DNA of 63,607 nt, counting the filler, from Octopus bimaculoides (lineage: Eukaryota): assembly GCF_001194135.2 (NCBI RefSeq). It is 5 parts of 5 records of this genome, joined end to end, with 100 filler letters (N's around TTAATTAATTAA, not from the genome) between each part and the next. Parts side by side here need not be neighbours in the genome. Positions count along the whole stretch, not along the records: positions 1 to 24,964 come from NC_068985.1; 4 more parts are not named here. One strand, 5' to 3'. Positions within the stretch are counted from its first letter, which is position 1, and each line of letters starts with the position of its first letter. A program made the position numbers and the translations under genes. Below, in pieces: positions 1-63,607 of the stretch. The notes under the pieces are model-generated. The model saw only the letters and a list, made by a program, of their open reading frames with translations. It was not told the origin of the DNA and made no database searches.

Positions 1-6
1 TTTCAG

Positions 7-174
7 ATAACTCATATGATTATGATATCGCTCTAATTAAAATAGAGCCAAATAGGAAGGGAAATGGAATTGTTTTCAATGATTATGTACAACCAGCCTG
101 TTTGCCAGACAAGAATGCAACCTATTTTGAAGGTGAAAGATGTCATATTTCTGGATGGGGAAACACAGGAAAAG
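7..174 (+). CDS. Trypsin-family (S1A) serine protease, neurotrypsin-like; internal exon with catalytic Asp
   Basis: tttcAG acceptor at 5-6; translates (D)NSYDYDIALIKIEPNRKGNGIVFNDYVQPACLPDKNATYFEGERCHISGWGNTGK; GT donor at 175, phase 1. DIAL motif and GWG present. Confidence 0.9.
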
Positions 175-821
175 GTAGTATTATCATTATAATATATTTA
201 AACATTACAGACTTATTATTTCAGGTTCTTGGTCAGCATTGAGTAGCCTAAAACCAAACAGCAGTAGGTTTCATAGGCCACTGACAAACTTCTTGAGCAG
301 CAGCAGTTTGAATGCTGCCAATTTGGTATGACTGACTGGACATTCAGCCTGTTTTGGCACACACAGAACTATAAAAATGCAAATAGGAAAAGTGAAGAAA
401 GAGGGAGAGAGAGACAGGGAGAGAGAGATAGAGAGACAGATAGACAGACATTACAATTTATCAATTGAACACAACTGACATAAAGACTGTCCATCTCCTC
501 ACATAATAAGAAATATGCCCCCCCCCCATTCACATACACATAAACAGAAAGAGAGAGAGAGAGAGGGGGGGAGGTAAAGAATGAATGTCTGATGCTAAAT
601 AGGTTAGCACTGAATAAGCAATGCCAAAACATCTCATACCTGTTGGACAGAACTATGATACAGAGGTTGCCAATGCTTAAAAACAACCCCAAATCTCAGT
701 GCTATGCATAATCACTCTTTCAGTCTGGCCTGAGATAACATAGTATACAACTTCTTCTTCAGGCACACCCCTTCATCATATCCAGCAGTGTTAGCATACC
801 CCATGAGAAAAATATAGTTAA

Positions 822-985
822 GGTGGTGCAGACATGGCTGTGTGGTAAGAAGCCTGCTTTCCAACCTCATGGTTCTGGGTTTAGTCACACTGGGCGGCAT
901 CTTGGCAAGTGTCTTCTAGTATTACCTTGGGTTGACTAAAGCCTTGAGTGGATTTGGTAGAAGGTAACTGAAAGAAGCCTGTCAC
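822..985 (+). mobile_element. tRNA-headed SINE (family recurring at ~3990-4130 +, 6610-6746 -, 8130-8290 -, 9775-9920 -, 31560-31700 +)
   Basis: Shared core TGTGTGGTAAGAAGCTTGCTTCCCAACCACATGGTTCTGGGTTCAGTCCCAC with A/B-box-like motifs. Confidence 0.75.
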
Positions 986-1826
986 GTGTGTGTGTGTGTG
1001 TGTATGTCTTTGCATTTGTGTTTGTTCCACCACCACCACCACCACCACTTGACAACCACATTCAATAAAGTAAGTACCAGTTCAGTATTAGGGTTGATGT
1101 TATCAACTGTCTCCTTTCTTTAAAATTGCTGGCCGTGTACCAAAATTTGAAACAATTATATTATTATATTTAAGGAGTTCAGAACCTGCTCTGGTTAACA
1201 TTACCTTTCATCTTTCAGGAATCAATAAAATAAATACCAGCAGATAAGGACAGTGATAATGCATGCTGCAGAAATCCATGATCGAGACACTGGCTAGCAA
1301 AAATCAGCTGACAGTGATGTAACCACTGATGTGGATGCTGTCTACATCAATTTCTTCTTTGCTTTGCTCTATTGTTGAATTTGCTTATATCAAAGAATTT
1401 GGAATGCATGGTGAAACAAACAGAAAAGATTCATGGCTTCTTAATAATGGGCTTTGAAAACCCTTTATTGATCAGTTTATTGTTGATGTCACCAGTTTGT
1501 TTATTGCTAGATGTATTTAGTTCTTGTTTATTGAAAATTTCATAATTGCAAATAAAATGTTACAGAAGGAAGAGAGTGCTAGGCTAAATGATTTTCAGTA
1601 CTTAGTTTACTACATTCTGAGCTTAAATCCCTTCAGTATCAACTTTACTTTTAATCCTTCTGGCATCTGTAAAATGAACATTTGCAATATGCAGAGGCTG
1701 AATCAGTCAGGTATATCCATTACTTTGTAAATATTGTCCGTGTGCATATATTAAATCATTTATATTTATGTTTACTTTATGATTACTTTGTTGTGTCTTT
1801 ACAAAGTATACGTCTTTTATCAACAG

Positions 1827-1997
1827 CATATCCATCAATTCTTAAGGCAGCTACTGTTCCATTAATTAAAGCAAAACTATGTAAATCATTGTACAAGAAC
1901 AGTATTACTCCACGTATGATATGTGCAGGCTACATAGAAGGCGGTCCTGATAGCTGCCAAGGAGATAGCGGTGGTCCTCTGGTCTGTAATAAAGATG
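1827..1997 (+). CDS. Serine protease exon with catalytic Ser (GDSGGP)
   Basis: AG at 1825-1826, GTAAGT at 1998; (A)[56 protein letters not shown]; DSCQG indicates an Asp189 trypsin-type pocket; phase 1-1. Confidence 0.95.
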
Positions 1998-2196
1998 GTA
2001 AGTTACACTTGGTCGGTTTAAAATTTTTGTTAACCATACATATGCCTATGCATACATGTTCACTTCTGTTTTCCAAGTAGATAAAGTAATGTGAGTTTTG
2101 TTCACTGGTTATAAATTTGCATCTTCCAACATGGTGCCAAAATTTGAAACCAATATTTATGTGATCTATATTTTTAATTCCTAATTCTTTTCACAG

Positions 2197-2324
2197 GAGT
2201 CTATACACTCACTGGAGTGACCTCTTGGGGAAATGGTTGTGGCCAGCCGAGAAATCCTGGAGTTTATTCCAATGTCCAAGAACTCCAACCTTGGATTGAG
2301 TTCATAATGAAAAAATATTCTTGA
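2197..2324 (+). CDS. Serine protease terminal exon
   Basis: cacAG at 2195-2196; (G)VYTLTGVTSWGNGCGQPRNPGVYSNVQELQPWIEFIMKKYS*. The short GWGNTGKAYP junction recalls neurotrypsin (PRSS12) GWGDTGRAYS, but orthology is not established. Confidence 0.93.
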
Positions 2325-2331
2325 GAACACA

Positions 2332-2337
2332 AATAAA
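2332..2337 (+). terminator. Candidate polyadenylation signal of the protease gene
   Basis: AATAAA 8 nt after the stop; alternatives at 2427-2432 and 2517-2522. Confidence 0.45.
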
Positions 2338-2700
2338 TGCTAACAATTGTAACTATTCAGCTACCAACTACACTGCAATGTCTTGTAAACAAGGTAACCT
2401 CCTCATAAAATCGAAAATGAACAGAGAATAAAACAATAGCTTCATTGATTTCACTAAGCCATAACTGGAAAATGTTTTTAGAAATGCCATGAAAAATAAT
2501 CAAAAGAGAAAAATTTAATAAAATTCAGTCAAAAATAATGTTCACAATATTCTTTGATATCTCCATTTCAGCTGCACAAGTTTTCTTAATTTATGAACTG
2601 TTTTATACAGGGGTCATAAGACAACAAAACTGCTGAATTAGTCAGAGGGCCAGTGAAGATATCAAGGAAAATATTAAGAGTAAAATCCTGAACAATGTAT

Positions 2701-2787
2701 TTATTTTTTGTTAAAAAATGACATCAAGGATGACTGCTTCTTCTGTCCTTTGTCAGGAACACTTGTTTTCGAGGCAGGTTTCTTGAG
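2701..2787 (-). CDS. POLD3: POLD3 terminal exon with PCNA-interacting PIP box
   Basis: LKKPASKTSVPDKGQKKQSSLMSFFNKK*; matches Q-x-x-L-x-x-F-F at the extreme C-terminus. Confidence 0.95.
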   Translation of the reverse strand, partial: LKKPASKTSVPDKGQKKQSSLMSFFNKK

Positions 2788-5700
2788 CTAAAAATAAAAA
2801 TAAATAACAGTATACATATGGAGGTAAAAACAAAACATAAACAACTTGAGGTCAATTTTGACGTTCATCCTTTCAGAATGATAAAAAAAAGATACCAATG
2901 CAAAGTGGTGGAACTGTAAGAATGGACGCCTTGTGATATTTGTTCTGACTCTTTGCATTCCAAGTTCAAATCTCACCCAGGTGGTAGACTTAACTCATCA
3001 CCCAATTTAACACAATCGACTGACATGTTAGGTGCCTTTGGATTGGATTACCTGTGACCAGTCCACTGCAGGATGAAGGTCTCAGCATGTTCTCTCCACC
3101 GACCACAGTCTGATGTGGAAGCTGTGAATTTGAACTTGAGATCATACTGGTTTGCGGAGATTACTGTGCCACTCCGGCTTGACATGGCTTGGTTTGAAGA
3201 TACACTCCTCCTTCCTGCTAGGCGTGGAGGTCTTCTTGTGCCATTTCTTATCTTTCAGTCAAGAAAGAAAGCTTTCCCTCATCATCATCTGTCCATGCTG
3301 ACCAGGGCTGGCAAGCTGGAAGGCTGCACCAGACTCCAGTCTGATTTGGCATGGTTTCTGCAGCTGGATGCCCTTCCTAATACCAACCACTCCAAGAGTG
3401 TAATGGATGCTTTTACACGCCACCGGCACAGATGCCATTTGCATGACACCAGTATCTGCCATGACTGCAATTTTACTTGGCTTGATGAGTCTTCTTCTCA
3501 AGCACAGCATAACGCCAAAGGTCTTGGTCATTTGTCATAAAACAAAAAATAAAACCCTGCTTTTTTAAGCAGAGATACATTAGGTAATGTCACCATGTCA
3601 TCTTCATAAGGCAGACTTAAGATAACAGCTACAATGTCTTTTATGGTAAAGTCTGCTTTATTAGAGTTGACCTGATACAATAAACTGAATTATTTCAAAC
3701 CATTTTTTTTTTAACAATTTAAGCAAAAGTTAGGGAATCTGAACTTGCCTCAAACAAATAGAAGTTGTTTATAGATCTTTAGAGAAACTTTAGTACTACT
3801 ACATACAGTTTGTTCATTTTATGTCCATTTTTCCATGTTAGTATGGACTAGACAGGAACTAATTTGAGACAGGGTTTTGCAGCTGGATGCTGTTCCTGTC
3901 ATCAACGTTCACCAGTTTTTCAAGTAAGTGATTTTTTTTCATATTCCACACATCTTTAGAAGCTTAAGGCAACAAGAAACTTAAGCATCATTGGTGCAGA
4001 TATGACTGTGAGGTAAGAAGCTTGCAGTTCAACCACATGGTTCTGGGTTCAGTCCCACTGTATGGCATCTTGCACAAGTGTCTTCTACTTTAGCCTTGGT
4101 AGATGGAAACTGAAAGAAGCCATTCATAGATGTGTGTGTCCCCACCAATCACTTGATAACTGGTGTTGGTGTGTTTATGTCCTTATAATGTAACAGTTCA
4201 GCCAAAGAGATGGAGAGAATAAGTATCAGGCTTAAAAACAAAAAAATAAGTACTTTGGTTGATTCCTTTGACTAAAAAATCTTAAAGGCAGCGCCCTAGC
4301 ATGGCTGCGATCTAATGACTGAAATAAGCAAAGGATAAATCAAAAGATTGTATAATTGGCCACAGGATGTCAATATTTATGCTGATTCACACATACACAC
4401 AATGGGCTCCCTTCACTTAGCATTTACAAAAACTCACTCACAATGATCTGGGACTACAGTAAAAGACACTTGCCCAAGGCACCACATAATTCAATTTAAA
4501 TATTTGTATTAACAAATGTATATAAAGACATGGGATTTCCCCAAGGAGGCAGAAAACTTAATTGGGAAGAGATAAGATTTGTAGTATCATGTTAAGTAAA
4601 ATCAAACATAAAAATTTTGCAATGAAAACCCATGGTAATTTTAAATTTATGATATAACTGCTGTTAGAAGCAGCATTTAAATTACAGAAATTGATACTGA
4701 ACTAAAGAAATAAAACACCTTAAGTACTCCAATGATGAATTAACATAAATTAACCCTTTCGTTACTATATTTCTGACCAAAATACACCCATCATGAGTTT
4801 CAATTAAATTCTAAAATAATCATGAATTTAGACTAGTCTCATTAAACACCTGTAACTTTTTTATTTATCAACATATTAATGTGATATTTGGAACATAATT
4901 AAAGAAAGAGTTCTTAATCAATTCTATTGCATAATTTTTGTCTCTAAGTTCTCCACGTACGGGGGGGGGGTACTGCTAGTGTCTCTCACATGTAAATATT
5001 GGTTCAGCTTCACGAATCGTACTCATTCATAATACTGGAAATATATTCATCGCCAAAAGGTTCCTGATCGCTCCAGTAATTTGTTATTCTGGGTAACTGT
5101 CTAATACCCATAATAATATTTATGGCAAAAAATGCCCGTATTTCATCTACAGTTGCAGGAAACCGCAAGCTATCTTTTTTTCCGGCTTGTTTACATTCTG
5201 CGTAACGGTTTGTTTCCGCAGTAATCATTTCAAACAAGCATGAAAAAGAAGTCTAAAGGTTTCGCTTCCTGAGAAAGACTATGGATAGACCCTGTCTCCT
5301 CAGAAAAATTGTTAAAAAAAATATTTTCTAAATCTTTACTCCATTCTGGTGTAAAATCATCCTCGCTGTCGCCGTCGCTGCTTTCAGAATCGCAACTTTC
5401 AGTTTCGGATACAGAAATATCCAATTCATTATTGTTCACCACGTGCTTTTGTAGCTCATTCATTCTTTTCTTCGATACCTCCATATCTTCTGTTGAAAAA
5501 CCTTCAAATCTTCCAAAATTCACTGAGTTCAAATATCACGCCAAACAATGTCGGATACAATAACTCAACTGTTTGCAAAGTGAAATCAGGTGTTTTAACG
5601 AATGTACTAATGAGATTTGGGTTCAAATATACATTTAAATAACAATGGGTACTCTCAGCCGGCTACGGCCGAGTTAGTAACGAAAGGGTTAAGACCAACT

Positions 5701-8700
5701 TTATAAGTTGTAAAGTTAAGACAACACTCACCTGAGCAGCTGACAGTACAACAGGTGCAGCTGTTGTTGGTGGTTTAGAGTTTTTTTCTGTTTCCTCGTC
5801 AGAGACATCAGTTGAGTCACTGACCATAACTTTCTTTGTAACTGAAACAATAAATTAAATTAAATTTATTAATAGTAATTCTCTATTTAATTTGAAAATC
5901 TTTAGCAACATGATCATAAAAATGCATTGCTAAGCTTACATTTTGCTGAATTCGATCTGAGTTTCTTCATGTTTCTAACAACAACAATGAATTTACATTT
6001 TTGCAAAGTAAGATGAGCTAAGAGATAAAGATTTGTTTATTACAATGAAATGGCCAATGAACAAAATTATTAAACTACCGGCTTGTGGATTAAGAGATGA
6101 TATTAGATGCAGGTATTTAATTCCAACTTTTGTCAGGGCGTTTAATTCCGTATACTGTGTATCTCAGTTCATTTTGCTCCAGTAAAAGACATTCAGCTTT
6201 ATTATGAATATTATCATGGGTAAGTTAGTGATCTAAAAAAGTGTGACAGAGAAATTTTACCTATCAACTTGCTAAAAATAGCAACCAAATAGTGATCAAG
6301 TAGTCAGATTGTATGGTGAAAATTTAAAGTGAGCTTTAGAAGAGATTTGGTCAAATATTTAAGATATGTTACAGGTGTTATCAAATACTAATGAAGTTTG
6401 AGATACCTGTTATGCCAAGGCATTGTACTGCCAGCAGAACATAAAATCAGTCGTGAAGATTATTATTAAACAAGATGAACAAACATTCTCATCAAAATCA
6501 TGCTTGCAGGAACTTCTTGTACTGGCATTGGTTGGACAAATCTAGTACAACATAACACTTTTCTCAATACTGTAACATCTCATCAGTGAAGTCCAAAATC
6601 CTGAAATCTGACCAGACTCAATGCACTACTATAGCCCGAGGCTATAGTAAAGGTCCAAGAGTACAGTAGAAGCCCAAGATGCCATGCAATGGAATTGAAC
6701 CTGGAACCATGTGGTTGGGAAGCAAGCTTATTACCACACAGCCATGCTGCAATTTTCACTCAGCCTTTGCCATCCTTCTTCACAGTTATATTTCGTGCAT
6801 ACATTAACTGACACCATTAATGTCCAGTCACACTCACATGTCAAAATCACTCTATCTTTCACGCAAATCAACACTGCAGAGCCAAGAGAATAAAAATAAA
6901 AATATTTATGAGGCAGAAACATGTTATAAGCTGCCCCATGATCACCATCACCTATTTTACTGAAATAATTTATGTCATGAAATAACATTTCAATAAAATA
7001 GTGAAGGTTACTGCTCAATTTCTGACAGTAAATGGTTGTCATATTTAATGTAAATCCACATTTTTTATATCAGCAGTTACATAGTACATATATACAGAAA
7101 AATCACATTTTTCAAAGTAAGAAAAACAAAAAAATACAGACCCATAAAACCTTCATCATCTATAAAAGTCTTATTTTTCTGTCTTTTTATCCGTTTCCTT
7201 CGTTTTCCATCTTTATTAACAACAACTCTAGATTCTGTTTCTCTTACTGCTGTTTCTTCAGTGTTTTGCTCACAGCCATTTTCTACAGCAGCTGAACTTC
7301 CTTCCATTGTGTCATCCTTAATATCAGCATCAGTGGGCATCATCTCTGGACTGGGTGGACTTGGAAGTGGTTCCTCTGATTCCATTTCTAAGAACAAATA
7401 CATTTGAGATTTTAATTCAAAATGAGCAGATATGAATGAAATAAGTGCAATGATTAGAGAAATGCCAGAGAAGATTCAGTTGCTAAACTATTAATGCAGA
7501 AAACATTGATTCTATTTTTGCCATTAGCAAGGTAAATATAATTACTAGATGCTTTCATCTATTTCTCTTAACCTTCATCTACAGACAGATATTCAGCTAT
7601 TTACATGTCTTCTTGCCTTCATTTAATAGTGAGTAGTTCTATAAACTAATATATTATATGCTACCCTTAATGACTGCTTCATATAGTATCATCATCATCT
7701 TTTTGACATCCACTTTTCCATGCTTGCATAGGTTGGACAGAGTTTATTGAGGTCGATTTTCTACAGCTGGATTGCCCTTCCTGTTGCCAACCCATACATG
7801 TTTCCATACAAAGTGATATTTTCTCACGATCAGACATGTTTCCACAGAATATTGGAAATGAATGACATTCATTTACAATAATCAGGTGTTTTAACGAATG
7901 CACTAATGAGATTTGGGTTCAAATATACATTTAAATAACAATGGGTACTCTCGGCCAGCTACGGCCGGGTTAGTAACGAAAGGGTTAAGACCAACTTTAT
8001 AAGTTGTAAAGTTAAGACAACACTCACCTGAGCAGCTGACAGTACAACAGGTGCAGCTGTTGTTGGTGGTTTAGAGTTTTTTTCTGTTTCCTCGTCACAT
8101 AAACGTAAGTACACAGACACACACACTTACAATGGGCTTCTTTCAGTTGCTATCTACCAAATCAGCTCACAAGACTTTGGTTTGCCAAGGGCGATAGGAG
8201 AAGACACCCAATGTATAACAAAGCAGGACTGAACCTGAAACCAATGTGGTTGGAAAACAAACTCCTTAACCACACAGCTATGACTGCACCTAAATGTGTA
8301 CCTGGATTAAATCAAGCTGACAGCAACCATCATGTTGGGTATGCAGTGAGGAGAGAGTCTGGTTTTTGGTAAATATAGTGACCAAGAGATGATAAGGTCT
8401 GTGTGTGTGTGAGTGTGAGAGAGAGAGAGACACTACAGAATGATGCGTCAAATGAGCAGAGTGAGGAATTCAAAGGAGTAGAGAGACGATTGGTAATTCA
8501 ATAGTTACAAGTTGGCATAAGTTCAAAGTTAAACTGTTGTCATTTTTGTCTTTGTTTCTTTAAACACATTTAATAATGTAATTTTCAAAAGCATCAAGTT
8601 TTAAAATGAGATGTGTATATGTATATTATCATCATCATCATCATCGTTCAACGTCCGCTTTCCATGCTAGCATGGGTTGGACGATTTGACTGAGGACTGG

Positions 8701-11700
8701 TGAAACCGGATGGCGACACCAGCCTCCAATCTGATTTGGCAGAGTTTCTACAGCTGGATGCCCTTCCTAACGCCAACCACTCAGAGAGTGTAGTAGGTAC
8801 TTTTACGTGTCACCCGCGAGGGATGTTTTCAATAATAGCTTTGGGTTAACCAAAGCATTGTGAATGGATTTAATAGATGGAAACTGAAAGAATCCCATCA
8901 AATATGTAAATATACATGTTTACATATGCATATGTGCATTTGTGTGGACTTGTCTTGACAGCATGTGATTGAAAATGAGAATCACCATCATCAAAAAAGT
9001 CATGCTGTTTGTTTCCTGTCTTCTATACCAAAATACTACCCTATTTGGAAAGAAGTGAGTGTCAGTGACAGGAAAGGCATCCAGCCACAGAAAATCTGCT
9101 GCAACAAATTCCATTTGACTCATGCAAGTATGGAAAAGAAGATGATTATGATATATATACCATACACATATGTCATGACAGAGAGAGAGAGAGAGAGAGA
9201 GATTCAGCTTTTTATCTTTCAATTAGAAACAAAATATAAACTTTACCTTCCTCACTACTGCTATTTGGGACTATGCGGTGCCGCTTCTTTTTTTGGAACA
9301 TATCTTCTACATGAGGGAAAAAATATATAATTATATTCTTGTTTTGACAGAAATGCTTTAAATATATAAATGTTTTTAAAAGCTCAGTTTTATAAATACT
9401 AGTGTTCAGTTCTATTTTCAAGGAATTGCATGAAGGAGAGCTAAATCTTGGACCCGTATACAAGTAAGTAGTTCTATAAACTAATATATTATATGGTACC
9501 CCAAATGACTGCTGCATATAGTATCATCGTCATCCTTTTAACATCCACTTTTCCATGCTTGCATAAGTTGGACAGAGTTTATTGCGGTAGATTTTCTACA
9601 GCTAGATTGCCCTTCCTGTTGTCAACCCATACATGTTTCCAAGCGAAGCAATATTTCCTCACGACCAGACATGTTTTCGCAGAATATTGGAAATGAATGA
9701 CATTCATTTACAGTAATCACTTAATATTAAGACAAGGAGACACAAATATACACACTCACATAAACATATGTACACACACACAATGGGATTTTTTCAGTTG
9801 CTGTCTACCAAATCAATTTACAAGGGCTACAGGGGAAGACACCCAATGTATCACACAGCAGGACTGAACCTGAAACCAATGTGGTTGGGAAGCAAACTCC
9901 TTAACCACACAACTATGCCTGCACCTAAATGTCTACCCGGAATAAATCAAGCTGACAGTAACAATCATTCCCCAAATTACACTCTCGATTAAAAACAAGA
10001 ATTAAGAAAAACAAAATACATTAATTTTAGTGTCCACCTATCTTTATAGCTTATAGCAAGTGATCCCTATTACTCTTTTACTTGTTTCAGTCATTTGACT
10101 GGGGCCATGCTGGAGCACCGCCTTTAGTCGAGCAAATTAACCCCAAGACTTATTCTTTGTAAGCCTAGTACTTATTCTATCGGTCTCTTTTGCCGAAACG
10201 CAAAGTTACGGGGACGTAAACACACCAGCATCGGTTGTCAAGCGATGTCGTGGGGGACAAACACAGACTCACAAACACACACACATTATATACATATAGA
10301 TATATACGATGGGCTTCTTTCAGTTTCCGTCTATCAAATCCAGTGAGTGTCAGTGACAGGAAAGGCATCCAGCCACAGAAAATCTGCCGCAACAAAATCC
10401 ATTTTACTTATGCAAGTATGGAAAAGAAGATGTTAAAATGCTGATGATGTTGGTGATGATATAATGATCACATTCTCTTTTCATACTGGCACAGGTTGGA
10501 CAGATTTGCTGGGGAAGTGGGCATAAAAATTATGATATATATGAGGAGCTTACTTTCAAAACCGGTATAAGTGCATATTTGGTCAATTTCATGATAACCA
10601 TTAAAACACAATCTGCAAGCTGCTGGTTTCACACATGTGGAATTTTTTTCAGTTAAACTGGGATAGATGCCATATAAGACAGCAGATGAATCTTAGTCTT
10701 CCAATCAAAATCAGATATATTCAAGTTGTTGTTTTAAACAATTACTCAAAAGTCATTCCGATGCATGTACCTGGTAAGCCCTTCATGTACCATACATATA
10801 CGTCATGACAAAGAGAGAGATTCAGCTTTTTATCTTTCAATTAGAAACAAAATATAAACTATACCTTCGTCACTACTGATATTTCGGACAATGCGGCGCC
10901 GCTTCTTTTCTTGGAACATATCATCTTCTAGATGAGGGAAAAAATTTAATTAATACACATTCTCAAGTTCATTGCATATACTTAAATAAAATCTGAAAAA
11001 TTCCAATTCCTGCACAAGTTATGAATGAAACAACTACATAAAATAAGCAGATTAAAATAGTTTACCTGAATCAGATTCTTGAAGAGATTTTTTGACTTCA
11101 TTCCTATTTAAGAGAAAATAAGAACATTCTTTAAAACAATACTTGCTAATTAATTTAACTTTTAGGTTTAACTATGTTTTCAGATTTGATATTTCACTAA
11201 GGGAATGTAGTAAAATACAGGTAGAGATTTTTAGAATCATTTAGTGTGAGATTGCAGGTTGAAATCAAAAGTGCATTTATATACACTTTCTATTTATTTC
11301 ACTTTTTCTTATATAACGATATAGTATATGCAGGAATTCAGTTTATAAACTAATGTTTATCATAAAGTTCACCTTGTATGTATAATCAATTTCATCATCA
11401 TCAACTAGTGTCTATTTTCCATGCTGCATGAGTTAGACAGTTTGACTGGAACTGGTAAGCTGCACCAAGCTCCTCTCTGTTTCTACGGCTGGATGTCCTT
11501 TCTAACACCAAGCACTCCGTAGAGTGTACTGGGTACCTTTAACACGTCACTGGCACAAGTGCTTTACACATGCCACTGACATTGACCATAGCTACAATTT
11601 CACTTAGTTTGATGTGTCATCTCAAGCACAGCAAGAAGCTTCTGTGTGTGTGTGTGTGTGTTTTTATGTCTCCTTATTTTGACATCATTTCCAATATTCT

Positions 11701-14700
11701 GCAAAAAACATGTCTGGCCATGGGAAAATAATACTTTGCTTGGAAATGGGTATGGGTTGGTGAGAGGCAAGGCATCAGGCCATAGAGAATCTGCCTTAAT
11801 AAACACTATTCTACCAGAAGCATGGAAAAGTGGGTGTTATAGTAGTGATGGCGATAGTGATGATGATGACAACAATGATGATGATGAAGATGATGATGAA
11901 GAAGATGATGATGACCTCAACTGCTTTTCATCAACTAAGTCTACTTTCCTGCTTTTGATATTCACTACTCTAACTAAACCATGTTGGTCCAATACGTAAA
12001 TATAAAACTTACTGCTTATTATTAGAAGTATTTCTAGATGGTTCTGTATTTTCTGATTTGATCTCAATGCTCTCCGATTTTCCTGTAAGAAAATGGAAAT
12101 TATGATATAATAAGGTAGCTTGTATCAAAGCAATGTGAATCTACAAAATACCTAATCAAACTCCATCCTGCAAATCCAAACTTCCTAACTTCAAAAACGA
12201 AGGATTTGTGGTAAGTTTACAAATACATAACTACATCCATGAGATACAAACCCATAACATATGAAATCAAAACACTGGTACTTTATCCATCAGTAACTAC
12301 ACCACTATCAAATTCTGATACGGTTAATTTTTTTATTCTGGACTACAGGAATGTTTATAAACTGTAAATAATACTTGTATTAATCGTAAAACTCCATAAG
12401 GCCATCAGGTTTCCATAGTATCAAGTATACAAGAGATAAAAATCTCCTTGTATTTGTAAATTTCCCAGAGAAGTCTGGTACTTATTAATACTAGGTTGAG
12501 GAAAAAGTTTGTATGCTGTGTTAAAATAATGATTTTTTTATGCAAGAATTCTTTCAAAATCAACACCAACTATTCTTCAAAATAAAGACCATCATTTTCC
12601 ACGACCTTCTTCCAACGATCTGCAAGCTTTCGGATTTGTCAATGTACCAATCCTTTGGCTTTGAAGGTGTACCTTTATCAGATGGGTAGTCATGATGGGT
12701 ATATTGAGCTTCGTATATTTGTATCCCAGTGTCACTTTGGTGTCATGTGCAGCTCTCTCACTCAATAATAATAATAATGGTTTCAAATTTTGCCACACAG
12801 GCAGCAATTTTGGGGAAAAGGATGAGTCAATTACATCAACCCCAGTGTTCAACTGGTACTTATTTTATTGACCTCGAAATGATGAAAGGTAAAGTCAACT
12901 TCAGCAGAATTTGAACTCAGAACATAGCAACAAGCGTAATATCGTTAAGCATTTTGTTCAGCGTGCTGAAGATTTTGCCAGCTTGCATTGAGAAGAATTC
13001 TTTGGGGTTTGAATAATTCACTTCTGGAAACATGGGTGCTTCATTCATCATCCCTAAACAAACCTTATTCACGGGCCTTTTGAGCAGGATGGGCTACTCG
13101 ACCTGAAGAAAATTCTAACTGAGCCCCATCTGCAAGGTTATGTGCTATTTATCTTGATATGAGATCGGTACATGGACAGGATGCTGAATGCACTTTTGCT
13201 GAAGCCATGAAGCCGAACAAACAAGATGCAGAAAAGACATGAAAATTAAAATTCAAACTCGTAAAATCTTAAGTACCAAATTAGTGAATTGGACATTAAA
13301 CTATGTAGGTAGAATGTTTTTTTTTTTTTTTATTGTGTCCATACAGCTTTATGTTCATTTAGCAGTGTCTGTTTGGCATCTTGGCTTCAGCTTTTTGTCC
13401 TTTGGCAAAAGTGCATTCAGCACCCTGTCCATGCACAATGAGATCACCATGTCACACACATATGGTTGTGATGAATGTACCTGGTGTACCCTTATCAGAC
13501 GGAAAGTCATGATGGATATATTGGGCTCCGTATATTTGTACCCCAGTGTCACTTTGATGACATACATTGCTCCCTCACATAATAATAATAATAATAATAA
13601 TAATAATATACATACCTGCAGAAGAAAAGAAAGAGAGCACACCAGTTGGTTTCTTTGAAACCTGAAAATAGTAATTAACAATAACTCGACCATTTCATAA
13701 AATCTTTTAATACAAACTTCAACAAAGCAACAAATCATTTACACACTTCTAAGAAATGCAACAACATGATACATAACAGATTTATTCTCATTAAGGAACC
13801 AACTATTTTCAATCTACTACTATGCAACCTATGCAAACAAATTCCTCTGCTCGAGCTCAGTAGAAAAAATGTAAAATTTCATTAGCTTTCAATTTTTTTA
13901 CTGAACTGAAATTGTATCATTGGTATTCTAAAAGATTGAACTATCATTAAAATTAAATTCATAGTATTTTTCAAAGAGGTGTTATTTCATTAATCAACAA
14001 TATTTAGTTCAACTCCTACCAACCTTTTTAGCTGCCTGTTCCTTCTTCGGTTCAGAATTATTACTACTCTGATCTGTAGATGCTTGTTTGGAAATATTAT
14101 TCTTATTGCATTGAGCAAACATTCCAGCAATTACTGATTTTGTAACTGAATTCTTGGAATTGTTAGTGCTGCTGTTATTGTTGTTGTTGTTATTATTATT
14201 GTTGTCTCTATTTGTTTTAATGGACGTTTCATTAGATGTCTATTAGAAAAAAAATCGATATAGAGTTACAAAAATATTCATTCATGTATGACAAGCTCAA
14301 AAATTTAACCCTTTCATTACAAAAATGTCTTGAAACTGCTTTCAGCCATGTGTTAGTAAACCACCCAGATTTACCTATTTATATTTAAATCAAAATATCA
14401 ATGCAAATTGTAAATTATAACCTGATTTCACAAGGTTAACTAACATCTGTTGAACACCATCACCATTTGAATTTGTTACAACATAAATTTTATATTCTCC
14501 AAATATTTAGGCTCTCTCTAGCAAGAATAATTCCAAATTGGAATGAGAACTTGAAAAAAATTTCTTTTCCATATTTCTCAAAAAGAAAATAAATATAATG
14601 ATGCATATTAGGAAGCTATCAAGATTACCAATTATTGGAGCACCAATGAACCCTGCTGTGGCACCTATTTTTCCAACATGAAGACCTGAATGCAGTTTTA

Positions 14701-17700
14701 AAACAGTATCAATATTTTCTTATACATGAAGGTAGCAAGCTGGCAGGATCATTAGCATGCTGGGCAAAATGCTTAGCAGCATTTCATCCAACTTTATGTT
14801 CTGAGTTCAAATTCCACCAAGATGGATAAAATAAGTACCAGTTGAGCAATGGGGACAATCCAATCAACTTACCTCATCATCATCATCGTTTAATGTCCGT
14901 TTTCCATGCTAGCATGGGTTGGACGGTTTGACTGAGGTCTGGAGAGCCAGCGGCTGGACCAGGCTCCAATCTGATCTGGCAATGTTTCAACAGCTGGATG
15001 CCCTTCCTAACACCAATTGCTGTGAGAGTGCAGTGGGTACTTTTTACGTGCCACTGGCACGGAAGCCAGTCAGGTGGGCCTGGCATCAGCCACGTTCAGA
15101 TGGTGCTTTTATGTGCCACTGGCATGGGAACCAGTCAGAGGGCACTGGCATTGACCACGTTAGGATGGTATTTTTTACATGCCGCTGGTACGAGAGCCAG
15201 TCAGGACACACTGGCATCGACCACATTCGGATGGTGCTTTTATTGTGCCACCCTCCTCTGAAACTGCTGGCCTTGTACTAAAATTTGAAATCAGTATTTT
15301 CAGATACATGATGCCAGAAGTACACCAGCATGAAGTGAGGGGGGTGGGGGAGAAAATTATTTGAATTAAAATTTCTCTTGAACACTGTACACAGGATGTT
15401 TATAACTGTTTGCTAATCAGTAAAGAGGTGGTGGGGGTAGAAATCCTGGATAAGTTTCTGACAATGCCGAATAAATCTATAAAATGGGTTTTGTAAGGCA
15501 GACACTGCAATGGGTTTCAGCAGAAAGGAAATTTGTCTATGATTTCATACAAGAATCAGAGACAAACTCATTTTCATCCATGTCCACTCACCCCGTTTTG
15601 TGAACAGCTGTGGTTATATATTTCCAACAAGCTAATTACTAATTCATTACATCTCCAATGGTGAGAGTGACATAACTAATATGAAATAAAATACCACAAG
15701 GTATTTTTGTTTTGAATACACCCATTTTATTAAACATTTTATCTATGGAATCACATAGCTGAGAAGCAAACTTTTTAATCACACAGCCATACCTGCACCT
15801 TAAACCGACCTTGAGTCATTTCATTTGGGAAACCAAACATGCAAAGATCTAACCTAACTGCTTTTTCCCAAACTCCTTTTGCTCTATATTGATCAGTGCA
15901 GCAGCAAAGACATAACTGATATATGCCAGCTAACAAGTTCAGAATCCACAATACTTCTGTACAAATCCTGCAGAAATTAGCTGAGATTTTACCTGTAAAT
16001 TGATAAAATTTGAACTAAATAAGCTCAAATGGAAAAAGCAACTTAAGTACAGGATTTCAGATTGACTGATTTCAGTTTCTATGTTGCATCTACAATAGAA
16101 CTAAGAAGAGACACTCTAAAAGCAAACCATGTTTCCTCATCTCAGAGACTGAGCATCCTGCTAGAAAGCACCACTAATCCCATAAGACCTATGAATGAGA
16201 CAAGCAATTTATAGAATATTTACAACCTGGACAGAAAGTGTGGAAAAGACAATAAAAAAATATACAAATTGATTTACAAACCTTTAAAGGAGAATTAGGT
16301 TGAGCATCCTCAGTTTTAACTTTCCTCTCTATCTTTTGTGCTGCATCATACTTAACTGCACTATACCTGCAGACAATACAAAAACATATAACAACTTGTC
16401 AATAAAACTTTCTTATATACCTCTGCTATTACCAATCACACTATTCACATCTTTTTACTTCTGAGTCACCACAGTCGGAGTCAGCATGTATTCAAGAACA
16501 TTAATCACCAAAATAGGTCGGGGGGGCTGCATCTCACTTGTATTTTATTTTTAACTTCGTTTCTCTGGCTGTATGCTCTTCTTAATGCCAACCATTTTCC
16601 AAAATACAAGAGGTGATTTTTCTCTCATGGCACCAGTGCTACAGACATGCCAAGACCCCAACAAGTTTAAAGGGTTCTCTCACCCTTAGAGTTTACAGTA
16701 TGTAGTGGGTATATTTTTCTTGGTATCAGCAATAGAGAAGTAGCCATGTCTTTGACATGGCTAAAGGAACAGGGCCAAACTTTACATCGTGTAGGTGTAT
16801 TTTTACCCACTCCGATGTTTACACACAGCCAGTTATATGTTGCTATGAGTAGAGCAACGGACTCCAGTAATTTGAAAATTAGTGTCGACCAAACATAAAA
16901 TATCATCGACAAAGATGTTTTGTAATCATATTGACATTACCAAAAGGAATATGTTTCATAATTTAAATAAGGAAATTTGTGAACTTTGAATGTATAAGAG
17001 TATAAACAAGTGTAAAATAGCATAAACAACTAAAATAAAAGTATATCTAAATAACATTTTTACTTAATACTTTTTATGTGGTGGTCGAAGGAAGCTCTGG
17101 CTTTCATTAGGAGTGGTCCACATAACCATTCATGATACAAAGGTTGGGAGCCTATTTCAGTTCAGGAGTGAATCATCATCATATGTCACTCAGTCGCAAA
17201 CATGTCATATAGCGGCAATAGAATGCTGTATCACCAACAATAATGTGATTTCTCTTAGACATCCCCCAGTAATCTATCAAGTCCATTTACACATTTCTCA
17301 ATACATACTGCTTTTATGACTTCCCTCCCTCATTTTATGCCTCCGTCATAGATGAGTAGATCTGTAATAATGTAAACAAATGTGAACAGAAAAATCTCAA
17401 CTAGGATTGAAACCAGGTCAGGCCAATCCTTTTCTGTCTGTCCATTTGTTCACATTTGTCCAAGTGCACTCAATTACATATCACAGCAACAGCTAAAAGC
17501 TTGGACTGTTTATAAAGGTATATCTAATGTCCACTTGAAAGTATTAAACACACACTGTTTAGTTCATCAATAATTAAATAGTGGAAATTATCTTCTCTGA
17601 AATAATTTACAGCTGAGATGTACATTAGTCTGCAACTCTGAACAAAGTTAAAAGTAAATCAATGCATCAAAAACCACACTTTTCTCAAGAACAATATAAT

Positions 17701-20700
17701 ATAAACTCCGAATAATATTTGACATTTAATATAAGAAAAGAACGATATTCATTCAAGTAAAGAATAGTTAGTTTAACATCAAACCTGGATGATTCAATCT
17801 CATTTTCTTTCATTTCCTGGTAATCTGTAATATATAGCACACTGGAATCCTAAAAAAAAAGCAAGTAATATCTTTATTATAATTTCAAGATATCTTTCAA
17901 CAATTATAGCATATTAGGTTATAAATTGCACATACATGTACAGTATCAATTTTGAATAGTTAATGGTTCAGTTAAAGGCAAAAAAGCAGCATCCATAAAA
18001 CTTTCCTGAGCCTCCAACATTCATGGGAGGAAGGGAAGAAGTTATCCGCTGACCAGAAACCTAGATGCTTACAACAAAATAGACTCTGCTAAAGACACCC
18101 AAACTGACTCATAGTTGAAGTCTCTCCAAGAAGAGAATCACTCACTCAGATTTCCAATACAATTCACAAAGATTTGGTCAACCCAATATCTAGGAAAAGG
18201 ACACATTACCCAAGGCACTGTACAGTGGGAATCATGTCAAAAACACAGTTTGTGATGCAAACTTCTAAGCCACACAGCCATGATAGTGCCCAGCAGTATA
18301 GAAGGTAGTGATGACAAACGTGTATTTTGAAACAAATAACTGTAAGGTGTAAGCAGCCAAACAATCAATTTTATGGATCCCAAGGCAAGAAGTATGGATC
18401 TTTTTTAAAACGGGGGCCACATTTTTCATTAACGAAACACTTTGAAACTTGGAACACTGGTAGAATGTGTCATATAAAACATCTTTTTCTCTTAGTCTTC
18501 TTTAAAAAAAAAGAAATCCATAAGTTATTCCATGTGAAAGTTGTCGTATTTCTGTAATTTCAACCAATCACTGACATCCATTCAGCCGATATACATTAAG
18601 TGCCAACTACATAAACAAACGATTCTGAAACAATTAACCCTAACCCTAACCCTAAAGGTTAGGGTTAGGGTTAAAGCAAATTTAAAATGAAAAAAGCAAA
18701 TAAAACAAAGGTATGGAGATTAAATATGCTTTACATCGCTTAATCAGCCAAAGGAGTAAATATAAACAACTGAATACTTGTCAGTGATTGGTTGAAATTA
18801 TCGAAATAAGACAATTTTTTACATGAAATAAATTCGAATACAAAAATATTTTTCTGTTCTATAACACAAAATAGATAAGTATACGAAGTTTGAAAGTCTT
18901 TCGGTACCAAAAACACTACGTAAAACATTAATGAAAAATGTGGCCCCCGTTTTAAAATAGATCCAGAAGTATTATTTATGTTCTACGTTTCTATGATGGC
19001 AGAGTTTAATCTTTTAGATACCAACCCACCTGAGCTGCTTTTTGTTCTATAATACAAACTTGTTTTAAAGTAATCTAAATTAAAAGCTGCCATCAAAATT
19101 TCATGTTGATTTATGTTCCAAACATTAGTTTAATAATGACAGTTATTTTACCAAATTCCTTATTTTCAAAATTTATTGAAACAAAGAGAAAGAATTTCAA
19201 CATAAATATGATAACAAAAAGGTTAAATCAATCCATAAATATACTAATTCAAATTAATGTATATCTCCTAGTTTGGTACAGATTTTCCAGCAAGGCGGAA
19301 TGAACCAACTGCAATGAATATTCTCTCCAGCCATCCATGTCACTATTTCTGAGAGGGTCATGGGAGTGAACCCTCAGGCATCTCCTCCATAAGGTCCTAT
19401 CAGAAACAAGTGTCTGGCTGGATTCCCAAGCATGCTCAACTAAGACTATGGATATTATCCAACTGTCTCAATCTTGGTCTTCTCCTAGGTTTTGTTGATT
19501 CTTCTTGAAGAATTTGTCTTACAATTGTTTCCTGTGACATTCTAATCACATGATCACAGTACTGGAGCTGTGACTTCTAACAGGGAGAAGTAGCAGCTCA
19601 ACATAGAGGGACTCCCTTATCAAATATAAGTATATTACAGCTAGCCACTGCTTGGCATTTTCATTTAAAATTTGTAGACTCATAATATCCTTCAGGTGAA
19701 TAATTGATTTATCTTTATTAAATGTTTCATATACAGTCATGTGTCATAAAATATATGAACAATTCCTTGATTGACAAACTTATAAAATAAACTGACCTTT
19801 AATTTGGACTTTTGAACACTATATATATGACAACTGTGTAATTGTTGAAGAGAGCTTTTAACAGTTTCCAGTTTTTCTTCAGGAACCACACTACAAAAGA
19901 CCACCTAAAAGCAAAAAAAATATCTGTTACATTTGACCACCTCAATGATGTAGATAAGTCATTATTACAGTTAATCATTTGAAACAGTTGAATAATTGCT
20001 AAATTACTTTCTTTAAACATTTCCATTGTATGGATGAAAACTCATACCATTTTAAACATACAGATAATCCTTAATTATGAAAAAACAAATACAGGGTATG
20101 TCAGTATTTTGAGGTCATTTGTAGGAACGAAGAAAAAGAAGTATAGCACACCAGAGAAAAACTTTAATTAAAAGAAAATTAGTACAAATAATTTTGAGAG
20201 TCCTTACAACACTTCTATTCAATAGATCCATCATTAGCCTTAATGACGGCTTCAATTCAAGGTCTGAAGCATTGACATGCACAAATCAGATGGTCTTTAT
20301 CAATTTCAGACATAGTCTTTCTTATAGCACACTCAAGAGATAGAATGGTGTTATTAGTGTTGATTGACCCTTCTTTTGACAACGCCCCATACTTAATAGT
20401 CCAGTGGATCGGATGAGCTAGGAAGCCATGTGTCTGGGGTAACATGATCGTAGAAATTGGCGTGCATTTAAGCTTGGGTTGTTTTAGCCTTGTGAGATGG
20501 TGCAAAATCTTGTTGAAAGATGTAAGGTCTTCTGTTGCTTATACTGTCTATCCAGGGCCACACAACCTTCTCCAATATATCTTATGTAGGCAGCAGCATT
20601 GATTCTTAAGCCCTGTGAAAAAAGTGGGGAGGCATGACATGACCTTCACTGCTAACGACTCCCAGGACCATCACAGTTGCTGCAAATTTGGTATGTATTA

Positions 20701-23700
20701 CAACAGGAACCTCACTTGGATATCTGCATAACCATCTGTCATTCCTTGGGTTTACCTTTCGGTTTTCTCGTTAGAGAAAAATCAAAGTGTTCCAGTTTCT
20801 TGACGTTTCAATTTGTAGAGCAAGTGTTTTCCACAGATCAAACAATTATCTTTCATTGTACTTAATATGAACTGACCTCTTTGTAATGGATACCTTCATA
20901 CACAACTCTTCTGATGGTGCATTCTGAAACCTTGAAATCCTTTGCAAGAGCTCTAATTGACTGTCCAAGGTTGTGTTGAAATTTTCCTGTATTTTCTGCA
21001 CAAATCCTTGGATTCTTATGGTATTAGAACCCTTTACATGTATTTTGCGTTTAGCTGCTAATGTTGGATCCCCATCAGCAACTTTCAGGTCTTCTATAAT
21101 TTTGGCAATGATGGATCAGGCAACTTTCAAGCAAGCAAACAATTTCTGTATCTTTATGCTGAGCTTTTATGGTGATGATTACAACATGCCTTTTCATTTT
21201 CATTTTCTGAAAAAGAAATTAAGAAAAGAACTAGTTATAAGAAAGAGCTAAAGTGACGACCTCCAAATACTGATGCACCCTGTATATTTTACATGTGTAA
21301 TAAGACGTCACTTCATTTTAACTCTGTTTGCTTTTACAGTTTTAATCAACCATAGTAGTTGTTCTATTCAATAAATATGATACTCAAAGTCTCTTAAAAT
21401 CTTAAAACCATAAGCATTTAAATTTAATAAAACAATTCTGAATACAATATATGTACGTAGTATATATATAAATATATATAAATATATATAAATATATANN
21501 NNNNNNNNTAAAAGAAGAAAAAGAAAATGGAGATTGGGAAAGTAATAATTGTTTATTATTAACAGCAAATTAATCACCTTCACTTACAGCTGTTTCAATT
21601 TAATACTCAGTAAATAATAAGCAAATATCAAATTTATATTTATATGACCTGAGCATAATAACTTCAGAGGGGAAAAACATACCAGTATTTCCTTGAATGA
21701 AACCATCCCTTCATGAGGTTAAATCTGAAAGATTGATTTACATTTCTGTTTGATGTTTTGCTTTCAATCTGAGTATTGATCTAAACTGGTTTAATTCCAA
21801 ACCCTAACATTTTACTCATCCTTTACATTCTTTTATGCAAGTCAACAAAGCAATGTTGAAAATAACTGTGAGATGTATATTGCTGTGTCATTACAACATA
21901 CATCAGTTGACTTTTTTTATTTCTAATATGATACTTGCTGAAGAAAATCATTACTAGCCTCTTAGACCTAGGGATTACTCACCCATTTAATTCTGAAACA
22001 CCAATTTAGCTAAAAATCAAAACAGCAAGAATTATACAGTGCTTTTTCAAGGATAAATGTTAGATTTCCTTTGACAAGACATATTTCATACCCTAACAAA
22101 ACCTAACAACACTCAATCTTGATCAGACAATATCAATATACATAAAAGTGTGGAAGAGAGAAAGGGTCTACCTCAAGTAGACCTAACAGAGAGATCAGCT
22201 ATTGAAGTTGAGAGCTTTGATGAAGGAAAAACAGGAAAAGCAGATAAAACATCAGGGATAGTAATTAGTGACAGAAAATAAACCAGTGAAATGAGATAAG
22301 CATTAGTCACTTGTCTTGTCAACCAGGTAGTATACATGGAGGAGTCATGCTCAATAAATAGTGTTGCAATATTATCATCAACTGGTACGTGGACAAATGC
22401 AAAACTCCAGAAAGAAGCAGCAACAAAAACATCAAACTGATGAGCCAAATAATGGAAGTAACAGAAACTAATTAGGTGGAGAAATATAGATGCAGATTGG
22501 ATTTTTGCTTGGGAATGTCATAAACATCATACAATTTTGTTTCCTATGCCCTATAAATCTGAGACATTGAGACATTGTAAAAACCAATATTTATCTAATA
22601 TTTACATAGTTTTCAATTAACAGATCTGCTCTTGTGAACAACAAAACAAATTACTCCTTACTTTGGTTCCATCCTTCCTTTTATCCGTTATTCCTGCCAC
22701 AAAATAGGTGACATGAAGGCAATCAGAATCCTTTTCACTTCTCTGTTGCTTCACAAAGTTGAATAACATCCTAAGAAAAGATGCCAAGATCATTAATGAT
22801 TTTGTTACAAGAAAAATAATAAACTATAAATTCACATTTATATTACCACAATTATTTTTTGTCTCCTGTTGATGTTTTAGACAAATTAATCTATCTGGTA
22901 TTGTATCAGAACTGATTGTAGTTTAAGTTAGCAGGTGTTTGTGACAAAAGTGGATCGTAACTTGTTAGGAAGTGACGCTATAAAACAATGGTTCTTAACC
23001 ATTTTTTGTAGTTCTCCCCGCCCCCACATCCTTTTAAGTAGTTGTGAGACACAAATAAGATAATAATTTATTTTCAAACACACAAACACTGATAGAACAG
23101 CAAAGACAGGATAAAATATCCATACAAAATGAAAAAATATGTCAGCAACCAGCCATGACACTTTATACATTGCAAGTTGATTTCTCTGTGCTTGATGAAA
23201 TCTCATTTTATTTTAATAACTGTTACTAGTTTTATCATGCATAATATAATTACTATTATAAGTAAAATTTAGTATGTCTTATGGCTGGTTGCCAACATAT
23301 ATTTCTGTTTTGTATGGATATTTTATCCTGTCTCTGCTGTTCTATCAGCATTAATGCATTTGAAAATAAATTATTACCCTATTTATATCTCACAATACAC
23401 ATTTCAGTGCTTCTAAAGCAAACATTGGTTTGTTTACATTCATTATTTTAAGTAGCTGTTATGCCTAACACCCACCTAAGTGGCAAAGGAGGTATCATGA
23501 CTAAACTAATTATGGATGATAATTTATGAAATTTACTCTAAAAGTGGATTGTGTAAGCTTTTAACAGTGAAATGATAAAAAAATTAATGAGGACAAAAGT
23601 TGTAAATTTACTTTATACATTGCAAGTTAATGACTTCTCAGTACCTGACATCATCATTATCATCATCATCGTTTAACGTCCGCTTTCCATGCTAGCATGG

Positions 23701-24396
23701 GTTGGACGATTTGACTGAGGACTGGTGAAACCGGATGGCTACACCAGGCTCCAATCTGATTTGGCAGAGTTTCTACAGCTGGATGCCCTTCCTAACGCCA
23801 ACCACTCTGAGAGTGTAGTGGGTGCTTTTACGTGCCACCCGCACGACGTGCCACCCGCACGACGTGCCACCCGCACGACATGCCACCCGCATGACGTGCC
23901 ACCCGCACGACGTGCCACCTGCACGACGTGCCACGATCTCATTTTATTTTAATAACCATTACTAGTTTTATCGTGTATAATTACTATTATAGGTAACATT
24001 TAGTACATTATGCTCCTCAACCCGCCTCAACATGCCCAGTGCCCCCTAGATGGGCAGTACCACTGACATTGAGAACCTCTGTTATAAAAGAATAGCATAC
24101 TGTTCTATATACTTCTACAGTAAAACAATGTGATTTTAAAAAAAAACAAAAACAAAAAAAACAATAGGATGTCTCAAGGAACTTGGATTCAAGTTAGTCA
24201 CTTTACTATTTGCATATTAGTGTTTTTCTCACTTCTCCTCAAGATTGTAAGGGTGGATAGCTAACTGTAATATATTTCAATTTACATAACAATACAAAAA
24301 TACATTATTTGAAATTCCACTTTGACAAAATAATACTTACTGTTTAGCTAGGTTCACATGTACTTGCAAGGTAATGCTTAACCAACGGTAGGTCAC
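2701..24396 (-). CDS. POLD3: DNA polymerase delta subunit 3 (p66/Cdc27/Pol32), multi-exon gene, 5'-incomplete
   Basis: 13 GT-AG exons with compatible phases (1317 nt if both duplicate exons are included). N-terminal VTYRWLSITLQVHVNLAKQMLFNFV...LHVTYFVAG...CHIYSVQKSKLKDSSVLYITDY matches the Cdc27/p66 domain; C-terminal TFIDDEGFMVTKKV and PIP box QSSLMSFF. Confidence 0.95.
4754..5688 (-). mobile_element. Internally deleted piggyBac (PGBD4-like) DNA transposon
   Basis: 13-bp TIR CCCTTTCGTTACT at both ends, TTAA at 4750-4753 and 5689-5692; frameshifted N-terminal transposase fragments (KPLDFF, FEMITAETNRYA, EIRAFFAINIIMG, YWS) at 5010-5532; no DDD catalytic region. Confidence 0.92.
5732..5841 (-). 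CDS. POLD3: POLD3 penultimate exon: (V)TKKVMVSDSTDVSDEETEKNSKPPTTAAPVVLSAAQ
   Basis: ttcAG acceptor, GTGAGT donor, phase 1-0. Confidence 0.9.
7142..7387 (-). CDS. POLD3: POLD3 exon: (E)MESEEPLPSPPSPE...KRRKRIKRQKNKTFIDDEGFM
   Basis: 246 nt, phase 1-1; cttAG acceptor; weak GTCTGT donor inferred from the conserved GFM-VTKKV junction. Confidence 0.9.
7880..8097. repeat. 218-bp copy of 5584-5801 (piggyBac end, intron, 3' part of POLD3 exon)
   Basis: Direct alignment, 4 substitutions in 218 bp, all within the transposon part. Confidence 0.92.
8628..8820 (-). mobile_element. SINE or LINE 3' end with (ATG)n tail (near-identical copies at 23650-23935 and 24772-24964; older ones at 14878-15250, 3290-3430, 11395-11600)
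   Basis: (CAT)n followed by CGTTTAACGTCCGCTTTCCATGCTAGCATGGGTTGGACG...CAGCTGGATGCCCTTCCTAACGCCAACCAC in several copies. Confidence 0.8.
9247..9306 (-). CDS. POLD3: POLD3 duplicated exon copy A: (E)DMFQKKKRHRIVPNSSSEE
   Basis: 60 nt, phase 1-1, tgtAG acceptor, GTAAAG donor; paralogous to 10865-10927. Confidence 0.72.
10065..10335 (-). mobile_element. SINE (related inverted copy at ~4140-4330)
   Basis: Interspersed repeat motifs CAGTCATTTGACTG, TAGTACTTATTCTATCGGTCTCTTTTGCCGAA. Confidence 0.6.
10865..10927 (-). CDS. POLD3: POLD3 duplicated exon copy B: (E)DDMFQEKKRRRIVRNISSDE
   Basis: 63 nt, phase 1-1, tctAG acceptor, GTATAG donor; resembles the p66 KRRRI..SDSS segment. Confidence 0.8.
11066..11103 (-). 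CDS. POLD3: POLD3 small exon: NEVKKSLQESDS
   Basis: aatAG acceptor after a pyrimidine tract, GTAAAC donor, phase 2-1; bridges the flanking exons. Confidence 0.78.
12013..12082 (-). CDS. POLD3: POLD3 exon: (G)KSESIEIKSENTEPSRNTSNNK(Q)
   Basis: tacAG acceptor, GTAAGT donor, phase 1-2. Confidence 0.8.
12491..12655 (-). mobile_element. mariner transposon 3' remnant
   Basis: Minus strand reads IRKLADRWKKVVENDG (mariner C-terminus), then a TA-flanked TIR-like end TA|CTAGGTTGAGGAAAAAGTT. Confidence 0.7.
12780..12987 (-). mobile_element. SINE family (copies at 14725-14870 +, 26800-26960 -, 27500-27680 -, 33210-33420 -, 33470-33650 +, 42785-42990 +, 49510-49660 +, 56800-56960 +, 60880-61030 -)
   Basis: Shared core GACCCCGAAAGGATGAAAGGCAAAGTCGACC.CGGCGGAATTTGAACTCAGAAC. 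Confidence 0.8.
13167..13437. mobile_element. 271-bp MITE with ~33-bp TIRs and 8-bp TSD (Merlin- or hAT-type), nested in an (AAT)n-tailed retro-repeat
   Basis: ATGAGATC duplicated at 13159-13166 and 13438-13445; TIR (G/T)GT(A/G)CATGGACAGG(A/G)TGCTGAATGCACTTTTGC. Confidence 0.85.
14020..14239 (-). CDS. POLD3: POLD3 exon, low-complexity with poly-Asn and VIAGMFAQ motif
   Basis: 220-nt open frame TSNETSIKTNRD(N)10SSTNNSKNSVTKSVIAGMFAQCNK...KKEQAAKKV; donor GTAGGA (phase 1) fits the next exon; an alternative GTTGGT donor lies 4 nt earlier. Confidence 0.82.
16282..16366 (-). CDS. POLD3: POLD3 exon: YSAVKYDAAQKIERKVKTEDAQPNSPLK
   Basis: tgcAG acceptor, GTTTGT donor, phase 2-0; YSAVKY aligns by eye to vertebrate FSAIQC. 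Confidence 0.85.
17785..17849 (-). CDS. POLD3: POLD3 exon: DSSVLYITDYQEMKENEIESS(R)
   Basis: Poly-T AG acceptor, GTTTGA donor, phase 0-2. Confidence 0.9.
18396..18964. mobile_element. 569-bp non-autonomous DNA transposon (8-bp TSD, GG-initiated TIR, possibly Merlin-like) with a central telomeric hairpin
   Basis: TSD AGAAGTAT at 18388-18395 and 18965-18972; ~37-bp TIR GGATCT(T/A)TTTTAAAACGGGGGCCACATTTTTCATTAA; inner inverted repeat 18541-18585/18770-18814. Confidence 0.88.
19300..19620 (-). mobile_element. Degraded RTE-like LINE C-terminal fragment
   Basis: Minus-strand remnants resemble the GRP..RW.D.I / VA.DR..WR end of RTE ORF2; many stops. Confidence 0.4.
19797..19904 (-). CDS. POLD3: POLD3 exon: VVFCSVVPEEKLETVKSSLQQLHSCHIYSVQKSKLK
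   Basis: tttAG acceptor, GTCAGT donor, phase 0-0. Confidence 0.93.
20092..21282 (-). mobile_element. Degenerate full-length Tc1/mariner element, maT (DD37D)-like
   Basis: TA-flanked TIRs CAGGGT(AT/GC)(G/A)TCAGTATTT(T/G)GAGGTC; broken transposase from MKRHVVIITIKAQHKDTEI to MSEIDKDHLICACQCFRP*IEAVIKANDGSIE. Clade assigned by recalled similarity. Confidence 0.8.
22190..22480 (+). mobile_element. Degraded RTE-like LINE RT-proximal fragment
   Basis: Reads GKTGKADKTSGIV... and NIKLMSQIMEVTE, resembling the GKAPGPSGI / NYRGIKLLS..MKV motifs. Confidence 0.5.
22662..22770 (-). CDS. POLD3: POLD3 exon: MLFNFVKQQRSEKDSDCLHVTYFVAGITDKRKDGTK
   Basis: cttAG acceptor, GTAAGG donor, phase 2-0. Confidence 0.93.
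22986..24081. mobile_element. hAT-Charlie-type non-autonomous element with nested SINE
   Basis: Ends CAATGGTTCTTAACC...TTGAGAACCTCTG; 8-bp TSD (C/T)TATAAAA at 22978-22985 and 24082-24089 fits NTNTANAN; internal inverted repeat 23045-23160/23275-23395 and direct repeat 23161-23275/23611-24005. Confidence 0.8.
23831..23934. repeat. 16-bp minisatellite (CGTGCCACCCGCACGA), about 6.5 copies
   Basis: Units start at 23831, 23847, 23863, 23879, 23895, 23911, 23927. Confidence 0.9.
24341..24396 (-). CDS. POLD3: POLD3 exon (first recognisable): VTYRWLSITLQVHVNLAK(Q)
   Basis: ctcAG acceptor, GTAAGT donor, phase 0-2. Confidence 0.93.
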
Positions 24397-25064
24397 CTGA
24401 GATCAGAAGGAAAATAAAGAAAGTCAATAATTAATTTTGAAGATAAATACCACAAAGAACCATAACTCTTGATGATACAGTTTCATCTCTTGAAGCATAT
24501 TCAATTATGAAAGGTGATTAAAGTCAAAATAAGCAACAAGGATATCCAAAGTTAATGCAGTACGATCGTTTCATGCAACTCCATTTAATTAAGCAATGTG
24601 AACATTATATCAAATATAAAATGCAGAGCAATCCTCAGCTGCACAAAGATATAGAAATTTAATGAAATTACATTTAAACAGAAGGACATATTTTTATAAC
24701 TACATCTAAACTCTTCAAGTAGAAAGGAAGAATACAAAAAAACATTTTAACTTAGCCAGACCATACAGGTTATCATCATCATCATCATCATCATCGTTTA
24801 ACGTCCGCTTTCCATGCTAGCATGGGTTGGACGATTTGACTGAGGACTGGTGAAACCGGATGGCAACACCAGGCTCCAGTCTAATTTGGCAGAGTTTCTA
24901 CAGCTGGATGCCCTTCCTAACGCCAACCACTCAGAGAGTGTAGTGGGTGCTTTTACGTGTCACCNNNNNNNNNNNNNNNNNNNNNNNNNNNNNNNNNNNN
25001 NNNNNNNNTTAATTAATTAANNNNNNNNNNNNNNNNNNNNNNNNNNNNNNNNNNNNNNNNNNNN

Positions 25065-25098
<34 letters not shown>

Positions 25099-25572
25099 AA
25101 TCCTCTCCTCCCTTTAAAATTCCGTCTATGAGATCTCTTAAGGCTATGGCAGAAGACACCGAATGTGCAATACATTAGGACTGAAACCAGATCCCAGTGG
25201 TTGAGAACCAAATTTTCTATCACCACAACTACGATTGTACCATCATGTGGAAGATTTTGATAGTATCTCTGACTTGGTTCCTATATGTGGATTTCCTTGC
25301 AATTTAATTTTTCTTAAGATCCCATAAAATCGTTTTTTTTTCTAGGAAAACAATTTGAAAAGTAGTTTGAACCGTCTTATATACAAATATTGTTATATTT
25401 TTTCTTTCATTGCTAACCACTAAATGTTATCTTTCGTTCAAATGCGTGTAGGCAATATAGTAAATATATAAGTAATCTAACTAAGACGATTAAGTACTTC
25501 ATCTCTCCTTCGAAGTATTACTGAAATTAGTACGTAGTATATTTTCCCACATAGATAATTTGCAGATGTACG

Positions 25573-25665
<93 letters not shown>

Positions 25666-28027
25666 GTGTGTGCTGTCGGTCTTGAACATTTCTGGCTAAA
25701 ATCAGTTTAAAAAAAAAACAAAAACATACGGAAAAGCATCATAATATATATCTGTGTGCGTGTGTGCGTGTGTATGTATGTTTGCATGTATGTATAGGAC
25801 TAGCGTTTAGAATACTAACGAGAAAAAAATGGCTTCTCCGTGTTTCCTTCCCTTATTCTTGCTCATATATCTATTCCCTCATTCATTCGTTCATTTGTTT
25901 ATTTTCTTTCTCTTTCTTTCAGTCAGTTAACAGCACCACCTTTTGACATTTCTTAGCTATTACTGCTGCCCAAAGAAGGAAATACACAAATATTTTTTTA
26001 TTCCAACATATTTCTCACTTATTTTATTTTATGTGTTATTTATTATTAGTGTGTGTCTTTTCGTCATATATTCTCTGTATTTTTCTGCTTTACTGTTTGT
26101 TTCTTCCTGTCTTCTCTCTTGTTAACTTTACCAGTATTGGATGTCCGGAGAAAGTTTTGTATGCAACGGCAAATATTTCTTGATTATGATTGATTAGATT
26201 GTGAAGATCAAGGGTTCATATTGGCTTAACTCCATCATGGTTTAAAATCATTCAAATCATGATTGATATAGAATGTAATAGCTCAGGAGAAACCAGCCGA
26301 AGTAGAAGCAATAACGGCATCAGCATCAACAGGAAAAGAACTACATCACCAACACCACTACCAACAACAACAAGAACAACAACTAACACCACGAAGCCAG
26401 AACAACATGATCAACAACAACAACAGTAAAAGCATAAAGAACAATAACAGCGAATATTTGGTCACATCAAGATTGTAATAACAACATTGTCAAGCAAACT
26501 GATATAAAATAATACGAAAAAATAATATTAAATAAGGAGGCGGAATTAATGAAATATGGCGTAGAATAAAATAAGGAATGACAGGGGTATAAGTGTTGTG
26601 AGAGCTGAACAAATTGGGAAGAAATGTAGTAACCATTGATGCTCTTACAACTCTCTCTGTCTTTCCCATTATAAGCATTGTACAAAACTAACAAGACTTA
26701 CGGCTGCTAGTCAGTAAAGCTTTTTAAATACTAAATAGAAAGAGAGCAAAGAAGGATGCGTTGCCGAATATACCAAATAACTTAAATTAACGGTTTCAAT
26801 TTTTTTTACACGAAGCCACCATTTTCAAAGAGGTGTAAGTCGAAAACCTAGCTCCCAGTGTTCAAGTGGTATTTGTTTTATCGACCCTGAAACTCGATCT
26901 TGGCTGAATTTGACTCAGAATGCAAGGACGAGTAAAATTAGGTCATGTATATTTTTTCCCGGCGTGCTATAGACTCTTCCAGCTCACTGCCATAGTAACG
27001 ACAACAGCAATATTAAAAAAGGTCAATGATAAGAAGAAGAATGAGAAGGATAAAAACAAGAGCACTCAGAGAGTGCAAGCCTCCGCCAAGGTAACATCAA
27101 CGTCCTCTCAACGATTAGCCAGTGATGATTTTTAAAATGAGAATATCCAACATAAACTCGACTGCTCTCACAACTGAGAAGGCTAAAAATGAACACGACC
27201 GTTCTCAAAAATTAAGTAAAAAACCGGTAAAATAATTTAGATACATGATCGATCCCAATGGCAGTCATGGAAAGCAAAAGTGGCCTACCAAACAATTTCC
27301 TTCTATTCATTTTTTTCTTTTCTGTTGCCTTTGGATATTTCAGAAACTGAGGTATATAAAACTCGTATAGACAATGCAACGACATCTAACGAGAATCTTA
27401 GCGACTGCATGCACGTGGCTGAAATACTCCTGTATTCTGCGGTTGATTCGATCACCGCCATTTACATTGCGGAGAAATGGTTTGTCAGAATTCCAATATT
27501 GCTTTCAAATTTAGGCACAAGGCCAGCAACTTCAAGCAAGAGGATAAGTCGATTACATCGACTCCAGTGTTCGGCTGGTCCTTATTTGGTCGACTCCTAG
27601 AAGACTTCGACAGATTTAAAGTCAGAACGTACGAAATGTCACTAAGCATTTTCCCCGGTGTACTAACGATTCTTTCCCCTCCCCGTCTTATGTCCTAGTT
27701 CTGAAATTAAGAAAAATCAAGGTGATCATTTTATTAAAATGTATTTGTGACATCTTGAATCAATGAATATAAGAATAATCGTTTATTTGTGTTCCCTCTT
27801 TAACTTTACCAATAGACACGTAACATCTGCATTAACGCCTCCACTGAATTTATGACGTTTATATTACTTATGAGGCATTCAGTAATTTTCGACTTTTGTC
27901 TAGTTGTGACTGAAGGGCAATATGTGTTTTATAGTGAAAATATATATATATATAACGCGTTAATCGATTTATGACTATTTTAGTGTTATTCATTGTGGAC
28001 CAAGTACAGATGTTAGCAAAAAAAATG

Positions 28028-28325
28028 GGTTAATGTCTAGTTTAAGATCGGTCACAAAAATGAAAAAAATATGTGTGATCGGTGTAAAGCAATGTGTAAT
28101 AAACGAATATAAAGAAAAACATGCGCACTGACGAACAGGAGTGAGTTGGGGAGAAGACCCAGAACATTCCTAATGTGAATTTTCCGAGTCCTTTCCCCAC
28201 CCACCCCGTTCGTCATCGCGCGTTTTTTCTTCATATTCGTTTATTACACCTTGTTTTACACCTATTACACTAGTTTTTTTTTTGTTTTTCATTTTTGTGA
28301 CCAGGTTTTAAACTGGAGATTAACC
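28028..28325. mobile_element. Fold-back/MITE-like imperfect palindrome
   Basis: ~120-bp imperfect arms (GGTTAAT.TC.AGTTT...GGTCACAAAAATGAAAAA...GTGTAATAAACGAATAT) bounded by GGTTAA/TTAACC. Confidence 0.7.
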
Positions 28326-28399
28326 AAGAGTTATTATATAGATAACAGAACAAACATCGCTTCTGAAAATCAATAATTAACCAGTTAGCTTTATGTTGT

Positions 28400-28645
28400 G
28401 GAGGCGCGTGGCCTAGTGGTTAGGGTGTCAGCACCATGATCGTAAGATGGTGATTTCGATTCCTGGACCGGGCGACGCGTTGCGTTCTTGAGCAAAGCAC
28501 TTCATTTCACGTTGCTCTAGTCCACTCACCTGGCAAAAATGAGTAACGCTGCGATGGACTGATGGACACATCCGCTATTGAAACCGGGAAACCGGGCCCA
28601 TGAGCCTGGCTAACCTTTAAAAGGGCGTATTTATTATTTTTTATT
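28400..28645 (+). mobile_element. tRNA-derived SINE with clear Pol III A/B boxes
   Basis: A box TGGCCTAGTGG (28409-28419), B-box-like TTCGATTCC, then CTTGAGCAAAGCACTT core; no tRNA acceptor stem. Confidence 0.75.
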
Positions 28646-29628
28646 AGCTTTACGTTATCATATTAATTTGGACATCGTTTATAAATTTTGTTTGCCTCTT
28701 GTTTAGTGGTCAAAGGTAAAACTGCTGCACCTAATAGGCGCAGGCAAGAATATGTTTCAGAAGTGTTTGTCAAACAAGCTATTTCGGGTTCGTTCCCACA
28801 GCGCAACGCCCTTCTGCGTGTGCCTTCTAAAATCTTGTAAGTGCATTAGTTTGACGGAAGATGTGTTAAAGTGTGTGTGTGTGCGTGCGTGAGTACGTAC
28901 GCGTGTGTGTTTGTACCTGCCGCCGCTTTTTATTCCGTGTTGATTTGATTACTTCCTCGTATCCTAGTAGTTTATAAAACGAGAACGACTGAATACGTAC
29001 CAAGCATAAATATAATTACAAGAACCGTTTTGTTCGAGTCAGAATCGTCAAGGAGTTGCCCCAGCAAGACCTCAAATCTAGGAAGAGAAACAAAGAAGAG
29101 AAAAGAAATACAATGAATAGAAAAATCTCCAAAGATTTTGCTTTTATATACAAGAAAAAAAAAGGCAATGTATCAAGTCAGGTGATGTGCCATACAGACC
29201 AGCTCTATGTGAATAACGGATTACGTGATAAATGGTTGCCACTGTATCTTGTCAACAATGTGACAGCGAACATGACAGTGCACTAGCAACTGTAATATTC
29301 TAATGTTGTCTAAATTCCTCTGCAATTTTTGGTTCATGTTCCCTAATTAAAGTATGAAATTTATCTTAATTATATTACCTTTATAATAATTAATGAACAA
29401 TGTGTTAAGAAGAAACACAAACCAAATATTCATTTTGTTATATAATGAACGTTAAATGTGAGATTTATTCTGGCTCAGGGATTATAGGAACACAGATAAT
29501 TAGCTCACCAAAAGGATTTACAGAATATCATTATTTCAGACATGACAAACATTCCTTCTACCTTAACGAATTCAATATATTTTTGTTATTGATTAATTTA
29601 TGGTTCTGCAACGTTTCTTGTTGTTCTC

Positions 29629-29637
29629 CGCCATCTT
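29629..29637 (-). promoter_or_regulatory. AAGATGGCG (YY1-like) motif, possible POLD3 TSS/5'UTR exon
   Basis: Motif common near housekeeping-gene starts; GTGAGC donor at 29508; the ATG frame stops after 13 codons. Confidence 0.25.
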
Positions 29638-29974
29638 GATTGTTACGCTTATTATCATTATTATCATCATCATCCGCACGTTAAAAAATGCGGGAACAGA
29701 ATTGCCATTTTTGAACTGGGATTTGAGAGAAAAATCCTAAAATGCTAAAATGTGAATACAATCCTCTTCCACAATAAACTAGAATTCTATTCCAATGTTC
29801 GACGAGTTCAATTTTGCATCCTACCATTTCACATTTCAGTGTCGGTAAAATAAACACTAATCAAGTAAGGGGAACCATGGCAGCGAATTATCCCTGGCCT
29901 ACGATGAGACGGAGAGTCGAGAATCTGCAGAAGAATTATTCAAAGAAATGCAACGTGATTGAAATATTAAGGCC

Positions 29975-30050
<76 letters not shown>

Positions 30051-33000
30051 NNNNNNNNNNNNNNNNNNNNNNNNNNNNNNNNNNNNNNNNNNNNNNNNNN
30101 NNNNNNNNNNNNNNNNNNNNNNNNNNNNNNNNNNNNNNNNNNNNNNNNNNNNNNNNNNNNNNNNNNNNNNNNNNNNNNNNNNNNNNNNNNNNNNNNNNNN
30201 NNNNNNNNNNNNNNNNNNNNNNNNNNNNNNNNNNNNNNNNNNNNNNNNNNNNNNNNNNNNNNNNNNNNNNNNNNNNNNNNNNNNNNNNNNNNNNNNNNNN
30301 NNNNNNNNNNNNNNNNNNNNNNNNNNNNNNNNNNNNNNNNNNNNNNNNNNNNNNNNNNNNNNNNNNNNNNNNNNNNNNNNNNNNNNNNNNNNNNNNNNNN
30401 NNNNNNNNNNNNNNNNNNNNNNNNNNNNNNNNNNNNNNNNNNNNNNNNNNNNNNNNNNNNNNNNNNNNNNNNNNNNATATATATACGTATATATATATAT
30501 ACGTATATATATATACGTAGAGAGTATATATTTTCTCAGTCTTCAATAAATCCACAGATATGTCATGAGAGAAATGAGCAATAACCATCGCGTATATATC
30601 ACGTTTATTCCCTATCTAACGAAGCGTTAATAATCCAAGTTTGTACTGAACTGATTCACCATTATCACACAAAAGATTATTCACACAAACCAGAAAAAAA
30701 ATTCGAATATAAAAAATATAAATATACATAAAATAATCGTATATAAAACACACTTCATTTTTTTTTTGTTTTCGTATTTTATTTGTGTTGTATTAGGTTA
30801 TAGGGGAGTTGGCCGTAAGTTTCATGAGAGTGATATTTTATGACGATGTCCTCGCTCGAGTTTTGTCTGTTGGAGATTCGCTACTTGGAGCTTGGAGTAA
30901 CTTAGATAATATTCCTGAGCATTTATTCCTTCCTTTTCTGTTTTCAATTCTTGTCTTATTTCCTTCACAAAACCTATTTCTAATCACCGTCTCAATATGG
31001 CTGTTCAATGTTCCTACTAGTTGTACCTCAGGTACCGAACCCTTATCATTCTACAGTAGATGACAGGATGGCGAGACCGATTCGGTTTCTAGCTACTTTG
31101 CCAATCCTCAGTCCTGTCGGCTCGTGTTCCTAGGTTTGGTGAAGGGTAACTACGAAACTAAGGCATGCAGTCCCCTAACCCAATATGTTTGGCGGCGAGG
31201 TCCGAGTGTTTCCCATTTTTCGTGAAAGCACTTGTCTGGTAATGAAATGGTTGCGAGTACGAGACTCATGGCTGGCTGCTGACAAACGTTTTCCCCTTTG
31301 AATGAATATTTTATCCAATCTCTGCTGTTCTATCTTGTTTTAAGGATTTCATAATATATTATTATCTTATTCGTATCTCACAATACATATTTCAACGCTT
31401 CGAAATCAAACATTAGATTGATTACATTTATCTTAAATTGTTGGTTGCTTCATTTCACTCTGTATGAAATAGCCAAGAAAAAAATGGGGTCACATGACTG
31501 AATTCAATTCTTAAAGAAGGATAAAAAATACTCTCTCCATTGGTTAAATCTTTCTACAAAGCAAGCGTGGGTCTGGTAAGAAGGCTGCTTCCAAACCATA
31601 TGGTTCCAGGTCAAGTCTTCTACTGGTGTCTTCTACTATAGACTTGGGCCGACTAAAACCTTGTAAGTACACTTGATAGAGGGATCTGAAAAAAACCCAC
31701 TATCGTATATATATATATATATATATATATATNNNNNNNNNNNNNNNNNNNNNNNNNNNNNNNNNNNNNNNNNNNNNNNNNNNNNNNNNNNNNNNNNNNN
31801 NNNNNNNNNNNNNNNNNNNNNNNNNNNNNNNNNNNNNNNNNNNNNNNNNNNNNNNNNNNNNNNNNNNNNNNNNNNNNNNNNNNNNNNNNNNNNNNNNNNN
31901 NNNNNNNNNNNNNNNNNNNNNNNNNNNNNNNNNNNNNNNNNNNNNNNNNNNNNNNNNNNNNNNNNNNNNNNNNNNNNNNNNNNNNNNNNNNNNNNNNNNN
32001 NNNNNNNNNNNNNNNNNNNNNNNNNNNNNNNNNNNNNNNNNNNNNNNNNNNNNNNNNNNNNNNNNNNNNNNNNNNNNNNNNNNNNNNNNNNNNNNNNNNN
32101 NNNNNNNNNNNNNNNNNNNNNNNNNNNNNNNNNNNNNNNNNNNNNNNNNNNNNNNNNNNNNNNNNNNNNNNNNNNNNNNNNNNNNNNNNNNNNNNNNNNN
32201 NNNNNNNNNNNNNNNNNNNNNNNNNNNNNNNNNNNNNNNNNNNNNNNNNNNNNNNNNNNNNNNNNNNNNNNNNNNNNNNNNNNNNNNNNNNNNNNNNNNN
32301 NNNNNNNNNNNNNNNNNNNNNNNNNNNNNNNNNNNNNNNNNNNNNNNNNNNNNNNNNNNNNNNNTATATATATATGCCAGTCGATGATTTGGTGAAGAAT
32401 GTCAACAATATAGCGGGGACTCCTCAATAATTGATTAATAAGTTCATGTAATAATACACTGCATGTCCTTAACATAAACCAAATCTATTCTCGTGCGAAC
32501 AAAATTTTCACTTTTCTAATATTGTTGAAGTAATAATCGCAATTCAGCAACAAAATTAAACAACGTGGATTTCAGCTTGCACTTATATATTTATTTGTGC
32601 ATTTATGCACGCATTTGTACGTATGCACCATGCTTTGTATTACCTGTTCCGCCTCTTTTAATCCAAAGTCTAATTTCTCAGTATTTCTGTAGTCATGTAA
32701 ATAGGTATTCTATTGCGATGCCTTGTATCTAGTGATTCAAGTGTTAAAAATGAAAATGATCGTCAAAATACACTGAAGCAATATTTACGGTATTGTTTAT
32801 CTGGCCATGACAAAATATTAAATATTGTTCTAGAGAAGAAACCGCCAGCTAATGGCAATTAATAATGATATTATAATACAATATATGGGTAAGAAATGTG
32901 AGAATGTATATAAAAAGAGACTATATTTTATGCGAATGATAGTGTAAAGAAAATAAATGAAAGAATATATTCGAGATAAATGGAGAGAGAGAACGAAAGG

Positions 33001-33962
33001 AGGCTAACAAAAAAAAAAAAGAAAATACTAAAAGCGAAATTGAAGTAAGTATTTGTGTAAATAGATTGAGGGATATCTATGGATTACGGACAAAAATGAA
33101 GATACATATACACTAAATATACAAAGAATCAAAATCTGAAAGGAACATAAAAATGAATTGGAGAAAGAATGTGACTAGAAAATTAAAAAGACACAAGATA
33201 TTTTTTTTTCTACTCTACGCACAAGGCCCGAAATTTTTGGGAAGTAAGTCAGTTGATTATAGACCCCAGCACGGAACCAGTTCTTAATTTATTGACCCCG
33301 AAAGGATGAAAGGCAAAGTCGACCACGGCGGCATTTGAACTCAGAACGTAACGGCAGACGAAATACCGCTAAGCATTTCGCCCAGTGTGCTAACGTTTTC
33401 GCCAGCTCGCCGCCTTAAAAAAAAAAAAGAGAGGATATTTAAAGTGAAGTGTGATATTAGGGAAGATAATTGAGGTGAGCCGACAGAATCATTACCGTAC
33501 CGCGCTATTACTTAACGGAATTTCGCCCGCCTATGCGTTCGCAGTTCAAATTCCGCCGAGGTCGACTTTGCTTTTCATCCTTTAGGGGTCGATAAAATAA
33601 GTAGCAGTGGGGCTAGGGAGTCGCTGTAATGGACAAGCTTCCACCCAACAAATTTCTCTAGCTTTCTCCTCACAAATTCTACTCATAGTAGGAAACAAAT
33701 ATTAGAAACGAAAGAAAAAAAGATGGGAGTTTGTTAAAGAAATATTTATAACCAAAAAATTATGTGCAGATCAATTCATATTTTGTTAAAATCATTGAAG
33801 AACTATAGGTATTATCGTCAGAAGACAACTAAAAACGTATCGAAATGTGTTATCAACGCTTTAATATTTCAAAATAAATATAATGAAATTTAATTTTGGA
33901 AAGGGTGATCTAAATGTTACTTAATAGTCAGTACCTGCAGGATTTGTCAATCCAAATCTATC

Positions 33963-33993
<31 letters not shown>

Positions 33994-48010: not shown

Positions 48011-50424
48011 TAAGTGTCTGTGGTGGTTTAAAGTGCTGATTTGCATTTCTTTGTCTCAACGTTTGATGTAACCGGGTTAACTGACTTGCAGTCTCCTATA
48101 CCATACCTAAAAAGACCGTTGTTCAGCTACCTCTGTCTCTGTTATGTCTACAGGTTGTTTTTTTTAACTGTGGAGCAATGCGTGTAAAGATCGAATATTT
48201 CCAAAGTGTAGGCAGTATGTGTTGTGACCTGCTCTTGTACCCTGGGTGATCCTGATGAAAGTGTTTGTCTCCTCAGAATAATTAGATGATGGCAAACAGC
48301 CAAGTCCTGCTATTATTATAAAACATACACTTATTGCATCAACACATTTTAGCAACAAAATGTAGGTATTTCTGAGTTAAACTCAACATCAGATCGTATC
48401 CACAAGAACTGATTTATGACGTTCCAGGCATTTTATCAAACTCTATAAGGATTACATTATCCAATGTGATATTATCCAATATCATTTTTTAAAGAGAGAA
48501 TGTTCTGATTTGAAGAATTTGGCTGCTATTTCTAACAGGATTAGTTGAGATTGTCTCCTAGTAGTTGTGTCATAGACTGATTGTGGCTCCGGCATGGAAT
48601 TGATATGCATTTAATTGATGAAGATCTTAGAGGAGAAGCAAAACAAAAGACCTAAACAAGATCATCTATCTAGGTCGTCCCTCAAGAAGGCCCTAAGGGT
48701 TTCGGTTGCACATACTATAGGAGTGACAAGGCGTTGCTTCATATGGTCCCGCAGTTTTCATCTAACTAGGAATATTAGGGTCTCATCCATTGTCTTGTAT
48801 TCAAGATCCTCTGCATGACATCCTGTTAGTTCAAAGCCACGAATCTGATCTGGTAGGTCCTGCCGATAATTAAATGCACACCCTGCTGCCTACGCTTCGA
48901 TTTATTGTCATTGAGGTTTATTCATCTAATGGTTAAGGCTTTGTCTGTCTTCTACCGTTCGACCTGTCTGGCCTGGTAAAACCTGCTTGAAGATTTCTCT
49001 CCCTCCAGCATTGCTCTTCGGGTCAATGGAACACACAAGCACTTCACCGAGACAAGGTAGGTGTTGAATTGGTCGTTGACTACTCAGTAAATCTTCCGCC
49101 AAGATCAAACGAGCAATATGATTGTAATAATTGTGATAAGGGTCCTTATATAAAGGGTCACCTGTAATACTTGTTTGTTCCATTATGTTTAACAATAACC
49201 ACTCCTAGTATTTCAACCACAACAGTCTTTTCCCACTCATCTCTTATATCGCTGCCAACTTACCATGTCATTATAAGGTTTCTATTAATCCAGTGTCCAT
49301 ATCATAGCTCTAACACCAAAGTAGCAACGGGATTTGGTAAAATATCTACTTTTATAAGAACAATGGTTATGAAACTGATAAATAATATCAGTTCATCACC
49401 ACCACACCCACACTATAAAAATATTAGTAGAATTTATAGTCACGCCAGCATCCCACCATTCATCCTTTTATGAAGAACAAACTATATTGTTAATCCATAT
49501 AATTCGATATATTTGCTGGCAGAATCGATAGAACTCCAAGCAAAATGTTTAGCGGTATTTCGTTGGTCTTTACGTTCTATGTTCAAAATCAACCGAGGTC
49601 AACTCTGCCTTCCATCTTTTAGGAGTCGATAAGTACCAGTTGTTGGCTTTGTGCTAACATTTGAAGCCAATGTATTTGTTGCTGAGTTCTGTTTACATAT
49701 TTTAAATTTCTTAAAATATTTCATTTTATTTTCTAGGCACAAAAAATGGTCGAAGCAGGTAATAAGTAGGCGCACTGAAAGCAACCACTATTGCAGGACG
49801 ATTAGTCAAAGTTTCACTATTTCTTGGTAGCCTCGGTCTTTGTGCAATCTTTGCATACCATATTTACTGTCAATCAAGCAACGGATGTTAAAATTCATAT
49901 TAATCGAAACGGTTTTCTTTTTAATTATTCATGTTTAATTCAAATCATATAAAATTTTCTTAGCAAAAATTATTTAAATATTGAGAACTTGAACCGTCGA
50001 ATGATATATTCCATAATAAATTATATAATTTCAACAATTAAACAATGATACTCTACAGCCCCACGTTAATGGCAAGAACCAATAAAGGAGTAAAACTACG
50101 AAAGTATACCATTCCTTCCGTCCCATTTAAGCATTAGGTAATGTTGTTGCATTTTCTTGTTACTTTAATGCTCTATATCATTATCTCAGGAATATCAAAG
50201 TTTAAAATCATTTTTCAAAAATAAATGTTAAACGAACAAATTTTTAAACTCTTACCTAGTTTTTCAAACTGTCGCTTTAAAGCAAGTAATTTTTAAAGCG
50301 TTAAATATTCATCTGAGTCTGTTTAACATAAATTAGACACTAGATACACACAAATAGACTGTTACACATTGACAGATGTTGGATATGTGTCAACACAGCG
50401 TTTTAGATAACGGTAGATAACTTT

Positions 50425-50726
50425 CTATATTAGCCACACAGGGCCGAATACAGAGGGGACAAAACACAATGTAGAGCTTTTCTTTTCGAAAGATAAAAAA
50501 GAAGAAAATAGAAAAAAAGGAGGTAAAAATTCCGATCAAAAGGGTTCGTGTAAAAAAAAGTATAAAAAAACGATCGAAAGGGATCTTGTATCACAGAAAA
50601 GAGCAAAAATTTTTTTAAATAGATTAGGTTTATCCCTGGAAAGAAAAGCCTACGAAAAAGACCACGGTAACCTCAAGCAGGGAGGGAAAAAACACATGAG
50701 AGCAAAGTGCTCTCTATCTCTCTCTC

Positions 50727-50818
<92 letters not shown>

Positions 50819-51945
50819 TTACAGGATCATGCTCAAAGTGGTTTCGTCATTCACGCGTATCATCTTTGCTAAATTCACCCACCTTTTAATGAATCTTTCA
50901 TGAGTCAAATCTTGCCTCTCTATTCTCACCTTCTTTTCAAGTGTCACTTGAAAAAGTTGATGAGCGATTGACCAGAGATGAATGTGTTTGTCTCTAAATC
51001 TTTCGCTCGAGTCCACCACACATATTCTTTCACCATGGCTACCAGTACGATGAAAACTGCCTTACCTTCTCGGTTAAGGGAAGGTAGCGAACAATTTTCA
51101 CGATAGACTCGGACGACAACCGAATTCGTCCCACACGTGACAGCAGCCGTTCGGCATAAGCCCACAGGTCCGAAATGTTGGACACTGCACGAGTGCGTGC
51201 AGAACGGTTTCGTCGCTCTGACCGCATCTCGGGCAAGCCGGTCCGATGTATCTCGAACCGTGCCTGTAGAGCTTATCTCGAACGAGCAATGCTTCTCGAT
51301 AGCACTGCCAAGCCAGGGATCTCTGTTGATTGTCCATAGGTCCCAGCCCGAAAGTTGGCCAGAACAGGTAGGTCGGGTATTCCTCAACGACGCCCAGATT
51401 CTGCCCGAGAACGTCGTCGCACCTCCCCTCCACTAATCTTCTATAGAACGCCTTCGTAGAATTAAAGTCGCACAAGTTTGGTCCNNNNNNNNNNTCCCCT
51501 CCACTAATCTTCTATAGAACGCCTTCGTAGAATTAAAGTCGCACAAGTTTGGTCCTGGACGGCAGAGTTGCTTGAGAGCAAGGCGGCACTTGTGGTGCCC
51601 TTCACCTAGCATCGGTCGCTGTTTGATCCACGACTGCAGTTCGGTCAAAAAAATGAGTTGCGGGAAAGCGCGCCTCACAAACGGCGACCACACTTGTTCA
51701 CCGTCGTCTATGTAGCGCCGGAGATGTTGCAGTTTCAGCGCATGTCTGCACATCATCAACCACGGCATGCCCAACCCTCCATTTAGCAGATGTTGACAGT
51801 AAATGGATCGCCTAACCATCGGAACTCTTCCCTTCCACAAAATCGAAGAGTATGCGTTCCAATTTAGTGATGGCGGGGTCGGGACGAGGCACGACGGTGA
51901 GACGGTAATAGATGATGGATGTGATGAACGAGTTTGTTTTTAAGT
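50425..51945 (-). mobile_element. L1/Tx1-clade LINE, 5'-truncated copy 1
   Basis: KLERILFDF, GGLGMP, zf-RVT-like WQCYREALLVRDKL...CPRCGQSDETVLHALVQCP; 3'UTR shared with copy 2; (CT)n at 50710-50811. Confidence 0.88.
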
Positions 51946-52460
51946 TGAGTGTTTTGTGAATGATTGCTTGTTTTGAAATGTCCTCTATGATGTGTTTGCA
52001 GTTGCTGTGTTTGTAGTTGTATAATGTGTTCATCTTTTTTGGTGGTGGTGGTGGTGGTGGTGGTGGTGATAGCAGTGGTGGAGGCAGTGTTTGTAGTAGT
52101 AAGCGTCGCCTTTACTTCTTTGTTTGTATCTTCTACGGCCAAGCGAAACGACGTTCTTTTCAGCCTCCCTCACTTCTGGCTTTGGAAAAGGCAGAAAGTC
52201 GATGAGAGGAATGCTGGCTTCTTGGTTTGATTTAGCCATTTTCGTTTAGAAGATGGCAAAGAAAACCGGAGAAAATTTTTTAAATTTTGGAAATTCACCT
52301 GCAGGAGTGGGGAATTTCCGATTAAATGATTTTACTTAGGTTGAAGGAGATGATGTTAAACATCTCTTTCGCAAAAAATATGCAACAACAAACAGTTTTT
52401 TCTACACAAATAAAGCCAACTTATTTGAAGCCGATCTGTCAACAGTCCATTCAGACAGAC

Positions 52461-52529
<69 letters not shown>

Positions 52530-52530
<1 letters not shown>

Positions 52531-53525
52531 ATATGTTTCTTTATTTGCCACACAGGGCCGAACACAGAGGGGACAAAATACAATGAAGAGCTTTTCTTTT
52601 GAAACAGAAAAAAAAAGAAAAAAAGAAAAATTTTAAAAAGAAAATTATGATCAATAGGGATCGTAAAAAAACAAAAACGTCAATCGAAAGGGATCGTCTA
52701 TCACAAAAAATGTTCTGAACGTTACAAACAGGAAAACAGATGAGGTTTATCCGAGGAAAGAAAATCCTACGGAAAAGACCACGGTAACCTCGGGCAATGA
52801 TGTCCTACAAAAACACATTACAGTAAGTGACCCTCTTTTTGCTTTCTTTCTTTTTCTGGTTCACAGGATTATTCTCAAGATGGCTCCCTCATTCACACGT
52901 GCGATCCTTGCTACATTCACCCATCTTTTATTGAAACATTTGCTAGACAAAACTTCCCTCTCTACTCTCACCTTCTTTTTCAAGTGATACTTGAAGAAGT
53001 TGATGAGAGGTTGACCAGAGAGGAAAGTGTTTGTCTCTAGGCCTTTCAGACGGGTGTTGGCAGCAAACGGATCACTGGCCATCGGAGTATTTCCTTTCCA
53101 CAAGAAGTGGAAGAGGATGCATTCCAGTTTGGTGATGGTAGGATCGGGACAAGGTACGACGATCATGTGGTAGTAGATGACGGACGCGATGTATGCGCTC
53201 ACCACCTCCGCCCGACCTTTTAGGGATAGCTTCCTCTCGGCCCATTGCCGGGCGAGAGTGGCCACCCTACTCGTTATCTCGTCCCAGTTCTTCTCCGTTT
53301 GGAGGTCCTGAACAAACCAGACCCCGAGCAACGTGACCGGTCCAGCGTCTCACGACGGAGGCGCTGCTGAACGGCATGGGCTTGCTTCTCCAGGTGCAGG
53401 GCCGCAAGCCTATTGACTTTTCCCGATTGATTTTCGCTCCTGTTACTGCTTCGTAGCCTTTCGGTGTCTCACCGACCAGCTCGATGTGGTCATGGCTAGA
53501 CACTATGACGGTGACGTCATCCGTG

Positions 53526-53526
<1 letters not shown>
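52530..53526 (-). mobile_element. L1/Tx1-clade LINE copy 2, internally deleted, within (GATA)n
   Basis: KINREKS, LGVWF, ERKLSLKGRAEVV, KLECILFHFLWKG; flanked by (AGAT)17 and (AGAT)14. Confidence 0.88.
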
Positions 53527-53584
<58 letters not shown>

Positions 53585-53859
53585 CGGTAGGTAGAAATGG
53601 CTGGGGATAGTACCACTAAGCTAAATAATACCCTGAGAACAAGCATCGTCAAACTTAAAGCTAATTCGAATGCGATAACATTTTATAAACACACTTTAGA
53701 AGCGCCGGATGTGGTTGGTATTTCGCAGACAAGAAAATAATGATGTTATAGTACTTCAATGATTTTATTTCTAATGTGCGTTTAATGCAATTAGATGCTC
53801 CAAATGCAATTAGACGCTCCAAATGCAATTAGATGCTCGACAACAATCATCATAGTTAA

Positions 53860-54720
53860 CTATAGCTTGATATCTTACGTATCAACGCACAATCTAAGGA
53901 ACATGGAAGCATACAACATCATCCACCAAAACATACCCCTCCTTATAAATAACCTACGAATGACAAAGTTACTGAAAACCATAAAAAATCATTTCAGTTG
54001 TGCTTCGAAGAACTTAATCTATGTTCTCAAATGTGGAATGTATAGAGGAGATTACACAGGTTATATTAGGTTAACCTTGAGAGATAGAATGACTGTGCAC
54101 AGGCAACAAATTCGGGACTCCACGAGCATGTAAATTCCCGTAAGCGAAGACCTAGACCAATATCCCGTAAACATAAAGCCGAAAATACCAAACCTTCCCT
54201 CTCTATCAATACACTGGAAATAATTCAATCCAATTCTGTTTAGGTAAGGAAAGCAAACTCATCAAACAATACAAACCACAACTGAATGACCTTTAGAAAG
54301 AAGAAAAAACACTAAAGAGAAAAAGGAAAAAAGACTCAATTTCTCCACACAAAAAAAGCTAGGTACAACAAACAATTTTTTAGAATTTTACAAACATCAG
54401 TTGCTGACATCACCTAACTGTAGACCAATGAAATTTTACCTCCGATCAAAACCGAACTTCAGCAAATACAACAAAATGATCTTTTAAGAGAATCAACCAA
54501 CTGGAACGTTACATGACCGTTCCCCACAGGAAAGCCAACCAAGCAGAACGACCGACTTGAATCACCAGAAAAACAAGACGTCACCATTACTTTAACGAAT
54601 CAAAAATCAGATCCGTTCGCGGAAAAAATTATGAATACACCGGATTCCAAAAAGCACTGTTGCAAGCGAGAAGTCCTGCACACGTCGAAAAGAGAATCAC
54701 AGAAGCTGTAAACAAAATCC
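53860..54720 (+). mobile_element. Penelope-like GIY-YIG 3' fragment, same family as 45285-46850
   Basis: YVSTHNLRNMEAYNIIHQNIP; FSCASKNLIYVLKCG..YTG...TLRDRMTVHRQQIRD. Confidence 0.8.
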
Positions 54721-55329
54721 CTTTTTTTATTATCTCCATTTGTCCCTTGTTTTTTCCTTCTTGACTCAGTATGACTGAAACTTTGAGGATATCCATTTCT
54801 GGTCTACTACAATTTAAACAATTGATCCACAGTTTTTTATATTATTGACTATTATGATCACTTAAACTTGTCGACATTAAAACTTTTCAACATGTTTTTA
54901 TAATATATGATTCTAAATTTTTAGCATTGAAAAACAAAACATATTGTTGAAACTAGTTTGGTATACATGTAAATAAATTTATTTAAAAACAATTGCAAGC
55001 TTTTCAAATATAGGTGCCTTTTCAACAACTAAATTTACCTGTATGTGAGGGGAATAAAAAGACTGTTTTCAAATATTTTTAATCGTTTGATAAAACTTTT
55101 TTGGACATTTATTTTATCTTTGTCTATAAGTTTTGATAGTTTACGAATATTTAGTCGTTTATATTTACCTTTTTGATAGGCCGTTCTATTTTATTTTATC
55201 CGAATATATATTTTACCTTCTGTCTTTTTATGTAGATGTATTTTTTATGAGTTTGTTGGTGATAGGATTCTTCACTATCCTTTAGTGACCCGTTTAAACA
55301 ATTTGAGAGTTTTTGCTCGCCGTCTTATT

Positions 55330-56030
55330 AGAATCTTCTAATCCCTGAGAATTATGTTGACATTACCTCAGAAGAAAAGGTACTGTATATACCTTGCATT
55401 ATTGTCGTAAACTGCTGTAGCTTTATGTCAATATACTGTGTAGAGAGACTGGAAGACTAAGTTTTGATCCATGACCTCCTCATGAGTACCATTCCAATTA
55501 GTTTTATGAAAGCTGAAGCTGGAAGGTTGTCAGGAACATATTTGTGATGTGAGGCAGGGACTCTGCCAGTTTTTGCTCATGTAATGAAATGCCCGAGAGG
55601 AGCCGACCCTCAAGCCACTTGATATTAGGGAGCTTGAAGTCCTAGAGTAAGTAATATAAAACTGCCATATGTTAATACTTCTTCCCTCATTTCCAGGCTC
55701 AATTCGAATGTGTGCCTATGATTTGACGTGTGTGGTGGGCGATATTTAGAACATATTACTATTTTCATATGTTTAATGTGTACCATCAATGTATTAAAAT
55801 TGCGTTTGAGCGTCACAAGCTTGACAATTGTTGAATGTACATCTTGACATCGTGACGGACTTGACATTTTGCTGGATATACATCGCAACTCCATCAGAAG
55901 TTCTTTCTCTCTATCAGTTTGAAACACAACACATTTCGGTATGTTTCTCAGCATTTGTTCTATCAGCGGTCAACTGTGTTTCTGTTCAAGCCATGCATAT
56001 TGTTTCATTAAACGTCTTTCCGGTATTGGG
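55330..56030 (-). mobile_element. CR1-group endonuclease fragment
   Basis: KIVICSKYRPP; GLQAP.NIKWLEG (a degenerate DFNLPNIKW). Confidence 0.65.
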
Positions 56031-57091
56031 TTTTTAGCTGGTGGGATGTTTCCAGTTTTCTGGCATTCAGCAGCAACACTGGTATGATGTATGGGATGTC
56101 AGTAACGGCCACTTGTCTGATAATTTGTGGTGGCGTGATGGGTGGCCAGCCTGGATCTTTAACTATTTGTGGTCATCTGGTGTGCTGGTATGCGTTTTTA
56201 AGCAGTGTATGATGTAACCAGATCAGGTGACTTACAATCTCCTATACTATACACCCAAAAGACGGTTGTTCAGCTGCTTCTGTCTAAATTATGTATATAG
56301 GTTGTTTCTTCTGTGGAGCAGAAGTCTTCCCATTATTATAAAAAGTACACTTGCTGCATCAACAAATTTTAACAACAAAAATTAGGTATTTTTGTGATAA
56401 ACTCACCATCACATCATACACAGAACTAATTTATGATAGTCTAGACATTTTGTGAGGCTGTATTTGGATTACATTATCGAATATGATATTATCCAATATC
56501 ATTTTTTTAATCAGAGCATGTTGCGATTTGAGGAATTTGGTTGCTCTTTCAAACAGGTTGAGTTGTCACCTTGTAATTGTGCCATGAACTGTTTGAGGTT
56601 CCCTCATGGAGTTGATACGCATTTAGTTGATGGATATTGAAGAGGAGAAGCAAAAATGAAGGTCCTAAACAAGATTAAACGAACATCATGATTATACTAG
56701 TTTTGAAAATGATTCTTATATAAAGGCTCACCTGTAATGTGTCTTTGCTCCATTATGTCTAACAATAACCATTTCAAGTATTTCAAACACAGCGAAATAC
56801 TATGCGCTATTAAGTCTGCCGTTACGTTCTGCGTTCAAATTACGCCGAGGTCGACGTTGCCTTTCATCATTTCGGAGTCGATAAAATTAGTACCAGTTAC
56901 GCACTGGTGTTTGATGTAGTTAACCTAATCCCTTCCCTCAAATTTGAGGCCTTGTAGAATGGATTATTATAGGCGAAATGTCTCTTTCAAAAAATACAAA
57001 TTTGTTTCAACACACCAGTTCACATAAAGGATTTTGGAAGCGAAATAAAAATGCGAAGTATAAATATATGTATGTATGTGTACATATATGC

Positions 57092-57153
<62 letters not shown>

Positions 57154-57471
57154 GGAGAATTCATAAAAAAACAATAGACGAAGACAGGTGGTGTAGACAA
57201 CAAACAGATGTATTAGTATAACGCTCGGGAATTGAAAATGTCTTTAACGTTTCGAGCCTACGCTCTTCCACAGAAAGGAACACAGAAAGAAACAAGGGGA
57301 GAAACAAGGAAAGAAAAAAATGTGTAGTGGTTAGCGATCTATCATGGCGTACNNNNNNNNNNNNNNNNNNNNNNNNNNNNNNNNNNNNNNNNNNNNTTAA
57401 TTAATTAANNNNNNNNNNNNNNNNNNNNNNNNNNNNNNNNNNNNNNNNNNNNAATAATAATAGTATTGATG

Positions 57472-59201
<1,730 letters not shown>

Positions 59202-59215
59202 GATTATTATTATTA

Positions 59216-59276
<61 letters not shown>

Positions 59277-59639
59277 CATCATCATCATTATTATTATTAA
59301 TTGCCACCAGAACGACGGATGAGAGGGACGATACAATGCCAGACGTGAATTATGGGTATTTACATGGAACAAAGTTATACATGGTATACATGATTAACAA
59401 AACTAATGAATACAAGTATACATGTCATGCAGGACATGAAGAAGGGAAAAGGGAGGAAAATGATGCGAACCTTTTGATGCAGGAGGACTTCTAGAGAAAC
59501 CAAGAAACACAACGGATGCCGAGTCACCTTGCTCACCGGGAGCAAAATTCCAAATGTTCCTCACTCGTCCGTAATTTTCAGCCTAAAGCTGCATGGATAG
59601 AGCAGGTTTATTCATTAAATTAATCGTGTTATAGTCACT

Positions 59640-60385
59640 CACCTTCATCAAACTTATTGTGGTCTCCCTCTCCATTATCATTTTCCTTTCCAAATGGAAC
59701 TTGAAAAATTTGGTGAGAACTGGACAGAAAGGGAAAGTGTATCTTCACGCCTTTGAATCTGGTTCATCAAACATACTGTTACACCTCGATCACAGTTGTG
59801 TAACTGGAGATAGCCCAGGCTCAGTAGATGATGGACATTTCATACTCAGTCCTTAACGCAACAGATGTTGACATCAAAAGGAACTTATGATCAGCAGAAT
59901 ACGTGTCCCCCACAGAAAGCGGAAGAGCAAGCACTGGCGACCCATGAAGCAGAGCAAGGCATAGCAATCTAGCGGTAATAGAAAATAGATGAGCCACTTC
60001 CGCCTGAACTTTCAAGGATAGTTTCCGTTTGTTGAGGTTGTCTACTTACGGAAAAACGTATCTTCTGCGTCCTAATTCTCGCGGGAGTCACCTCGAACCT
60101 TCCATTCTTTGCAATAGATGTTTTAGGGTCGCGACGTAGAGAAGGGTTGACAGGGGAACCCTTGACAGACCGAGCACATGATACTGAACATTTCCAACAA
60201 GTGGCCATTTCCTCTGACTACCATGCAAATATTGCTGTACAGCTATCCCGTTTCTGAAGACAGGCCCGAAACCAAACGCCTTTAGGATATATACCGGGTA
60301 TTGATAATCGACCCTGTCGAAAGCTTCGAAGTGATCTACATTGATAAAGGTCCCAAGCAAGCCCGGATCTTTACTCACCCTTTCT
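59640..60385 (-). mobile_element. L1/Tx1-clade LINE copy 3 (RT fragment plus C-terminus)
   Basis: EAFDRVDYQY..ILKAFGFGPVF, PLSTLLYVATL; FFKFHLERKMIMERET parallels the end of copies 1 and 2. Confidence 0.75.
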
Positions 60386-61401
60386 TGGTCTTATACTAGT
60401 AATTTAATAACAACTGATTATTGTTATGTTGTATATCATTGTTTCAATGCAGTCCAAAAGCTCCGATTACTCTGCGCTCATTAAAATTACCACTGACATA
60501 CATATCTTGTGTATTGGCTTCTCTCTTTATGACTTTGATCAACAAAGACTTCCGCACACAACTTCAGAGTATTATAAGAGTATGATCTGTCTAAAACAAT
60601 CCCGGATGCTGTTTGATTTTGAAATCTTTATAATCAGACAGGAAGGCAATTCCATGACCCTCGGAGACAAGAGTGTATGAGAGAGAGAAAATATCTTGAA
60701 ACTCGATCCGAATGATTGTTCCAAGGCTCTTATACAAAAGTAATTCAGTGACAAACGGTGTTATTAAACCAGCCGATAAATTAAGTCTATTACAAAAGGG
60801 CTCAACTGGATTTGAACTTAGAATAAATTTGAGAAGGAAAAAATACTACTAGGAATTCAGATCAACATTCTTGCAGTTCCGCCAATTCCCTACACAGGAA
60901 ATGGTAAGTTTTTTTTATCGACCCCTGATAGGATGAAGGACAAAGTTCGTCGCGGATGGAATCGAAGTCATAGAGGCGAGTATCAGAACGAAAACATTGA
61001 AGCATTCTCTACCACACGCTCAGACAACATTGCCACTTCACCACCCACCACCTGCCACATCAGAGCATCAGAATAATTTCAGGGTATTATATATTTATTT
61101 CTCCATTTACAATAGTTGAGAGAAAATTTTCATTTCCAATGTCTTTTCGATATTTCTGCATGGAGATAAAAAAGATATGTTTGTATGTATATATGTATGT
61201 ATGCAATGTATGTATATAAGTATGTATATGTATGTATGTATGTATGTATGTATGCATGCTTATATGTGTGTCTATATATATATGTGTATGTTTGTGTGTG
61301 TCTATGTGTGTATAACGTGCAAATATACATATACATATAAAAATATATATGTATATAAATGAATATATATGTGTAAATGCATATATGTACATATATATGC
61401 A

Positions 61402-61453
<52 letters not shown>

Positions 61454-61737
61454 ACTCTATATATATATATATATATATATATAAATNNNNNNNNNNNNNN
61501 NNNNNNNNNNNNNNNNNNNNNNNNNNNNNNTTAATTAATTAANNNNNNNNNNNNNNNNNNNNNNNNNNNNNNNNNNNNNNNNNNNNAAAACCTAAACATG
61601 TTAAATCAGAGATTGCAAACGGATTCAAGGACCGACCAAGAGTTTCATGCAGAGGTCATATACCACACGCAACCACTCTCTTTCTTCCTCTTGTTATACG
61701 AATACATACATACATGCATATATACACACATACATAC

Positions 61738-61770
<33 letters not shown>

Positions 61771-62112
61771 TCATACATACACACACATTAAATCATATTG
61801 CTGTGTTATACATATTTACACGTTATATACCTGGTTTAAGAATACTCTGTCACAACATGCCTTTTCAACTTTTCTATTTTATAATTATTTCTGCTATATT
61901 TCGTTGTGTCTTTCTTTCTTCTTCTCTTTCAGACAGACATTCATGTCTGAGTTCAGGCTGACATAAACTGTGATATCTTGGATTATATACTTATGGCAGT
62001 ATGGCAGTCTGAGCTGTATATAAATAAATACATATAAACATATACACATATATATCTCAATTTATATCTATATTTATATATATGTAATTATATGTAAATA
62101 TGTGTATATACA

Positions 62113-62149
<37 letters not shown>

Positions 62150-62932
62150 GTCTGTCTCACGCTTTCTTTCTTTCTTTCTTTCTTTCTTTCGTTCTTTCTT
62201 TATCTCTCTCTCTCCCTGTATATATATATATATATATATATANNNNNNNNNNNNNNNNNNNNNNNNNNNNNNNNNNNNNNNNNNNNNNNNNNNNNNNNNN
62301 NNNNNNNNNNNNNNNNNNNNNNNNNNNNNNNNNNNNNNNNNNNNNNNNNNNNNNNNNNNNNNNNNNNNNNNNNNNNNNNNNNNNNNNNNNNNNNNNNNNN
62401 NNNNNNNNNNNNNNNNNNNNNNNNNNNNNNNNNNNNNNNNNNNNNNNNNNNNNNNNNNNNNNNNNNNNNNNNNNNNNNNNNNNNNNNNNNNNNNNNNNNN
62501 NNNNNNNNNNNNNNNNNNNNNNNNNNNNNNNNNNNNNNNNNNNNNNNNNNNNNNNNNNNNNNNNNNNNNNNNNNNNNNNNNNNNNNNNNNNNNNNNNNNN
62601 NNNNNNNNNNNNNNNNNNNNNNNNNNNNNNNNNNNNNNNNNNNNNNNNNNNNNNNNNNNNNNNNNNNNNNNNNNNNNNNNNNNNNNNNNNNNNNNNNNNN
62701 NNNNNNNNNNNNNNNNNNNNNNNNNNNNNNNNNNNNNNNNNNNNNNNNNNNNNNNNNNNNNNNNNNNNNNNNNNNNNNNNNNNNNNNNNNNNNNNNNNNN
62801 NNNNNNNNNNNNNNNNNNNNNNNNNNNNNNNNNNNNNNNNNNNNNNNNNNNNNNNNNNNNNNNNNNNNNNNNNNNNNNNNNNNNNNNNNNNNNNNNNNNN
62901 NNNNNNNNNNNNNNNNNNNNNNNNNNNNNNNN

Positions 62933-62971
<39 letters not shown>

Positions 62972-63607
62972 GTATATATACGTATATATATATGTATATA
63001 TATGTACGTATATATGTATGTATATATATATAAATATATATACGTATATAATCATATATATATGTATATATACATGTACGTATATATGCATATATATATG
63101 TACGTATATATGCATATATATATATGTATATATATATATATATGTCATTTTCCATTGCATATATCTCTATATATATCTATCTATATGCATGTATGTATGT
63201 ATGTATCTATCTATCTATCTTTATATTCATATATATACATAAATTGTGTGCATATAAGCATATATGCGCACGTGTATATATAGATATGCTTCTGTGGAAA
63301 TACTTCGAAATATTTAGCATATCTCTAAGTATGAAAAATGAACGTAACAATATATCAAAATATCAAAATATAAGATAAAGAACACAAACATTTCTTAATA
63401 AATATATTTGCTTGTCTGGTTTTGTTTAACTGTCTCTTCGTATCATTGTACATATTGACGTATATCCATGTACTTTTGTGAGTATAAGTTCGTTACTTCC
63501 AAACTGCATGTCTAGCTGTAAGATTATGAATATATGTAAACATGTTTGCATATCTTTTTAGACGTACATGTATGGTATATATAAGTATATATATATATAT
63601 ATATATA

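What the first reader, a model, noticed from the sequence alone, without database searches (positions are those of the whole stretch)
9247..10927. Tandemly duplicated symmetric exon in POLD3: two diverged KKRR/acidic-serine cassettes
Seen: a ~1.6-kb intragenic duplication produced two phase 1-1 exons, EDDMFQEKKRRRIVRNISSDE (63 nt) and EDMFQKKKRHRIVPNSSSEE (60 nt). Both keep AG/GT sites, pyrimidine tracts and open frames, and the only indel is 3 nt, while the flanking introns have gained different SINEs. Established: basic clusters of this type are NLS-like, S-x-x-E/D motifs are CK2-type sites, and I recall a single such segment in vertebrate p66. Inference: the gene may make mutually exclusive or additive isoforms of a core replication subunit. 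This is the best candidate for undescribed biology here.
Basis: partly seen in the sequence, partly recalled or inferred. Interest (0 to 1): 0.75.

Follow-up and report, generated by a model that had tools for sequence, protein, structure and literature searches.

The report
Duplicated nuclear-import exon in octopus POLD3
Octopus species carry two tandem copies of the small POLD3 exon that encodes the protein's nuclear-import signal, and public gene models already show versions with one or both copies, so this is a real but ordinary exon duplication.

Summary
The window is Octopus bimaculoides chromosome CM046605.1 (100% identity), and the gene on the minus strand is POLD3 (Pfam CDC27, 190 bits). 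Exon A (10927-10865, 63 nt) and exon B (9306-9247, 60 nt) are phase 1-1 paralogues inside homologous intron blocks.

Both copies, with AG/GT and open frames, are also present in the O. sinensis and O. vulgaris assemblies. Argonauta hians has one copy (72 nt). So do cuttlefish, other molluscs and vertebrates. The duplication is therefore specific to the Octopus lineage and is not an assembly artefact.

The exon is the counterpart of the experimentally shown human p66 nuclear localisation signal, KKRRRIKL.

The isoforms are already in public annotation. O. bimaculoides XP_014777503.1 has A+B, matching the window exon by exon. XP_014777504.1 has A only. O. sinensis shows the same pair, and the O. 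vulgaris model has A+B. No B-only model was retrieved. The pattern is a constitutive A plus a cassette B, not mutually exclusive splicing.

Substitution rates show no detectable constraint on either copy, but the power is very low. A functional consequence is untested. I rate this a new member of a known kind, of low to moderate interest.

The parts
11066..11103 (-). POLD3 exon upstream of the pair (xNEVKKSLQESDS). It ends in phase 1 and donates the G of the first codon of exon A.
   Evidence: matches residues 278-289 of XP_014777503.1 (P0234).
10342..10952 (-). Duplicated block P1: 26 nt of upstream intron, exon A and about 520 nt of downstream intron with an old SINE fragment. It carries a 270-nt segment (about 10811-10543) that is absent from P2.
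   Evidence: Self-BLAST; alignments.
10865..10927 (-). Exon A, 63 nt, phase 1-1, EDDMFQEKKRRRIVRNISSDE. It keeps the canonical KKRRRI core and is present in every Octopus POLD3 model retrieved.
   Evidence: P0234 residues 290-310.
9043..9333 (-). Duplicated block P2: 26 nt upstream, exon B and downstream intron with the same old SINE fragment, partly deleted.
9247..9306 (-). Exon B, 60 nt, phase 1-1, EDMFQKKKRHRIVPNSSSEE. It is a cassette exon: included in isoform X1 and skipped in X2.
   Evidence: (P0234 residues 311-330; absent from P0161).
9334..9475 (-). Block 'u' directly upstream of exon B. In O. sinensis and O. vulgaris a paralogous copy also lies upstream of exon A, so it belonged to the original duplicated unit. 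O. bimaculoides has lost that upstream copy.
9463..9986 (-). Q1, a SINE-like element (tRNA-like head, GAT-rich tail) in the A-B intron, present at this place in all three Octopus species.
7603..9043 (-). A 1.44-kb segment of the B-D intron present only in O. bimaculoides. It holds a SINE (8814-8622), Q2 (8333-7628, about 91% identical to Q1) and the exon-fragment copy.
10367..10449 (-). Arm a1: a SINE fragment downstream of exon A, complementary to b1 and b2.
   Evidence: inverted repeats I1, I2; duplex energies -89.5 and -80.6 kcal/mol.
9525..9607 (-). Arm b1 (inside Q1), lying between exons A and B. It can pair with a1 or with a2; pairing with a2 would loop out exon B.
9079..9144 (-). Arm a2: the paralogue of a1, downstream of exon B.
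7142..7387 (-). The next POLD3 exon (EMESEEPLPSPP...KRRKRIKRQKNKTFIDDEGFM), with the second basic cluster and the start of the DPIM-like motif.
5732..5841 (-). POLD3 exon VTKKVMVSDSTDVSDEETEKNSKPPTTAAPVVLSAAQ.
2704..2787 (-). Last coding exon, with the PIP box QSSLMSFF.

Best explanation
An ancestor of O. bimaculoides, O. sinensis and O. vulgaris tandemly duplicated part of a POLD3 intron region, after the split from the Argonauta lineage. The duplicated piece ran from about 150 nt upstream of one symmetric (phase 1-1) exon to at least about 600 nt downstream of it. That exon encodes the conserved nuclear-import cassette of DNA polymerase delta subunit 3: a basic KKRRRI core followed by an acidic serine patch, within the disordered linker. 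Both copies remain usable exons. The upstream copy A keeps the canonical core and is in every model. The downstream copy B carries an R-to-H change in the core and behaves as an in-frame cassette exon. The gene therefore yields a protein with one cassette (A) or with two in tandem (A+B). Shown here: the duplication, its lineage distribution, the intactness of both copies in three species, and the existence of public A+B and A-only models. Inferred: that these models reflect real transcripts. Also inferred: that the second cassette acts as an extra, probably weaker and largely redundant, import or CK2-type phosphorylation module, most likely with little effect on fitness.
For: Gene identity: Pfam CDC27 at 190 bits against a cut-off of 24.5, and homologues named DNA polymerase delta subunit 3. 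The window is 100% identical to O. bimaculoides CM046605.1. Residues 26-477 of XP_014777503.1 map exactly onto window exons, including A and B. Duplication: homologous blocks around both exons. In O. sinensis and O. vulgaris the shared flank extends about 150-175 nt upstream. Both copies sit at syntenic places in O. sinensis (L004) and O. vulgaris (L005), with AG/GT and open frames. Argonauta hians has a single 72-nt phase 1-1 exon in its genome. All other POLD3 proteins retrieved have one strict cassette. The duplication predates the species split: both B copies share CAC/ATA/AGC against CGC/ATT/ATC in A, flank sites group the B copies together, and A shares no state that is specific to O. 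bimaculoides B. Isoforms: A+B in P0234 (O. bimaculoides X1), P0236 (O. sinensis X1) and P0163 (O. vulgaris); A only in P0161 (O. bimaculoides X2) and P0162 (O. sinensis X3). Function of the motif: the human KKRRRIKL is a functional NLS.
Against: I could not inspect RNA-seq reads, so the isoforms rest on computational RefSeq/GenBank models. Neither copy shows purifying selection. A versus B gives pN 0.10 and pS 0.10. B between species gives pN 0.079 and pS 0.10. A between species has 3 changes, all non-synonymous. By comparison, pN/pS is 0.38 for the three exons that follow B (window 7387-7142, 5841-5732, 2787-2704). Counts are tiny, but this fits a dispensable segment. Intactness of B is expected by chance in 45-75% of cases. 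O. sinensis isoform X2 was not retrieved, so a B-only form is not strictly excluded.
Confidence: 0.75

Rival explanations
1. B inclusion is a regulated switch. Inverted SINE fragments form competing long-range RNA duplexes. Pairing of a1 with b1 stays inside the A-B intron. Pairing of b1 with a2 loops out exon B. The outcome would set the one-cassette to two-cassette ratio by tissue or stage, tuning nuclear import of polymerase delta.
For: Arms of 66-83 nt at 74-78% complementarity flank exon B. Duplex energies are -89.5 (a1:b1) and -69.4 (b1:a2) kcal/mol, against about -25 for shuffles. The arms are kept in O. sinensis and O. vulgaris, at -60/-47 and -64/-47 kcal/mol. This geometry, one duplicated arm competing for one partner, is what Ivanov and Pervouchine propose arises from tandem exon duplication (PMC6071210). 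Drosophila Pol32 is needed for nuclear localisation of Pol delta in early embryos (PMC6542543).
Against: Inverted SINE pairs are common in SINE-rich introns and need not affect splicing. The arms are simply repeat copies carried along by the duplication. There are no expression data. No compensatory changes were tested. The exon shows no sign of constraint.
Confidence: 0.12
2. Exon B is effectively a pseudo-exon. The A+B models are products of the annotation pipeline or reflect rare splicing noise, and only the A-only protein matters.
For: B evolves at about the intron rate: 5 of 60 bases plus one indel between O. bimaculoides and O. sinensis, against 5.5-7.3% in introns. The core R-to-H change weakens the basic cluster. 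Intactness is expected by chance. A-only models exist in two species.
Against: A+B models were produced for three species, and A+B is listed as isoform X1 in two RefSeq annotations. Splice signals are as good as those of A, and in O. bimaculoides the B donor GTAAAG is closer to consensus than GTATAG. Exon A also evolves fast, so fast evolution does not single out B.
Confidence: 0.12
3. The two exons are mutually exclusive alternatives, one of the first reader's two options.
For: Tandem duplicated exons are a classic source of mutually exclusive pairs (PMC9013439 and PMC6071210). Potential competing RNA pairings exist.
Against: Models with both exons exist in all three species, and no B-only model was retrieved. 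Including both keeps the frame (63 + 60 nt). The intron between them is 1558 nt, so there is no steric block.
Confidence: 0.04
4. The second unit is an assembly or haplotype artefact.
For: An unplaced O. sinensis contig (VCDQ01000993.1) breaks inside the A-B intron and gave a truncated gene model.
Against: The copies differ by about 10% and carry different transposon insertions. Both copies and the junction between the units are present in assemblies of three species. A and B each have their own orthologues.
Confidence: 0.01

Closest known systems
Tandem exon duplication giving alternative exons (Kondrashov and Koonin, and Letunic et al., from my own knowledge; Ivanov and Pervouchine, PMC9013439 and PMC6071210)
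   Same: Adjacent homologous exons of the same phase and near-equal length, homologous flanking intron, lineage-specific origin, and alternative use of one copy.
   Different: The best-known cases are mutually exclusive substitutions in folded domains. Here both copies can be included, and the segment is a short motif in a disordered linker, so the result is a change in motif copy number rather than a domain variant.
Human POLD3/p66 nuclear localisation signal 319-KKRRRIKL-326 (Pohler et al. 2005, PMC1187890)
   Same: Same position in the protein, downstream of the FF-containing (Rev1-interacting-region-like) motif and upstream of the second basic cluster and the DNA polymerase interaction motif (DPIM). 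Same core, KKRRRI in exon A. Followed by an acidic serine stretch.
   Different: Human and all other retrieved POLD3 proteins have one strict copy, and Octopus has two. The B core is KKRHRI. NLS activity of the octopus cassettes is untested.
Single-copy orthologous exon in Argonauta hians POLD3 (GAB1602924.1, locus L003:18391-18462)
   Same: Phase 1-1 exon between the same neighbouring exons, encoding DDDTCQKKKRRRLAPVVFESSSEE. The neighbouring trypsin/SRCR gene is in the same position.
   Different: One copy of 72 nt, with compact introns of about 290 and 540 nt. Its downstream intron is not alignable with the Octopus flank beyond the splice site.

Membership tests
POLD3 / Cdc27 / Pol32 (third subunit of DNA polymerase delta) | Match to Pfam PF09507 (CDC27) above the gathering score | tested here: met
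   190.2 bits against a cut-off of 24.5, covering profile positions 1-443 of 443.
POLD3 / Cdc27 / Pol32 (third subunit of DNA polymerase delta) | C-terminal PCNA-binding PIP box Qxx[ILM]xxFF | tested here: met
   QSSLMSFF is encoded at window 2787-2704.
POLD3 / Cdc27 / Pol32 (third subunit of DNA polymerase delta) | Conserved N-terminal domain (binds POLD2) and a DPIM-like motif | tested here: met
   VTYRWLSITLQVHVNLAKQ is 79-84% identical to vertebrate POLD3. KTFIDDEGFMVTKKV aligns with vertebrate K(T/M)(Y/F)xDxEGCxVTEKV. Binding itself is not testable here.
Tandem exon duplication | Adjacent exons of one gene with significant sequence similarity, equal phase and similar length | tested here: met
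   54 of 60 bases identical, 63 and 60 nt, both phase 1-1.
Tandem exon duplication | Homology extends into flanking introns, and an outgroup has a single copy | tested here: met
   Flank homology. Argonauta has one copy.
Mutually exclusive exon pair | Exactly one of the two exons in every mature transcript | tested here: not met
   Public models P0234, P0236 and P0163 contain both exons. This was tested on gene models, not on reads.
Mutually exclusive exon pair | A mechanism that forbids joint inclusion: frame incompatibility, a too-short intron, or competing RNA structure | tested here: inconclusive
   Joint inclusion is in frame and the intron is 1558 nt, so the first two mechanisms are absent. 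Competing pairings a1:b1 and b1:a2 are possible but are untested.
Classical monopartite NLS | Basic core fitting K-(K/R)-X-(K/R) | tested here: met
   A has KKRRR and B has KKKRHR. The orthologous human motif was shown to be functional.
Classical monopartite NLS | Drives nuclear import | not testable with these tools
   Needs a reporter assay.
CK2-type phosphorylation site | S/T-x-x-D/E pattern | tested here: met
   ISSDEE in A and SSSEEE in B; the consensus is as quoted in PMC11595029. Phosphorylation itself is not testable here.

The most novel reading that the evidence does not exclude
Octopus uses regulated inclusion of the second NLS cassette to tune nuclear import or CK2-dependent regulation of polymerase delta in particular tissues or in early embryos. 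Inclusion would be controlled by competing double-stranded RNA formed between inverted SINE copies that the duplication itself created, and that RNA would also be a natural substrate for the very active cephalopod ADAR editing system.
Probability: 0.08. Interest if true: 0.5.

Novelty: new member of a known kind. Interest (0 to 1): 0.25.

Why it matters
This is a clean, datable example of a tandem exon duplication that changes the copy number of a short linear motif (an NLS plus an acidic serine patch) in a core replication protein. It differs from the usual case, which swaps a variant of a folded domain. It gives a simple system for asking whether NLS dosage in POLD3 matters and whether duplicated intronic repeats set up alternative splicing. 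The isoforms are already in public annotation and neither copy shows detectable constraint, so the likely biological impact is small.

Tried and rejected
1. The first two word-indexed protein searches, using spliced window peptides, found no Octopus full-length POLD3. They even missed Argonauta. I nearly concluded that no models existed. A profile query then found them, so absence was an index limitation.

2. I briefly read a BLAST row as a diverged extra copy of exon 7387-7142 at the start of the O. sinensis contig. It was a hit to L002, which is stored in the same file as L001. I rejected that reading.

3. dN/dS for A and B rests on 1 synonymous and 3-6 non-synonymous differences per comparison. 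It has no power and I used it only as 'no detectable constraint'.

4. The 47 nt downstream of both exons differ at only 1 base, which suggested a conserved splicing element. This is within chance for the flank divergence, and the stretch is not conserved in Argonauta. I did not pursue it.

5. I considered a three-copy ancestor to explain why the intron before A is 138 nt in O. bimaculoides but about 1.75 kb in O. sinensis and O. vulgaris. No third exon copy exists in any locus. A roughly 1.6-kb deletion in O. bimaculoides is the simpler explanation.

6. Literature searches for POLD3 plus octopus, and POLD3 plus exon duplication, gave nothing relevant.

7. tRNA, Rfam and structure-prediction tools were not used. 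The segment is a short disordered motif in a eukaryotic gene.

Full report
**What is there.** Read on the minus strand, the window contains two short exons. Exon A is 10927-10865 (63 nt) and exon B is 9306-9247 (60 nt). Each is preceded by a T/C-rich tract and AG, and followed by GT.

The upstream exon (11103-11066) ends with one base of a codon. With that base the two exons translate to EDDMFQEKKRRRIVRNISSDE and EDMFQKKKRHRIVPNSSSEE. Both start and end in phase 1. They differ at 6 of 60 aligned bases, plus one GAT unit lost from a GATGAT repeat.

Similarity extends into the introns. 10952-10812 matches 9333-9194 at 90.9% (E=2e-48), and 10435-10342 matches 9148-9054 at 94.7%.

**Gene and species.**
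- The window is 100% identical over 22,764 bases to Octopus bimaculoides chromosome CM046605.1, the part of the window that the fetched locus spans.
- The minus-strand gene is POLD3. The encoded protein scores 190 bits on Pfam CDC27.
- Its relatives are named DNA polymerase delta subunit 3.
- It ends in the PIP box QSSLMSFF.
- Residues 26-477 of RefSeq XP_014777503.1 map exactly, exon by exon, onto the window. Residues 290-310 are exon A and residues 311-330 are exon B. Exon 1 lies outside the window.

**Distribution of the duplication.**
- O. sinensis (chromosome CM016863.1, L004) and O. vulgaris (OX597818.1, L005) each have both copies between the same neighbouring exons, with AG/GT and open frames.
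- In those two species the shared flank reaches about 150-175 nt upstream of each exon.
- O. bimaculoides has lost that stretch, and about 1.45 kb more, upstream of A. Its intron before A is 138 nt, against about 1.75 kb in the other two species.
- Argonauta hians, another octopod, has a single 72-nt phase 1-1 exon in its genome, encoding DDDTCQKKKRRRLAPVVFESSSEE.
- Cuttlefish, bivalves, gastropods, a brachiopod, a nemertean and vertebrates all have one strict KKRRRI cassette. Among the retrieved homologues of 300 residues or more, only the Octopus A+B proteins have two.
- Under a looser pattern, many POLD3 proteins have a degenerate basic plus SD/E stretch just upstream. 'Single' therefore holds only for the strict motif.

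**Timing of the duplication.** It predates the split of the three Octopus species. Each copy has its own orthologues. The B copies share CAC, ATA and AGC where A has CGC, ATT and ATC, and flank sites also group the B copies together. A shares none of the changes specific to O. bimaculoides B. A haplotype or assembly artefact is excluded.

| Species | Accession | Isoform | Length (aa) | Cassettes |
|---|---|---|---|---|
| O. bimaculoides | XP_014777503.1 | X1 | 477 | A+B |
| O. bimaculoides | XP_014777504.1 | X2 | 457 | A only |
| O. sinensis | XP_029636262.1 | X1 | 473 | A+B |
| O. sinensis | XP_036359163.1 | X3 | 452 | A only |
| O. sinensis | XP_036359164.1 | X4 | 440 | A+B, plus a retained intron |
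| O. vulgaris | CAI9722754.1 | named isoform X3 | 472 | A+B |

No B-only model was retrieved. The pattern is a constitutive A and an in-frame cassette B. Joint inclusion keeps the frame, and the intron between the two exons is 1558 nt, so nothing enforces exclusivity.

From general knowledge of the NCBI annotation pipeline, alternative variants are built from transcript evidence. I could not inspect the reads, so I treat the existence of these transcripts as inferred.

**What the cassette is.** It aligns with human p66 319-KKRRRIKL-326. Mutating KRR to NGG in that sequence abolished exclusive nuclear localisation of EGFP-p66 (PMC1187890; review PMC11595029).

Exon A keeps KKRRRI. All three B copies have KKRHRI, which is derived relative to Argonauta. 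Both cassettes end in serines followed by acidic residues, which fits the minimal CK2 pattern. Import activity and phosphorylation of the octopus cassettes are untested.

**Selection.** There is no detectable constraint on either copy.
- A versus B gives pN 0.10 and pS 0.10.
- B between O. bimaculoides and O. sinensis gives pN 0.079 and pS 0.10, plus the 3-nt indel.
- A between species has 3 differences, all non-synonymous.
- The three exons that follow B (window 7387-7142, 5841-5732, 2787-2704) give pN 0.041 and pS 0.108.
- Introns differ by 5.5-7.3%.

The counts are too small for a test. Intact splice sites and frame are expected by chance in 45-75% of copies at this divergence. This fits a redundant, weakly constrained motif.

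**Possible mechanism of B skipping (inference only).** The duplicated block carries an old SINE fragment downstream of each exon: a1 at 10449-10367 and a2 at 9144-9079. A SINE-like element in the opposite orientation lies between the exons, with arm b1 at 9607-9525.

Predicted duplexes are -89.5 kcal/mol (a1:b1) and -69.4 kcal/mol (b1:a2), against about -25 for shuffles. The arms are kept in the other two species. Pairing of b1 with a2 would loop out exon B.

This is the geometry proposed to arise from tandem exon duplication (PMC6071210). However, inverted repeats are common in such introns, so I give this reading low probability.

**Verdict.** This is a real, lineage-specific tandem duplication of the NLS exon of POLD3, with the second copy used as an optional exon. 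It is already represented in RefSeq, but I found no paper describing it. It is a new member of a well-known kind, of modest interest.

Noticed in passing
window 7880-8097 (minus strand): A 218-bp copy, 98% identical, of the last 70 nt of the POLD3 exon at 5841-5732 plus 148 nt of its downstream intron (source 5584-5801). It keeps the CAG|GTGAGT donor. It lies inside the O. bimaculoides-specific 1.44-kb segment of the B-D intron. O. sinensis and O. vulgaris have only the original. It could act as a cryptic donor or pseudo-exon.
   Followed up: partly
window 5013-5535 (minus strand): A piggyBac-type transposase fragment lies in the intron before the last POLD3 exon. An older UniProt model (A0A0L8GW45, P0164; Pfam PF13843) splices the exon at 5841-5732 onto this fragment. 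That gives a C-terminus without the PIP box.
   Followed up: partly
window 10928-11065, compared with L004:22182-23923 and L005:23758-25505: The intron before exon A is 138 nt in O. bimaculoides but about 1.75 kb in O. sinensis and O. vulgaris. The O. bimaculoides intron equals the first ~124 nt plus the last ~26 nt of the long one. The region where exon A's branch point would lie (not mapped here) therefore differs between species.
   Followed up: partly
L001 (O. sinensis VCDQ01000993.1) 1-2300: This unplaced contig, from the same assembly as chromosome CM016863.1, starts in a LINE fragment inside the A-B intron. It carries a second copy of the 3' half of POLD3, annotated as the truncated 'uncharacterized protein LOC115228952'. 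It is probably a redundant haplotype contig.
   Followed up: partly
window 1-2321 (plus strand): The last exons of a trypsin-like serine protease gene (GDSGGPL motif at about 1960-2000) lie here, convergent with POLD3. The same neighbour (SRCR/kringle/LDLa/trypsin) follows POLD3 in Argonauta, O. sinensis and O. vulgaris.
   Followed up: no
window 20609-21115 (minus) and 16671-16895 (plus); N run near 21480: Mariner/Tc1-like transposase open frames and a helicase-like, Helitron-type fragment lie in POLD3 introns, and there is a 10-N assembly gap. They were identified by eye from the translations only.
   Followed up: no
window 14150-14190 (minus strand): The POLD3 exon at 14239-14021 encodes a run of ten asparagines (NNNNNNNNNN). 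The run is shorter in O. sinensis and O. vulgaris (six) and in Argonauta, so this is a length-variable low-complexity tract.
   Followed up: no
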